Below are positions 1 to 64,000 of a DNA stretch of 64,000 nucleotides, in pieces. Made by a program: the position numbers and the translations under genes. Each line of letters starts with the position of its first letter. Position 1 is the stretch's first letter. The notes under the pieces are model-generated. The model was not told the DNA's origin, did not search any database, and saw nothing but the letters and a program-made list of their open reading frames with translations. Location: assembly GCA_963799845.1 (NCBI GenBank), contig CAWCYI010000004.1, forward strand, positions 1,440,001 to 1,504,000, written 5' to 3'. Source of the DNA: an uncultured Nitrososphaerota archaeon. Lineage in GTDB: Archaea > Thermoproteota > Nitrososphaeria > Nitrososphaerales > CADDZS01.

Positions 1-640
1 CAAAATATTCGTCAGAAGGATCGGGACTGATGTTTGTAAAAGGCAGGACAGCGATTCTGTTACCAGATATCGGTTTTTTGCTTTGAAACGAAGTTGCTTG
101 AACATCCCATGGCAGGATGATTTTGAACACATCAACAACGTATCGAACATTCTTTAGCTCCTTCTCTTCAAGCTTCAAAAATTGGTATGATACCTTGTTT
201 CTAACTTGATCAAAGACCTGTTCCGAGATACATACTCCCTCTGGCGAAGCAAGCGGCTCTATCCGCGAGGCAATGTTTACAGCGTCACCGAAAATGTCTC
301 CCTGCTTGTGTACCACATCACCGAGATGGATCCCTATTCTTAGCTTGATTCTCCACTCTTCCCGAGAGGAAGTATTGTAATCTCTCAAAAAAGTCTGAAT
401 CTCGATCGCGCATTTTACCGCATCCACGGCACTGTCGAATTCGACAAGGAATGAATCACCTATCGTCTTGATTTCTTTCCCACGATGTCTGGATATGATC
501 GGTCTGAGAAGTCGATTGTGCCTGTCTAATATTTCCAGAGCGAGTGATTCGTTTGACTGAGCCAGAGCGGTGTAGCCGACCATGTCGGTGAACATGATGG
601 CCGCCAGCCTCCGTTCTTCCCTGCTAGTATCGACTGACAA
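1..640 (-). CDS. Class III adenylate/guanylate cyclase with TolB-like domain (partial, runs off window start)
   Basis: Not in ORF track. Manual translation from TTG at 640: MSVDTSREERRLAAIMFTDMVGYT..KTIGDSFLVEF..LRIGIHLGDVV..GDIFGDAVNIASRIE..RIAVLPFTNISPDPSDEYF. Confidence 0.9.
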   Translation of the reverse strand, partial: MSVDTSREERRLAAIMFTDMVGYTALAQSNESLALEILDRHNRLLRPIISRHRGKEIKTIGDSFLVEFDSAVDAVKCAIEIQTFLRDYNTSSREEWRIKLRIGIHLGDVVHKQGDIFGDAVNIASRIEPLASPEGVCISEQVFDQVRNKVSYQFLKLEEKELKNVRYVVDVFKIILPWDVQATSFQSKKPISGNRIAVLPFTNISPDPSDEYF

Positions 641-696
641 GCGAATCTTCTGAATTGAATCCCATTATTACTTAAATTGGTTTGTTGTCTGAATTC

Positions 697-846
697 TTAC
701 TTTGCATGGCCGTACTTGTGAGGATCACTGTCAAACTTTGTCTTGCAAGCAGCCGAGCAGAAGTAAAATGTCTGTCCTTCATGCTCAGACTTCAGCTTCG
801 TCTTCTTTTCATCTACCATCATTCCACATATTGGATCTTTCATCAT
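697..846 (-). CDS. YHS/TRASH small metallochaperone (CopM-like)
   Basis: MMKDPICGMMVD...YFCSAACKTKF; likely start is ATG at 846; divergent from the cop regulator. Confidence 0.85.
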   Translation of the reverse strand: MMKDPICGMMVDEKKTKLKSEHEGQTFYFCSAACKTKFDSDPHKYGHAK

Positions 847-900
847 AGCTCGGAACGACCTCTTGCGTAGTTCGAGAGGGGAAACTATTTCACATTTTGT

Positions 901-916
901 CTTTACATTTGTAAAG
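901..916. promoter_or_regulatory. Candidate CopT operator, palindrome CTTTACA-TT-TGTAAAG
   Basis: Perfect 7-2-7 inverted repeat between the divergent YHS gene and the regulator; a 12/14 match lies at 1581-1594 upstream of copA. Confidence 0.55.
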
Positions 917-957
917 TATTTATCACAGAACCGCACTTATTAGAATGAATCGCCAAA

Positions 958-1584
958 TTGAAACTCGATCCGATAGATCTCGTTATTTTGAAGGAACTCA
1001 ACACCGACGGTCGTGCGTCTCTCCGCCAGATCGCAAAGAAATCGTCACTTTCCACTCCAACTGTTTCGAGCAGGTTCGAGAGGATGAAGAAGGCCGGGCT
1101 GATTCAAAAGTTCATTCCGATCTTGAGCCCTGACGCATCAAATGATTCAAGTGTTCTGGCTTTCGTTACCCTTAGCGCGCCATCCTCTTCCATCGAAAGG
1201 ATCACGAAACAGCTAGAGGTCAAGCCCGGGGTGATCGGAGTCTTTGTCACAACCGGAGCCAACAATCTTATGATCAAAGTCAGCGTCCGAAACGCCCAGT
1301 CGTTGCAGCGATTCCTAACAAGCCCAGAATTCAGAAAACTTGGCGTCGAGGTGGCGAGCAGTCAAATTATTACCGAGACGGTGAAGGATGAGCGTCCTCT
1401 ACCGTTCACGGACGAGATTTACATGAAACTCTCCTGCGATCTCTGCAATGGCGAGATAACTTCTAACACACCTTATACGATCAGGGTAGCCTCGTCGAGA
1501 TACTATTTCTGCTGCAAGACATGCAAAGCAACATATCTCCAAAAGCACGGCGACAGAATCAGGTCAATCAACAAAGCGAATTAA
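958..1584 (+). CDS. Lrp/AsnC-type HTH regulator with C-terminal TRASH domain (CopT/CopR-like)
   Basis: LDPIDLVILKEL..GRASLRQIAK HTH; C-terminal CDLCNGEI...YYFCCKTC. Confidence 0.88.
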   Translation: MKLDPIDLVILKELNTDGRASLRQIAKKSSLSTPTVSSRFERMKKAGLIQKFIPILSPDASNDSSVLAFVTLSAPSSSIERITKQLEVKPGVIGVFVTTGANNLMIKVSVRNAQSLQRFLTSPEFRKLGVEVASSQIITETVKDERPLPFTDEIYMKLSCDLCNGEITSNTPYTIRVASSRYYFCCKTCKATYLQKHGDRIRSINKAN

Positions 1585-1638
1585 CGTTTGTAAATGTGAG
1601 CCTTTAACCTCTAAATCCTTCTAATCTTCATTCAGACA

Positions 1639-3726
1639 ATGGCGATCGATCCAGTCTGCGGAATGTATGTCGAGGAATCTCCCGACACACTCCACGCAAC
1701 TGTCAGGAGGACAACATACTATTTTTGCAGCGAGTCCTGCCTGAATGAGTTCACAAGACCAGAGGTGGAGCTGCAGAGCATCAAGCGAAACATCGTCCTC
1801 AGCTTAGCGTTGGGCATCCCGATCCTCGTCCTCTCGTATGTCCCGGTGTCACTCCCATTTCCCCTTGGCTGGCTTCTCCTTGCGCTTGCAACGCCGGTGC
1901 AGTTTATCGCCGGGGCAAGGTTCTACCGCGGGACCTGGGACGCCATCAGGATGCGTTCCTCGAACATGGACGTGTTAATCGCGATTGGAACGTCCACGGC
2001 ATACTTTTATAGCCTCGCCTACGTTCTGTTTCCAAAACAGTTCCTGTACGGCGGACTGTACTTCGACAGTTCCGCGATAATCATTGCTCTAATCTTGATC
2101 GGAAGATTGCTCGAATTCAACGTCCGGGGGAAAGCCACCGACGCAATCCGAAAACTGGCCGAGCTGCAACCAAAGATCGCGATCGTAATTCGAGACGGCA
2201 TGGAAAAAGAAATTCCTATAGAACAGGTCGTCGAGGGAGACATCTTCATCGTAAAGCCGGGCGAAAGAATTGCAACCGATGGCGAAGTTATCGATGGAGA
2301 CTCTTCAGTCGACGAAAAAATGATCACCGGAGAAAGCATCCCCGTTGAGAAAGAGAAGGGGAACGCGGTCATCGGCGGGACTATAAACGGTCAGGGCTCT
2401 CTGAAGGTTAGAGCAACCAAAGTCGGCGCGGATACTACCCTCTCCAAAATCGTGAACGTGGTGCAGGGGGCGCTAACCTCAAAGGGACCTATCGAGAGGC
2501 TGGTTGACACGATTTCAAAGTATTTCGTCCCCATCGTCGTCTTCGTCGCACTGCTGTCTTTCGTTCTCTGGGTCTTCGTCGCTCACAAGCCTGTGAGCTT
2601 TGGTTTCACCACGGCAGTTGCGGTCCTGATCATTGCCTGCCCCTGCGCGCTCGGACTTGCGACTCCGGCCGCAATAGCAGTTGGAGCGGGGAAGGGTGCG
2701 GAGAACGGGATACTGATCAAGGGCGGAGAATATCTTGAGAGAACAGAAAAGATCGACACAGTAGTTTTCGACAAGACAGGTACACTGACCAGAGGCGAAC
2801 CTTCCGTGACTGACATACTCAATCTGAGTTCGGAATCATTTACTGACGATGAGATCTTGAAATTCGCAGCAATCGCGGAGAATCGGTCCGAGCATCCTCT
2901 CGCTTCTGCGATCATGAAGAAGGCAAAAGAAAAGTTCCCGAATCAATCGTTCGACGGAGCAGCGAACTTTGAATCCATTCCGGGCAGGGGAGTAAGGGCA
3001 ACTTACTCTGGCCATGAGATTTTATTTGGAAACACGAAGGTTCTGGAGTCTGAGCAACTTACACCGGCGATTGCAATGAAACTGGATGAACTCCGCGACC
3101 AGGGAAAGACGACCATGATTCTGATGGTAGATGGTTCTGTTGTAGGTTTGATCGCGGCCGCTGACACGATAAAAGAACATTCCAAAGAAGCAATCAGCGC
3201 ACTGCAGAAAATGAAACTCGAAGTGATGATGCTGACCGGCGATAATAAGCAGACCGCGGCTGCAATATCGCATCAGCTCGGGATTATGAGATTCATAGCG
3301 GACGTGCTACCGGAAGATAAGTATGAAGCAATCAAAAAACTACAGAGTGAAGAACATCGCAAGGTCGCAATGGTGGGAGATGGGATAAATGATGCACCCG
3401 CTCTGGCTCAGGCCGATGTCGGGATCGCAATGGGGTCTGGTTCCGACATTGCAATCGAAACTGGCGGGCTGATTTTGATGAAGGACGATCCGAGAGATGT
3501 CGTCGCGGGAATCCAGCTTTCAAGAAAAACCATGAGCAAGATAAAGCAAAACCTGTTCTGGGCATTCGTTTACAACGTCGGGCTGATCCCGGTTGCAGCT
3601 GGGCTGCTGTACATCATCGCTGGAATCCTGCTCAATCCCATCTTCTCGGGGTTTGCGATGGCGATGTCGTCGGTAACTGTAGTAACAAATTCTCTAACAC
3701 TGCGAAGATTCAAACCCAAGTTGTAA
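1639..3726 (+). CDS. copA: Cu(I)-exporting P1B-type ATPase with N-terminal YHS domain
   Basis: TGES, CPCALGLATP, DKTGT, SEHP, GDGINDAP, YN and MAMSS motifs. Confidence 0.96.
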   Translation: MAIDPVCGMYVEESPDTLHATVRRTTYYFCSESCLNEFTRPEVELQSIKRNIVLSLALGIPILVLSYVPVSLPFPLGWLLLALATPVQFIAGARFYRGTWDAIRMRSSNMDVLIAIGTSTAYFYSLAYVLFPKQFLYGGLYFDSSAIIIALILIGRLLEFNVRGKATDAIRKLAELQPKIAIVIRDGMEKEIPIEQVVEGDIFIVKPGERIATDGEVIDGDSSVDEKMITGESIPVEKEKGNAVIGGTINGQGSLKVRATKVGADTTLSKIVNVVQGALTSKGPIERLVDTISKYFVPIVVFVALLSFVLWVFVAHKPVSFGFTTAVAVLIIACPCALGLATPAAIAVGAGKGAENGILIKGGEYLERTEKIDTVVFDKTGTLTRGEPSVTDILNLSSESFTDDEILKFAAIAENRSEHPLASAIMKKAKEKFPNQSFDGAANFESIPGRGVRATYSGHEILFGNTKVLESEQLTPAIAMKLDELRDQGKTTMILMVDGSVVGLIAAADTIKEHSKEAISALQKMKLEVMMLTGDNKQTAAAISHQLGIMRFIADVLPEDKYEAIKKLQSEEHRKVAMVGDGINDAPALAQADVGIAMGSGSDIAIETGGLILMKDDPRDVVAGIQLSRKTMSKIKQNLFWAFVYNVGLIPVAAGLLYIIAGILLNPIFSGFAMAMSSVTVVTNSLTLRRFKPKL

Positions 3727-3855
3727 TTTAGTAGTTTTGATATCCAGAAGGTTTTGGAGGACTGCAAAACCCCTTGAACTCCCTTCGCTAAAGGAAGCAA
3801 GAGAGCGCACGAAAGAGACCGAGTCGAGGATAGTTCGGACAAATAGGAGAAGCGC

Positions 3856-4083
3856 GTGGGTCTCCAGCCTCAAATGATCGCAAAGATTCGACTATACACC
3901 TATGTTGGCTTCCGCGTTCTCGTTGTGGCGTACGCTGTCTTTCTTTTCTCTTGGCTAGAGACAGTCTTTCGCACTCGGCAGTTCTCGATAGATATGGGAA
4001 TGTTGGTCTTTCCTGTCGTGATTGTTGCGTATCTCGCATTCTTCGAGATCTATCGTTTTACTCAAAAACTGACAAACCGATAG
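3856..4083 (+). CDS. Small two-helix membrane protein
   Basis: 75 aa ORF with two hydrophobic segments. Confidence 0.5.
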   Translation: MGLQPQMIAKIRLYTYVGFRVLVVAYAVFLFSWLETVFRTRQFSIDMGMLVFPVVIVAYLAFFEIYRFTQKLTNR

Positions 4084-4114
4084 ATTTTATATCCAGAACC
4101 TACATTATATCGGT

Positions 4115-5167
4115 TTGACCGCAATGAACCAAACCGATAGACCGCATCTTTCCAAGACCTCTCCGTGGGATAAGGCCCTACGAGCAGTAGCAATCATCAG
4201 GGCTATTGGGAAGGCTAAACCCACAACGAGTCCGAGACTCACCAAAAAGATTTCGGAGCTTCTAGACGAACTCGCAGCCATTCGTAAAGACGACCCTCGA
4301 ATCATCATCAAACTCACCAAAAAGCTGCGTGTCAAGTATACTTACCATACTAATTCCATCGAGGGCAACACACTCACCGAGTCGGAGACACGGTCTTTCA
4401 TCGAGACTGGCATGACGGTCTCAGGCAAACCACTTCGAGACTTCACCGAAACTAAAAACATTCCAGAAGCTCTTAACATGATCATCGACATGGCGCAAGC
4501 GAACAAGCCACTAAGACTCTCCGATCTCCTAGACCTCCACAAGATCGTCGTCAAAGACACCGAGGAAGCGGAGCCTGGTTATTTCAGGAAAGGTTTTGTC
4601 AGGATAGGCAACAGTCCATACGTTCCACCACCAGTCTACGAGCTCGACAATCTCGTCGATGAAATGCTCACTTACTCCAACAATAACCCCGACAAGCTCA
4701 ACCCCTATGAGCTCGCCTTCAAGACCCATCTGTGGCTCGTATCCATTCACCCCTTTGAAGATGGCAACGGCAGAGTCACGAGACTCGTTGCGGGTCTCAT
4801 CCAACTAAGACACCACATGCCACCAATCATCATCAAGAGAGAACACAGGAGACGCTACTGGTCAGTTCTCAGGGCTACCCAAAAGCAAGAGGGTCTGAAG
4901 CCGTACTACGACTTTATGGCAGAGGAGTATATCGCAACCCTCATCGAATACGTTACAGCTGCGAGACAAACAGGTCCAGAAGACAACTTGGTTCCATTGG
5001 CAGAAGCTGCGAAGAAGTACAAGCTTGACACAGAATACTTGGGTCTTCTAGCGCGGACAGGAGTCATCAAGGGAATGAAGAACGGAGGTCGATGGATGAT
5101 AAGAGTCAAAGACATGGAAGACTATGTGGCTCATCGAAGAAAACCGAAAGCTAGAGAAAGAAAATGA
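4115..5167 (+). CDS. Fic family protein (class II) with C-terminal excisionase-like HTH
   Basis: HPFEDGNGRVTR catalytic motif; TNSIEGN inhibitory motif; C-terminal LVPLAEAAK..GGRWMI. Confidence 0.9.
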   Translation: MTAMNQTDRPHLSKTSPWDKALRAVAIIRAIGKAKPTTSPRLTKKISELLDELAAIRKDDPRIIIKLTKKLRVKYTYHTNSIEGNTLTESETRSFIETGMTVSGKPLRDFTETKNIPEALNMIIDMAQANKPLRLSDLLDLHKIVVKDTEEAEPGYFRKGFVRIGNSPYVPPPVYELDNLVDEMLTYSNNNPDKLNPYELAFKTHLWLVSIHPFEDGNGRVTRLVAGLIQLRHHMPPIIIKREHRRRYWSVLRATQKQEGLKPYYDFMAEEYIATLIEYVTAARQTGPEDNLVPLAEAAKKYKLDTEYLGLLARTGVIKGMKNGGRWMIRVKDMEDYVAHRRKPKARERK

Positions 5168-5588
5168 GGACATGGCACTTCCCGCTGCAATACGTCTGAA
5201 GCAGAAACACCCCACCAGAAAGCACCAGTCTCTTGGGAAGTACATCAGACACTAGCAATGATGTACCGTGGCCCAAGGTACTTGCGTCAAATAGCAGTGG
5301 GCATCCAGCCTCAATTTTGATGTCTTCGACACGAATAGCACCACCGTCAGTTCGAAATGCCGTAATCGTAATCTTGGCGCGAGGAAAGACCCCCCTAGGC
5401 TCAAAACAAAATAGATACAAATGTGAAGATCGATAAGAACATAAGCCCAGAGCCCAATGCAAAATATGGGATCGATTTTTTTCTGGCTCTCCGCCAATTG
5501 ATCTTCCAATCATCTTCATTGTCTGAGCCTGACAAATTAAATCAGTCCTTGATGATCCAGTAGCTAACTAGGAACTTGCAGTTTCCAT

Positions 5589-6232
5589 CTATTTCCGAAC
5601 AAGAGTCAAACAAAAATGTCCGTCCTTCTTCGTCAGTCGCTTAACGGTACATTTTTTGAATAATCCGACCAACTCGACTTTCAAGAAATGATGATGTGGA
5701 ATGTTCGCCTCCTCGCCCTTGGGACCATATTAGAGTGCCAGGCTCAACTGCAGTAGCGTGCGGGTTTTGGATTTTCTCGGATTTCGACCAGCTGAGGTAC
5801 CTCAACGTAAATGTATCCGCCCTTTCTCGTCACTCTCTCGATCTCGGTAGCGATTTTTCTGATCTTGTCACTGAAAGTATGGTGGAAGACCCTCATAACT
5901 AGGACACCGTCAAAAAAAGAACTAGCGTATGGAAAAGGGATGCCATTCATATCCCAGATCCTTAGTTTTGCACTAAGCCGTTCCTTATGCAATTCTTCTC
6001 TAGTGCGGCTTATCGCCTTTCGTGACCAGTCAAAACCATAAACATCGAATCCCAACTTGGCAAGATAGACCGTGTGCCTGCCTGTACCGCAGCCAAAGTC
6101 GAGTACTCTCGAAGCCCTTCTCCACTTTTTCAGCAGACTTGCTGCTAGGGAAACCACGCCTTGCTCTACCCGTCTGTCTGGATACCAATCGAGCCAAGTG
6201 TCCTTGATAACAGGTCGAGTTCTATGGGGCAT
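5589..6232 (-). CDS. Class I SAM-dependent methyltransferase (two apparent +1 indels near 5790 and 5717)
   Basis: VLDFGCGTGRH motif I; alternate frames give ..VEPGTLIW..EEANIPHHHF..FCLTLVRK* ending at 5589. Confidence 0.8.
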
Positions 6233-6317
6233 ATTTAGGGATCTACGACCAGATGGACAATTTGAATCAGGATAGGTAACTCTCTAAGTGGTGAACGATA
6301 TGTCTTTCCTTCTTATA

Positions 6318-6383
6318 ATGATCAAGGGCGGCGAGTACCTCGAAAGGAATCAGAAGATTGACACGATTGTCTTTAACAAAGTT
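6318..6383 (+). pseudogene. Short remnant of a copA-like gene (phosphorylation-loop region)
   Basis: Translates MIKGGEYLERNQKIDTIVFNK, versus LIKGGEYLERTEKIDTVVFDK in copA (about 2713-2775). Confidence 0.75.
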
Positions 6384-7097
6384 TGGGAGACTATCCCACT
6401 AACGTTTAGCTTCTTTCAACCTGCTGTAGTTTCTTTCCTGATACTCGCTTAGACCTTCCATCGAGCAAAGCAGACCTTGTTCACGGATTTCTAGATCGTA
6501 CTGAGATTCAGGTGTTCGAATCATAGAAGAAATTTATCCCTGTTCGTCGGAAAAGTGATGTCGTGCTTTTTCTTCTAACCACTGACGGCTCTATTCGGTC
6601 GTTTCATTGCATGATAACCTCTTTGGAAGCTCTGGATCCATTCAATGTTGGAGTCTTGTTTGCCGAAGAGTTATAGTGATTAGCAATTTCGCAAGTGCCT
6701 TAATACTGAGTAAGGAAACCGAGCTCAGCGATCTTGAAACTCTTGGAACATTATGGTCGTCTTTCAATTCCAAGAATCAGCGAATTATCGAAATACTCCG
6801 AGCTGGAATGCGGTTTAAGACTGGGTAATCTAGTAGCGAAGTTCACACTCTTAAAAGTCCGAAAATTTGTTGTGTTTCGGGAAGGGGTGTAGTCGCTGGC
6901 GAATGGGTCATACCATCTTCAGCGCTCGCTCCTTCCCGCCTCATATTGCTCATGAACTGTCTGAAGTTTCGAGGGAAGCTTTGCTTTGGTCTATCGAATT
7001 TGGGCAATAACTGGGGAAAAATGATTGCACATTTCGCGTTAGAACTCTCCATTAAACGTCAAAGGTTATGACATCGTAACTAAGTAGAAGATGTGTA

Positions 7098-7406
7098 ATG
7101 AGCTCCGTTGAAAATACTTACAGAGAAGTAGCCAAATTTGTTTCACTAGCTCTCTCTGTCACTCCCAATACCAAAACTGAAGGTTATCTTGAAGAAGCTT
7201 GGAAACTAATTGAGACGCTTCCAGATAAGAATAAGCGTGGTTTTCGGTACACGTACCCTGAGATCTACGAGGCGATAACCGTGGGTATAAGGCCGACATT
7301 AATAGAAGCGATCAGGGATGAGCTTTCAGAGTTGACTCTGACTACAAAGGAAGACGTTGAATCCATAGAAAAAGATGTAGAGGAAATTGAAGAAGAGAAG
7401 AAATGA
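7098..7406 (+). CDS. Hypothetical acidic protein
   Basis: 102 aa ATG ORF, protein-like composition. Confidence 0.55.
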   Translation: MSSVENTYREVAKFVSLALSVTPNTKTEGYLEEAWKLIETLPDKNKRGFRYTYPEIYEAITVGIRPTLIEAIRDELSELTLTTKEDVESIEKDVEEIEEEKK

Positions 7407-7958
7407 GTGTGTTGCAGACAACCAGAAACGTGCTAGTTCAATAGCATGTAACACTGATGCCATCGTCATCGGAACCAGAGTTTTTCTAGGGGGTTCAACA
7501 GCGGATCTGGAAGATTATGCGTACGATCCTTGTCCATAAGGGTTAGAAAAATGAAAAGCATGCAAATGATCACAATCGCAGTACTTGGAGCATTCATTCT
7601 GGTTTCTGGCTTGTTGCAGCCATCTCTTCGTCACAAACTATTACATCTCAGACGACGCAGATAACCACAGTGATAAACGTTTACCTTGCTTTCCTCTTTT
7701 AGGGCATCGTGGAACTCTTTGACTAATTGTGTTGCAGAGTTCATTCGAGGCACCCTCAATAAGTAACTGAATTAAGGTTTCTGGTAACCGAAATTTCCAA
7801 TGTTCTTAGGTCTCACCTCAGACGATGGGCGGAATCTGGGTCTCAGGCATGAATTCACGAATCAGATCTTCAATCCTACATGTCGTAAATATCAGATCGA
7901 AGATTTTCAAAACGTTGTTTACAAGGAGAGCTTTGAGTGAAGTGGGTCAGGACATAAG

Positions 7959-8249
7959 ATGGTCAGAAACAAGCTAAAGGAAAATCAAGAAAGAGGGAAG
8001 CTAGGAGAGGAGGATGCTAAAAGGGACCTTGAGTTGATGGGATATGAAGTAATAAGAAAAGATACGTTAAAACGAGGCAGCGATTTCTTGGCAAGGCGTA
8101 CCAGTCCAGTTGATCTAAGATCCGAGATTTTCCCGGTCGAAGTGAAGACGGGCAATTCAAGACTCTCTCAGAATCAGACGGAGTCAAAGCAAAGATATGG
8201 GAGAAGGTACAAGATATTGCGCCCCGACTCTGATTTTTTGGACCAATAA
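7959..8249 (+). CDS. Minimal PD-(D/E)XK nuclease (Hjc/YraN-like)
   Basis: GKLGEE..L..MGYEV..GSDFLA..VEVKTG..LSQNQ. Confidence 0.7.
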   Translation: MVRNKLKENQERGKLGEEDAKRDLELMGYEVIRKDTLKRGSDFLARRTSPVDLRSEIFPVEVKTGNSRLSQNQTESKQRYGRRYKILRPDSDFLDQ

Positions 8250-8540
8250 GGACAAAGGATTTCACTTCTAATTTCCTGACTGATGGTCAATTATCTCTTG
8301 AATTACACTTTGGATTCCATTCGTCTCCCTATTTGCTAACGCCCCGCACTTACTTGGGCAACAGAATTTTTCTACTCTTCAAGCCTGAATTTCGGAGCTG
8401 CAATATCAATCCTCAAAGATTTCACCGATATTGAGAGAAATTCGAGAGAATGAGATCGGAGTTTAGCTCTTTTTGAACCCTTTATTGCGGGAGATAATTC
8501 CTTTCATCTCTCAATACTGAAAAGAAGGATTGACAATATC

Positions 8541-11152
8541 TTGGTTCTTCAAGTCTTTAGATCTGGACTTTTCAATACTAGGCACGAAAGGGATCAGACA
8601 GAAAAACTCATTGAATCTCTTCATAGAGATTTTGCTGGGACTAACGATGATTGCCGAATAATTATTGATCCGATGTTTTCAATTCCAATTAAGACTGGCG
8701 TGCAGAATTTCCAACTTGACGCGATCGTCCTAAAAGACAATATGATTGCCATCATTGAATTGAAAGATCACGAGGGAATAATAAGGGCGAACTATTCAAA
8801 AGGAGCAATTTGGACCGTTGACACAGGAAAAGGCCCCTATGAAGTGAAATCATCTAATCCTTACGAGCAGGCAGCGCTCAAACGATTGGGGCTTTGTGTA
8901 TTTCTTGATCAACACTTCTTCGGGGATTCCAATCCCAGTAAGAATCTCGATGACTTAGAAAACTACTATTATGAAGTAACCGACAAAGTAAAACTCAAAG
9001 TGAAGTCTTGGGTAGTCGTAAATGAAAACTCGCAAATTATCGGCGATGGCTCACGCCCTCAAGAGCGGCCCTGGTTCAGACATCTGAAAATTCACGAAGT
9101 AGCGCGAGCTAGCACTCGAAAGATCTTCTTCAAAGTTTCTGACCGACCAGCAATTTCAGGATTTTCTAAAAGAATTACGAGCTGTAAGAGTACCTTGGGA
9201 CAGATGGTTCGCGGGTATTCCATTGGAGGATGCCCCAAAAGAACATCCCATGAGGATACCACTTCTTGACAGTTGGATCTCTAGTGGTGATGCCACACAA
9301 GTTACAGAAGCTCTTTCCTATATTAGCAAGCTTTGGTTGCGACAATACGAAAATGAAATACTGTATCTATGGCACATTAGTAATCCCGATATAAGACAAC
9401 GGTGCCTGAGCATATTGATCTCGTGGAACTCAGAAAAATTGCCTACGATTTTGAGCGAGGCACTTTCAGATAATGAACCAACTATCATATCCCTCGCTTT
9501 GACTCACTTGTCTCAAATCGGTTTTCCAGAAGCCTTTCCCGCCTTGCGTAACATGCTTCGCAATAATCAGGGGCAATTTACGCGGCAAGTGTTGAAGGCG
9601 ATAGCCGCTTCTGGCCATCGATCTTCTTGCGAAGCACTAATGGAGTTTGCAATTCAGAAATTTGAGTCAAAGAACTTCGCTATCTCTGCAGAATATGACG
9701 AGGCCGCGATATCTTGGAAGAGCGGCAGGCAAGATTACTTGAAGAATGGCCGCTACGAGGAAGAAAGGGGTGCTCTAAACGATTTGGAGCATCGCAAGCG
9801 AGATTTCCTTTCACTTTTCAGAAGCGTTTGTGAAGCAATGGGAGAAGCTAAGTGCAGCCATGCGGTCCCCTGGCTTCTTGAGTTTGTTTCTTCGCCACGC
9901 AGGATGGGACTAGACCGGGATGCCTTTCCTGATTTCGGTGAATACAGGTTTGATTCTTGTTATAGTGTCTTTCAAATCGCAGCTGAGGCTATGGGCGAAA
10001 TAGGATCACAGGAAGCATTGCCTACACTGCTTCAAAAACTTGAATCAGTGGGCGAGGACTATCAGGAAATAATCATCAATGCACTTGGAGAAATTGGGGA
10101 CCCAGCTGCATCAACTGAGTTAGCAAAGTATCTCGACCACGTCAAAAATCCGCACATGTATGACAGAACGGTTTACGCTTTGGGTCAGACGGGGGCAAAA
10201 GATGCTTTCGACAAATTGGCGGCCAACTATGTCAAGGATCCCTTGAGCGATAGTGGGCGGTGGACGGCCGAAGCCTTGGTTAAGATCGATGTGAAAAAGT
10301 TTGAAAACACTCTTCTAACTGCATTGCAGTCTGAGGCAAACCAGGAATTTAAGGATGCATTTCTTTTTGCGTTGCTACCTATTGCCACCACAGAGTCTGC
10401 GCAAATCCTTTTTCCCTTACTCAAAGATCCTGTCTTATCGAATCGGGCCGCATGGATTCTTAGTAATCTGTCGAATGATTTGGGCGTTTCCAGTAAAGCC
10501 AAGACACTTACGAAATCTCAAGACTCGATCGAGAAAGCAGCAGCCATTTTCATCCTCAACGATTACTATCTCAAACATCTTAGTGAAATCGAACAGTTCG
10601 AGGGATCTGCTGAAGGAGTTGAAGTTAGGCGTGCCGTGACCAGTCTCTACGAAGTCAGCTCGCTTGACAAGTCGACTTCTCAAATATGCAGGAGATCCTG
10701 ATGAAATTGTCCGATCCATCGTATTCGACAGTTATGAGTTCGGAGGCGGAAAATACCTCGGTGATTTTTATCTCGCCTCTGATTCTGAAGAGGCTCAGAA
10801 TTGTAGGGTCGTGATAAACAGTGAGGGTCTGGCAATAGAACTGAGGAATAAAGTGCTATTTGTAAGGATGACGAGTCTACAACACGTTGTTGTAACTGAA
10901 TCATCCTCCGCAGCGAGTGGTGTTTTCATGCTAGTTGATGGAAGGACCACTCACGATCATTACCTCTTGGTTCCAGATGAACATTGGCATCACGACACCT
11001 CGGAAAGTGAAGCAGCTGAGTTGTTTCTAGAGATATCGTCAATCGCTCACGGCCAAGTAGGCACGCCAAAACTAGATGGAGATGAAATGCGGATTGCAAT
11101 CGAGCTGTGGAACGCGGTTCCTGATGAATTCAAGAATAGCGTGAGAGCTTGA
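8541..11152 (+). CDS. NERD nuclease-domain / HEAT-repeat protein, about 870 aa, split into three ORFs by indels near 9107 and 10657
   Basis: NERD QLDAIVL..IIELKD..W..NPYEQA; the +1 frame after 9110 reads ALERSSSKFL..IPLEDAPK into ORF 9223; HEAT repeats (AAEAMGEIGS, INALGEIGD, YALGQTG); ORF 10664 begins with a HEAT end (DPDEIVR). Confidence 0.7.
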
Positions 11153-11439
11153 ACTTCACTAAAGTGTCTAACCAAAAGTCGACTGACGAGTAAATCTAAA
11201 GAAAATTATGTCTTCTCCCTTTCTCCCCTTTTCTGCCAAAATCGTTTTTTTGCTCGTAGAACCTGCAAGGCCCTCGTCGAGGAAAATCAACTATCAAAAA
11301 TACTGAATACGCAGGAGATGTTGAAAGCTACTCTGGCGATCGGCGAGAGCCAGAACAACAACAGCGAGCCAAAGCTTTTAGGAATGGCAAAGCCCGCTTT
11401 CAGAGGTAAGACATTCGGGTTTATGAAGGAGATATTGCT

Positions 11440-12132
11440 TTGAGTCAAAACGTCGGCAATACAGCAAACCAACCGTTGAGCCGTGTGCCATTTAGGAGAC
11501 GTCGAAGGATCGCGTTTGAATTAGTGACGTATTTCATTCTTGGACTGTTTGCAATAATTAGTCTCTGGACGAACGGAGGTCTGATAACTTATCCCACAGA
11601 TCTCGCTTTGGTAACACTCACTGGTTACACGCTCATTCTCGTTCTACCAATTCAGAAGTTCAAGCTGTCACCTGGAGGCGTGGAAGGAGAAGTCAGAGAA
11701 GATTTTGAAGTACCTCCTATTAGCGAATCTGAACAGGATGATCTCCTACGAAAAGTAGTCTCAAAGCAGACTCTTGACCCTTCAATCGCGGACAAGATAG
11801 TTGAAGGCCTGAAAGAAGAAGAGATTACGATTGACTCAACAAAACTGTTGGGAGAAAAAAGAGGCCTTGTATGGAGATTACCGTTTAGTCAATTTGAGAC
11901 AGTTCAGCAGTTATTGGATTCAATTTGGGCATCCCTTCCCAGAGATGTAGTCAAACCGTACACTTATGGAAAAAGCTGGTTGCTTAAGGATGACAAAGAC
12001 AAAATCCTATACAACATAGGAAGTAGCTCAAGCTTTGCAAAAAGTATAGGGAGACGGCGAATTGATTTAAGAAAGCTTGAGGACATCGATGTGAAGCCCG
12101 GAACACGGCTCTACGTAGTACCCGCTGGTTAA
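11440..12132 (+). CDS. Two-TM membrane protein with soluble C-terminal domain
   Basis: Two N-terminal hydrophobic helices, acidic linker, C-terminal TVQQLLD..PYTYG..W..DVKPGTRLYVV. Confidence 0.65.
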   Translation: MSQNVGNTANQPLSRVPFRRRRRIAFELVTYFILGLFAIISLWTNGGLITYPTDLALVTLTGYTLILVLPIQKFKLSPGGVEGEVREDFEVPPISESEQDDLLRKVVSKQTLDPSIADKIVEGLKEEEITIDSTKLLGEKRGLVWRLPFSQFETVQQLLDSIWASLPRDVVKPYTYGKSWLLKDDKDKILYNIGSSSSFAKSIGRRRIDLRKLEDIDVKPGTRLYVVPAG

Positions 12133-12303
12133 TTCCTGTCGTCCTTTTTGTAGGGCGTGTCAAAATCGCTTTTCCTTCCTTTTCCAACTCACAATAGCAC
12201 CTTCCGAAATGCCGGTGCTCCTTCTGATTTCTTGAGGTATGGGGATTGGTAGCAAAGGCGCCTTGTAAGAAATGTATCGACCTGAGAACTCCAATCAATA
12301 ATC

Positions 12304-12753
12304 TTAGAACGCATTTGCAGGGTTTGGATGGTCTTTCGTTACTTGTTGGGTTATGTCCCAATACTCCACGATCTTGTTCTTGGGGCCGAATCGGAACAAG
12401 TGCACCTGCCTCAATCCGCCTTCATCTGGCCTTGATTTGGAATTAAGGAGCTCGGTGTGGACTGCTACCGTGTTTCCGTCGGCGAGTACGTGCTTGATGG
12501 CAAAGTCCATGTCGTCAAATTGCGGAGTCGTGCTCTGCTGCACAGAAGTGATTGATTCCATCAGGGCATCCATGCCTCCCTTTACAAATGGATTATGCTG
12601 TCTTGCGTCTGGCGCGAAGAACTTCAGCGCCTCGCTCGGCGTTCCCAAAGTTGCAAAGAATTCCTTTACTATCAACTTGTGTTGCGACATCAATCTCGCA
12701 CCTGTCGAGCGTGATGTCTTATTCGCTACAAGTTTCTTTTTCATAATGTCCAA
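12304..12753 (-). CDS. SnoaL/NTF2-like protein
   Basis: QHNP..GG, ADGNTVAVH, HLFRF..KIVEYWD. Confidence 0.85.
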   Translation of the reverse strand: MDIMKKKLVANKTSRSTGARLMSQHKLIVKEFFATLGTPSEALKFFAPDARQHNPFVKGGMDALMESITSVQQSTTPQFDDMDFAIKHVLADGNTVAVHTELLNSKSRPDEGGLRQVHLFRFGPKNKIVEYWDITQQVTKDHPNPANAF

Positions 12754-13438
12754 TATTTTGTACTTATTATAAAACCTGTTCCGCCCTTTGGGGAGTGACT
12801 TCTATCCAGCGCAGGTGAAGTACGGAACGTCGCCCATCTTACGAAAAAGAGGCATGTTCAAAGGAGCAAGCGGTGGCAGAACCTATCTTGTAGCTCGATC
12901 CCAGCTCGCAGGCGTCTTTCACGAAGTCAAGAAAATACAAGAAGCTGCCCATTCATGCTTCATAGACGGGATGTGGGACCCCCGCACATAATTTACAAGT
13001 TCCAATGCTAATACTCATTAGAGATCCTTCGGCTACGTCCAGATAGCCCGCGAACCATCAAATTGGGGCTTCATACTAATTTGTGGCTTGCTCGGCCAGG
13101 GCATTGGCAGAGAATCTTACACGCCACAACCATTTTCGCTGGAATCCTTTTTTGAAACCCGCAGCACTAGCTAATCCCCAGAGGCCCGCTCCCGATCCGT
13201 TTTGGAAAATGCAACCTTGTCTCACAGAATTCGATTCAAAGTATTACCAGATGGCGATAACAATTCTACACCCGCCCACTTGTCTCAAAGAAGACAAATT
13301 GTGAAACAAGCTTCAACCCCTCGCCCTTCACCCTCCTGTTACTTCCTCAAAATGCGACGGTTCCACCGGTATCATCCTATGACGCGCGCCGACCCGCGCG
13401 CCTGACGAACCCTCCTACCACCACCCCCGCTTCCTTCG

Positions 13439-13690
13439 TTCATATACTAGTTACCATTGATTCTTATACAGAATTTTTTTCTGCGTTTCTACACACGTGA
13501 GCACTTTTTGGCCGAAGAGCTGACGTTCAAGCTCTGTTCAATGCGTTCAGCTCGTTTCAAGCTCTGTAAGCTCAGAAGAGCTCGTTTCAAGCTGTTACAC
13601 AGAGAGGGGGCCCCTAGGGAAGCTCCACATCCGCGCGTTTGTACTCGGCAGATTGCTCTCTAGCAGCTCGTTTCAATCTGAACGGAGCTT
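13439..13690 (+). repeat. Interspersed AGCT-hairpin element, copy 1 (three 30-bp units)
   Basis: AGCTCGTTTCAAGCT units at about 13518, 13549 and 13579 plus a degenerate unit at 13665; aligns with the reverse complements of 27272-27389 and 42340-42539. Confidence 0.88.
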
Positions 13691-13916
13691 AGAAAAAACG
13701 CTGGACTCTGACTTTTGCAAAGGGCACGAGATGACCCTTTTTCTGTAGGTAACGGGGGTTTTTGCTTTCAAGCGTATCAAAGGTGAGAAGGATTCGATCT
13801 TCAAAATCGTAAAAACGTTAAGAAAATCATCCTAGAATGCGGATCAGCTTTTCGGAGCTGCGTCCCATTCTATTCTTTTCTTAAAAGAGCAGTATTCCGT
13901 CTCCGAATTGTGAGGC

Positions 13917-15344
13917 TTAACTTCCAAGAACATGCTCGTGGTAATGCTCGACAGGCATGAGTGATCCTACCGCGCGTTGGACGACCTCGTTCATCGCGGG
14001 ATGGATGTGGATTGCTTCCTCGATAATTTCCGCGCTTCGAGTAGGGGCATACATCACGTTGATGATTTCCTGGATTAGCACGGATGCCTGCGGCCCGATG
14101 ATGTGCGCGCCGACAATTTCGTTGTTTGATCCGTTCACGATCACCTTGACGAAATAATCTTTGACGTTCATCGCCTCGCCCTTCGCGGTATTCTCGTACT
14201 CATAATATCCGATCATCACTTTCTCCTTGCCGAATTTCTCTACCGCCTCCTTCTCGAGCATGCCAACGCTCGCGATCTCCGGATAAGTGAAGACCGCGTG
14301 CGGAACCGCGTGGTAGTCGACCTTGACCTTTCGGTTGAGTATCGCATTGTAGTAGACCAGTATCGACTCGTAGTTTGCGACGTGGCGAAACAGGTAGTGC
14401 CCGTCCGCGTCTCCAAACGCCCAGATATTCGGTTGGGAGGTCTGGAAATATTCATCCACCTGAATCCACCCGTCGTTTGTGGTCTTGACACCGCTCTTCT
14501 CGGGATGGAGGATGTCGGTCAGCGGGCCCCTGCCGCACGCGATCATTATCTCCTCAGCATCGACCTGGATTGTAGCCCCGCTGCTTCTATCACGGGCGAC
14601 CAGACGTTTCAGTCCATCTGGAGTCCTTTGCGCTTCGATCACCTCATAGTTCGTGATCATTTCGATGTGCTTCCCGAGTACCTTTTTCGCAAGTTCCGAT
14701 ACCTCGGGTTCTTCCTCCGGGAGGAACCTTGGATTTCTTCCAACAATAGTAACCTTCGCACCCATCGAAGAAAGAAAGTGACCATACTCCGCCGCTATGT
14801 AACCGCCGCCGCAAATCGCGACGCTTTGCGGGAGTCTTGTTAGCTGAAGTACGGTGTCGCTAGTCAAATAGCCTACTTCCTCGAGACCCTTGATGTTGGG
14901 TATGATCGTCTTTGACCCGGTGGTGAGGAAAATCATGCCGGACTTGATCGTCTCGCTGCCGACCTTCATGGTGTACGGGGAAACAAACTCCGCAACGTCG
15001 TGATAGTAATCAATGTTCTCGGACGAAGACAGCCCCTGCCGGATCGATTCGATATCTTTCCCGATGAGAGATCGCATCCGTTCCATTATCTTCAGGAAAT
15101 CAATTTTGGTAATGTCGGCCTCGACGCCTAACTCCCTTGCTTCCTCGATGTGCCTCACGAGCTCGGCCGGGTAGAGCAGGATCTTTGACGGGATGCACCC
15201 ACGGGTAAGGCAGATCCCGCCCGGCTCGTCCTTGTCGATGATCGCAATCTTCATTTTGGGATTGGACTGTATCAGAGGATCAATCAGGTTTGTCGCAGAA
15301 CCGCTTCCAATAACAATCAGGTCATAGTTTTTCAATTCAACCAC
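13917..15344 (-). CDS. Class I pyridine nucleotide-disulfide oxidoreductase (dihydrolipoyl dehydrogenase / mycothione reductase-like)
   Basis: GSGSA, GGICLTRGCIPSK redox disulfide, GGGYIAAE, HIHPAMNE. Confidence 0.9.
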   Translation of the reverse strand: MVELKNYDLIVIGSGSATNLIDPLIQSNPKMKIAIIDKDEPGGICLTRGCIPSKILLYPAELVRHIEEARELGVEADITKIDFLKIMERMRSLIGKDIESIRQGLSSSENIDYYHDVAEFVSPYTMKVGSETIKSGMIFLTTGSKTIIPNIKGLEEVGYLTSDTVLQLTRLPQSVAICGGGYIAAEYGHFLSSMGAKVTIVGRNPRFLPEEEPEVSELAKKVLGKHIEMITNYEVIEAQRTPDGLKRLVARDRSSGATIQVDAEEIMIACGRGPLTDILHPEKSGVKTTNDGWIQVDEYFQTSQPNIWAFGDADGHYLFRHVANYESILVYYNAILNRKVKVDYHAVPHAVFTYPEIASVGMLEKEAVEKFGKEKVMIGYYEYENTAKGEAMNVKDYFVKVIVNGSNNEIVGAHIIGPQASVLIQEIINVMYAPTRSAEIIEEAIHIHPAMNEVVQRAVGSLMPVEHYHEHVLGS

Positions 15345-15404
15345 GAGGAGGGCTGTAGCAATTTATAAGTTGGGATTCTCAGGAATTCAAATCAGGAATA
15401 AGAA

Positions 15405-15884
15405 ATGGACGACTCCCAAGACAATGTCCCCAGATGGACGATTCCGAAACGTACCCGAATTGACAATGAATACCTGCACATTTCTGATTTTAATCTAGTG
15501 AGAAAGAGCAACGACAGAGATTCGGTGCTGTTCGTGAAGGGTGGTCCAAAATTTCCGGTTTCCTTCAAGAGGGGTAAGTGGCTCCTTCCAGCTGCCATAT
15601 TGGATTTCGGAGAAAAACCGAAAGACGTAGCAAAGCGAATTCTGAACGAGCAACTTGGGAACGTCGAGTACCTAGATCCAACGTTCCTTTCGATGCAGTC
15701 CTATCTCGGAGCTCACTGGGATATCGTGTTCATTTTTGAATCGCATCTTGGGGAAGGCAAACCGATCCCAACAGCGAAGGAGCCCTTTGTCGGAGTCATG
15801 TTCTACAATCTAAACTCGCTTCCGAGACACGAGATTGCGGAAGATCATCTGGAAGTGCTGGATGAGCTGAAGAAGGGAATCTAA
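15405..15884 (+). CDS. NUDIX-fold protein with degenerate Nudix box
   Basis: GKWLLPAAILDFGEKPKDVAKRILNEQLG. Confidence 0.7.
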   Translation: MDDSQDNVPRWTIPKRTRIDNEYLHISDFNLVRKSNDRDSVLFVKGGPKFPVSFKRGKWLLPAAILDFGEKPKDVAKRILNEQLGNVEYLDPTFLSMQSYLGAHWDIVFIFESHLGEGKPIPTAKEPFVGVMFYNLNSLPRHEIAEDHLEVLDELKKGI

Positions 15885-15922
15885 TTGCCGCGCATTTCAT
15901 ACATACCCGAAAAATGTTTTCA

Positions 15923-16921
15923 CTAAGCTTGCATACGGGCGTTTCCCTTTTCAAAAAGTTCAGAGAAGAACGAATATCCTTTCTTTTCATAAATCCGACG
16001 TATCAGATCCCTCTCAGTGATCACTCCAACCAACCCTCGGCTGTCGACAACGGCAAATCCTCCAGTCCCGAGCTCCCGCATCAAATACGCAGCATTTCCA
16101 CAATCTTCCTTTGGATCTATCAGCGGCATAGGCGATTGCATGACAGTTTTTACCGGTTGTTTGATGGCGAGGCTCACATCCAGCATGTCGTACGAAATCA
16201 TACTCTCGAGATAACGAAGAATCATCTTGTTCGTAACCATACCTCGAACTGAGATACCACCTACTCCGTTTTTCGGTGACCTAACAACAGGAAGTCTTCT
16301 CACTTTCTCCTCACGCATTGAAGTCATCGCAGAAAGAATTGAATCTCGCTCATCCGCGGTTGCGACTCGATCAGTCATGCAATCCTCGATTCGCACTCCA
16401 AATGGACTGTAGGCTGCCAAGATTGAAACAATGTCTCTCAATGTAACGATTCCCACAAGTTTTCCATTTGATTTTTTCTCTTGGATCGATGGATTAGATC
16501 CCCCTTTTGTAGAAGTTTCGTCGTCTTCGACAATCAAAAGCGAGCCGATATTCTTCTGCCCGATGATTCTTATCGCATCTAGGATAGTGTGGCTTGGTCT
16601 AATGGTAACTGGATTGTCGTTCGCTATTGCTGACATTCGGGTATTCAGTGAAGACATTAAGTTAATGCCCCGTTCTTCACAAGCCGCAAAGGTATCGATC
16701 AAGTCACCCGCGGAAACAATGCCAGACACTATTCCATCGTTCACCACTGGAAGGTGCCTGAATCCTCTGTGTGCCATTATTCTTAGGGCAGTCCGAACCG
16801 TATCCTTCGACTCGACTACACTCGTATATCTTGTGAGCAGATGCCACCAATCTCTGAACGTTAGCGTTTCGACTCGACGCAATGAATCCAAATTGCGGTT
16901 ATCGGAAGTATTTTCCTTCAT
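15923..16921 (-). CDS. Multi-CBS domain protein
   Basis: RHLPVV..GIVSAGDL, GIVTLRDI, RRLPVV, GVITERDL. Confidence 0.9.
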   Translation of the reverse strand: MKENTSDNRNLDSLRRVETLTFRDWWHLLTRYTSVVESKDTVRTALRIMAHRGFRHLPVVNDGIVSGIVSAGDLIDTFAACEERGINLMSSLNTRMSAIANDNPVTIRPSHTILDAIRIIGQKNIGSLLIVEDDETSTKGGSNPSIQEKKSNGKLVGIVTLRDIVSILAAYSPFGVRIEDCMTDRVATADERDSILSAMTSMREEKVRRLPVVRSPKNGVGGISVRGMVTNKMILRYLESMISYDMLDVSLAIKQPVKTVMQSPMPLIDPKEDCGNAAYLMRELGTGGFAVVDSRGLVGVITERDLIRRIYEKKGYSFFSELFEKGNARMQA

Positions 16922-17006
16922 ATTGTTGTCAAATCTCTACGCGATCATCCGCTAGCATGCTCTTACAAGTTTCTCTCAACACAAATTTACTTCTTTGCGG
17001 ATGAAA

Positions 17007-17531
17007 TCATGCAGGAATTAACCCCGCTCTTGCTAGAAGGTTAGTTCCGACTTGTCTTCCAATCTGTTCGAATCTCTTCTCTTCTCCTTCTTTGAGCCAT
17101 GCATCACCGACCCGTCCATCCTCAAGAAAGACCGTGGCGGACTCACATTGTGCAATGATCTCCAGGCCCAGATGTTTCAACCGTTTCTCAATGAACTTGG
17201 CTGCACTGCCGGAAAACAATCGATCAAGTTTCGTATCGAACGCAAAGCCATATTTTCCTGAAAAATCGACGTTCTCGAGCTTTTTCAACAACTCCTTCAT
17301 CGGCTTTGATGATGTGTGCCATTCGGTTGGACAGCCAAGACAAATCAGATCGTATTCCTTCAATGATTCGACGCTGACTGCTTTTGCGTTAGTGCAGAGA
17401 GTTTCAATATCGACTTCCCGTAGTCCCGATTCGAACCATCTTGCAATCTTTTCTGTGTTACCGAACCTTGTGTCGAAGATAACTATTGCGCGTTTTGGTC
17501 CAGCTTTCCTGACAGGAACCTGGTCTGTCAA
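17007..17531 (-). CDS. Flavodoxin domain protein
   Basis: DTRFGNTEKIA, YDLICLGCPT, AFDT. Confidence 0.88.
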   Translation of the reverse strand: MTDQVPVRKAGPKRAIVIFDTRFGNTEKIARWFESGLREVDIETLCTNAKAVSVESLKEYDLICLGCPTEWHTSSKPMKELLKKLENVDFSGKYGFAFDTKLDRLFSGSAAKFIEKRLKHLGLEIIAQCESATVFLEDGRVGDAWLKEGEEKRFEQIGRQVGTNLLARAGLIPA

Positions 17532-17693
17532 TTCAGTTTGATCTCAGACCATAGGAGACACTGGAATCTTACTTAAATCTGGTATACGATCATCAATTAT
17601 GATACTACCTGGACCAACTGAATCTGAACTTGGTAGTGCGTTTTTCCGTATCGGACATTGAGAGGGAAAATCTCGTTCTGCATCAGATTTAGG

Positions 17694-18479
17694 TCATTGA
17701 GATTCATTGTCTTGGAAGTCAAGATTAGCGATCTTCCTGAACTCTCTTATTGTCTCGGGAGCGAAGCCTGCGAAATGATTGTTGGAAAATACGAAAACCT
17801 CGTTCACCGAATCGAGTACAGAGCTAACTCTCTTCCAACATTCCTCGAGTAACGTTGTTCTATTCAGCTGGATTCTGTCGAATTTCGTGAGCTGTCTGTC
17901 GCCGATGAATCTCAAGTAAAGAAAATCCGCCGTGACCTTGGCGAGAAAGTCTCGTGTGTACTGGTTGGCAGACCACACGAAGCACACGTTGTTCTCCCAC
18001 AGAAGGTCGAACGTTTCGTCCCTGAAAAACGAACTGTTCCTTAGCTCGACCGCTAGCCTGATATCACCCCGGATTCCCTTTTCGTCTTGGACAAATTCTG
18101 CTAGTGCTGCAAAATCATCTCTGAAGTTGAAAGAAGGAGGCATCTGAGCGAGAATGCATTTCAATTTAGGGCGCAGTGGTTGCAAAACGGAGAGAAATCC
18201 TGATAGTTCTGCGTCGGAGGCTCTGAGCCTCCTTTCGTGTGTTATCGTCTGCGGGATCTTGACTGTGAATGAGAAGTTTTCAGGGGTCACATTCATCCAA
18301 CGATTAACCAGCCATGCACTGGGGCTGGAATAGAATGTAGTGTCAATCTCGACAATGTCGAAGACATTAGAATATAACGGCAAGTATTCATTTGGTTTTG
18401 AACCCAGAGGATAGAAGGGACCGATCCAATCCTCGTAACTCCAACCTGTGCAACCAGTTTTGATCTTATTTTCATTCAA
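17694..18479 (-). CDS. DUF72 (YecE) family protein
   Basis: GCTGWSYEDW..FYP, VEIDTTFY, ITHE, QMPPSF, ELRN, NNHFAG. Confidence 0.92.
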   Translation of the reverse strand: MNENKIKTGCTGWSYEDWIGPFYPLGSKPNEYLPLYSNVFDIVEIDTTFYSSPSAWLVNRWMNVTPENFSFTVKIPQTITHERRLRASDAELSGFLSVLQPLRPKLKCILAQMPPSFNFRDDFAALAEFVQDEKGIRGDIRLAVELRNSSFFRDETFDLLWENNVCFVWSANQYTRDFLAKVTADFLYLRFIGDRQLTKFDRIQLNRTTLLEECWKRVSSVLDSVNEVFVFSNNHFAGFAPETIREFRKIANLDFQDNESQ

Positions 18480-18558
18480 TTTTTCTCGCTATCAAAAGTT
18501 TGGAGATCCGTCAAAGGCGACCGGAATTTTGGGAAAAACTGTAAGAGCCATGTCCTTC

Positions 18559-19326
18559 TTACTGCACTCGAATTCTTCTGAACGCGAGCACCGCAATTCC
18601 GAAAACTGCAGCGGCAACGACTGACAGCGTTATGACTTCGAGCGACAACGTCGGCGTGAACGAACTGAAGAGGCCTGCTCTAAACATGTCGGTCGTCCAT
18701 GTCAAAGGATTTCCGTAGCTAATCACTTTTATCGCGCTGGGAGCCGAACTTGCTGGATAGAAAACCGATGAAGTGAACAGGAAAACGAAAAACGCGAATG
18801 TTGAAACAATCTGGAAGGTTTCTGACGATCGAAGCACAACGGATAGCGCAATCGCAAAAGATCCAAACAATATCGTCCCGAGAAACAATGCCGCTCCCAC
18901 AAAGAAAACTCCCTCAGGCGTGATTTGAAGATGCGCTCCCAAAACTGGAAGTGCGATGAGGAAGACGATCAATGAACCTGCTATACCGATGATCAGGGTG
19001 GCAAGAATAATACTGAAGATGTATTGAGCTCTGGAAAACGGTCCCATGAGTAACTGCTCGAACATCCCGTTTTTTCGATCGTACCAGAGCTGCGTTCCAG
19101 CGTTAGTGCCGCCATTGATAACGGTGAGGGTGACGGCCCCAGCAGCCAGATAGAGTTGATAGGGAACCGTCAGACCATTACCGAGACTCACCTTCCCCGC
19201 AATTCCTCCCAAACCTGGCCCCTCTACAAAAATGAAGAAGATTGGAAAAATCAGCTCGAAGAAAAGGGACGCGAAATCAAGATTTGCCCGCAGGTTTCTG
19301 TAGGTGAGTCTGACATAGGTATTCAA
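18559..19326 (-). CDS. ABC-2 type exporter permease
   Basis: About six TM helices, DRKNGMFEQLL, NPLTW; overlaps upstream ATPase. Confidence 0.88.
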   Translation of the reverse strand: MNTYVRLTYRNLRANLDFASLFFELIFPIFFIFVEGPGLGGIAGKVSLGNGLTVPYQLYLAAGAVTLTVINGGTNAGTQLWYDRKNGMFEQLLMGPFSRAQYIFSIILATLIIGIAGSLIVFLIALPVLGAHLQITPEGVFFVGAALFLGTILFGSFAIALSVVLRSSETFQIVSTFAFFVFLFTSSVFYPASSAPSAIKVISYGNPLTWTTDMFRAGLFSSFTPTLSLEVITLSVVAAAVFGIAVLAFRRIRVQ

Positions 19327-20363
19327 TTCGAGTACACCTCAGATTTCTTGGCACTTTCTTGGTTTGAATTTCCGACAAGACTAACGAACGCATCTTCAAG
19401 CGAAGTCTCTGAAATGTAAATTGAGGTAATCTGCAGCCCGAGTTTTTCCGACTGTCGGTAAAGCTCCGGTATGATAAGTTCCGGCTTCATCGTCGAGATT
19501 CTGTAGGAACCACTCTCCGGGTCTTGCACGATTTTCGTTACAGAATCGACTCGCCCAATTTCACTGGCGAGCTGCTCCGAAGTTCCTTCCAGAAGCTTGA
19601 ACTCGACCGCCTTTGCGCTGCCGAACCGTCTCTTCAGGTTCTCCGGCGAATCAATCTGAATGATCTTGCCGTAGTTGATTATCGCAATACGGTTGCAGAG
19701 ATACTCGGCTTCCTCGAGTATGTGGGTCGTAAAGAAGATCGTCAGCCCTTCTTTTTCCACCTTCTCCTTGAAAAAATTGAGAACCGATCTCCTCGCGATG
19801 GGATCAAGACCGACCGTGGGCTCATCTAGAAACAGCAAATCCATGTCGTGCATGAATTCTCGAGCGACCTGAAGCCTGCGTCTCTGGCCGGCGGACAGAT
19901 CGATGGTCGGGTTTTTCCTGAATTCGTCCATCCCGAATTTATCAATCAGCTCGGTCATGCGCTTCCTCCTCTCCTCGGCCGGCATGTCCCAAATCAGCCC
20001 GTAGATGTCCAGACTGGTCTCCACTTTCAAGCCTTGGTCGAAGCTGTCCTGCTGTTGAACCACGCCAATTTTTTCTCGGATCTTTTTTGCCTGTGATCGC
20101 AGATCGAAGCCGAGTATCGAAGCTGCTCCGCTCGAGGGCGGAATAAGAGTGGTGAGCATTTTTATCGTGGTAGTCTTGCCGGCACCATTCGGACCAAGAA
20201 AACCGAAGACCTCTCCCCGCTTGACCTCGAAGTTTACCGAGTCAACCGCAACCTTATCGCCAAATCTCTTTGAGAGTTCAGCTGTAGAAATGGCAAGTTC
20301 GGAGGGCAACCAACGTCGTGTTTTCTCGGGCCTCATTAAAGTAGTTCCGTTCAACACGCTCAA
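19323..20363 (-). CDS. ABC exporter ATP-binding subunit (DrrA/NodI-like)
   Basis: GPNGAGKTT, LSAGQ, LFLDEPT, TTH. Confidence 0.93.
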   Translation of the reverse strand: MSVLNGTTLMRPEKTRRWLPSELAISTAELSKRFGDKVAVDSVNFEVKRGEVFGFLGPNGAGKTTTIKMLTTLIPPSSGAASILGFDLRSQAKKIREKIGVVQQQDSFDQGLKVETSLDIYGLIWDMPAEERRKRMTELIDKFGMDEFRKNPTIDLSAGQRRRLQVAREFMHDMDLLFLDEPTVGLDPIARRSVLNFFKEKVEKEGLTIFFTTHILEEAEYLCNRIAIINYGKIIQIDSPENLKRRFGSAKAVEFKLLEGTSEQLASEIGRVDSVTKIVQDPESGSYRISTMKPELIIPELYRQSEKLGLQITSIYISETSLEDAFVSLVGNSNQESAKKSEVYSN

Positions 20364-20510
20364 CTGAAAATCGATGTGATAGATACTTCATGAAATTGAG
20401 AACGGGATATGAGTAGAAGTCATCTGTACAGTAGCAATAATCAAGCTGGATAGGATCTCAATTAGATTCAGACAACATTATGTTACCCGAAGATCAATTG
20501 AGTTTGGGAT

Positions 20511-20762
20511 ATGCCTTCAAAGGCTAATTATCATAAGCAGAAGCTACACGCCCCGAAGGATGTTGAAGAAAAGCTGGGTCTTGTTGAGGGTGACAAACCT
20601 GAAATCCGAATCGTGGATGAAAAATCATTCACTGTATCCCTAAGATGTAAATCTTCTCCCGAGGACAGAATGATCGAGAGAATTGACCAGAGGCCGTTCA
20701 TCTCCAAGATGAAAGCAAAGACTCTCAAACGAGAGGATTACTACGATACGGATAGAAGTTAA
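20511..20762 (+). CDS. AbrB/MazE-type antitoxin-like protein, orphan and degenerate
   Basis: KLHAPKDVEEKLGLVEGDK resembles the AbrB IPK..R..LGL..GD motif; no intact toxin follows. Confidence 0.5.
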   Translation: MPSKANYHKQKLHAPKDVEEKLGLVEGDKPEIRIVDEKSFTVSLRCKSSPEDRMIERIDQRPFISKMKAKTLKREDYYDTDRS

Positions 20763-20805
20763 CGGGACTAATATTCCATTAACCACATTCACGAATCCAA
20801 GTCCA

Positions 20806-21951
20806 TCATTCAACATAATCAACCCGCTTTGTTATTCTAATTCCGCGCTTTTCCAGTTCCTTTGAAAACTGTTGAGAATCAATCGCGAGTTCAGGCGCCA
20901 AAACGCCCTTCCCAACTTTATCTTCAGCCAGGTACTGCCCAAATATCGATCCGGCGACTCCCGTGAGGTACGCGGTCGCATTCTTGAATCCATAGGAGCC
21001 GGGAGCAGAAACGAGGTCGCAGCTTACAGTGCATTTCTTTCCATCACCTACTCCGCTAACAACCGTCTTCAAAGCCACCCACCTCTCCAGCGATTCTGAG
21101 GAGTTGACGTTGAAAAACGAGACGAGGAATTCTTTTGGCGAGACGAGCTGACCGTTAATCGGCACCTCTCGCTCCTCCGACAGCATGCCGATTTCAATCA
21201 AAGGTGACAGCGCCCTCACCATTTTTTCCGAGATGCCCAGTCGGAATTCCACGTTCTTTACTCCCCTCCCGATTGAAGCGGGAAGCGTCGCCGGTTCGGA
21301 GTGGATCGAGTAGTGACAGACACTTTTTCCCACCGGCTCAGTGAATCTAACTTCCTCGTCCCCCGAAAGGGGCGGCACCTCAACATAGCCTCCGTTGAGG
21401 AACTCTACCGGTTTTCGCGTGTATTCGTCAATTACCGTGGAAACTGAGAATGGAAAAACCAAACCCGTGTTGCTCGAAGTCTCTTTCGATCCGGCATAGA
21501 CTTTGACAGAATCAACCGACTCTAGTCCTTCGGCTACGAGTGCGCACATCACGTTTGTGATCCCGGGACTTTCTCCTCCGCCGACGACCATGGATATTCC
21601 GCGAGTCTTAGCTTCGGAATCCAGAGAGAGCTGCTTTCGGGTCACGTGGAATAATCCTCCGAGGTCGTCATAGTTGCAGCCCGCCTTCAGACACGCTCTC
21701 ATTACATGCAAGTTGTTTTCGTACCACGTCGCATTTACGACGGCCTCGTATTTCTGGAGAAGCGATGAGAGAGACTCGAGATCAGTAACCTCCACTTTGA
21801 ACGCCTGTCCTGAACCTGCCTCCTTCACGAGCCCCTGCGCTCTATCAAGATGCATGTCCCCGACACCAAGCTCAACGTCCTTCCCCGTGCGGATCAGATC
21901 CTGAACGATGGCGGAACCCATCCTGCCGGCACCGAGAACGAAAACTCTCAT
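20806..21951 (-). CDS. Saccharopine dehydrogenase family oxidoreductase
   Basis: VLGAGRMG, YDDLGG, GESPGITN, HSE, GVLAPE. Confidence 0.88.
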   Translation of the reverse strand: MRVFVLGAGRMGSAIVQDLIRTGKDVELGVGDMHLDRAQGLVKEAGSGQAFKVEVTDLESLSSLLQKYEAVVNATWYENNLHVMRACLKAGCNYDDLGGLFHVTRKQLSLDSEAKTRGISMVVGGGESPGITNVMCALVAEGLESVDSVKVYAGSKETSSNTGLVFPFSVSTVIDEYTRKPVEFLNGGYVEVPPLSGDEEVRFTEPVGKSVCHYSIHSEPATLPASIGRGVKNVEFRLGISEKMVRALSPLIEIGMLSEEREVPINGQLVSPKEFLVSFFNVNSSESLERWVALKTVVSGVGDGKKCTVSCDLVSAPGSYGFKNATAYLTGVAGSIFGQYLAEDKVGKGVLAPELAIDSQQFSKELEKRGIRITKRVDYVE

Positions 21952-22089
21952 TGGACGTTACAACTTCTTCGGACTTTTTGAACAATTCGGAAAAATTGAC
22001 GCCCGTCGAATTGATCTAATCAGGCTAAGGAATTATTCATCCAATCCAACGTTCCGTTGAGACGCGGTAAACCCCAAAATATCAATCCT

Positions 22090-22111
22090 TATTACAGTAA
22101 TATTACAGTAA
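22090..22111. promoter_or_regulatory. Tandem TATTACAGTAA x2 upstream of tfb
   Basis: Exact 11-bp direct repeat, each unit near-palindromic (TTAC-A-GTAA), ending 38 bp before the tfb ATG. Confidence 0.5.
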
Positions 22112-22148
22112 CTTTCCTGCTTTTTCCAGGGAAGATGCTTAGAACCAA

Positions 22149-23069
22149 ATGACAAGCGAACAAGATTATTCTGAGAAGAGTAGAACTCTCGACGTGCCCG
22201 CGTGCTGCGCCCAGTGCGGCAGAGGCCCCTTCGTCCTTGACTCGTTCACCGGCGAGCTAGTCTGCAGCAGCTGCGGATACGTGGTAAAGGAAAAGATAGA
22301 GGATACCGAAGAGGAATGGAATCGGTACTCACGCGAGAATTCGCGAAACATTACAAACCGGGATATCTCGACGGTAATCGGCAAGGAAAACCTCGATGCC
22401 TCGGGCAGATCTTTTGGCTCTTCTATGAGAATGACGTTAGAGCGCCTTCGCTCCTGGGACAGGAGGACAAAGTTTCACTCATCGTTCGACGTGAGCCTTG
22501 CGAAGGGGCTGGCGCAGCTTGACGGGTTTGTGGAGAGAATGCATCTCAGCAGCTCCGTCGCGGAAAAAGCGGCATACATTTACAGAAAGTCTGTTGAGAA
22601 AAAATTGATCCACGGGCACACTATCTCCGGGATCGTTGCCGCATCTATGTACATCGCGATAAGAGAGACCGGGACGCCGCGAACGCTTAAAGAAGTTTCA
22701 GAGATCAGCGGGATTGAACGCTCCAAACTCTCCAACTGCTACCGGGTGATCGTTCGCGAGCTCGACCTCCGAATGCCGGTTGTCGATCCGAGGAGGCTGC
22801 TCTCGGGGATCGCGAGACGTGTTAATGCTCCAGAAAAAACGGAGAGGGCCGCGCTCGATATCTTGAGGCGCGCGACGGAGACGGGCGTCGCGAGTGGCAA
22901 AAATCCGACGGTGATGGCGGCGACTGCTCTCTATGTGGCCGGCGCCCAGCAATCCAGTGGGATAACCAAAAAGGATCTTGAGGTTGCTGCCGGTATTACT
23001 CTTCTGACGATAAGGTACCGCTCCAGGGAACTCGTTGAGGGACTGGAACTACCAAAGTTTGTTCGTTAG
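22149..23069 (+). CDS. tfb: Transcription initiation factor IIB (divergent paralog)
   Basis: Zn ribbon CAQCG..GELVCSSCG, B-linker RLRSWD, two cyclin repeats, PRTLKEV, GKNP. Confidence 0.93.
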   Translation: MTSEQDYSEKSRTLDVPACCAQCGRGPFVLDSFTGELVCSSCGYVVKEKIEDTEEEWNRYSRENSRNITNRDISTVIGKENLDASGRSFGSSMRMTLERLRSWDRRTKFHSSFDVSLAKGLAQLDGFVERMHLSSSVAEKAAYIYRKSVEKKLIHGHTISGIVAASMYIAIRETGTPRTLKEVSEISGIERSKLSNCYRVIVRELDLRMPVVDPRRLLSGIARRVNAPEKTERAALDILRRATETGVASGKNPTVMAATALYVAGAQQSSGITKKDLEVAAGITLLTIRYRSRELVEGLELPKFVR

Positions 23070-23233
23070 ACCCCTTCGACTCGCTTTACTACCAGAGGCC
23101 TGACCTTTCTCAACACGCGGTACCCGCAGCTGATACACTTTATCTCGGGGAGCTGGAGCAGCTCCTCGAGAGACTGCTTAGTCCCGCATCTCTCGCACTC
23201 GTAGATAACGGAACCGAATACTTTGTCGCTCAT
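23066..23233 (-). CDS. rpoP: DNA-directed RNA polymerase subunit P (Rpo12), 55 aa
   Basis: Below ORF-track cut-off. Manual translation MSDKVFGSVIYECERCGTKQSLEELLQLPEIKCISCGYRVLRKVRPLVVKRVEGV*; ATGA overlap with the upstream hydrolase. Confidence 0.88.
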   Translation of the reverse strand: MSDKVFGSVIYECERCGTKQSLEELLQLPEIKCISCGYRVLRKVRPLVVKRVEGV

Positions 23234-23862
23234 TTGCGCAACCACTCCTTCGCCTTTCCGACCTCGACGCTGATGAGGGAATGCGTCGAATCCTCCCAGT
23301 TCATGGTGACCTGCGCGCCGGCACCCTCCAGCATCTTCTGGAGAGCGACTGTACCTTCCCTCGGAATCATCGAGTCAAACCGCCCGGCCGAGATGAACAC
23401 TTTCTTCCCCGAAAGGTCCGGCATCTTCTCGAGCCTTAGCGGAAGCATCGCTCTAAATAAAATCGCGCGTCTCAAAGTCTCGGGCCTGAGGAGCAGCAAA
23501 CTCGCTCCGATATTAGCGCCGTTGGAATAGCCCAGCCCCACAACCGATCGTGGATCAAAGCCGTATTTCTTCGAAGCCGCTGAAACGAAATCGGCGAGTT
23601 CGGCTGTCCTGAACCTCAAGTCCTCAACGTCAAACACGCCCTCGGCAAAACGCCGGAAAAATCGCGGCATCCCATTTTCGAGTACCTTTCCTCTCGGACT
23701 CAGTATCGCCGCTTCTCCGTCGATCGTCCTTGCGAGCGAGAGCATGTCGTCCTCGTCTCCGCCGGTACCGTGGAGGACGAGCAGGGTATTTGCGCCGGCC
23801 CGTTTTGCTGGAATGAACCTGTGGATGAACCCCAGCTCTGAATCCATCTGTCTTGTGCTCAT
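23230..23862 (-). CDS. Alpha/beta hydrolase (MhqD-like carboxylesterase)
   Basis: LHGTGGDE, ENGMPRFFRR, GYSNGAN. Confidence 0.9.
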   Translation of the reverse strand: MSTRQMDSELGFIHRFIPAKRAGANTLLVLHGTGGDEDDMLSLARTIDGEAAILSPRGKVLENGMPRFFRRFAEGVFDVEDLRFRTAELADFVSAASKKYGFDPRSVVGLGYSNGANIGASLLLLRPETLRRAILFRAMLPLRLEKMPDLSGKKVFISAGRFDSMIPREGTVALQKMLEGAGAQVTMNWEDSTHSLISVEVGKAKEWLRK

Positions 23863-24962
23863 TTGGACTCCCTCACCTTCGCAAGCTTTGCGACGACGAG
23901 CGATTCCGGCGGCGTGGTAACTCTTGGATATTGCGGGGGCCCCGCCTGCGAATTCTTGTTATCTGTTTCTCCGAGAACTCTTTCAATATCCGCACGTCGA
24001 TCTTCTTCCCAGGGAGGCAGTACTAGTTTAGTCCCCAGTTTTTCAAGTGGCTCATCTACGGTGTATCCCGGATTCTTTGTTGCAATCTCTAGCAGGTTCC
24101 CGTCGGGATCCCGGAAGTAAAGCGAGTGAAACCAGAACCGATCAATTATTCCGGAGTTGTTTATTCCGAGGTCGTTTAGGCGCTTCATGATCTTCTGCTG
24201 GTCTTTGTCATCTTGAACCGCCATCGCGATGTGGTGGACGTTGCCCTTTCCGACAAAACCGTGCGACGCCTCCTCCGAAATCAGGTACCGCATAAAGTCC
24301 GGCTGTTCATCGTTCCCGATCGCGAGGATTGCAGTTCCCTCCTGATCCGGGTTCGGTTTCGTAAAGGGATTTTTCAGTGCGAGAAGTTTGTCAAAGAACA
24401 TAGTAGTGAGGTGCGCATCATTTGCAACGGGAGTCGCGTGGTTGAATTTCACGAGACGCATATCGGGGCTTATTGAAGTAACGCTGGAAGCAACTTTTCC
24501 TGCCTCGTCGAGGTATTCCTGCGATACCTCGTTGTTCGGATCTGGCACGGTAATCTCGACGATGACCCCGTCAGGATCTCGGAGGTACAGCGAAACTCGG
24601 CCATCCCTTGAGTAAGGGCCGGTGACCGAGACGCCCTGCGAGACAAGCCACGACTTCCATTTGTGTAAAGAATCAATGCTGGGAGCGGTGTACGCCAGGT
24701 GATGAGGAGATCCCAGCCCAATCTGTCCCCTCGGCAGGTCAGGCCACTCGAAGAAAGTTATGGCACTACCGGTGGTTCCCTTCTCGTCGGCATAGAAAAG
24801 GTGCCGGTGAAATATATCGTCTTGATTGACTGTGAGCTTTACTCGGCGCAGCCCCAGTATCTCTGTGTAAAACTTGTTGTTAACAACTTGGTTTGAAGTA
24901 ACGAGAGTGATGTGGTGCAGTCCTTTGACCAGGCCTTGCAAATCTTGAGACATTTTAATCAC
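23859..24962 (-). CDS. Ring-cleaving dioxygenase/glyoxalase (MhqO/PcpA family)
   Basis: GLHHIT, KLTVNQDD, TFFEWP, VHHIA, DRFWFHSLYFRDPDG..EIAT. Confidence 0.9.
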   Translation of the reverse strand: MIKMSQDLQGLVKGLHHITLVTSNQVVNNKFYTEILGLRRVKLTVNQDDIFHRHLFYADEKGTTGSAITFFEWPDLPRGQIGLGSPHHLAYTAPSIDSLHKWKSWLVSQGVSVTGPYSRDGRVSLYLRDPDGVIVEITVPDPNNEVSQEYLDEAGKVASSVTSISPDMRLVKFNHATPVANDAHLTTMFFDKLLALKNPFTKPNPDQEGTAILAIGNDEQPDFMRYLISEEASHGFVGKGNVHHIAMAVQDDKDQQKIMKRLNDLGINNSGIIDRFWFHSLYFRDPDGNLLEIATKNPGYTVDEPLEKLGTKLVLPPWEEDRRADIERVLGETDNKNSQAGPPQYPRVTTPPESLVVAKLAKVRESK

Positions 24963-25054
24963 TCCAAGACATTAGGCGCTCCTAAGTAATAAATCCCGCA
25001 GTTTCTCTCGGCCCAGTTAGTCCGTGCGGCTTTACCTAGAAACCTCTCCGTGAC

Positions 25055-25462
25055 CTAGACCTCGGTAAGATCTTCTTTGGATTTTCCGATGAAGATCTTC
25101 CCAAAAAAGATGTTATCTTTCTCCCTGAGTTTCAAGAGTTCGTTCGCGAGTCTCCTCTCGGCATATGGCATCGCGATGTTAATCCCGAGAGCTGCGTACC
25201 ACGACAAAATTGCGTAGATGAAAAGAGAGGCGATGATATACTCTCCCGGACCGGTTTTTAATTCAAACACGTTCAAAAGGAACAAGACAAGCGATGCGCC
25301 ACCCGAGGCCGAATAAACGAATCCCAGCCAGTAATATTGCAGCTGGGAATTGTCTATCTGCCTGATCTTTATCGTCCCGTTCAGGAGCGGGGCAACAAGA
25401 GCGAGGAGGGGCAAGAAAAGCAGGGAGAGCCCGTACTCCGGTAAAATGATATTGTACGACAA
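25055..25462 (-). CDS. Hypothetical membrane protein
   Basis: Three hydrophobic segments. Confidence 0.55.
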   Translation of the reverse strand: MSYNIILPEYGLSLLFLPLLALVAPLLNGTIKIRQIDNSQLQYYWLGFVYSASGGASLVLFLLNVFELKTGPGEYIIASLFIYAILSWYAALGINIAMPYAERRLANELLKLREKDNIFFGKIFIGKSKEDLTEV

Positions 25463-25643
25463 GAGAAAGCGGGGCCATCGGGATTGATCCGGACTCCGTC
25501 TCGCTTCCGAAAAAGTTCCTGAAAATATCTCTGAATGAAGAGCGTGTAAACTAGATTTAGAGCAAGGACGAGTGTGAGATCGATGAAGAAGCTTTTGAAC
25601 GATAACAGGTTGAATAGTCCCTTATTGTCCTCTTCTCCGGGAT

Positions 25644-25964
25644 TCAGTTTTTCTGTATGCCCTCGATATCTCGTCTAGAAGTCGATATCACAAATTTCCT
25701 GCGTAGAAGCTTGTTGTTCGCAAAAAGCTTCACGAGCTGGACGAGAACGATCCCCCCGAAGACATAAGTGAACAGAAAACCTATGCCCACCCAGAGCGGC
25801 GATGCGATGACCTCGTGCAGCGTCGCCGTGGATATAGTCGCAATGCTCGGCAGTCCAAGCCGGTGTGGAATAATCCTGTGAAGCAGGATCCTGACTAACG
25901 CGTATATTGCGACGAGGAGGAACGGCGCAACCCAGAGAACCGCGATTTGAAGCCGTCGATTCAA
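25644..25964 (-). CDS. Hypothetical membrane protein
   Basis: Two hydrophobic segments. Confidence 0.55.
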   Translation of the reverse strand: MNRRLQIAVLWVAPFLLVAIYALVRILLHRIIPHRLGLPSIATISTATLHEVIASPLWVGIGFLFTYVFGGIVLVQLVKLFANNKLLRRKFVISTSRRDIEGIQKN

Positions 25965-25982
25965 GTCTGACGATTCAAATCT

Positions 25983-26558
25983 TTACGAAACCTTGGATCG
26001 CTCTAGCTTGTTACCGTATTTTTCGAGGAAGACAAGCTCTTCGAGCGACTTGCGGTTTTTCTTCTTCCCGGTGATTTTCTTTGCAGGGTATCCGAATCCG
26101 ACGACTATAGATGGCTCCAAGTTCGCGGGAATTGCAAGATCTTTTCTCATCTTGGAGAGATCAAACCCGGTGTACAGCCTGGATGCAACGCCGAAGTTCC
26201 AGGCGGCGACCTGCATATCTTGGGTAACTCTTCCCGCATCGATCAAATGAAATCCCAGTTTAGGATCGGTCAAGACTACAATTGCGAAATTGGCGCCCTG
26301 CACCCACTGCCCCGAAGTGCTGTCGTCTGCTAACTGCTTCAAGTTCTTGGGGTCCTGCACGAGAATAAACCGCCAGTGCTGGCTGTTGACACCACTGCCA
26401 GTCAACCTCGCAGCTTCCAGGATCTTTAGCTTTACATCTTTCGGAACCGGTTTTGAGTCGAATTCTTTTACGTCCAGCTTTGTTACAACTGCATCATATG
26501 CATCCATCGCAAATCTTACCTTCTCGAAAATAGAGTGATTATCTTTCTTAAAATCCAA
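25983..26558 (-). CDS. Nitroreductase family protein (true start may be MDAYDAV)
   Basis: ILEAARLTGSGVNSQHWRFILV, IDAGR, GFGYP. Confidence 0.88.
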   Translation of the reverse strand: MDFKKDNHSIFEKVRFAMDAYDAVVTKLDVKEFDSKPVPKDVKLKILEAARLTGSGVNSQHWRFILVQDPKNLKQLADDSTSGQWVQGANFAIVVLTDPKLGFHLIDAGRVTQDMQVAAWNFGVASRLYTGFDLSKMRKDLAIPANLEPSIVVGFGYPAKKITGKKKNRKSLEELVFLEKYGNKLERSKVS

Positions 26559-26655
26559 TCGTTAGTCCAAATTTTTGTGGACTCGGTAAAATTGTAAAAG
26601 ATTAGATGGGTCGAGCCGCGACTATGCGAGAATCTTTTCTATTACATCGCGATCC

Positions 26656-27213
26656 ATGGTGTTCATGACCAGTTCCAAACCCCTAGTTTTCGTTGTCCAG
26701 AAGCACAAGGCTACTTCGCTCCACTATGATTTCCGTCTCGAGATCGGAGGAGTAATGCCGTCGTGGTCGATTCCAAAGGGGCCTTCCCTCGACCCAAGTG
26801 TTAGACGCCTTGCCTTGCCCACTACCGACCATCCAATGGAATACAGGGATTTTGAAGGTGTACTGCCAAGAGGGGAGTACGGAGCGGGGCCCGTGATGAT
26901 CTGGGACGAAGGAACTTACGACGCCGAGAAGGAAATTACAAAGGGGATACGGGAAGAAATCACCGACCCGAAAAAAGGGAATATGGTCATGGAAGAGGGG
27001 TTGAAGGAAGGAAACCTGAAATTTCGCCTCTTCGGAAAAAAGTTGCAGGGCTCCTTTGCCCTGGTGCGGACTAAGGGATTCGGCGGTACGAAAGAGTCCT
27101 GGCTTTTCATAAAACACCGCGATCAGTTTGCGGTCAAGGGATACGATGCAAACGATTACGATGTTTCGGCGAGGACAAACAAGTCGCTCGCGGAAATTGC
27201 GGCTTCTCAATGA
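26656..27213 (+). CDS. Stand-alone LigD 3'-phosphoesterase (PE) domain protein
   Basis: FVVQKHKATSLHYDFRLE, SWSIPKGPSLDP, RLA..DHP..Y..FEG, YGAG.V.IWD.G. Confidence 0.93.
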   Translation: MVFMTSSKPLVFVVQKHKATSLHYDFRLEIGGVMPSWSIPKGPSLDPSVRRLALPTTDHPMEYRDFEGVLPRGEYGAGPVMIWDEGTYDAEKEITKGIREEITDPKKGNMVMEEGLKEGNLKFRLFGKKLQGSFALVRTKGFGGTKESWLFIKHRDQFAVKGYDANDYDVSARTNKSLAEIAASQ

Positions 27214-27271
27214 GTTGTGCTTACTGTAATATTACACCAACAGTTGAAAGAATGCCGTTAGCAAAAAACAG

Positions 27272-27389
27272 GGCATGAAACGAACTGTCCTGAGCTTACA
27301 GAGCTCGAAACGATCTGAACGCATTGAACAGAGCTTGAACATAGCTCTTCGGCCAAAAGCTTGCACGTGTGGGAACGCAGAAAAATTTT
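27272..27389 (-). repeat. Interspersed AGCT-hairpin element, copy 2 (partial, inverted)
   Basis: Reverse complement TTCTGCGTTCCCACACGTG..GGCCGAAGAGCTATGTTCAAGCTCTGTTCAATGCGTTCAGATCGTTTCGAGCTCTGTAAGCTCAG matches 13479-13590. Confidence 0.88.
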
Positions 27390-27465
27390 GGTTCTGTTCG
27401 TTCAAGCGGTGATTTTCTCGCCTGTTCGGCTGACGGTGATAAATCAAGGCCTTAAGCTTTTCCGG

Positions 27466-27693
27466 CTAATTCGACATTCTCCCTTTCTGAATATGGTCAT
27501 GGATTCCAGTGAGTAGAGCCGCTGTAATCATGGCGATAATAGCAGTTATTACGGCCGCGCCTATCGGAGATCCCAAAATTGGAAGCGTACCGTAGTAAGT
27601 GAATAGAGTGATGATGTTGAGCCCTAGATAGGATAAGTAAATTACGAAAAAGATGATTCCGAAACAGATTCCAAAGAAAAGACCGTTCGTCAA
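27466..27693 (-). CDS. Small membrane protein
   Basis: 75 aa, two hydrophobic helices. Confidence 0.5.
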   Translation of the reverse strand: MTNGLFFGICFGIIFFVIYLSYLGLNIITLFTYYGTLPILGSPIGAAVITAIIAMITAALLTGIHDHIQKGRMSN

Positions 27694-28250
27694 ATAGTCC
27701 GACAGCTTCGAACCGAAACTGTGTATAAATCCCTTTTATTTCGGTGCAACAGAATTAACAAAATCATTTTTGGCGGTCAGGGATGAATTTTGAAAAATCA
27801 GGCAAGACCTGCTTAAATGAAAGAATCCCGTTTAAGAAAAAATGCGATGAACCTTCAATCGCTAATAGCGGTCGCTCCATTTGCGACACTACTATTCAAG
27901 ACTAAACAAAAGTCTGTTAGTGTGCCAGCGATGATAGCGATTCTGATCGTGCTAGGGCTCGTCTTCCAAAACTGACAACAATCTCATACAGAGTCTACTC
28001 GATTCAGGGAAGCGTCCTCGTGGGAAAACAGGAGTTCATAACGGGATTCCAGATAGTCGCATTCGTTCTTGGGAGCATCAATTCGGTCGCGATTATCCCG
28101 GCTTCGCTTGCGAAGAGGAGGGTCTCAAATATCGCCAAGGACGAGAAGAAGCTGAGCGACGTACAACATTAGATCGTTTTGCGCATTTACTGTGATGAAA
28201 CGGCGAAAAGAATTTTGAGATGAGTTTCGAAAAACGATTTCGATTATAAT

Positions 28251-28535
28251 TTGAGGTTAGGAATTGTAATTTTCGGATTAGTTTTCCTTTTTCTGGGGAC
28301 TGCAACTTATGCTTACACCGTTACTGCAAATCTTCAAGAATATGCTTGTTCAGATCCTTGCACTCTGGTAATAACCGGAAATACAACACACTCGACATGT
28401 CAGAATAATTGTCCATATATCGGCGTGCCGGGTTCTGACGTTAAAATTGGCGGAGTTCTACTTGCAATTTTAGGAAGCATCTTAATCGGGATTGGTTTCC
28501 TTCCTAAGAGAAATAATCCATACATAACCTTGTGA
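28251..28535 (+). CDS. Small membrane protein with four-Cys loop
   Basis: TM, CSDPC...CQNNC, TM. Confidence 0.55.
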   Translation: MRLGIVIFGLVFLFLGTATYAYTVTANLQEYACSDPCTLVITGNTTHSTCQNNCPYIGVPGSDVKIGGVLLAILGSILIGIGFLPKRNNPYITL

Positions 28536-28640
28536 GCGTTCAGATATCGGACTTACTTTCGTGCCCCTTAGCTTTATCTTAAATCGGAAAAGTTTCGTCT
28601 GCATTCACTTTTTTAGCTTCCAACAAATTTTCTTTAGCAG

Positions 28641-31466
28641 ATGAAGCCAAAGCGCTCGATCGATGCGAACCTAGAGCCCCCACCCTCCAAGGACAGGATC
28701 AGCAGGGACATACACCTCCTGGGCGACATGTTCGGCGAGACTATCATCGAGCAGGAGGGCGCCGAGATCTTTGAACTCGAGGAAAAGCTCCGCAACCTCA
28801 CGAAGAGGACGCGGGCATCAGCTTCAAAAAAATCAAGGTCGAGGTTTCAGGAAAAAACAATCGACCTCGTCGCGAAGCTAAATTACAAAGAGTGTCTTGC
28901 GATCATTCATTCTTTCTCGACCTACTTTCAGCTCGTCAACCTGGTCGAAGATCACCACCGCGTCAGGGTCTTACGCGAGAGGGAGGAGAAGTTCGACGAG
29001 ATAAACCGAAAGGAGAAACCAAAGAATCCGCTCCGAGTTGCAGAGTCTGCTTACGATCTCGTATTCACCCTGAAAGAGAGGGGCCTCTCGCTTGATGAAG
29101 CGCTCGGATTTTTCGCAAATCTGCAGATAGAACTTGTATTCACGGCGCACCCGAATGAGGCGAGGCGGCGCACCATTCTTGAGAAGACATTCAGGATTTC
29201 AAGACTCCTGCTGAATATAGAAACAACAGCCGGGATGACCCCACTCGAGCGAAAGCAGCTTCTGCTCCAGATGCGAGCCCACATCGCGTCGTTGTGGCAG
29301 ACCGACGAAGTACGAAATAGGGACTTAACGGTCATGGATGAAGTAAAGATCGGGCTGTACTACATGAAGGAGATCGTATTCCCGATGATCCCGGTCGTCT
29401 ATTCAAGGTTCGAGGACGCACTGGAGCAGGCTTATAGAAAATCTGTCCACTTACACCCATTCGTGTTTTACGGCACCTGGCGCGGATCAGACCGCGATGG
29501 AAACCCGAACGTCACTCCCGAGCTGACTGTCGAGGCCGCGACATTAATGCGCAAGTCAATAATCGGGCTATACGACGAAAAACTATTTGACTTGACGGAC
29601 AAGCTCTCACAATCGCTCCAGGTTACGAGTTTTGACCAAGCGCTGCTGGAATCGATTGAGATGGAGAGGAAACTACGACCCGATGTCTGGCGCGAGATCG
29701 AGGGGTCAAACCGGTACGAGCCGTACCGCGCGAAACTCACATTCATGCATAACCGGCTCATTGAGACACTGAAGGAAAGCGAACTTCCAAAGTACGATGA
29801 CTCGTTACAATTTCTCGCTGACCTCCAGATGATCTACGCGAGCCTTGCTGAAAACAGGAGTGAGGTTGTCGCGAAAGCGTTCGTTTTGCCGCTCATCAGG
29901 CAGGTTGAGACCTTCGGATTCGAGTTTGCCTTCATGGACATCAGGCAGCACAGCGCCAAACACGAGAAGATCGTTTCGACCGTATTAGAGCACAATGGTA
30001 TCAATGATTATCGGAAATTGTCAGAAGTCGAGAAATCAATACTGCTAACCGATCTTATCGAACAGGATCGAGAGATTCGAATTCCGGAAACTTGGAGTGA
30101 CCCAGAGGTGGCGGAACATTTTGAAGTCTTTCGTATGATAAAACGGGTTCACGAAAAATACTCGCAAAGAGCGATCAGGACATACATCGTGAGCATGTCC
30201 AGCGCGGAGAGCGACATACTAGAAATCTTATTCCTTATGAAACTCACGGACTTGATCAATTTTGCGGAATCCAGGTCGGAGCTGGGCATCGTACCGCTCT
30301 TCGAGACGATCGAAGACCTGCGCAACTCCGCCTCGATAATGGAAAGCCTCATCCAGAACGGGGCGTACCTGAAGCAACTGTCGCTCCGTCAAAATGCGCA
30401 GGAGATCATGCTCGGATACTCTGACAGCACGAAGGACGGTGGCTACATTACTTCGCGATGGGAACTCCACAAAGCGGAGGAGAGTCTTTCCAGATTATTC
30501 CAGAACAGCGGCATCGAGATGAAGTTCTTCCACGGCCGCGGCGGCTCGGTTAGTCGGGGCGGCGAGCCTATGATAGATGCGATAAGGAGCGAGCCGGCTG
30601 ATGTCTATTCGGGGAAAATCAAAATCACGGAGCAGGGGGAAGTCATTCCGTCAAACTACTCCACGGTCGGACTGGCAGTACGACACGTTGAGCAGATCTC
30701 GTTTGGGATGGCGCTCGCGATGCTGGACAAGAGAGCCAAGGATTCGTGGCTTGACCCGAAGTGGTCTGAATTCATGGAGGAAATGTCCCGGGATAACTTT
30801 GAGCGGTTCCAAAAGCTGGTCTATGAAACGAAGGAATTCCGCGACTATTTTGAGAAGGCAACCCCGATCCGGGAGCTGACTCTGCTGAAAATTGGGTCGA
30901 GGCCTGTTTCAAGAACGGGAACGATTACGATCGAGGATGTTAGAGCAATACCATGGGTGTTCGGATGGACTCAGAATCGCCACCTCTTCCCCGGCTGGTA
31001 TCCCGCCGGGTTTGTACTGGACTCGTTCATCAAAAAGAGAAAAGGAGGACTCGTCTCACTCCGCGAAATGTACCAACGGTGGTTTTTCTTCAGGACTGTA
31101 ATCGACAACCTCCAGATGATCATGATCAAGGCAGACATGATGATTTCAGAACTTTATTCCAGGCTTGAAGACGATCCAGCTATTAGAGATGAGATATTTG
31201 GAGAAATAAGATCGCAGTACCAGCTCGCTCTGGAAAGGATTCTTGATGTTACGAGACAAAAACATCTTCTGGAGAAAAACGTTCTCCTGAGGTACTCGAT
31301 CGAAGTGCGAAATCCCTACATCGATCCGATGAACTACATTCAGGTGAGGCTGCTAAAAGAAAAGCGAAGCGATGAAAAGATATCAGCGGAATCCGAAGAG
31401 ACCCTTCTCACAGGAGTCAAGCTGAGCATCATAGGGATCGCATCGGGAATGAAGAATACCGGTTAA
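28641..31466 (+). CDS. ppc: Phosphoenolpyruvate carboxylase, bacterial/plant type
   Basis: TAHPNE, DRDGNP, MLGYSDSTKDGG, FHGRGGSVSRGG, TEQGE, RAIPWVFGWTQ, C-terminal KNTG; 941 aa. Confidence 0.95.
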   Translation: MKPKRSIDANLEPPPSKDRISRDIHLLGDMFGETIIEQEGAEIFELEEKLRNLTKRTRASASKKSRSRFQEKTIDLVAKLNYKECLAIIHSFSTYFQLVNLVEDHHRVRVLREREEKFDEINRKEKPKNPLRVAESAYDLVFTLKERGLSLDEALGFFANLQIELVFTAHPNEARRRTILEKTFRISRLLLNIETTAGMTPLERKQLLLQMRAHIASLWQTDEVRNRDLTVMDEVKIGLYYMKEIVFPMIPVVYSRFEDALEQAYRKSVHLHPFVFYGTWRGSDRDGNPNVTPELTVEAATLMRKSIIGLYDEKLFDLTDKLSQSLQVTSFDQALLESIEMERKLRPDVWREIEGSNRYEPYRAKLTFMHNRLIETLKESELPKYDDSLQFLADLQMIYASLAENRSEVVAKAFVLPLIRQVETFGFEFAFMDIRQHSAKHEKIVSTVLEHNGINDYRKLSEVEKSILLTDLIEQDREIRIPETWSDPEVAEHFEVFRMIKRVHEKYSQRAIRTYIVSMSSAESDILEILFLMKLTDLINFAESRSELGIVPLFETIEDLRNSASIMESLIQNGAYLKQLSLRQNAQEIMLGYSDSTKDGGYITSRWELHKAEESLSRLFQNSGIEMKFFHGRGGSVSRGGEPMIDAIRSEPADVYSGKIKITEQGEVIPSNYSTVGLAVRHVEQISFGMALAMLDKRAKDSWLDPKWSEFMEEMSRDNFERFQKLVYETKEFRDYFEKATPIRELTLLKIGSRPVSRTGTITIEDVRAIPWVFGWTQNRHLFPGWYPAGFVLDSFIKKRKGGLVSLREMYQRWFFFRTVIDNLQMIMIKADMMISELYSRLEDDPAIRDEIFGEIRSQYQLALERILDVTRQKHLLEKNVLLRYSIEVRNPYIDPMNYIQVRLLKEKRSDEKISAESEETLLTGVKLSIIGIASGMKNTG

Positions 31467-31647
31467 TAGAATTCTAATGCTATAGTATAGAAGTCGAATG
31501 GTTTTCGACATTCTACAGTAATCATACAATAATAGTGACCGATGCAGGTCTATATCAGCTGATTCTGTACCTGCAGACCTGAAAAGAAGGACAGCCGCGA
31601 ATATCCGGATGAATCCGTAAATGCCGTTCTAACATCCCGAAGCTCGT

Positions 31648-31938
31648 TTGTCCGGAGCTGTCAAACTCCAGTTTAACAGGGATCGATTCCTGACCTTCAT
31701 ACTATATGGCATAGTCTGCGAGATCGTTGCGATCATCCTCGGCTACATTTACCTCCCAGTCATATCTCTACTGGCTCTCGGGGTGTGCTTCACGAGGTAC
31801 CGCGGTCTCATGGTCAGGGATTCCTCAAAGAACCTCCTGGCAGCTTTCGTGATGGGTGTGGTGCTCGCGGCAATAGTCGTCTACTTCGCACTTTCTCTAG
31901 GACTGGTTCACAGAACACCACTAGCAATTGACTTCTGA
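31648..31938 (+). CDS. Hypothetical membrane protein
   Basis: Hydrophobic 96 aa ORF. Confidence 0.5.
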   Translation: MSGAVKLQFNRDRFLTFILYGIVCEIVAIILGYIYLPVISLLALGVCFTRYRGLMVRDSSKNLLAAFVMGVVLAAIVVYFALSLGLVHRTPLAIDF

Positions 31939-32007
31939 TCAATTCCTTTCTGATTCTCGTTCTCACATCTGAGAATCGTCCGTGAATTAATAGCGATCTT
32001 TTCACAC

Positions 32008-32532
32008 ATGAGGGAAGAGAAGAAAATGGAGAATAATCAAACAGAGGAAGACGACAAAGGAGACGCTCCGACCATGTCGGTATTTCCACCTCAGCGAATC
32101 CTTGCTCCGATCGATGGTTCTGACAATGCTTTGCGAGCTCTCAAAGCAGCTGTAGTAATTTCCAAAACCTATGGAGCTAAACTTTTCATCATAACAGTGA
32201 CTAAAAGGGATAAACTGGACCAGACTTTAGACCTCCCTGGTTCAACGAGTACCGTCCAAAATTACAACGATGAAATGGACAGGCGATCGGAACGTCTCCT
32301 GGACGACTCTTTTGATCTGGCAACAAAGGAAGGATTGACAGATGTTGAAACTGAAGCGATTCCTGAATTCGAATCTGTCACAAAACAGATCCTGGAAAGT
32401 TCGCAGAGCAAGAAAGTAGACTTGATCGTTTTGGGAACAAGGGGTCTCGGTGGTTTTAAGAAGCTGCTACAGGGGAGCGTTTCAAGTGCCGTTGTGACGC
32501 ACGCAGACTGCAATGTTCTGGTGGTCCGATAG
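32008..32532 (+). CDS. Universal stress protein
   Basis: ILAPIDGS, DLIVLGTRGLGG..GSVS..VV..A.CNVLVVR. Confidence 0.93.
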   Translation: MREEKKMENNQTEEDDKGDAPTMSVFPPQRILAPIDGSDNALRALKAAVVISKTYGAKLFIITVTKRDKLDQTLDLPGSTSTVQNYNDEMDRRSERLLDDSFDLATKEGLTDVETEAIPEFESVTKQILESSQSKKVDLIVLGTRGLGGFKKLLQGSVSSAVVTHADCNVLVVR

Positions 32533-33103
32533 GACTCTCCGACCTCGCTGTCAAGATCAGCCAGTCGGGAGCTATGCCGGCATTAATCAATCCAGTCGTC
32601 CTGCTCCCCAGGGAATATGTGAAATGAAGTAAGACGTATCATGCTGAGAATTTCGAGAAGCCGCCAAAGTTCCTGGAATAATCGTCGAGAAGGGCCATGC
32701 CGAGGCGTCGTCTATTGTCAATGGAACGACGTTGATCGTAACCATGCTCGGCTTCGATCCAAAATAACACTACTTTCGTGAATCACTATCCGCCTGGTCG
32801 ATCCTGCTGCAGATGCACACCCTGCATGTACAGTGCACTCTGATGCATTCGGAAATACTTGTATGACCGCAACTCTTGCAGTGTACATTGCTCAACTTAG
32901 GTTACTTTGCCTCTATTTTGTCAGCGAGAGTTACGCTTGCAAAGTGTGTGAACTTTTCGAAATGCGTAAAAGACACTTACAACTTTCCCGAGGATAAGAG
33001 GTTTGGCTCTGATTGTCCACGACTCCTAAATTTTTGATAATTCCCTATATCTCGTTATCAAAAGTGAGAAAACGCCACGGCCTTAAGTAGATCTTTCTGA
33101 CAC

Positions 33104-33901
33104 TTGTCAGGCATGCCAAAGAAGAATGAGGATTCGAACAATTCAACTTTTTCCGTTCGAAACACTCGCATCATTGCACGGGAGAAAATTATTCTCTCTG
33201 CCCCCGTAATAATATGTGGTTTCGTGGGGCCAGGACTTGCGGGACTGACCTCGGTCGGGTATGTTATCGAGCATCTTGGTCTGCACCAGATCGCGCATCT
33301 AACATCGCATCACATCCCTCCCGCGGTTGTTTTCATAGGAGGAAAGATCAGACATCCATTTAGAATTTACAAGGACGGCGCGGGCAAGGTAGTTGTCGTA
33401 GTTTGTGAAGTCCCAATTGACCGAAGTGGACTGTATGAAATTTCTGCAGCTTTACTCGACTGGTTTCAAAAATTCAATCCAGCTGGGATCGTGATTTTGG
33501 ATGGAATTCCGATCAACGGCATTCCAGAGAACAGACCTACGTTTTTCATCGCGGGTGAGAAGAGACAGAACGACCTAAAATCGCAGGGTTTTCTGCCCGC
33601 CGAGTCTACCCTGGTATCTGGAACCGCCGGTAGCATTCTGAGCGAGTGCCTAGACCGCAATACTGAATGTATATCTTTACTTGTTCCAGTCTCTGTTGCC
33701 ATCGGGGATCCTGGAGCCGCTCTAACTCTGATAAGGGCGCTGAACTCTATGTACGGTCTTAACATAACTACAAAAGAACTCGAAGAAGACGTTGCAATGG
33801 TACACGAGGAACTAACTGAGATCGCAAAACAATACCAGAAGTTGCAAGAACAACTGCCTGCTCCAACCGAAGGAGAAAAGTCCAAGACAATGTACGGCTA
33901 A
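33104..33901 (+). CDS. Proteasome assembly chaperone family (PAC2) protein
   Basis: GFVGPGLAG, HPFRIY, GDPGAA, C-terminal MYG (HbYX-like). Confidence 0.88.
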   Translation: MSGMPKKNEDSNNSTFSVRNTRIIAREKIILSAPVIICGFVGPGLAGLTSVGYVIEHLGLHQIAHLTSHHIPPAVVFIGGKIRHPFRIYKDGAGKVVVVVCEVPIDRSGLYEISAALLDWFQKFNPAGIVILDGIPINGIPENRPTFFIAGEKRQNDLKSQGFLPAESTLVSGTAGSILSECLDRNTECISLLVPVSVAIGDPGAALTLIRALNSMYGLNITTKELEEDVAMVHEELTEIAKQYQKLQEQLPAPTEGEKSKTMYG

Positions 33902-33930
33902 TGATTTGCAACGTTACTATGGCTGCCCGA

Positions 33931-34992
33931 TCAAGATTTTTCCGAAGAGAGGAGCTCATTTCGCTGCTTCAACAGAAAGGAAGGGAGCTCCGCATAAACG
34001 TCGTCGAAGATCAACTTTTCCGACGGGAGCGGCGGAATCTCCTCCTGAGCCTTTGCAGCCTTAGATACGATCTCGCTTGCCTCCTGCAATAGATTCTGAT
34101 CTTTTTTATCGTCCAAGATTTTCTTACCAACTAGATACTTTCGCAGAATCACGATCGGATCTCTCTGGGCCCACGCTTCCACTTCCTTCGGATCTCTGTA
34201 CTTTGTCGGATCGTCCGCGGTTGAATGCGCCCCGACGCGATAGGTCAGTGCTTCGATGAAAGTGGGTCCTCCACCGTTTCTTGCTTTTTCAAGAGCTGCT
34301 CTGGTAGCTTCGTAGACCGCGAGTGTATCATTCCCATCCACTCGAATCCCCTCAAAGCCGTAAGCTCTAGCCTTGATCGCGAGTGTCTCGGAAGCGGACT
34401 GCCTTGATACAGGGAGGGAGATCGCCCATCCGTTGTTCCGGCATATGAAAACGATGGGTGCTCTAAACACTCCGGCAAAGTTCATTGCTGCGTGAAAATC
34501 CGAGGCCGATGTCCCGCCGTCACCCATGTACGCGAGGACTGCGAGCTGCTTTTTCTTGATATTCGCTCCCATCGCCACTCCGACTGCGACCGGTAGATAG
34601 GCGCCGATCGGTGCGGCTGTGGGGACAATGTTCAGATCTCTGCTCCCCCAGCTGTTGGACATCTGTCTTCCCTTGAGGAGATCGCTGGAATTTCCAAAGA
34701 GCTGTGCGAACATTAGCTCGATTGAAAGACCCCTGGCGATGTGCGCGCCAACTTCCCTGTAGGAGGTAAACATCCAATCGTCCTTTTTCAAAGCATACGC
34801 GCTCGGAACGATCGCGGCTTCCTCGCCAGTGCAGCTGATGTAGGCACCGAGTCTCCCCTGTCTCTGGAGACTCAGGACTTTGTTGTCGAACGCCCTCGTC
34901 AAGATCATCGTGCGGTAGATCTGGAGGAGATCATCGCTGCCAATCTTGTTGGAGGCTTTGCTATAGAGAGATTTAGGCGTTTTAGCGGGCAA
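33931..34992 (-). CDS. pdhA: 2-oxoacid (pyruvate/branched-chain) dehydrogenase E1 alpha subunit
   Basis: LQRQGR, GDGGTS..NN TPP motif, YRVGAHSTADDP. Confidence 0.9.
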   Translation of the reverse strand: MPAKTPKSLYSKASNKIGSDDLLQIYRTMILTRAFDNKVLSLQRQGRLGAYISCTGEEAAIVPSAYALKKDDWMFTSYREVGAHIARGLSIELMFAQLFGNSSDLLKGRQMSNSWGSRDLNIVPTAAPIGAYLPVAVGVAMGANIKKKQLAVLAYMGDGGTSASDFHAAMNFAGVFRAPIVFICRNNGWAISLPVSRQSASETLAIKARAYGFEGIRVDGNDTLAVYEATRAALEKARNGGGPTFIEALTYRVGAHSTADDPTKYRDPKEVEAWAQRDPIVILRKYLVGKKILDDKKDQNLLQEASEIVSKAAKAQEEIPPLPSEKLIFDDVYAELPSFLLKQRNELLSSEKS

Positions 34993-35002
34993 CTTTACGA
35001 AT

Positions 35003-35295
35003 TCAGGAGAATTTTCTCGACGATCGAGTAATTAACTTGAGTGCTTTTCTCTCAACCTCGACTTCGTTCCTTCTATCGATGGATAGATCGATCGCTGCTT
35101 GTTGGGCTCTTTTTCCTCCCTCACCAAAAGATTCCTTCATCGGCCGGATCGGCTCCAAGATTATTCGCCCTTCTTCTCTCTTAGCAGAACTGCTTGATCT
35201 ATTTTGAGCTTTTTTCTAATGCTAACTGGTATTACAAGCCACCCTTTAGAGGGTACACGAACAAGTTGCTGGTGATTGGACGATTGATTGCTCAA
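35003..35295 (-). pseudogene. Frameshifted AbrB/MazE-type antitoxin, orphan
   Basis: Manual translation LVRVPSKGWLVIPVSIRKKLKIDQAVLL / EEGRIILEPIRPMKESFG..; frame change near 35175. Confidence 0.6.
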
Positions 35296-35318
35296 ATGGG
35301 AAAACCGATGACAATTGT

Positions 35319-35909
35319 TTATTGCAAAAATTCCGAAATTGTAAACATGGACGCAAACTTGTAGCCTGCGTCAGCAAGCCTCTTCCTTGCACCTTCTTCT
35401 CTATCCACGAGGCTGATCACCTCGATGATGTTACAATCCAGCTCGCGAACTCTTTCTATCGATTCGAAGACGGAATTTCCTTTCGTAGTCACGTCCTCGA
35501 CGATTACAACACTCGAGCTCGGTTTCAGGTTCCCTTCAATCCACTTTTCCGTGCCATGTGTCTTCTTTTCCTGTCTGACCCAGAAAGCTTGGATGGGTTT
35601 ATTCCGGATGAAGCTTAGCTGAGCTACTGCGGTGCCGATGGGAATCGCGCCGGTCTGGATTCCGCCGATGGCGTCGATATCGAATTTGGAGACCCTGTCA
35701 AATATCAGCTCGGCAATCAAAGCGATGCCTTCGGGATCCTGCGTCACAAGTTTGCAATCAAAGAAAACATAACTTGATCCGCCCGAGGCGAGCTTGAACG
35801 GCTTTTCGGAAGGACTCCTTTTGAGGAATGCTTTGTTTTCGAAAATTATCTTTAGTCTCTTCCGCCGCTCGTCCGATCTGGAAAAGGAATTTGCAACTTG
35901 GGTATCCAA
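35319..35909 (-). CDS. pyrE: Orotate phosphoribosyltransferase
   Basis: FKLASGG, KKTHGT, VIVEDVTTKGNS. Confidence 0.9.
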   Translation of the reverse strand: MDTQVANSFSRSDERRKRLKIIFENKAFLKRSPSEKPFKLASGGSSYVFFDCKLVTQDPEGIALIAELIFDRVSKFDIDAIGGIQTGAIPIGTAVAQLSFIRNKPIQAFWVRQEKKTHGTEKWIEGNLKPSSSVVIVEDVTTKGNSVFESIERVRELDCNIIEVISLVDREEGARKRLADAGYKFASMFTISEFLQ

Positions 35910-36011
35910 CGCTTCTAATCACACATCTTTGGAGAGCTCATAGATCAGGGAGATAAATTCAGCATCTTTAACGTACACTCCTCGATGACTATCAGTTCAA
36001 AAATATGCTGA

Positions 36012-36360
36012 CTATTTTTTCTTCTTGTGCAATTTGCTTGACCATTCGAGAGAACGGGAAATCCACAGCTTGACGAGGGCCGGCTTTTCCGACCACTCTT
36101 TCGGAACGCAAACGTGTCCCTTCATCGGTCGTCCCTTCATCGGCTCGAACATCGAGGCCCCCTTCACTTTCAAGAGATCAGCGCGACCCTCATCAGAAAG
36201 ACGGACGAAGAGAGCGTCGCCGTAAGACCCCCGAAAACATGTTTCCGTTAACAAATGCAGAAAGATTGCCAAACATTGGCCGCACAGTGACCGAAGGATC
36301 ATCTGGCAGGATTGATTTGAAGAATACTTCCAGTTTCTTGTCGGCTCCGGGAATCTCCAT
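36012..36360 (-). CDS. TfoX/Sxy N-terminal domain protein (indel near 36222)
   Basis: RPMFG..AFVNGNMFSG / YGDALFVRL..FEPMKGRPMK..W across two ORFs. Confidence 0.8.
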
Positions 36361-36660
36361 TGTATCTACGACCGAGAAGATGGTAAAAAAAGGATTTCCG
36401 ATTTCATACTCCAATATCCCGCTTCGAGAGGGTAAGGATGCTTTTTGAGTATGATATTACAGAAATCGATATACCACTATTATGAAATTGAATGTTAGTT
36501 CAAGATGCTTTTTTCTTGCAAGATGGAAACTTCGATGTCAGTTCGACCAGACAGGACCCAATTTGTCCAAAACTGGAAACAAACAGGACAGCTTCTCTTT
36601 TCTGTAATTTAACTGAACGATTATAAACACCTAGAATGAAATAACCGAGCCTACGGGGTT

Positions 36661-37425
36661 ATGGCGAGAAATTTGAACAAGTCTTTGAACGTATTTCTGG
36701 CCGTTGGACTGTTGTTTTTGTTTACTGCGACCGCGTTCTCGTTGACTTCCGTAGCAAAATCCCAAGCAAATACACTCTATACGGGATACCAAGTGGTGGG
36801 ACCATATACGACTCTGAGGGTCAAAGGGTCTTGGATAGTTCCTACAGCCGATTGCGCTGCGACCCCAAATTCGGTTTCCAATATCTCAGTAATAATTGAT
36901 GGCATAAATGGCGAAGGCGATGCCATGGAAATTGGAACATATCAAAACTGTGTTAACGGTGTTGCGCAGTATGGAGCCTTTGTAAATATTTATCCCATGA
37001 CTTCGTTCTATGGAAAGGGAGGTCTCTCTAAGGTAGTAATTCATCCCGGAGATGTAGTTGAAGCACAAGGGACATGGAGACCTTCAACAGATAAGCCGGT
37101 AAACTGGAACACTAATTTCATAGATGAAACCACAAAAGTACATGTAGATACAAACGCGCGCACGAGCTCAACATTCAAGCCGGTTCTCGATTCAGGTGCG
37201 CTAATTCTCAGCTCGGATGGTCATACTTTGACAGCTTTGAGCACTATAAGTTCCGGTGTCCAGTACACGAAAATTGGACAGTCTGATGTAACAGGACCAT
37301 GGCTGGGAAGTTCGACCTTCGGCGAAACGGCTAGCATGTCTGGTTATACTCTAGTCACTTGGCAAATTCCTGGAACAACTTTGGGCGCTTTAACACATAG
37401 CGGGTCAAGTTTTCAAATAACCTGA
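36661..37425 (+). CDS. Secreted G1 (eqolisin) peptidase-like protein, catalytic residues apparently altered
   Basis: Signal peptide; GY..VKGSWIVP..C..IDG..EIGT..C.NG..Y.A..YP..HPGD pattern. Confidence 0.65.
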   Translation: MARNLNKSLNVFLAVGLLFLFTATAFSLTSVAKSQANTLYTGYQVVGPYTTLRVKGSWIVPTADCAATPNSVSNISVIIDGINGEGDAMEIGTYQNCVNGVAQYGAFVNIYPMTSFYGKGGLSKVVIHPGDVVEAQGTWRPSTDKPVNWNTNFIDETTKVHVDTNARTSSTFKPVLDSGALILSSDGHTLTALSTISSGVQYTKIGQSDVTGPWLGSSTFGETASMSGYTLVTWQIPGTTLGALTHSGSSFQIT

Positions 37426-37573
37426 ACCAACAAAGAACAACAGCCATTTTTGGTTTGGCGCTGATTGAAGCTAGCGCAGCAAACTTGTCAGATTTCGACT
37501 TTCGCTCCGGTAAACGGAACCCGAGTCATGCTCAAAGACTTGGTAGAGAGAATTAACACGGAGACTTGAACCA

Positions 37574-37980
37574 TTGACATTTTCCTACACCGGAATCATC
37601 GTGAGGGATCTCGACAGATCAGATCGATCAAGTTCTATCGGGACATCATGGGCATGAAACTCAAGACACGCATAGTGAATCCGTACACCAAAGGCGAATT
37701 CGCCGTGATGGTAAACGAAAACGGTACAGGCCCGAATCTTGAGTTGAACTGGTACAGTGAAAAGAAAGATTATGTCAGCGGAGACGAATTGGACCATCTG
37801 GGTTTTCTCGTGCCGGATGCACGTTCGGAGTTAGAGCGATTGCGCAAGCTTGGAATTCAGATCGCCGCCGAGCCTTACGAGAGTGAAAACGCAGTAGTTT
37901 TCTTCGTCAGAGATCCGGATGGGATTTGGATCGAAATCTACTCAAAGAAAAATCAGCCTAGTGTCGTTACCGTGAGGTAA
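37574..37980 (+). CDS. VOC/glyoxalase I family protein (5-bp AGATC duplication at 37616-37625 breaks the frame)
   Basis: MTFSYTGIIVRDLDRS / IKFYRDIMGM..LELNWY..LDHLGF..DPDGIWIE. Confidence 0.82.
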
Positions 37981-38888
37981 AGGGTAGAGTTGGAAAACCA
38001 TCGCATCACGACGCCCGAATCAAACGGAGCTGAAATGAACGGGCTTGGCTGAGCATCGCTCGCAATTGACTGCGATGATGGCCAGTTGAAGACGACGGTC
38101 TGCGTCGCGTTCTCGGGCACGTATGTTACGTTGAACGCATAATCGAAACCGGGGTAGCTCGTGCCGTTCGTCCCTACGTAGTCTGTTCCGTTGAAAATTA
38201 GTTTGAATGAAAACCCGCCGACAACGAACTGATCCGGAATCTGGGACCTTGAAAAGGTTGTCAACCCGGTTTCCTGAGGGCAGTTGAATTGCAACACGCT
38301 TCCGGGGTATGATACAACTATGGAGTTTGCATATGAATAGTTCCCGTTAGGTAACACAGGAATGTACACGACAATTTGAGCGAGCGGTTTTCTATAGACT
38401 TCGTTCAGGTTGCAGGGGAAAATAGGGTCGCTCAAGTTGAGGTGATTGAATATCAAAGCTTCGAAGACCGAACCGTTAGCGAGTGTCAGCGGCGAACTGA
38501 GACTGTTCACAGGATCTATCGTGAACTGCGATCCGTTCTCTTTGGTGAAAAAACTGGCATCCTGAGAGACATTAGAGATCGCGTCATAGAGAGCTAAGTG
38601 AACCGGCTGCGGGCAGGCTCCTGCCGGATAAAATGAATTTGTCCCATTGCCAAACGAAACGAGCGTGCCGGCTACTGTCTCATTCGCAACAAAGTTGACC
38701 GACGCAGAGTCCGGAATGAGCTGGGTGCAGGCAAGTGAATTTCCAGCCCCATTTCCAACGGCCACGTAAAGGTAGGATCCGAAAACTGCAGCAAGTAAAA
38801 TCGGGAACAGTAAAAAGACCGCCTTGTAGGACTTTTTTTGAGGAAGCTCGGAAATCACAGACCACTGACCATTAGATTGAAACTCCAT
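37953..38888 (-). CDS. Membrane-anchored extracellular protein
   Basis: One N-terminal TM, many N-x-S/T sequons, four Cys. Confidence 0.65.
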   Translation of the reverse strand: MEFQSNGQWSVISELPQKKSYKAVFLLFPILLAAVFGSYLYVAVGNGAGNSLACTQLIPDSASVNFVANETVAGTLVSFGNGTNSFYPAGACPQPVHLALYDAISNVSQDASFFTKENGSQFTIDPVNSLSSPLTLANGSVFEALIFNHLNLSDPIFPCNLNEVYRKPLAQIVVYIPVLPNGNYSYANSIVVSYPGSVLQFNCPQETGLTTFSRSQIPDQFVVGGFSFKLIFNGTDYVGTNGTSYPGFDYAFNVTYVPENATQTVVFNWPSSQSIASDAQPSPFISAPFDSGVVMRWFSNSTLYLTVTTLG

Positions 38889-38965
38889 TATTTCACACTA
38901 TCCGAGCGCAGCTTCCCACATACCTTCGAAAACACTTTTTTTCAACGGGAGCAACTTTATGCCAA

Positions 38966-40073
38966 TTGCACTCCCGTAATGTCGACGTACTGATCATCGG
39001 CGGTGGAATCATAGGCCTTGCCATCGGCTACTATCTGTCAAAGAGGAACTTTGTCAGCGTCGAAATAATCGAGCGAGATTCCGAGCTCTCGATGCACGCC
39101 AGCGGTCACAACGCCGGCGGACTCGCGGGCGTTCACGAGTCGCAGCCCAGGGATCTCTGGCCGCTGTTCAGAAGCACTCAGGTGCTCTATCGGGAACTGG
39201 CTCAATCGAGCGGATTCAGCTTCGACTATGCAACCGGGGGCACGCTGTCTCCCGGAACGATTGAGGAAATGGACACACTCGAAACAGGGGCCCGTACTTT
39301 GGACGAGGCGGGAGCTCAGAGTGGAATTCCTCGACAGCGCGGATCTACAGAAGAGAGAACCGAATCTTTCAACAATTCGCTTCAACTGCGGCCTGTATTA
39401 TCCAGCGGACGCTCAGGGGAACTCTAAGAAATTGGGGCAGTGCTTTGCCAGAACCTGCCTGGAAAAGGGGATGGAAATCTCAACCGGTTCTGAAGTTATC
39501 AGCTTTGAAATTGACCGCGGAAAGGTTAGGGAAGTGAAAACTACTCGTGGAACAATTGTCCCCACCACCGTTATCGTTGCGGCGGGCCCCTGGTCGGGTC
39601 AGGTTTCTGCAAGACTCGGCCTGCATATCCCAGTCGAACCGGTGAAGGGGCACCTCATTTCAGTTGACTCGGGCGATCAGAAACTGGTAAATTCGTTCAT
39701 CGACGGCCCCAGATATTACGTGATGCAGAACGGTTCGAGCATCGTCGTGGGAGGAGGAGAGGATTCCGTCGGTTTTGACACTGCGGTCGATTCTGCAAGG
39801 ATCGTCGATGCGTGGAAGGAAGGAGTTTCGATGGTCCCGAAACTGGCTTCGATGAATCAGGAATCGAAGACGGCCTGCCTCCGCCCATTTGCTCCCGGTG
39901 GCCTGCCAATACTGGGAAAAAGCAAACGACTGGAAAACATAATTTTTGCGACCGGGCATTACAAGAACGGTTTCGGGCTAGCACCAATCACGGGGAAGTT
40001 GATATCGCAACTTGTGGTGGACGGCAAGACAGAAATCGATATCTCTCCATTCTCCCCAGATAGATTTAGCTGA
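38966..40073 (+). CDS. FAD-dependent oxidoreductase, glycine oxidase/DadA family (indel near 39313)
   Basis: IIGGGIIG, ASGHNAG / AAGPWS, PVKG, LRP, ATGHYKNGFGLAP. Confidence 0.88.
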
Positions 40074-40091
40074 AATAGTTTGCAAGAGAGA

Positions 40092-40577
40092 TTAGGCGTT
40101 CTGTCGGCGAATTATTTGCCGCACTGAATTCAAATCGGCAATCAGGAGATCTCTATCTTCCTTGTCCATGATGTCCTGTCCTAACTTTTCAGCCAGATTT
40201 AGATACTTCGAGGATTCTTTTTTCTTTCCAGCTATCGCGTAGGCCCTCGCAAGAGCTTCGTACGCGTAAGGCAAGTCGAAATCCTTCATCTCCCCTTTTT
40301 TCTGGTGCGCGAGGCACCTCTTCGCGTGATACAGCGCAGGCTCCAGCATTCCAATTACAGAATACACTCGGGAAATCTGCCACTCGCCGGTCGCAATGTT
40401 GTGCGCGTTCCCGACCCTGCCCCAGTGCCAGCGAGATGCGTGGGCGGTGTGCATCATCTCTTCATCTTCAGATCGGGTTCTCTTCTTTTTGATAAGGGTC
40501 CAAGTGTAATTAAACAGGGAGATAGCGAGCTTCCTTTCTAAATCAACGTTCAAATTCGGCGGTCTTCTGCGAGGCAT
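40092..40577 (-). CDS. Helical (TPR-like) hypothetical protein
   Basis: FNYTW, AHASRWHW, GEWQISRVY, YAYEALARAY. Confidence 0.75.
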   Translation of the reverse strand: MPRRRPPNLNVDLERKLAISLFNYTWTLIKKKRTRSEDEEMMHTAHASRWHWGRVGNAHNIATGEWQISRVYSVIGMLEPALYHAKRCLAHQKKGEMKDFDLPYAYEALARAYAIAGKKKESSKYLNLAEKLGQDIMDKEDRDLLIADLNSVRQIIRRQNA

Positions 40578-40594
40578 TCTCTGGTAAATGCGCT

Positions 40595-41596
40595 CTAGAT
40601 TTTCATCGGCGCGTGCCGCTTTACTGATTCAGCGCAGGCAAGACCGATTTCCACCGCCTTTCTGCCGTCCTCACCCGAGACCTTTGGAGACCTGTCGTGG
40701 ATCACGCAGTCGGCAAAATCCACAAGTTCATCGCGGTAGGCTTGAGCAAACCTCTCTTGGAAAGTCAGCGGGAGATCCTCCACGATCGAATCGCTCTTCA
40801 ATATCCTCGTGGAAGAGTTCTCTCCCATACCGACGAATGCGGCGCCTTTAGTTCCAAAAATCTCCGCCCTGACGTCGTATCCATAGACAGTCCACTGGCA
40901 CGAGTCCACGTGAGCTAGAGCTCCGTTGCTCAAGGTAAGTGTGACCAGAACGGTGTCCCATCCACCGAGCGGCTTGAAGTGATCGAAGACGATGTTAGCT
41001 GCTTCCGCATAGACTTCCGTGACTTCGGCCTTTGATAAAAACCGGATCGCGTCGAAATCGTGGCTGCTAGTATCCAGCCAGATGCCGCCGCTGAGTTTTG
41101 GATCAATCGACCACCCCTGAGGATTTGAGGGCGGGTCTCGCGTGCACGAGTTGATGATCATTATCTTGCCTAGATCGCCCACTGCCTTCTCGGCCCTGAC
41201 GAACGCGTGGTCAAATCGTCGCTGGTATCCGACCTGGAACTTGATTCCGGCTTTCTTTGCCTCGCCGATCATGTTGTCGCAATCATCCAGATTGAGCGCC
41301 ATCGGTTTTTCAACGAAGATGTGCTTCCCCTTTCTTGCGGTCGCGCGAACCATGTCACGCTTCAAGAAAGTCGGCGCCGCGATTGCGACCGCTTCCACGT
41401 TTTTGTTGTCGAGCATCTCGTTGTAATCGGCGTAGACGTTCTCGACTCCCAGTTTCTCCGCCACTTCTTTTGCAGCGGCAACAAAAGAATCAGCAATCGC
41501 AACGAGCGAAGCGTTCGGAATGTGCTTTGCAAGGTGCTCGGCGTGAAGCCTCCCGATAGCTCCGACTCCGATGATACCAAATCCCAATTTTCTCAA
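40595..41596 (-). CDS. iolG: Gfo/Idh/MocA oxidoreductase, inositol 2-dehydrogenase-like
   Basis: GVGAIG, EKP, GYQRRFD, RDP, DTSSHDFD, YGYDVRAE. Confidence 0.8.
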   Translation of the reverse strand: MRKLGFGIIGVGAIGRLHAEHLAKHIPNASLVAIADSFVAAAKEVAEKLGVENVYADYNEMLDNKNVEAVAIAAPTFLKRDMVRATARKGKHIFVEKPMALNLDDCDNMIGEAKKAGIKFQVGYQRRFDHAFVRAEKAVGDLGKIMIINSCTRDPPSNPQGWSIDPKLSGGIWLDTSSHDFDAIRFLSKAEVTEVYAEAANIVFDHFKPLGGWDTVLVTLTLSNGALAHVDSCQWTVYGYDVRAEIFGTKGAAFVGMGENSSTRILKSDSIVEDLPLTFQERFAQAYRDELVDFADCVIHDRSPKVSGEDGRKAVEIGLACAESVKRHAPMKI

Positions 41597-41700
41597 ATTT
41601 GCTCAAATGCTCCGATTTAGATCTCAAGCGAATTGAAGTTCAGTTTTAAGGCTTTTTCCCGGAGAAATCCATACGTCAGGATCAAAATGTTATTAGTGAC

Positions 41701-41718
41701 AATTGCCAATTGACAATT
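41701..41718. promoter_or_regulatory. Candidate antitoxin operator AATTGCCAATTGACAATT
   Basis: 16/18 self-complementary, at the start of the antitoxin gene. Confidence 0.45.
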
Positions 41719-41949
41719 ATGAGTGAAGAATCGACCAGCATCACTCTCCGGAAGAGCACAAAGTCACATCTCCAGTCGCTGAAGGGTAAAAAAAATTGGA
41801 GCACGTTCCTCGAGGAGGTCTATATGGAAAAAAAGAACAAGAGAGATAAGAACTCCATGGCCAAATTGAGAGAGCTTCTGAGCGACGATGATCTCGACAA
41901 AATAGCAACTTCATCGAAAAAGTTCAGGAAGGAGTTCAGGCTCGCTTGA
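41710..41949 (+). CDS. vapB: VapB-like antitoxin
   Basis: TSITL..L.SLKG..W..FL, C-terminal FRKEFRL; overlaps the PIN gene. Confidence 0.78.
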   Translation: MTIMSEESTSITLRKSTKSHLQSLKGKKNWSTFLEEVYMEKKNKRDKNSMAKLRELLSDDDLDKIATSSKKFRKEFRLA

Positions 41950-42302
41950 TGTATGACACTTCCGCGCTGATTCAGCGGATAAGGAAGGGTGCAGACTACG
42001 GAGAGGGTTCCATATCGGTGATTACTCTGATTGAAATATTGCGGGGAATTGAGGACGAGGAAAAGCGGGAGAAGACTATGAGCCTCTTGGAAGAAAGCTT
42101 TGAGATACTTGATGTGAACAGGTCTGTAGGTCTTTCCTACGTCAAGCTGTGCTTTGAATTGAAGAAAAAAAGGACGCCAGCTTCAGTAGCGGATCAACTG
42201 ATAGCCGCGACAGCTCTTGCAAATGATCAGGTATTACTCACGTCCGATAGGGCGTTTTTGATGTTTCAGCCCTCAGTGAAAGTGAAATTACTGACTCCAT
42301 GA
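41946..42302 (+). CDS. vapC: PIN-domain toxin
   Basis: YDTSALI, ITLIE, DQLIAATA, LTSD. Confidence 0.9.
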   Translation: MMYDTSALIQRIRKGADYGEGSISVITLIEILRGIEDEEKREKTMSLLEESFEILDVNRSVGLSYVKLCFELKKKRTPASVADQLIAATALANDQVLLTSDRAFLMFQPSVKVKLLTP

Positions 42303-42339
42303 TGGAGCTGGAAAGAGCTTTGTAACAGGCGAAGGCTAT

Positions 42340-42539
42340 GGAACGAGCTGTTTCAATTGAATAGAGCTTGAAACGAGCTAGACACGATCTGCGGAGTACA
42401 CGTACACGGTTACAGAACTCCCCTAGGGGCCCCCTCTGTGTATAACAGCTTGAAACGAGCTCTTCTGTGAAAAAGTACGCGCGGTTGCGAAACGGCAGAA
42501 TTTTTTTCTTTAAGAATCAATTCGAACTAGGTATATGAA
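42340..42539 (-). repeat. Interspersed AGCT-hairpin element, copy 3 (inverted, two 30-bp units fewer)
   Basis: Reverse complement TTCATATACCTAGTT..TTGATTCTTA..TTCTG..GAAGAGCTCGTTTCAAGCTGTTA..AGAGGGGGCCCCTAGGG..GTACTC.GCAGAT..AGCTCGTTTCAA matches 13439-13680. Confidence 0.88.
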
Positions 42540-42636
42540 GAACGAGTGGGTCTGGCTGTTTCTCGAGCCGACTTTGAACGAGCCGGTGCCTCAGATCATA
42601 AATACTGGAGGGAAGATCTGTGAAATCAAAGGATAG

Positions 42637-44127
42637 TTGGATTTGACTCAAGCTTCCATCGCGACTACAAAGAAACCATTTGCTCTGAAAATTTTGATTA
42701 ACGGTGAATGGAAGGAAAGCAACTCTGGAGAGTATCATCAGTCATACAACCCATCAAGCGGCGAGGTCATCGCGCATGTCCCGTACGTTTCGAAGGAGGA
42801 AGTGCACGAAGCCGCTACGGCAGCCCAGCAGGCTTTTCCAAAGTGGAGCAACCTTCCGATAACCGAGCGGGTAAAATATCTGTTCAGAATGAAGGAGGCG
42901 TTCGACCGCCACTACGAGGAGCTAGCGCAGATCAACTCGGAGAACCACGGCAAGACTATCGTCGAGAGCCGCGGAGACGTGAGGAGGGCAATCGACAACA
43001 TCGAGTCTGCGATTTCTGTAGCCTATACCCTCTCAAAGGGCCAGACGCAGGACCAGATCGCGACCGACATTGACGAGACCGTTGTGAAGGAACCGCTGGG
43101 AGTTTTCGGGATAATATGCCCGTTCAATTTTCCGCTCATGATTCCGTTCTGGTTCATCCCGTATGCCATCGTTCTTGGTGACACCCTCGTTGTGAAGCCG
43201 AGCGAAATTACGCCGGTCCCGATGGACACTGCTGCAAAAATTATCCAGGATGAGGTCAAGTTTCCGTCCGGCGTCCTAAATATCATCCACGGCGGTAGAG
43301 AGACCTCCGAGGCCCTGATTTCGCACGAAGACGTCCAGGGAGTCGCCTTTGTCGGCTCGACGCCGGTTGCAAAGCAGGTCTACAAACTGGCCGGAGAGCA
43401 CGGCAAAAGATCCCTGGTCAACGGCGGAGCAAAGAACCCAATCGTCGTGATGCCTGACGCTGATCTAAACTCGACCGTACCTGCTGTAGTTTCTTCGTTT
43501 TTTGGAAACGCGGGGCAGAGATGCCTTGCGGGAGCAAACCTGGTAACGGTCGGGGACGTGCACGATAAAGTTCTGTCAAAATTCAAGAGCGCCTCTTCCG
43601 GGCTCAGGATAGGCTACGCTCTGGATGAAACGACCGACATGGGGCCGGTAGTGTCTAGAAGTGCGAAGGAGCGAATACTTGCGAACATCGAGCAGGGAGT
43701 CGAGGATGGTGCAAAGCCGGTCGTGGATGGGCGGAGCGTCACGATCGCGGAATACCCTGACGGGTACTACCTTGGGCCAACGATATTCGACGATGTCACA
43801 TCCGACATGCGGCTATCGAGGAACGAGATCTTCGGACCGGTAGCGAGCACCGTCTCCCAGAAGACTCTGGACGACGCGATCGAATTCATCAACGGAAACA
43901 CGAAATTCGGGAATATGGCGAGCATATTCACAACGAGTGGAAAGGCTGCGAGAGAGTTCAGGCGCAGAGTGAACGCGGGAAATATCGGGATAAACATCGG
44001 TGTCGCTTCGCCGGCGGGAAACTTTCCATTTGGTGGGCGGAAAGAATCGTTCTACGGCATACTCCACGCGCAAATCGACACCGTCGAGTTTTTCACCGAC
44101 AAGAAAGTCATCATATCCCACTGGTAA
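42637..44127 (+). CDS. mmsA: CoA-acylating methylmalonate/malonate-semialdehyde dehydrogenase
   Basis: PFNFP, KPSE, FVGST, GGAKN, AGQRCLA, EIFGP. Confidence 0.9.
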   Translation: MDLTQASIATTKKPFALKILINGEWKESNSGEYHQSYNPSSGEVIAHVPYVSKEEVHEAATAAQQAFPKWSNLPITERVKYLFRMKEAFDRHYEELAQINSENHGKTIVESRGDVRRAIDNIESAISVAYTLSKGQTQDQIATDIDETVVKEPLGVFGIICPFNFPLMIPFWFIPYAIVLGDTLVVKPSEITPVPMDTAAKIIQDEVKFPSGVLNIIHGGRETSEALISHEDVQGVAFVGSTPVAKQVYKLAGEHGKRSLVNGGAKNPIVVMPDADLNSTVPAVVSSFFGNAGQRCLAGANLVTVGDVHDKVLSKFKSASSGLRIGYALDETTDMGPVVSRSAKERILANIEQGVEDGAKPVVDGRSVTIAEYPDGYYLGPTIFDDVTSDMRLSRNEIFGPVASTVSQKTLDDAIEFINGNTKFGNMASIFTTSGKAAREFRRRVNAGNIGINIGVASPAGNFPFGGRKESFYGILHAQIDTVEFFTDKKVIISHW

Positions 44128-44215
44128 TGGAAAGCTTATCTGCCGTCCCCCAGTGCCGTGGGTGACATATGCCCAAGAAAGTAATCGAAGGTAGCTGAGA
44201 GTCAAGATCGACATT

Positions 44216-45032
44216 CTAAATCTTGATTTGCTCGAGCACCTTCGAGCCGAAATTTGTGAAACCGGTCTGGTAGCATATCCCATAGATTGGTTCAATAAGG
44301 CCTATCTTTTCAAGCTCTTCATTTGTCGATCTGCCTCAGCTCAACTTTGCCTTCCCCATACCAGATTTCTTCTCCGAGCTTGGCGTTACCCTTCTGGATT
44401 TCCACAAGCTCATTAACGGAATTCTGTCCGGAAGAGTTCGCCGGAAAGTATCGCCATCCATAAACCGATGGCGGAGAAATGATATCCTTGGAAGTGCCCT
44501 TCCGTTTGATCTCAAGGCTCACGGAAAGAAGCCTAGAACCGTGCCTTGCGCAGTATCCGGAAAGCTTGACACCCGGACCGTAATACGGGACCTTGGGAAC
44601 ATATCTGTGCAGTCTAGTAAGCTGGATATCATCGGCGAGTTTCTTCGAATAACCAAGAGCCCATCCGCGAACGAGAGACCAATCGCGATCGACCCACATG
44701 AAAGGATAGTATATTCCGGGGTTGCCTCTGTAACTGCATCTTATCCCCAATGCCGCTTCGCGGTACGTCGCTTGGGCCGGATCGTTGTAGGGAGCTTCCA
44801 TGTCATTCTCGCTAACGGTGCAAACGAAATCACTAACATAGGCGACGGCAGATCCATCGGACACCTTCAGCTGATCCGGAAGGAAATACTGTAGTTTTTC
44901 AGGGTCGGACTTGAAATAAACGGTGATGTAATCTGCTCCGTAGTAATAGGGCGGAGCTTGAACGACAGATGAACTTCCCGATGGTGTTAAGAAATGAAAA
45001 TATGGCTTCATGATGATTGTGACGGCCTTCAA
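44216..45032 (-). CDS. Acetoacetate decarboxylase family protein (indel near 44338)
   Basis: PPYYY, YREA, MWVDRD..RGW..GYSKK; alternate frame continues GRSTNEELE..GFTNFGSKVLEQIKI* to 44216. Confidence 0.82.
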
Positions 45033-45177
45033 GAGTTAATATTGATTCCCCGGCTTTCATGACAATTCTCAGCTAGTTTGACAATACCAATCTTATGATC
45101 GTGCAATTCAAGAAATTTTCATACCTTGCTTCCGTTCTGACAAACAATAAATTACTTAACCTGCAAAAGGTCCATCC

Positions 45178-45716
45178 ATGCTCGAACTGGGAAAGCAGGC
45201 TCCAAATTTCGAAAGTCTAAAAGCTGACAGACGGAAAGGAGTATTCTTTAAGCTCATTTGAGAAAAATCCCGTTCTCATAGTTATTTTCTCGTGCAATCA
45301 TTGCCCGTACGTCGTAGCGTACGAGGACAGGATGGTTACTATCCAGAAGGACTATGCCTCGAAGGGGGTGCAGCTGAATTGCGATCAACTCGAACGACGA
45401 AAAGGCCTACCCCGAGGACAGTTTTCCCAGCATGGTGAAGAGGGCAAAGGACAAGCACTTTAATTTCGTGTACGCCCGCGACCCCGACCAGAGTGTAGTC
45501 GACGCCTACGGAGCAGTTTGTACTCCACACGTCTTCGCGTTCGACAAGGACAGAAAACTTGCGTACAGGGGCAGGATTGATGACTCCAAAGAACAATCAA
45601 AGGTAAAATCCAACGATTTGCGAAACGCAGTGAACGATCTGCTTTCGGGAAAAAAGGTCAGCGTTCCCGACACGAGACCCTTTGGCTGCAGCATAAAACT
45701 GATCAGCGCTCTGTAA
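45178..45716 (+). CDS. Thioredoxin/AhpC-TSA family protein (indels near 45222 and 45372)
   Basis: MLELGKQAPNF / TDGKEYSL..FSCNHCPYV / IAINSND..YPEDSF..CTPH..YRGRIDD..GCSIK. Confidence 0.85.
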
Positions 45717-45773
45717 TTTCTGATACCAAACTGTCATATCTACTTCAGTTCGCTGCGAGTTTCGCTGAGCAAA

Positions 45774-46811
45774 ATGAGATTAGGCGCAGTCATCGACGAT
45801 ATTTCCCCTACGGATTCTCTCCAGAGAGGAGTTAGAGCAGAGCGTCTGGGCTTTGATTCTCTGTGGTTCTCGGATCACCTGATGGATACAGGAGGAATCA
45901 GAATCGATCCGTGGACGACGATGGGAGCGATATCTGCGAGTACAACAAAAATTGAAATGTGCTGCGCGGTCAGCGATGTCCAGCGAGTTCATCCCGCGAA
46001 ACTGGCGCACATGGTCGCAACGCTCTCTGACCTCAGCAAGGGGAGAACGCTTCTCGGTGTTGGCGCGGGAGAGGCGATGAACCTCGTACCTTTTGGCATC
46101 GAGTTTGGAGCTCCCAAGGAACGCGTCGAGCGACTGGGGGAAGCGATTCAGGTTGCAAAGCTGCTCTGGTCCTCAAGCTCAAGGAACCCGATCTCATTCC
46201 AGGGGAGATTTTTTTCGCTGAAGGATGCATGGCTCGACATTCCGATTCGCACTGGGATACCGAAAGTAATTGTGGGAGCACTGGGAGGCCGACGCGCGCT
46301 TGAGGTTGCCGGCAAATATGGGGATGGATGGGTATCGTGGCTAAACAGCCCGGAGACATTCAGCAAGAAACTTGAGATTGCCAAATCCTCGGCGAGGGCG
46401 GCTGGAAAATCACTCGATGATTTCAGAGCGTGCATCTGGGTCTATACCATCCTGACATCTGACGAAGCCGAGATAAGGAAGGCTCTGAATCGCGCAAAGC
46501 GCGGATTGCTCGCAGAAGGCCAGACACTCAAGATGATGGGCTTTGATCGCCCCCAAGGGCTGGGAAAAACTTACCAGAACATGCTGCTTTCGGAAGAGGG
46601 AGCGAAAAAGATTCCATCAGTTCAAGATAGCGTTCCAGATGACATCGTTCTCGAGATCGTCGCTGCTGGTAGTTCATCCAAGATTATCGAGAGGATCGAA
46701 GAGTTCAGCAAGGCCGGAGCTACGGACGCACTGATACACTTTGTCGGCGACGATCAGAATCAGATGGAAGATTTTTCAAGGGAAATTCTGGATTATTTCA
46801 ATTCGAAATAA
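45774..46811 (+). CDS. Luciferase-like (LLM) flavin/F420-dependent oxidoreductase
   Basis: GFDSLWFSDH, HPAKLA, SKGR..LGVGAGE, YGDGW. Confidence 0.9.
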   Translation: MRLGAVIDDISPTDSLQRGVRAERLGFDSLWFSDHLMDTGGIRIDPWTTMGAISASTTKIEMCCAVSDVQRVHPAKLAHMVATLSDLSKGRTLLGVGAGEAMNLVPFGIEFGAPKERVERLGEAIQVAKLLWSSSSRNPISFQGRFFSLKDAWLDIPIRTGIPKVIVGALGGRRALEVAGKYGDGWVSWLNSPETFSKKLEIAKSSARAAGKSLDDFRACIWVYTILTSDEAEIRKALNRAKRGLLAEGQTLKMMGFDRPQGLGKTYQNMLLSEEGAKKIPSVQDSVPDDIVLEIVAAGSSSKIIERIEEFSKAGATDALIHFVGDDQNQMEDFSREILDYFNSK

Positions 46812-47245
46812 TTCCCTGAACTCCCAGAATCAATGACCGTGTCAGTGTAGTTGTCGGTACCTAAGGCTCAAGATTATGAGCATGCCTTAAATGGAATAGG
46901 TACTTTTTCTCATCTATTGCTTCGAGATGTTCAGTTCTCATAGAGTTTTGCACAAACTCACAGAACGTGCACGAATAAATCTCATATCTGACTTCTCTCG
47001 TAAAATCTTGTTTTGTTGACACGATTATTTTCTTGCTCCAGCGTTAAACCGATGAAGATACCAATCAAAAGCCCTCAATGTAAGCAAATTCGCTGAAAGT
47101 CGGTAATGAAGGTTCTCCGTCTTTGGGAAAAATTACTAACGCGCACCGATATGGTATCTTTGATCAGGTTCTATTGCATGGTCATTTTCAGTGATTTCTT
47201 CATGCAACCATAACTATAGAGACCGTTGCTCGGAGGAGCGGCTTT

Positions 47246-49519
47246 CTAGTACAGAGTTGCAAAGTACCCAGGCCCCACACCACCGGGGCCGGCAGGGTTT
47301 ATCGACGGATTGTAGTAAAAGCCGTGGACGTTTGAAGTCAACGTCACGAAATTGATCGTGTTGAACGTCCACAGGTACATCACCATGCTGTTTGCGAGTT
47401 GATTCATCTGATTACTGATCTCGATCAGACCCGTCGTATTCCCAGCCGAATTAGCCGAGACCGCCTCCTGGAAGAGAACGCTCATCTGGGTAACATTCCA
47501 ACCGTCGGGATTGGTGTACGACTGACCCGGAGCGAACATCGGGCCCAGGAAATCCAGTACCCACGGGTAATCTTGCTCGTAACCTAGCGAGTACATGTAA
47601 AAGTACGTGGGGGTCGTAAAAGCCTCAGTTGTTAACTCGCCCAGCGGTATCGGCACGACATCGACAGTCAGTCCCATGTTGTACGTCGAGCTGATGTTGT
47701 TGATTGTCGTTGCGATTTGCTCGAATATTGACTGATCGACGGTGTCACCAGTCTGGAAATACAGAGAGATCGATTGCCCAACTGGATGAGCGCACTGACT
47801 GTTAGCACCTAGAGTCGGACATCCGAATGTGTTGTTGAATAATCCCTGCGGTGCCGAAGTTCCATTTGTGAACGTGAACTTTGTGAGCGGACTGGACATC
47901 GCCTGGAGCAGAAGCTGAGCCGCCATGTCTGGGTTGAAGCTGTACGCGGGCGTGATTGAAGAGTTGAATGCCCCGGCTGGTGGGATACCCGGTGGAACGA
48001 CGTTGAGTGCCACGGGAGCGAGCTTGTTTCCTTCACTGATCCCGATATCAGTCATGTTTACCGAGTCGGCAAAAGCTAATCTGAAGCGCAGGTCGGCAAA
48101 CGGCTGGAAGATATAGAACGCTCCGGTCTGCGAGTTCGTTACGTTGGTTGCGAACGGATCGAACAGAGTGCCGTAAAAATCGTACGGCCCGTAGATCGAC
48201 ACGCCTGAGATGATGGAAGTAAGCGTGTTGGAATTCAGCCAGGAGTTTCGATCAGCTACGTCGTAAAGATTGGAATCTGCCACGTCAATCGCCATCGCTC
48301 CTCCTGACGAGGCTGCATTCTTGAGATCTATCTCTCTCGTCGTCTGACTGGGAACGTACTTGAACTCAACAGTGGATATTCTGGGAGTGATTCGCGATCC
48401 GCCATCAAACTGGAACGGGCCACCCCAGTAGTTAGGATTACTTTCCATTACCACGTTGTTGGAAGACTGGCTGAAGCTCTGGAGGATGTACGGACCCGTG
48501 CCCGCGAGCGACCCCTGATACGAGGTATCAAGATAAGTTGCACCACACCCCGACGGAGTTGGGCCGGAGTTGCAGGTGGCGGAAAGATCTTGGAAGTACT
48601 CGTTTATTTGCTGAGTAAGATTGCCGCTCAGAGAAGGAAACGGCAGGGTGTATCCGGAACCGGAAGCATTCCAGAGCGCGAGGTCATGCTGCATAGTCCA
48701 TTCAGGCGCCATTATGCCGCCCCAAACTCCTGCAAGGATGTAGGGAAATGCCACGCTCGGATTGCTCGCGTGCAATGAAAATGTTAAGGGCCCCGTTACC
48801 TGGACAAAATTTTCTCCGAGCACGTCATCAACGTAACTCGATCCATAGGTCTGCGGACAGCAGAGGACGCTGCTCAGGCTCGTATTGAGCACCTGCTGGA
48901 AAAGCCACGATGCCTGCGTGGCATGGCTGGTCGGGGTGCTCGAATCCTCGAGAAGTACTCGATTCAACGAGAAATAAACTGCCGTCGAATTTAGAGGAGT
49001 TCCATCCTGGAAAGTAATGTTGCTTCTCAGAGTAAAGTTGTACTCGGAAAGATCTGGAGATACGGTATAACTCTGAGCAAGCCAGGGTATCACGCAGGTT
49101 GAACAGCTGCCGTTGAAAAATACTAGATTCTCGTAGACGTTTTGCAAAATATTTAGGTCGTACTCGGAAAATGCTATGCTGGGGTCGAGAAACGCGGGGG
49201 TCTCGGCAACCTCGTAAGTAAATGTGCTTGGAATTTCGGATGAGCTGGTGGATATTGTTGATGATGTTGTAGAAAGGGATGATGAAGTTGTGAGGGATGT
49301 AGTCGGTGAAGAGGTGGAGGACGACGTGGATTGGCTGCTCGATGTAAAAGAACTTGTCAGAGGAGATACGGTAGAGCTCTGCGAAGTGGAACTCGTTGAT
49401 GTCGACGTACTTTTTTGCTGGTTTGCAAGCGCCAGATAGCCCGCAGCTCCGGCGGCAATTACAATGATAATTACGACCAGGATTGCGAGACTCTTAGAAA
49501 TCGCTCGATGACTATTCAC
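47246..49519 (-). CDS. ABC transporter substrate-binding protein, family 5, with Ser/Thr-rich linker
   Basis: N-terminal TM, S/T tract, LDP..NVYENL..PWLAQSY, GTGPY, NPNYWG. Confidence 0.88.
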   Translation of the reverse strand: MNSHRAISKSLAILVVIIIVIAAGAAGYLALANQQKSTSTSTSSTSQSSTVSPLTSSFTSSSQSTSSSTSSPTTSLTTSSSLSTTSSTISTSSSEIPSTFTYEVAETPAFLDPSIAFSEYDLNILQNVYENLVFFNGSCSTCVIPWLAQSYTVSPDLSEYNFTLRSNITFQDGTPLNSTAVYFSLNRVLLEDSSTPTSHATQASWLFQQVLNTSLSSVLCCPQTYGSSYVDDVLGENFVQVTGPLTFSLHASNPSVAFPYILAGVWGGIMAPEWTMQHDLALWNASGSGYTLPFPSLSGNLTQQINEYFQDLSATCNSGPTPSGCGATYLDTSYQGSLAGTGPYILQSFSQSSNNVVMESNPNYWGGPFQFDGGSRITPRISTVEFKYVPSQTTREIDLKNAASSGGAMAIDVADSNLYDVADRNSWLNSNTLTSIISGVSIYGPYDFYGTLFDPFATNVTNSQTGAFYIFQPFADLRFRLAFADSVNMTDIGISEGNKLAPVALNVVPPGIPPAGAFNSSITPAYSFNPDMAAQLLLQAMSSPLTKFTFTNGTSAPQGLFNNTFGCPTLGANSQCAHPVGQSISLYFQTGDTVDQSIFEQIATTINNISSTYNMGLTVDVVPIPLGELTTEAFTTPTYFYMYSLGYEQDYPWVLDFLGPMFAPGQSYTNPDGWNVTQMSVLFQEAVSANSAGNTTGLIEISNQMNQLANSMVMYLWTFNTINFVTLTSNVHGFYYNPSINPAGPGGVGPGYFATLY

Positions 49520-49675
49520 GGCTTTCTGAATCCGAGCAGAACAACTAAAATTTAAGCCTTGAACGGCACGTTATAGCTGGAGTCTCCATCTGTCGGCATT
49601 CCATTGCTCATCTAAAGAGATGTATGAGGAGGAAAGAAGGCTCATCTCAGGCTGCAGCTCAAGTTGCGCCCAAGT

Positions 49676-50287
49676 CTAGCGATTGCGTCTCTTCGGCCAA
49701 CGCATTAGCGTGTCAACATCGAACCCAGAAGAACTATCTGAAACGGAATACTCGTACTCACTGTCAGAAAAACCTTGGCGACGCGCTAAAAAACTTCGCG
49801 CTTTCGAAGAGAAGAGCGTCAAATCTGTGCTGGAGCCTCCCAGATCTTCCTCCGTCCACACAGCCGCCTTAATGAAAGACTTCAACTCGTCTCTTGCAAT
49901 GGAGTTTTTTAGGTCCTTCTTATGCCTATCAATATCCGCGGCTAGTTGAGGAGAATCCAATCCTGCTTTTCTTTTTTCCTCGTAGAGCAAGACTAATTCA
50001 CGTGCTTCTGCGTACTTACCTTCATCCTCCAGAGATTTAACCTTCTTTGACAATGACAGTTTATCTTTCAAAACATTATATTCCCGATCCAATTGCGAAT
50101 AGTCTTTATCTATAGCCCCCCTGGGGATCGGAGAACCCTCTCTTGCATACCGATCGAATTTCTTATAATAGTAACCGACTGTGCTATCTGGAATACCCGT
50201 CTTGGCGGAGGCTTCCTCGATGGTATCGCCGCGCTTCCAGCATTCATAAAGAACGTCGTTCCGATTATGATTCGATGGAATTCCCAT
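49676..50287 (-). CDS. Hypothetical protein with N-terminal HTH
   Basis: GDTIEEASAKTGIPDSTVGYYYKKF. Confidence 0.65.
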   Translation of the reverse strand: MGIPSNHNRNDVLYECWKRGDTIEEASAKTGIPDSTVGYYYKKFDRYAREGSPIPRGAIDKDYSQLDREYNVLKDKLSLSKKVKSLEDEGKYAEARELVLLYEEKRKAGLDSPQLAADIDRHKKDLKNSIARDELKSFIKAAVWTEEDLGGSSTDLTLFSSKARSFLARRQGFSDSEYEYSVSDSSSGFDVDTLMRWPKRRNR

Positions 50288-50314
50288 AGGATTCCTATAG
50301 GAAATTCTATGAGA
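50282..50314. promoter_or_regulatory. Palindrome over the HTH gene start, candidate autoregulatory operator
   Basis: Perfect TTCCTATAGGAA at 50292-50303 with imperfect CATAG/CTATG arms. Confidence 0.45.
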
Positions 50315-50773
50315 TAAACTTTATTTCTTGCCGTTGGCTAAATAGCAAAAGCGTAACCACCCCAAGGTTTCCGACGACAAATCTCTTCGATGGGATCAGT
50401 AGAAACATACAAACGACTACTATCATAATCCGTCGTCAGTCCGAGGATAGCGGGATTCCTTTAGCATCACCAGAGGACTCTTACCACACCAGAAGTTTAA
50501 GAGTCATTGACTACTTCAAACTGCTCGTCAACGTATTCCCCACGAGCTAGAGGATTGACTATAGGTGGTTTGTAAAGAAAGCCAGTACGATTTCACTGTG
50601 TCACATTGGGTTTGAGTATACATACTGTGCGCAGGCGCCGGTATCTCTACATGCGTAACATTCTGCAAGTCTTTCTCGAGCTCATCCGAAGCTCCAGGAA
50701 TAACAACTTCGCGCAATTCGTTCTAAACATTAAAATCTTGAGAAAATAGCTAGCGCGAATCGTAATTTTCGAT

Positions 50774-52132
50774 TTGACCGCTGAAAAGACCGCAAAAGAG
50801 GAGAAGGAGTATGTAGCTTATGCTGAAGGCCTTGACACCAGAAGATCGTACGAGACTTACCGCCGAGCTGTCAAGGTCATGCCCGGAGGCGCTAGTTCTC
50901 ACGGTCAGTGTTACCCAGTTTTCGATCCGTACCCGTTAACATTCAAAAAAGGAAAGGGAACGAAGATATGGGATATTGACGGCAATGAATATCTTGATTT
51001 TATTCTCGCAATGGGCCCGCTGATCCATGGCCACGCCCACCCTGCTCTGATCAAGGCGGCATCGGAGCAATTGGAGAAGGGAACGATGTTTGCGGTTTTG
51101 CACGACCTCGAAGTAGATCTTGCGGAGAAGGTCTGCGAGATGACCTCCATGGACATGGTGAGATTTTCCAACAGCGGTGCCGAAGCGACGCAGGCAGCTA
51201 TCAGGCTGGCGAGGGGCTACACCGGGAAGAAAAAAATCATAAAGTTTGAAGGCGCATATCACGGCGGCCACGATTATGTTCTCGCCGGCACGGGAGGGAC
51301 TCCTCCGATGGGGCCCGACTCCGCCCTTTATACCATTCCTGCATCGTGGGGTATCCCTGAGGAAACGCTGGCGAACACGATTCTGGTTCGATGGAACGAT
51401 TTTAACGCTCTAAAGAAAGTAGTCAGTCGTCATGCGAATGAGATTGCCGCAATCATAACCGAGCCGATTTTGATGAACCTGGGAACGATCCTTCCGGAGG
51501 AGGGATTTCTGGAAACGATGAGGGAGCTGTGCACCGCAAATGACATGGTGTTCATACTCGACGAGGTCATCAGCGGCTTTCGGCTCGCGAGAGGAGGGGC
51601 GCAGGAATATTTCAAGATCAAGGCAGACATTGCGACCTACGCCAAAGCGCTTGGCGCAGGTTTTCCGATTTCTGCTCTCGCAGGTAAGAGGGAGATATTT
51701 GAGAATCTCGTACCGGGCAAGGTATTCCACGCGGGCACTTACAATGCCAATCCACTCGTCGTGGCTGCGTCTTACGCATCCCTGACCGAGCTTGACAAAC
51801 CCGGAACATATGCAAAGTTGCACAAGATTGGAAACATGCTGCAGGATGGACTCGAGGAAGCTATCGATGACACGAAGACCCAGGCGATAGTTCAAGGAGC
51901 GGGGCCCGGTGGCTGCCAGCTGCTCTTCACAAAACTGCCCAGGATTAGGGACTATCGCGACTTTCTCACTGCCGACTCGGAGAAGTACATGAGGATGCAC
52001 AAGAAGCTGCTGAAGAGAGGGATTTACTTCCATCCACAGCAGTACGAGCATCTATTCATCTCCACAGTGCATTCGGAAGAGGACGTTCACCACTGCATTT
52101 CAAACGTGAAAGAAGTCTTGCGGGAGCTTTAG
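50774..52132 (+). CDS. Class III PLP aminotransferase, glutamate-1-semialdehyde aminomutase-like
   Basis: NSGAEA, FEGAYHG, DEVISGFR, YAKALG, GTYNANP; has GGASSHGQ instead of HemL GGVNSPVR. Confidence 0.88.
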   Translation: MTAEKTAKEEKEYVAYAEGLDTRRSYETYRRAVKVMPGGASSHGQCYPVFDPYPLTFKKGKGTKIWDIDGNEYLDFILAMGPLIHGHAHPALIKAASEQLEKGTMFAVLHDLEVDLAEKVCEMTSMDMVRFSNSGAEATQAAIRLARGYTGKKKIIKFEGAYHGGHDYVLAGTGGTPPMGPDSALYTIPASWGIPEETLANTILVRWNDFNALKKVVSRHANEIAAIITEPILMNLGTILPEEGFLETMRELCTANDMVFILDEVISGFRLARGGAQEYFKIKADIATYAKALGAGFPISALAGKREIFENLVPGKVFHAGTYNANPLVVAASYASLTELDKPGTYAKLHKIGNMLQDGLEEAIDDTKTQAIVQGAGPGGCQLLFTKLPRIRDYRDFLTADSEKYMRMHKKLLKRGIYFHPQQYEHLFISTVHSEEDVHHCISNVKEVLREL

Positions 52133-52139
52133 AGAGTTC

Positions 52140-52502
52140 TTGATAAAGAACGCTAACGCGACGATATATGTCTCGGATGTTGATAGTGCTCTAAAATTCT
52201 ATACTGACGTGCTCGGGATGAAGGTGAAATCTCACTGGGGGAAGGATTTTGCCGAGCTTGAGACAAATGGATTGACGATAGGTCTACACCCTGCGACTCA
52301 GAGCGGGCCGAAACCGGGAACGAGCGGCAGCATTTCAATCGGACTTGAGGTCGATGACCTTGACTCAACTGTCGCGCAGTTCAAGGAAAAGGGAGTCACG
52401 TTCAATGGCAAAGTTATGGAGGACGGCCCGGTTCGATTGGCGTTCTTTGGAGATCCGGACGGAAACGCGTTCTATCTTGCCCAGGTCAAGAGCGGGATGT
52501 GA
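52140..52502 (+). CDS. VOC/glyoxalase family protein
   Basis: VSDVDSALKFYTDVLG, DPDGN. Confidence 0.88.
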   Translation: MIKNANATIYVSDVDSALKFYTDVLGMKVKSHWGKDFAELETNGLTIGLHPATQSGPKPGTSGSISIGLEVDDLDSTVAQFKEKGVTFNGKVMEDGPVRLAFFGDPDGNAFYLAQVKSGM

Positions 52503-52514
52503 GATAGAAATCGG

Positions 52515-53768
52515 CTACCTCTTAGATTTCAATGATTTTCTCCAGAAGCTAGGCACTTTATCATACTTAATACTCGTAGCTCCTAGGAATTCTGCGAGAT
52601 CAGAAACTGCTCTCGAAACCTCGTTACCTAATTTCGCAGAGTTCTCTGATTCGGCGTAGACTCTATTGATGATCAGCTGCTTCGAATCTTTCTTGAAAAC
52701 TGGATCGATTCGCGCGATAAAAGTGTCTCCGTGAAGGACCGGCAAGATGTAGTAACCATATTTTCTTTGAGACTCCGGCACGTAAATTTCGATAGAATAG
52801 TCGAACCCAAACAGATCCAGAGTCCTCGTTCTATCGCAGATCAAATTGTCAAACGGAGAGAGCAGAACGGTCTTGGGATTCCACCCGCCATTGCGGATTG
52901 TTTCGAGCGTGTTCAAATCATCGCAATGAATGAACCAGGGTTGCTTTGCCGATCCGTTAAATTGAACTCGGAATATTTTTGATTCCGATTCGAGTTTGTC
53001 AAGCGTCCTGTCAAGATTCGGATATGAATCGCGGAGAAAATGTTTCTTGATTTGATTTCGAGTTGCGACTCCCAGCGCCTTCAGAGCTCTCTGGACTGCG
53101 AAGTATTCTACTTCATCTTGGGCCCGATTACTTTGATTTAGGAAAGAATTGGGGAGACACCGCTCCGCGAGGTCCCAGATCTTCACGTTACCCCTCCGCT
53201 CGGAGACCATCACCTTTCCCTGAAAAAACAAAAACTGCAACATCCTCGATACATTTCGGTTGTTAGACCAGCCGCTAGATGACCAGTGCCTCTCGGACTT
53301 GTCTTCAAACTCTCTCGTAGAGAGAGCTCCCTTTTTTCTGAGTTCCGAGATCACATACTTTTCTAATTTTGAATTGTCTGTTATCCACTTCGAGACTCTC
53401 TTTCCCCAGAGCGTGTTTGTATCCGGGAAGCTTTTCATTCCAGAAACGAACAAGGAATAATCTTCCATCAAAAGAATGGACAGCTGATGCGCCCAGTATT
53501 CGAATACCGTTCTGTCTTTGTACAACTCTCCGATCAGAGATCTGTCGTAATTTCCCATGCGGCTCCACAAGACCAGAAATTGGCTGGGGGTAACGGCAGA
53601 GATTGGGTCGATCTGGACGCAGCCGAGCTCTCTGATGAGTTGGATGATTCCATTCCTTCCCGATTCCAGTTTTGCTCCGCCGGCGAGTCTTTGCTTTGTG
53701 ATGAATAACTGCCGAGCTTCTGTAGGTGTAATCTTTAGATCGGATGGTTTTTCCAAAATCATCACCAC
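52515..53768 (-). CDS. YcaQ/AlkZ-family (HTH_42) crosslink DNA glycosylase
   Basis: QID catalytic motif (VQIDPIS), LWSR, EYWAH, LLSPFDNL, EIYVP..RKYGYY. Confidence 0.9.
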   Translation of the reverse strand: MVMILEKPSDLKITPTEARQLFITKQRLAGGAKLESGRNGIIQLIRELGCVQIDPISAVTPSQFLVLWSRMGNYDRSLIGELYKDRTVFEYWAHQLSILLMEDYSLFVSGMKSFPDTNTLWGKRVSKWITDNSKLEKYVISELRKKGALSTREFEDKSERHWSSSGWSNNRNVSRMLQFLFFQGKVMVSERRGNVKIWDLAERCLPNSFLNQSNRAQDEVEYFAVQRALKALGVATRNQIKKHFLRDSYPNLDRTLDKLESESKIFRVQFNGSAKQPWFIHCDDLNTLETIRNGGWNPKTVLLSPFDNLICDRTRTLDLFGFDYSIEIYVPESQRKYGYYILPVLHGDTFIARIDPVFKKDSKQLIINRVYAESENSAKLGNEVSRAVSDLAEFLGATSIKYDKVPSFWRKSLKSKR

Positions 53769-53822
53769 AACACCATCCTTTGCTCGTTACCACTTAATAT
53801 TGAAACACATTTCCGGTCTCTC

Positions 53823-53900
53823 ATGTATGTTAGCTATTTTGAGATAAGGGTGACTGATCTCGCTCGCTCCGTAAGATTCTATACCGAAATTTTCAGTTCG
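53823..53900 (+). pseudogene. 5' fragment of a glyoxalase gene
   Basis: MYVSYFEIRVTDLARSVRFYTEIF, then similarity is lost. Confidence 0.5.
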
Positions 53901-54185
53901 AATTTCGTCACGGCATTACGAAGCTTTCTAACAAGACTCTGGAAACCGAAACGGAAAGCCTTCAAAATTCTTGTCATCTTGGAAGGAGCCCTCTGTTCGT
54001 ATCTCGGCTCAGCATTTAGAGATAATGTTCGATTCTACAGCGAGTTGCTCTGGAGAGATAAGGTGAGATAACTCTGCGGAGAGCCAAGTTATTTGAAAAA
54101 TTATATGGGATGATTCTCCGATTCCACAGCGTGAATTTTGGCGAACATTTTATCTTACACTGGAAGTTCAATTATTCTGACGTAA

Positions 54186-54410
54186 ATGCCAAAAGAAGGA
54201 GATTCTTGTCCAGCCTGCAAAGAAGGAATTTTGGGGTATGTCGGTATTGATCAGAATCATAGAGAGCTGAAGTGTAATAACTCAAAGTGTTCGAACAGTC
54301 AGCACGGTATTCACTCGGGCGAGTCTGTAAAGCGGAGTGGTTCCGTAACAGAAGAACATCGAGATGATAATTTCCAGACAATGGCCAGATCGCGATACGG
54401 GCAAAGATAA
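54186..54410 (+). CDS. Small zinc-ribbon protein
   Basis: CPAC...CNNSKC. Confidence 0.5.
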   Translation: MPKEGDSCPACKEGILGYVGIDQNHRELKCNNSKCSNSQHGIHSGESVKRSGSVTEEHRDDNFQTMARSRYGQR

Positions 54411-54414
54411 ACTA

Positions 54415-55538
54415 ACCTGGCCGACATAAGTTCATAGACACCTGTTGGTCAGAAGGAATTTCTTCATGTCAAGATGCGAGCAAAACCTTCGCGTTCGATA
54501 GTATTCTGCCAGGATTGATTTCAGTTCTTTCAATGACGTCGGAAAGGTTGGAAGCCTTGAGAGATCCTTCTCACCCTCGCGCCAACACTCCTCCATCATG
54601 TTGAACTCTGGCGAAGCTGTCGGGATCCATCTGACTCTGAGAGTCTTCCTGTTCTTACCCAAATAATCAGTTACGATCCTGGTTTTGTGGTGTTGCCTTG
54701 CTTTGTCAAGGAAGAGATAGAGTGATCCAAACTTCCTGTGCACCTTCTTCAGGTAGTCGAGGAATGTCTCGCCATTGAATTTCTCGTACTGCCTGAAGAT
54801 TTGTGTCCCGTCCAGGCTGATCGCTCCAAACACCACGGTGTTGCCGTGCGAGCCTGACACAATCCGAATCGGTCGAATCCCTTTGACCGCCCACACCCTT
54901 TTGGTTTCTATGTTCTGGACGAAGATTGATTCGTCTTCGGATGCTACGGTGAAGCCTTCCGGGATATTCCTGAGGAGTCTTGCGGTCCTTTTTTAAATTC
55001 GAGCCTCTCTTCGAGGGAAGCCTTGTGAAGTAACCTCTTGTCAGGGACAATTGCTCTCACTCCCCACTTCTGCATCAACCTGTAGATGTGTCTCTCAGTG
55101 TATGCCACGTCTGCTTCCTTGCGGATCATCTCCCTGACCTCCTTCACGGTCCAGCCGCATTCGTTCTTCACGACCTTCCTCTTCACCGCAATGAACTTGT
55201 TGTGATCGAGCTTCGGAGGTCTCCCGCTCCTTTCCATCGTCTTGAGTCCTTCTAGCCCATCTTTCTCGAAACGTCTAAGCCACGGTGTCGTCCATGATTT
55301 GTGCCGGTGAACTTCCCTTGCTACGTGCGACGCCGGGACACCCTCGTACTTGACCTTCAGAACGAGGAATATCCTCTTGCTTACGTTTGCGTCCCTCTCC
55401 TCTCTATAAGCCTCTTCAACAATCTCCTTCGGTGCCTGTAATCGAGACATACAACCTGAGATAGGAAGGGAAGTTGGCCAAAAATGAGAATGTCTAGGTC
55501 TGTGGCCCTTTCAGTCTAATAATTTATGTCGGCCAGGT
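54415..55538 (-). mobile_element. IS630-family insertion sequence, apparently complete
   Basis: TIRs ACCTGGCCGACATAA (54415) and TTATGTCGGCCAGGT (to 55538); TA duplicated at 54413-54414 and 55539-55540; empty site ACTAGT. Confidence 0.92.
54432..55450 (-). CDS. IS630 transposase (HTH ORF-A plus DDE ORF-B joined by a -1 shift at TTTAAAAAAG near 54990)
   Basis: ORF-A SGRPPKL; -1 frame KRTARLL..SEDES..VW..G..LDKARQH..SPEFNMMEECW. Confidence 0.88.
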
Positions 55539-55551
55539 TAGTTGACGATCT

Positions 55552-55588
55552 AGTATATGGACATATACTTAGTATACGTGGATATACT
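55552..55588. promoter_or_regulatory. Tandem palindromes AGTATA-N6-TATACT x2
   Basis: Exact sites at 55552-55569 and 55571-55588. Confidence 0.55.
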
Positions 55589-55804
55589 ACTAGCAGCCTC
55601 CCGCTACAGTTTCTAAAGTTTAAGGATTTCTACCATGCATTTCAGCGAAATTGATCCGTACTGGACGTTTGAAAATTGAGTTCAAGCAGCTTGGACATTT
55701 CTCGCAGGTCCTCCTCTTTCTATTCTTCCCCGTGTACCTGCAGACCTGTTCAATTCCTAAAGCGATTGTTTTCTTTCATTGATTTATTATGCAATTTTCT
55801 CCTT

Positions 55805-55862
55805 TTTCTACACGGGGGCGCAATTCTGCGTACCGAAGAGCTTGAAACGAGCTCTGTTGGCC
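55805..55862. repeat. Short relative of the AGCT-hairpin element
   Basis: CCGAAGAGCTTGAAACGAGCTCTGTT preceded by TTTCTACAC..TTCTGCG. Confidence 0.65.
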
Positions 55863-56020
55863 ATTTCTAATACCATTGCTTGGTTATCGAGCCACTTCTG
55901 ACTTTTACAATAATGTAACAGGTACGAGTGTCGATACAGGTCTCGTGAATGAGTTTTGCACCCGCGTACCCTTTGTATGTGTTGAAACACTTTTATCTTA
56001 CTTTCTCGGCGCGCCTCTTC

Positions 56021-56896
56021 GTGATACCAAGAAATTTCGAGTACGTTTCTCCCGAGACGCTGGAGCAGGCGTTGAACTACCTGAACGAGTACGGATCAAA
56101 TTCAAAAATCCTGGCCGGAGGGCAGAGTCTGGTTCCGCTTATGAAATTGAGACTCGCGTCCCCGAAATACGTGATCGACATCAACCACATTTCAGATCTC
56201 GATTACATCAGGGAAGACGGCGGGTGGATTCGCATCGGTGCTCTAACTAAACATCACTCGATCGAGACTTCGGAGCTGCTCAGGCGAAAGGCACAGATAA
56301 TGTCGGAAGCCGCCTCCCTCATCGGCGATCCGCAGGTACGAAACAGCGGCACAATCGGTGGATCTCTGGTTCACGCCGATCCTGCGGCGGATTGGGGCGC
56401 GGTCATTATTGCTCTCGGGGCGAGTTTGAGGATGGTAAGTTCATCCGGCGAAAGGATTGTCAACTCTGATGATTTCTTTGTCGATTCACTCACCTCCGCA
56501 GCCAAGAGTAACGAGATTCTAGCAGAAATCAGAGTTCCGATTTCAAGTATGAGCGGCGGGTCCTACGCGAAGCTGGAACGCAAATCGGGAGATTTTGCTA
56601 CCGTTGGAGTCGCGGCGCAGCTCTCCGTGAATTCCTCTGGAGTTTGCGACAAAGTGGGAATCGGGCTGGCATCTGTTGCGGCAACCAGCATCAGGGCGAA
56701 AAAGGCTGAAGCTGTTTTGAAGGGCAATGAACCGACCAAAGCGAGGATTGAGGAAGCGTCAAGGGCGGCGTCCGAGGATTCAAAGCCGACCGACGATCCG
56801 CTGAGAGGCTCGGCGGAGTACAAGCGGGCGATGGTTCGAGTGTTTACGGAGCGTGCTCTAACGCATGCGCTCGGCAGGGCAAAGAAAATGGAGTGA
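56021..56896 (+). CDS. Xanthine oxidase-family FAD subunit (CoxM/CutB-like)
   Basis: Likely GTG start at 56021 (MIPRNFEY); LAGGQSL, QVRNSGTIGGSL..ADPAAD. Confidence 0.92.
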   Translation: MIPRNFEYVSPETLEQALNYLNEYGSNSKILAGGQSLVPLMKLRLASPKYVIDINHISDLDYIREDGGWIRIGALTKHHSIETSELLRRKAQIMSEAASLIGDPQVRNSGTIGGSLVHADPAADWGAVIIALGASLRMVSSSGERIVNSDDFFVDSLTSAAKSNEILAEIRVPISSMSGGSYAKLERKSGDFATVGVAAQLSVNSSGVCDKVGIGLASVAATSIRAKKAEAVLKGNEPTKARIEEASRAASEDSKPTDDPLRGSAEYKRAMVRVFTERALTHALGRAKKME

Positions 56897-57403
56897 ATGA
56901 AGATGGAAAAACCCGCCAGGTTGAAGCACGTCCGCGTCAGGGTGAACGGCACGGAGTACGAGGATGTCATTGAGTCGAGGATGCTCCTCGCGCATTTCAT
57001 CAGAGAGCGCCTCGGAATGACCGGCACCCACGTCGGGTGCGATACGTCGAACTGCGGTGCATGTACTATAATCTTCAACGGAAGATCGATAAAGTCCTGC
57101 ACGATGTTTGGGGTGCAGGCTGATGGGTCGGAAATCTTGACGATCGAAGGCCTCGCAAAAGACGGCAAACTCCACCGAATCCAAGAAGAGTTCTGGAACA
57201 ACCACGGGCTCCAGTGCGGCTTTTGCACGCCGGGGTTCATCATGCAGGCGTACTGGTTCTTGAAACAAAACCCCAATCCGACCGATGAGCAGGTGAGGCA
57301 GGGGATTTCCGGGAACCTCTGCAGATGCACCGGTTACCAGAATATAGTGAAAGCGATTCTGGAAGCGGCAAAGACGCGGGTCGAGGTACCCGCGAGGATG
57401 TGA
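56897..57403 (+). CDS. 2Fe-2S subunit (CoxS/CutC-like)
   Basis: [27 protein letters not shown]. Confidence 0.94.
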
Positions 57404-57413
57404 GGGTGAGAGC

Positions 57414-59771
57414 ATGTCGCAAGTATTCGGGTCAAGCGTGAAGAGGCGGGAAGATCCGCGGCTGATCACCGGGTACGGCCACTTCACTGAAGACATGGTC
57501 GTGCCGAAGATGGCGAGTGCGGTGTTTTTGCGGAGTCCATACGCACACGCGAAGATCAAGACGCTGAACACCGAGAAGGCGAAAGCCCAGCCTGGAGTGA
57601 TCGCCGTGTTCACCGGCAAGGACACTGAATCAAAACTCGCAGCGATCCCAACTGCCTGGGTCGTGACCGGGGCCGAGGTCAAGACAACAAAGTACCTTCC
57701 AATAGCAGTTGACAAAGTACGCTACGTGGGAGATCCCGTGGCGGTCGTTGTAGCGCAGAGTCTCGGTGAAGCTCTGGACGCCCTAGATCACATCGAGGTA
57801 GATTACGAACCACTACCCTCTGTCTTGGATCAGGAGAAGGCGATGGCGCAAGGCGCGCCTTTGCTCTATGATGACGTCCCTAACAATATCGCGTTTCACT
57901 GGAAAGCGGGCGGCGGAGATATCCAGAAGGCGTTCCGGGAAGCGGAGGTCACGATAAAGCAGCGAATAGTGAATCAGCGCCTCCTGCCTACGGCCATGGA
58001 AACAAGGGGCGCAACCGCGGAGTACGATATCGGATCGGGGCAGTTGACGATATGGATGACCTCCCAGAATCCCCACGTCCACCGCTTTCTGATTTCGGCC
58101 CTCACCGGCGTGCCGGAGCATAAACTGCGGATAATAGCGACCGACGTTGGCGGCGGCTTTGGCAGCAAGATTTCCTGCTATGGACCGGAGCTCGTCGTAG
58201 CCTGGCTCGCGATGAAGCTGCAGACGCCGATCAGGTGGACTGAGGACCGTAGCGAAAACTATCTTGCCACGACCCACGGGAGGGATCACGTCGACTACAT
58301 CGAGCTCGCGGCAAAGAGAGACGGTACTATACTCGGGCTGAAGGTGACGGCGTACGCCAACATGGGCGCCTGGCTTTCGACCGCGGCTCCGGGAGTACCG
58401 ACGATACTCTTCGGATTGATGCTCAGCGGCCCCTACAAGATCCCGAGCATCGCGTGCGAAGTCTTCGGCGTTCTGACAAACACCACGGCTGTTGACGCGT
58501 ACAGGGGAGCGGGGAGGCCAGAGGCGACCTATATCATCGAAAGATCGATCGACATGCTCGCCCGGGAAATCAGGATGGATCCTGCCGAAGTGAGGATGAA
58601 GAATTTCATTCCGGAAAATGCTTTCCCTGCGACCGTTGCGACTGGGCTTTCGTACGATAGCGGGAACTACTTTCCGGCGATGGCGAAAGCGCTCGAGCTC
58701 GTCAACTACGAAGACCTTCGCAGAGAACAGGCGAAACTCAGGGCCGAAGGAAAACTGCTCGGCATCGGCATTTCTTCGTACGTTGAAATCTGCGGGCTGG
58801 GCCCCTCAAGCGTTGTGCGCGCGACCGGTTTCGGCCTGGGACTGTGGGAAAGTACAACGGTGCGCGTCCATCCGCTCGGCAAGGTTACCGTTTTCACCGG
58901 AGCCAGCCCGCACGGCCAGGGGGAGGAGACGACATTTGCGCAGATCGTGGCGCAGGAGCTGGGCGTAAAGTTTGACGACGTCGAAGTGATCCACGGTGAT
59001 ACCGATCGCATACCTTTCGGGATGGGAACCTACGGGTCGAGGACGACTCCCGTTGCCGGAGCCGCCATCGCGGTCTCGTGTAGAAAGATCGTGGACAAGG
59101 CAAAGAAGATTGCAGCCCACCTGATTGAGGCGAGGGAGGAGGACATTGTCCTGGAGGGTGGCAGGTTCCACGTCAGGGGATCGAATGAGCCGTCGAAGAC
59201 GATGGCGGAGGTTGCCTACGCAGCCTACGGGGCGGGCACAAACGAGCTGCCAACGGGAATGGAACCGGGCCTGGAGAATACTACATTTTACGATCCGCCA
59301 AATTTCGTGTTTCCATTCGGGACCCACATCTGTGTGGTCGAGGTGTCGAGGGATACGGGCGAAGTGAAGATCAGGAAGTATGTCGCGGTCGATGATTGCG
59401 GAAAACAGATCAACCCGATGATCGTAGAGGGGCAGATACACGGAGGCATCACCCAAGGGATTTCGCAGGCGCTCTGGGAGGAGGCGGTCTATGATGCGGA
59501 CGGAAACCTGCTGACTGCCACTCTTGCAGACTATGCGGTGCCCACGGCGGTCGAAACACCCCACTACGACCTCTCGCAAACTGTCACGCCTTCACCGCAC
59601 AACCCGATTGGAGTCAAGGGAGTGGGAGAAGCCGGTACGATTGCCTCGGCGCCTGCTGTCGTGAATGCTGTCGTGGACGCGCTAAGCCACCTTGGTGTCG
59701 CTCATATCGACATGCCTCTTAGATCGGACAAGATCTGGGCAATCCTGAAGAGCAAGGGTATTGCCAAGTAG
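57414..59771 (+). CDS. Molybdopterin large subunit (form II CoxL / aldehyde oxidoreductase-like)
   Basis: QNPH, VGGGFGSK, AYRGAGRPE, HGQG, KGVGE. Confidence 0.92.
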   Translation: MSQVFGSSVKRREDPRLITGYGHFTEDMVVPKMASAVFLRSPYAHAKIKTLNTEKAKAQPGVIAVFTGKDTESKLAAIPTAWVVTGAEVKTTKYLPIAVDKVRYVGDPVAVVVAQSLGEALDALDHIEVDYEPLPSVLDQEKAMAQGAPLLYDDVPNNIAFHWKAGGGDIQKAFREAEVTIKQRIVNQRLLPTAMETRGATAEYDIGSGQLTIWMTSQNPHVHRFLISALTGVPEHKLRIIATDVGGGFGSKISCYGPELVVAWLAMKLQTPIRWTEDRSENYLATTHGRDHVDYIELAAKRDGTILGLKVTAYANMGAWLSTAAPGVPTILFGLMLSGPYKIPSIACEVFGVLTNTTAVDAYRGAGRPEATYIIERSIDMLAREIRMDPAEVRMKNFIPENAFPATVATGLSYDSGNYFPAMAKALELVNYEDLRREQAKLRAEGKLLGIGISSYVEICGLGPSSVVRATGFGLGLWESTTVRVHPLGKVTVFTGASPHGQGEETTFAQIVAQELGVKFDDVEVIHGDTDRIPFGMGTYGSRTTPVAGAAIAVSCRKIVDKAKKIAAHLIEAREEDIVLEGGRFHVRGSNEPSKTMAEVAYAAYGAGTNELPTGMEPGLENTTFYDPPNFVFPFGTHICVVEVSRDTGEVKIRKYVAVDDCGKQINPMIVEGQIHGGITQGISQALWEEAVYDADGNLLTATLADYAVPTAVETPHYDLSQTVTPSPHNPIGVKGVGEAGTIASAPAVVNAVVDALSHLGVAHIDMPLRSDKIWAILKSKGIAK

Positions 59772-60192
59772 ACTCACAAATAGTGCTAGAAATCCCCGAT
59801 CAAAAGTGGATCAAACTGTGAAGCAGGTTCTCTTCAGCTCTCAGATACCCTCCTCCCTTTTTTACAGTCAGGGAATCAAGGTGGGGAACACAATCTATCT
59901 TTCCGGTATCGTCGCATTTGACCCTGTGACGAAAAAAGTAGAGGCGACGACAATCGAGGAACAAATTGAAAGGGCAATCCAAAACTGCGAGTTAATTCTG
60001 AAGACTGGCGGAGCGAGCTTGGAGGACGTGGTGCAGGTCATTGTGCTGCTCAAGAACCCACAAGATTTCGACGGCATGAACAGGGCATACTCTAAAATTT
60101 TCTCAAAGGATCAACCGACGCGTGCTGTTACAAAGCTTGGAGTGGATCTTCCAAACATTCTTGTTTCAGTGATGATGACAGCTGTCGTTTAA
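59761..60192 (+). CDS. RidA/YjgF family protein
   Basis: YSQGIK, YLSG, MNRAY, PTRA. Confidence 0.88.
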   Translation: MPSRLTNSARNPRSKVDQTVKQVLFSSQIPSSLFYSQGIKVGNTIYLSGIVAFDPVTKKVEATTIEEQIERAIQNCELILKTGGASLEDVVQVIVLLKNPQDFDGMNRAYSKIFSKDQPTRAVTKLGVDLPNILVSVMMTAVV

Positions 60193-60336
60193 TCTTTATC
60201 GTTTACGTGGAAAGTGAGATCTGCAAAATATATTCGGATCATTCAAGCTCGAGAATCGGTAAACATCAGATAATGATTCGAATCTGCTATTTGCCTGTCC
60301 TCTAAATCCTAATATAATATCAGATTATCGAAGTGA

Positions 60337-62623
60337 GTGTTGCTCAATAAATCGAAGCTAAGAAGCGCAATCAGTAGAACGACTACAATCGTAGTGGTTA
60401 TCGTCGTCATCGTTATCCTCGTTGCGGGTGGAATCGCTGCAACCAGATTGGGTGGGTCTTCTTCAACGTCAGCGACTTCGAGCACCAGTTCCACTAGCTC
60501 AACTTCAACTACGGTCTCTTCAGCAACGTCTACCTCTTCATCTTCTTCGATATCTTCAACATCAAGTTCGACTTCGCTACAATCATCCGTTACCACCAGT
60601 TCCAGTTCTGCTTCCTCAGCCACTTCAACTACTTCTTCGACAAGTCATCCTTCTACTCTAACATGGGAAACCACTTTTTCTGTTGATTCGCTAGACCCCG
60701 ATGCAGCATACTCCGAGACTGATGGCATGCTCCTTCAAAACGTGTACGAGCCACTATTGTGGTACAATGGCACGAGTCCGACACTAGTCATACCTTGGCT
60801 TGCCCAGAGCTGACACAGCTTCGGCAGATGGGATGACCTATAATTTTACGTTGCGTAGCGGAGTCCAGTTCGCAGATGGTGAAACGCTGAACTCCTCAGC
60901 AGTTTACTTTTCGCTCAATCGCTTGCTGATGGGAGACGGAAGCACTCCGACTACCCACGCGACACAGGCAGCATGGCTCTTGCAAGAACTTGTCAACACA
61001 AGCTTGAGCACCTTCCTAACCGGGAAACAGAATTACTCGCCTACCTACGCACATGATGTTCTCGCGCAGGATTTCGTTCAGATCACCGGCCCACTGACGT
61101 TCACAATCCATGTAATGAACCCCAGCTCTTCTTTTCCATATTTGCTCACCGGATTGTGGTCGTACATAATGGCGCCGGACTACGTAATGCAGAAAGATCT
61201 CTCTGCGTGGACGCAGCCTAGTTCCGGATACACACTACCATATCCGAGCCCGAGCGGTAACGTGACCACCTCCATCAATGAATATCTACAGGATTTGGCT
61301 GCTACATGCAACAGCGGAATAACTCCGACGGGATGTGGTCAGAGTTATCTCTTTAGTCCGACCGGAAGCGTCCTTGCGGGAACTGGCCCTTACGTTCTGA
61401 CGAGCTATTCGTCTGCCACCAATAATTTTGTACTGACCGCGAATCCTAATTATTGGGGAGGACCTTATGCGGCCAAGATAACCCCGACGATCCAGACCAT
61501 CGACATAAACTACGTTCCAAGTCAGGCGACAAGGGAGATCGACCTGGAAAATGCTGCAAAATCCGGCCAAGCGATAACGATCGATGTGAATGGAGGCAAT
61601 CTTTACGACATTGTTTCGAGGAGCGCTTGGCTAACAAATGGTACGATTCAATCGATAATTCCTGGGATCAACATCTATGGCCCGTACTCCCAGTTTGCGA
61701 CGGATTACGAGCAGTTTTCTTCGAATGTCACTAACATATTTAGTGGAGACTATTTCACCTTCCAGCCCTTCGCTGACATTCGTTTCCGAACCGCTTTCGC
61801 AGACTCTGTGAACATGACCGAAATCAACAACGATGTCAATAACAGACTAGGTCTGGTGGCAAACGAGCTCATTCCTCCCCAAATTCCGCCTGTCAATTCC
61901 TACAATGCATCTCTGCCGACTTCATACGGCTACAATCTGACCGCAGTACAGGATCTACTGCTTGAAGCGATGTACCATCCGATCACCCATTTTACGTTCT
62001 TCAATGGTACTACTGCCCCTAGTGGCGTTTTTAACAACACGTTTGGCTGCCCGGTACTTGGCCCAAATGGGCAGTGCTCTACACCAGTCCCCCAGACTAT
62101 CAACGAATACTATCCATCTGGAGACACGGTCGACGGAGATATCATGGAGCAGATAGCAACAGTTGTCAACAACGTAAGCAGCACATACAATATGGGATTG
62201 ACTGTCGATGTAGTGCCACAACCTGAGGGACAGATGTTCACTTACGCGTTTTCAGATCACCTAGAGTTCTCGTGGAGCGGATACGTAAACGACTATCCGT
62301 GGGCGGGAGACTTTATCGGAGGAGAGCTTGGAGGCGGCGGCCAGCAGCCAGCGTTCTACGGCTGGAACTATACAGGATTGCATGACTTGTACTCACAGGT
62401 GCTACAAGATCAGGCGTCCGGCAACAACACGGCGCTGGTCTCGGATATCAACGCGGCGGCTCTGCTCATGAACAAAGAAGTACTGCAGATATGGACATTT
62501 TACCCGCTGACGGTCAACGGTGGAGGAAGTTCGGTCATCGCTCCGTTCACGACAAATGTTCACGGGTTCTACTATAATCCGTCGCTTTACGGCACCTACT
62601 TTGCATCCCTTTACATCTCGTAG
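60337..62623 (+). CDS. Family 5 substrate-binding protein, paralog of 47246-49519 (indel near 60808)
   Basis: PWLAQS / YTASADG junction; shared THATQA.WL, TCNSG.TP.GCG, FQPFAD.RFR, NNTFGCP. Confidence 0.88.
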
Positions 62624-62638
62624 ACTTTCTCGATCAGG

Positions 62639-63692
62639 ATGCAATTTGGGATGGGTAACCGAGCGATGAAATTCGGCATCGAGATACCAGCAAGACCCGC
62701 TTCGGAGATTGTTCGTCTCGCAGTGCTTGGTGAAAAGGTAGGCTTTGACACAGTGTGGTGGACCGATCACTTTTCTGGCGGGCCACCGACCGAGATCATG
62801 CCGGAGCTCTTCACCGTTATGGCACTCATGGGACACGAGACAAAGCGGGTTGGCGTCGGGTCTGCTGTCACTGATATCAGGCGTAGACATCCTGCAACAG
62901 TTGCGCAAACTGCTGCGACTCTGGACGGGATCTCTGGTGGTAGAACGATTCTTGGGCTAGGCGCGGGGGAAGCGACCAACCTGTCTCCCGTCGGAATTTC
63001 AGCTGAAGAACATGCACGGCCGGTTGCGGGAAGGAATTCAAGTAATCAAAATGCTCTGGAATGCCGATCACACCCATCCCGCTAATTTTCAGGGAAAATT
63101 CTACTCGTTGAAAGACGCGTTTCTTCAGATAAAGCCAGTCCAGAAGCCGAATCTTCCAATCTACGTGGCCGCATACGGTCCCAAGATGCTAGATCTCGCG
63201 GGCGAATTTGGAGATGGGTGGATACCCTTTGCACACACTCCTGAAACGTACCGCTGGGGACTAGATCTTTTGAAAAAAAGCCTGAAGAAAAGCGACCGCA
63301 GCTTGGAAGGTTACAGCGTGGCCTATGCTCCGAATGCCACAGTTTCTACTGATAGAGAGACTGCAAGGAAACTCATTACTCCGATTGCAAAAACTGGGGT
63401 CGCAATCATGCCTGAGCAATATGAAATGCTGCTTGGCAAAAAGCATCCGGGGTTTGAATACAGCATGGCAGGTTCTCCAGATTTGAATAACATAGCAGAG
63501 CTGAAAGCTTCGATTCCTGAGGATGTTGCTTTGAAAACCGTGATATGGGGTACTCCTGATGACTGCATCGGGCAGATAGAAGGTTTCGCGAAAGAAGGAT
63601 GCAACCACGTGATTTTCGCTATCAGGGGTCAAGACCTCGACAGTGTTGTAACGACTTTCGGGACAAAGGTTTTGCCGTACTTTAGAGAATAG
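62639..63692 (+). CDS. Luciferase-like (LLM) oxidoreductase (indel near 63001)
   Basis: GFDTVWWTDH, HPATVAQ, LGLGAGE / PIYVAAYGPKML..GDGW. Confidence 0.87.
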
Positions 63693-63801
63693 TAGCAAAC
63701 TGCGTCGGGGGAGACGAGTGAGCTATTACAAGTTCTCTAAGAGAGTGGTGTGAAAGTTTTAGAAAACAATTTGTTGACATGTTGCAGAGTCGGATTTAGA
63801 A

Positions 63802-64000
63802 TTGCTTACCAAGTCAAAGATTCACGGCTTCATAGAAGAAGCAAGAAATCTGGTTGCAGACGAGGAAGAACCTTTCAGAACTGCTGCCTTTCAGGTAATT
63901 CTGAGCCATCTTATTTCGAAAGAATCGGATATTGCGTCGCCTGCAGAAAGTCACGTCGTTAACGAGAGTAAAGAGGACGAGAACAAGATTCCCAAAATAA
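63802..64000 (+). CDS. Hypothetical protein (partial, runs off window end)
   Basis: Open frame from TTG: MLTKSKIHGFIEEARNLVADEEEPFRTAAFQVILSHL.. Confidence 0.45.
   Translation, partial: MLTKSKIHGFIEEARNLVADEEEPFRTAAFQVILSHLISKESDIASPAESHVVNESKEDENKIPKI

Follow-up and report, generated by a model that had tools for sequence, protein, structure and literature searches.

The window, by which we mean the whole 64-kb stretch of DNA analysed, carries four copies of a non-coding repeat, and all four, together with every AGCT position listed in the initial annotation, are present on re-reading of the sequence. Copy 1 (13439-13690, + strand) is one internally deleted copy of a modular, non-coding repeat of ~440 bp. 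On an nhmmer profile built from the 9 full-length copies of the repeat, it covers positions 2-125, followed by extra hairpins and then by positions 337-441. Its nhmmer matches lie at C4:1453439-1453563, 1453555-1453594 and 1453575-1453679, and the match of a covariance model, used as a second genome-wide search for the family, lies at C4:1453449-1453542. All three modules of copy 1 are on the + strand. The left module (13439-13517) consists of an A/T-rich TATA-like box, the CATTGATT box, an A/T tract and a 'U' segment ending in T5. The phased AGCT hairpin array (13518-13593) has AGCT at 13518, 13530, 13549, 13560, 13569, 13579 and 13590. The right module (13594-13690, profile 337-441) holds the GGGGGCCCC/CCCCTAGGG palindromes at 13606-13619 and terminal hairpins with AGCT at 13621, 13665 and 13686, which brings the sites to exactly the ten that had been listed.

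Copy 2 (27272-27414, - strand) is truncated, contains 5 AGCT sites and has an alternative left module instead of the CATTGATT box; its end, earlier put at 27389, is revised to about 27414. It is matched by nhmmer at C4:1467327-1467395 (profile 29-100) and by the covariance model at C4:1467323-1467414. In copy 3 (42306-42539, - strand), the left end (profile 5-84) is joined to the right module (309-441), with extra hairpin units beyond the right end of the profile. Its nhmmer matches are C4:1482365-1482493 and 1482458-1482536, and the repeat continues 26 bp further; the boundary is set at about 42306, and the stretch 42306-42461 contains 7 AGCT sites, as reported. Copy 4 (55770-55862, + strand) is a diverged relic composed of the CATTGATT box, a T-rich spacer and one AGAGCT-N7-AGCTCT hairpin, with the exact 16-mer at 55838-55853. 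Its start is moved to about 55770, at the diverged CATTGATT box, and two AGCT sites fall in 55805-55862. Compared by eye, its left end resembles a variant in the sister genome G002, and the copy was detected by neither the nhmmer profile nor the covariance-model search.

Segment 13525-13592 of copy 1 shows 91% complementarity to 27273-27340 over 68 nt, and 13573-13653 corresponds to 42387-42467 over 81 nt at 83%. The AT-rich end described as common to copies 1 and 3 is found in both, 13447-13473 matching 42504-42530, and 13665-13694 of copy 1 matches 55824-55853 of copy 4. Allowing up to 3 mismatches, the window contains the 16-mer hairpin core 12 times, compared with 1.66 expected and a maximum of 5 in 100 shuffles. 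The suspected enrichment of AGCT is likewise present, with 10 sites in the densest 170 bp against a mean of 4.5 and a maximum of 7 in 200 first-order Markov simulations.

Identity and genomic context of the repeat family

In the 4.6-Mb genome of this soil Nitrososphaerales archaeon, 94 nhmmer matches resolve into 71 loci, all of them intergenic. Nine are full-length, many retain the left part only, and there are internally deleted forms as well. The initial description of an interspersed, non-coding element is borne out by these loci, which have no conserved ORF; the ORFs of the 9 full-length copies differ in frame and strand. That the element belongs to no described family also holds in the libraries searched, Rfam being without a match. 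The 64-kb window gave 0 Rfam matches at gathering score, 5 full-length loci gave only two matches, with E about 0.9, and at variant loci of relatives the adjacent SRP RNA alone matched. A CRISPR array was considered and rejected, the units being contiguous and 9-12 bp apart, and a crude whole-genome scan for CRISPR revealed no array.

Genomic context was taken from crude gene calls (longest ORFs, ≥80 aa). The neighbours of the copies are ordinary metabolic paralogues, including ABC transporters, dehydrogenases, enolase-superfamily enzymes, molybdenum hydroxylases and aminotransferases, with no transposase among the neighbours of the 71 loci. The orientation relative to flanking genes shows no bias (21/18/17/14 over four classes). 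The 14-15 kb spacing noted earlier is a local feature of the window and does not extend to the genome, where the coefficient of variation of the gaps is 0.78 on contig C4 and 1.08 on C6, near random placement. Comparison of strand with replichore gives a weak, post hoc trend on C4, with 13 plus and 7 minus copies up to 1.1 Mb and 3 plus and 9 minus copies beyond (post hoc split; hand Fisher about 0.07), and nothing clear on C6. The strand shift on C4 loosely tracks a weak turn in cumulative GC skew.

The element-bearing intergenic regions comprise 17 convergent, 12 divergent and 39 tandem cases, which is not significantly different from the expectation by intergenic length (hand chi-square about 3.8, 2 degrees of freedom). 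The median distance is 83 bp to gene 3' ends (n = 73) and 194 bp to 5' ends (n = 63). Apart from this short 3' distance, the positions of the copies do not speak for a terminator or 3'-end role, because the intergenic classes fit expectation, and promoter-avoiding insertion of any kind would also give a shorter distance to 3' ends. Runs of T5 or longer on both strands are found in 22 of the 71 copies versus 5.7% of 3000 random 150-bp intergenic segments; this enrichment is a property of one consensus and not 71 independent events.

Constraint, turnover and related variants

The copies of the repeat are old. Within the genome, identity reaches 94.5% in the best pair and has a median of about 80%, in contrast to an IS630-like IS with 18 copies at ~100% identity. 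This IS is the one active IS with terminal inverted repeats in the genome, and its ends are not shared with the family. At seven loci with an orthologue in G003-like DNA, identity is 0.70-0.91 (mean about 0.84), and the intergenic DNA that flanks orthologous copies is unalignable. Four-fold sites are 0.542 identical to those of the sister species (5054/9330), and identities at codon positions 1, 2 and 3 are 0.909, 0.943 and 0.632. The family consensus sequences of the two species agree in 146 of 159 columns, and the 13 columns that differ are all polymorphic. By these estimates, the repeat is shown to evolve about three times slower than four-fold degenerate sites, which are close to saturated at this divergence. 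Conservation along the element is uneven (0.5 to 0.99 per column), and the columns of the CATTGATT box and the T-tract reach 0.9-0.99 in 75 aligned copies. Because it is unusually unchanged between related species, the repeat probably has a function.

The composition of the repeat is less stable. Certain sites are filled in G003-like DNA and empty in this genome, orthologous copies differ in modules (e.g. 154 bp vs 438 bp) and in the number of 30-bp units, and hairpin loops are found in both orientations at one position. Copies gain or lose modules and flip hairpin loops at sites that are orthologous in the sister species. Mobility we infer only from the differences in presence and absence, because searches revealed neither an enzyme for copying nor terminal inverted repeats nor a target duplication, and deletion could give the same pattern.

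The reported absence of terminal inverted repeats, target duplications and a transposase stands for the first and the last of these. A search of a full-length copy and copy 1 gave internal AGCT-based arms only, the two ends are unrelated in the alignment of the 9 full-length copies, and no transposase partner was found. For target duplications the claim holds as far as inspection by eye, which revealed no common direct repeat in the flanks of 45 copies; between filled and empty sites the intergenic DNA is unalignable and the element borders are not definable. IS200/IS605, a single IS5-like gene and the IS630-like IS were each rejected as partner, having no similarity to the repeat family, and the element does not match the ends of these known IS.

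The same data bear on the view that the family is dead selfish DNA, that is, decaying, functionless MITE-like relics of one spread, whose similarity would come from a shared burst or gene conversion. The many truncated and internally deleted copies, the absence of near-identical pairs, the random placement and orientation, and the differing presence of sites between species would be in keeping with such a history. It is at odds, however, with the identity of orthologous copies and of the two consensus sequences relative to four-fold sites, and with the strongly uneven conservation per column. Conversion inside genomes cannot keep the consensus of two species together, and variants persist in at least five genomes of the genus. 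We consider this view very unlikely.

The family is a member of a genus-wide superfamily of a soil Nitrososphaerales lineage, in which each species has its own variant. The covariance model gives 52 matches in this genome (G000), 27 in G003, 1 in G005 and 5 weak ones in G004. G004 itself has a variant of its own, with a single AGCT hairpin, in at least 40 copies, and G002 carries another variant, likewise with a single hairpin (two AGCT sites). The core of the superfamily is composed of an A/T-rich box, the CATTGATT box, a T-tract and one AGCT-N7-AGCT hairpin, to which a GGGGCCCC/CCCCTAGGGG palindrome is often added. Since the variants of the other species share the box, the T-tract and a single hairpin, the 10-bp-phased array is a lineage-private expansion; the fixed-spacing AGCT pattern occurs in 2 of the 301 genomes of the order.

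In the genome collection, the exact pattern matched 11 contigs of one Nitrososphaerales MAG and one Myxococcales contig, the latter being taken as chance. All 12 of 12 matches among metagenome contigs come from G003-like organisms, 70-86% identical to this genome, and none of them is a longer, gene-bearing version of the repeat. Two patterns of the repeat had 0 matches in viral contigs, and the plasmid and phage collections gave no match. Contigs of four soil DNA runs break at the copies, with higher summed depth there, and no contig of these runs bridges an empty site.

The AGCT array

The phasing of AGCT is real. At the 71 loci, consecutive AGCT sites are found 9, 10, 11 and 12 bp apart in 57, 64, 91 and 22 cases, which are not independent counts because the copies are related by descent. 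Spacings of 13-18 bp are almost absent, and strong peaks appear at 19-21 and 30 bp. The genome contains 39 clusters of five or more closely spaced AGCT sites, every one of them in the repeat family. AGCT positions are conserved across copies, the AGCT columns being among the best conserved (0.9-0.99). In this genome and the sister species, multiplication of the AGCT hairpin has produced a tandem array whose units are about 30 bp long, and it is for this reason that AGCT sites lie one helical turn apart. We also note that the AGCT hairpin motif coincides with the AGCT methylation motif of the order.

The initial annotation took the phased sites for a protein-binding array. In this model, AGCT would form, along a single face of the helix, a double-stranded DNA lattice for a chromatin, segregation or methyl-reader protein, gated by m4C in analogy to SeqA on GATC. 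The 9-12 bp spacing (mean about 10) over 65-75 bp, the confinement of close AGCT clusters to the family and the conservation of the AGCT columns are consistent with it. So are the free orientation of the loops, as expected if the sites alone matter, and the fact that copies are orientation-independent and constrained. According to passages in PMC6329791, PMC8919816 and PMC11033074, 82-96% of AGCT sites carry m4C in those members of the order that oxidise ammonia, introduced by a methyltransferase that has no restriction partner. The present genome contains at least 9 N6/N4 methyltransferase genes, one of them for an SPPY-motif enzyme that is conserved throughout the taxonomic family (10 of 10 genomes). 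This SPPY-type enzyme is only about 35% identical to its matches in the ammonia-oxidiser family with a 2.8-Mb closed genome, and AGCT specificity is not assignable to it or to the other methyltransferases here.

Other features of the array argue against the lattice. The spacing along the chromosome is irregular, the array is limited to 2 of 301 genomes, and the unit number differs between orthologous copies. The best-conserved parts include features other than AGCT, namely the CATTGATT box, the T-tract and the first loop. Because the homologues in sister species (G004 and G002) carry a single AGCT hairpin, the array is not the conserved essence of the element. A role in chromosome organisation or segregation is thus not supported; it keeps low odds because AGCT is a known m4C site in the order, and we regard it as quite improbable.

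Proposed role and comparison with known systems

The evidence favours the REP-like alternative of the initial annotation, and the best reading of the family is a BOX/REP-BIME-like, vertically inherited repeat superfamily. Like REP, it has short conserved palindromes that are extragenic, vertically inherited and slowly duplicating, and like BOX-type repeats it has conserved modules at its ends, between which a stem-loop unit is repeated in tandem a variable number of times. With moderate confidence, we lean toward a rarely copied, non-autonomous repeat of this kind that selection keeps for host cis-acting hairpins and oligo-T tracts. The repeat would work like pneumococcal BOX or enterobacterial REP/BIME. 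A putative trans-acting protein would copy it by reading the conserved box and hairpin in single-stranded DNA, and selection would retain it for the use that the host makes of the hairpins and oligo-T tracts as cis-acting structures. They may act most likely where neighbouring transcripts end, by terminating transcription or by stabilising 3' ends. The phasing of AGCT would then be a by-product of hairpin duplication and not a designed binding lattice.

Folding z-scores of the repeat are modest (-2.1 and -2.6). RNAalifold gives a covariation term of -0.55, with 1 of 23 pairs doubly changed; covariation is uninformative because the hairpin stems are almost all invariant AGCT. At the two variable stem pairs, covariation is not significant (Fisher p = 0.67 and 0.15), and G.T and A.C stem mismatches are about equal in number (109 vs 96). 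These results also concern the small-RNA alternative of the initial annotation, a possible family of small ncRNA genes, in which the left A/T box would be an archaeal TATA element, transcription would start about 25 nt downstream and continue across the conserved segment and the hairpins, and the RNA instead of the DNA would be under selection. The A/T-rich 8-mer has a fixed place at the left end, with only A/T-rich variants in this genome, and the G004 variant, too, has such a box ahead of its hairpin. The sequence is far more conserved than neutral expectation, certain short copies end, as judged by eye, in a 7-bp hairpin followed by a T-run, and in 31 arrays the two variable stem positions show G.U 16+12 times versus A.C 0+2 times. 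This preference is not an overall one, G.U being in no excess over A.C in the stems as a whole, and neither the covariation nor Rfam lends weight to an RNA. Loops occur in both orientations at the same position, and this would be incompatible with an RNA whose loop is sequence-specific. Moreover, a conserved T5 run lies about 35 nt past the presumed start, before the hairpins, and should stop the archaeal polymerase there. The promoter was recognised by eye only, and an ncRNA family appears unlikely to us.

A bolder form of the preferred BOX/REP-like reading sees in the family an archaeal counterpart of REPIN-RAYT, i.e. genus-wide, vertically inherited, selected and species-variant hairpin repeats copied by a putative non-Y1 enzyme. 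The AGCT-based recognition hairpin would be the very motif modified by the conserved orphan methyltransferase of the order, and m4C could gate copying or binding, e.g. restricting it to hemimethylated DNA just after replication. We hold this form to be speculative and rather unlikely.

Small repeats of the REP, BOX and MITE type are well studied in bacteria and poorly in archaea. A literature search for such repeats in Thaumarchaeota, which covered few subscription journals, found nothing relevant, and the available text of a MITE review (PMC10969869) contains no Nitrososphaerales case ('nitroso' 0 times). Clear constraint near four-fold saturation, together with species-specific variants across a genus, would imply a function or a durable partnership with a host protein. 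The host belongs to a little-known, non-ammonia-oxidiser-like soil lineage. A search for AmoA gave no match but is of little weight, since its control gave none anywhere either. In practical terms, the family breaks short-read assemblies of these organisms and could serve as a strain marker.

Of the known systems, BOX of Streptococcus pneumoniae (boxA, variable boxB, boxC) is also a small, non-coding, interspersed composite of tens to hundreds of bp. According to parts of PMC3049150, it has conserved end modules and a stem-loop array whose unit number varies between loci and strains, and the end modules differ in related species, as they do here. The same parts describe terminal inverted repeats, target duplications and likeness to an IS end, none of which was found in the archaeal repeat. 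The present repeat also differs from BOX in its archaeal host and in a unit built on the palindrome AGCT with 10-bp spacing; the two are likened by architecture. To our knowledge, homology to BOX sequences is not to be expected across domains.

Like REP/BIME and REPIN-RAYT, the repeat consists of extragenic palindromic units in mosaics that are kept at orthologous sites. It shares with REPINs long vertical inheritance, very low duplication rates and species-specific variants. Sections of bioRxiv 10.1101/2021.07.10.451892 describe REPINs as doublets, about 100 bp long, of a ~14-bp palindrome; they require a single-copy Y1 transposase (RAYT), which they flank, and are stated there as undetected in archaea. 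In contrast to REPIN-RAYT, Y1 domains are confined here to two ordinary IS200/IS605 copies, the ends of which are unrelated: PF01797 has 2 matches in this genome, both in 2.8-kb copies without AGCT hairpins. PF01797 has 0 matches in G003, G004, G002, G005 and G006 (61-87% complete), and the first four of these carry the repeats. The elements are also longer than REPINs and contain conserved non-palindromic boxes.

The defining features of Sulfolobus-type MITEs are terminal inverted repeats, duplication of the target and a partner IS, none of which was found here. Common to archaeal MITEs, e.g. Sulfolobus SM1-SM4 as described in part of PMC10969869, and to the present repeat are tens of non-coding copies per archaeal genome. 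The GATC clusters bound by SeqA in E. coli resemble the array in having clustered palindromic methylation sites on one face of the helix. SeqA-bound clusters are no repeat family, being spread through genes and the replication origin, whereas the AGCT sites described here lie in a lineage-private hairpin array inside a repeat.

Copies in the window and anatomy of the family

The initial annotation described a recurring AGCT-rich element, and this observation stands. Reading of the window sequence confirmed four stretches, namely copy 1 at 13439-13690 (+), which is the feature under study, copy 2 at 27272-27414 (-), copy 3 at 42306-42539 (-), and copy 4 at 55770-55862 (+). AGCT occurs in copy 1 at exactly the ten claimed positions (13518, 13530, 13549, 13560, 13569, 13579, 13590, 13621, 13665, and 13686), five times in copy 2, and seven times in 42306-42461. 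The densest 170 bp holds 10 AGCT sites against a maximum of 7 in 200 simulations of DNA, and the hairpin core, with three mismatches or fewer, is found 12 times in the window versus 1.66 expected. Comparison of the window with itself yields reverse-complement matches between 13525-13592 and 27273-27340 (91% over 68 nt) and between 13573-13653 and 42387-42467 (83% over 81 nt). The AT-rich ends 13447-13473 and 42504-42530 also pair as reverse complements, and 13665-13694 is paired with 55824-55853 among the reverse-complement matches.

Directly past copy 1, at 13700-13745, there is a short G+C stem and then a T5 run; they lie between the copy and a convergent oxidoreductase gene (13917-15344, minus strand) and may be that region's own terminator. 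A 65-nt direct repeat (2710-2774 and 6315-6379, 72% identity, 3.6 kb apart) probably marks two paralogous genes.

The genome under study, G000, is assembled into 4.6 Mb on 9 contigs with 47% G+C, and the window corresponds to C4:1440001-1504000. Copy 1 as a BLAST query gives 126 matches at 74 loci, and alignment of loci in which its left and right parts lie ~200 bp apart reveals a full-length form of ~440 bp. A profile built from 9 full-length copies finds 94 matches, merged into 71 loci, which bears out the claim of an interspersed element. The 71 loci comprise 9 full-length copies, many that cover only profile positions 2 to ~125-165, some with the right part only, and internally deleted forms, to which copy 1 belongs (profile positions 2-125, extra hairpins, then 337-441). 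No ORF is common to the 9 full-length copies, in agreement with the non-coding nature first proposed. From the left, the element consists of an A/T-rich 8-mer in varying TATA-like versions, the very highly conserved CATTGATT box, an A/T tract, a segment with three sub-types ending in T4-T5, and a hairpin array with two main cassette types; long forms add a central part that ends in a second T-tract and hairpin unit, the GGGGCCCC/CCCCTAGGGG palindrome, and closing hairpins.

Completeness of G000 is estimated at 86.7%, and its 4.6 Mb exceeds the size of all 300 other sampled genomes of the order (0.7-4.3 Mb). It carries many paralogous transporter and dehydrogenase genes. Archaeal AmoA gave no match in G000, and control genomes were likewise without signal.

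The repeat matches no Rfam family and nothing among viral contigs, plasmids, and phages, and the genome scan found no CRISPR array. Terminal inverted repeats are absent from the full-length alignment and from a repeat search of the copies, as had been claimed, and the absence of a transposase also holds, the neighbours of the repeat loci being ordinary metabolic paralogues; no target duplication was seen either, with element borders that are not fixable at this divergence. Membership among MITEs and in the REPIN-RAYT system was rejected on defining features. Both Y1 transposase genes of G000 lie inside ordinary IS200/IS605 copies whose ends are unrelated to the repeat, and five sister genomes, four of them repeat-bearing, contain no Y1 transposase match. 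These two elements (C4:749686-752505 and C6:728085-730901) are 2.8 kb each and 93% identical; in about eight more copies only 1.2 kb is present, presumably no more than the accessory gene.

Distribution, constraint, and turnover

An exact-pattern scan of species-representative genomes identified 11 contigs of one Nitrososphaerales archaeon MAG, the sister genome G003, and one further, chance-like match outside it. A search with a full-length copy matches 4 of 41 relatives, namely G000, G003 (18 matches), G005 (one weak match), and a distant genome (22 nt). Of 301 genomes of the order, 2 contain the AGCT pattern at fixed spacing. A covariance model built on the conserved left 93 positions finds 52 matches in G000 and 27 in G003, a single one in G005, and 5 weak matches in G004; three further members of the genus and six genomes drawn from two other genera give no match. 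Completeness of the sister genomes is 58-87%, and their assemblies recover repeats poorly.

On reading, the weak G004 matches proved to be a related yet distinct repeat; this repeat numbers at least 40 copies in G004, and G002 gives six partial matches to it. An alignment of seven G004 copies shows features in common with the family: an A/T box, a T5 tract, a GGGCCCC palindrome, and a single AGAGCT-N7-AGCTCT hairpin, which in one of these copies has an inverted loop; G004 copies have just 1-5 AGCT each within 30 bp of their ends and are without the array. G002 holds a third variant, which the left end of copy 4 resembles. At the level of sequence, the G004 and G002 variants indicate that the family is one branch of a genus-wide superfamily, in which the phased AGCT array is, by its detected distribution, private to the G000/G003 branch. 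On G005:C223 (stretch L082, 1-155 and 180-271), the sole repeat copy detected in that genome lies ~25 bp past the 3' end of the SRP RNA gene; no copy is near the SRP RNA of G000 (C6:631481-631792).

The most similar pair within G000 (at least 100 bp) is 94.5% identical, with a median of ~80%. In contrast, an IS630-type insertion sequence is present in 18 copies at ~100% identity and so was recently active. Its copy at 54410-55543 of the window (1.13 kb; 30-nt terminal inverted repeats, 90% complementary; transposase divided between a 168-aa HTH ORF and a 154-aa DDE_3 ORF) lies ~230 bp from copy 4, and that at C6:1051198-1052327 is 11 bp from a repeat copy.

Flank mapping of G003 and of metagenome contigs of close kin (G003-like DNA) established orthology for a sample of seven distinct loci filled in both species (adjoining C4:52752, 125012, 152211, 393649, and 1355928; C6:715303; C7:62992). 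The orthologous elements are 0.70-0.91 identical (mean ~0.84), compared with means of 0.78 for non-orthologous cross-species pairs (n=1062) and 0.76 for pairs within G000 (n=1019). Flanking genes show identities of 0.909, 0.943, and 0.632 at codon positions 1, 2, and 3 and 0.542 at four-fold sites (9,330 sites; 0.624 in a single-gene check), and the adjoining intergenic DNA is not alignable at all. The G000 and G003-like family consensus sequences agree in 146 of 159 columns, and the 13 differing columns are all polymorphic in both sets of copies. Since neither neutral decay nor gene conversion within each genome yields this pattern, the comparisons indicate that the element sequence is under constraint.

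Turnover is nevertheless evident, as orthologous copies differ by 30-bp units and whole modules (154 bp versus 438 bp at one site), and three sites with an element in G003-like DNA lack one in G000. At only two of six mappable G004 loci is a G000 element found within 2.5 kb, both adjoining the same gene. The oxidoreductase gene next to copy 1 has an orthologue in G003, which directly adjoins another gene there (a long ORF), leaving zero intergenic space.

AGCT phasing and hairpin structure

AGCT is not avoided in G000 (20,817 observed versus 18,993 expected, ratio 1.10), and all 39 clusters of at least five closely spaced sites fall in the repeat family. Neighbouring sites are separated by 9-12 bp, and a super-period of 30 bp is strong; a three-hairpin unit of ~30 bp repeated in tandem would fit this spacing, and the phasing would then arise as a hairpin with the palindromic stem AGCT is duplicated. 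Conservation of the AGCT columns is 0.9-0.99 in six of seven sites, and several non-AGCT parts reach the same level.

The initial annotation had instead read the phased sites as a protein-binding array for chromosome organisation, possibly methylation-sensitive in the manner of SeqA and GATC. The methylation analogy is not empty, because the available portions of PMC6329791, PMC8919816, and PMC11033074 describe AGCT m4C at 96% of sites in a Nitrosoarchaeum bin, with a methyltransferase lacking a restriction partner, AGCT modified at 82-91% in two marine bins, and AGCT m4C enzymes in three more members of the group. G000 itself has at least nine N6/N4 DNA methyltransferase genes (loci include C6:1380725-1381642 and C4:33901-35847, 210552-212513, and 213679-215529), three of them paralogues of ~620-650 aa, and 10 of 10 genomes from the taxonomic family of G000 share a 305-aa SPPY-motif methyltransferase at 71-92% identity. 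However, the loci are irregularly spaced, with gap coefficients of variation (0.78 and 1.08) as under random placement and contrary to the regular genome-wide spacing envisaged; the phased array is narrowly distributed, and the sister species carry single-hairpin variants. A chromosome-organising array is thus improbable, and duplication of a palindromic hairpin is the reading we retain for the phasing.

Local hairpins are obvious but are built on invariant AGCT. The RNAalifold covariation term is -0.55, with 1 of 23 pairs doubly changed, and two variable stem pairs show no significant association among 31 distinct arrays (p = 0.67 and 0.15). G.T and A.C mismatches are equally common (109 versus 96), and folding of the whole element gives z-scores of -2.1 and -2.6. 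As neither strand stands out, these results do not favour RNA over DNA. One array loop is polymorphic, because both orientations occur at the same position. Frequent loop inversions are the kind of change that template switching in DNA hairpins yields, which suggests that the hairpins do form in DNA.

Proposed role and relation to known repeats

With crude gene calls as context, the copies are spread evenly over four classes of orientation to the flanking genes (21, 18, 17, and 14). Element-bearing intergenic regions are convergent in 17, divergent in 12, and tandem in 39 cases, where intergenic length predicts 18%, 26.5%, and 55%, a deviation that is not significant (chi-square ~3.8 by hand, as are several of the small statistics). 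Median distances to gene ends are 83 bp for 3' and 194 bp for 5' ends, and orientation shows a weak, post hoc trend along C4. Runs of at least five T on both strands occur in 22 of 71 copies versus 5.7% of random intergenic segments. Oligo-T is an archaeal termination signal; therefore, a role at transcript ends, to which position lends weak support, is our preferred guess.

The family most likely behaves like BOX and REP/BIME elements, in being a modular mosaic with a variable tandem hairpin unit, extragenic and orientation-free, inherited vertically with rare copying, and species-specific in detail yet constrained. By this analogy, the element would be a non-autonomous repeat retained through a cis-acting structural role, and a putative protein may recognise the conserved box and hairpin, which would explain the species-specific co-variation.

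Our literature search on Thaumarchaeota returned no description of such repeats. The archaeal cases given in the available part of a MITE review (PMC10969869) include none from this group, and REPINs are stated to be undetected in archaea in the accessible text of bioRxiv 10.1101/2021.07.10.451892. BOX is the closest analogue in design (PMC3049150) and REPIN the closest in population behaviour (bioRxiv 10.1101/2021.07.10.451892).
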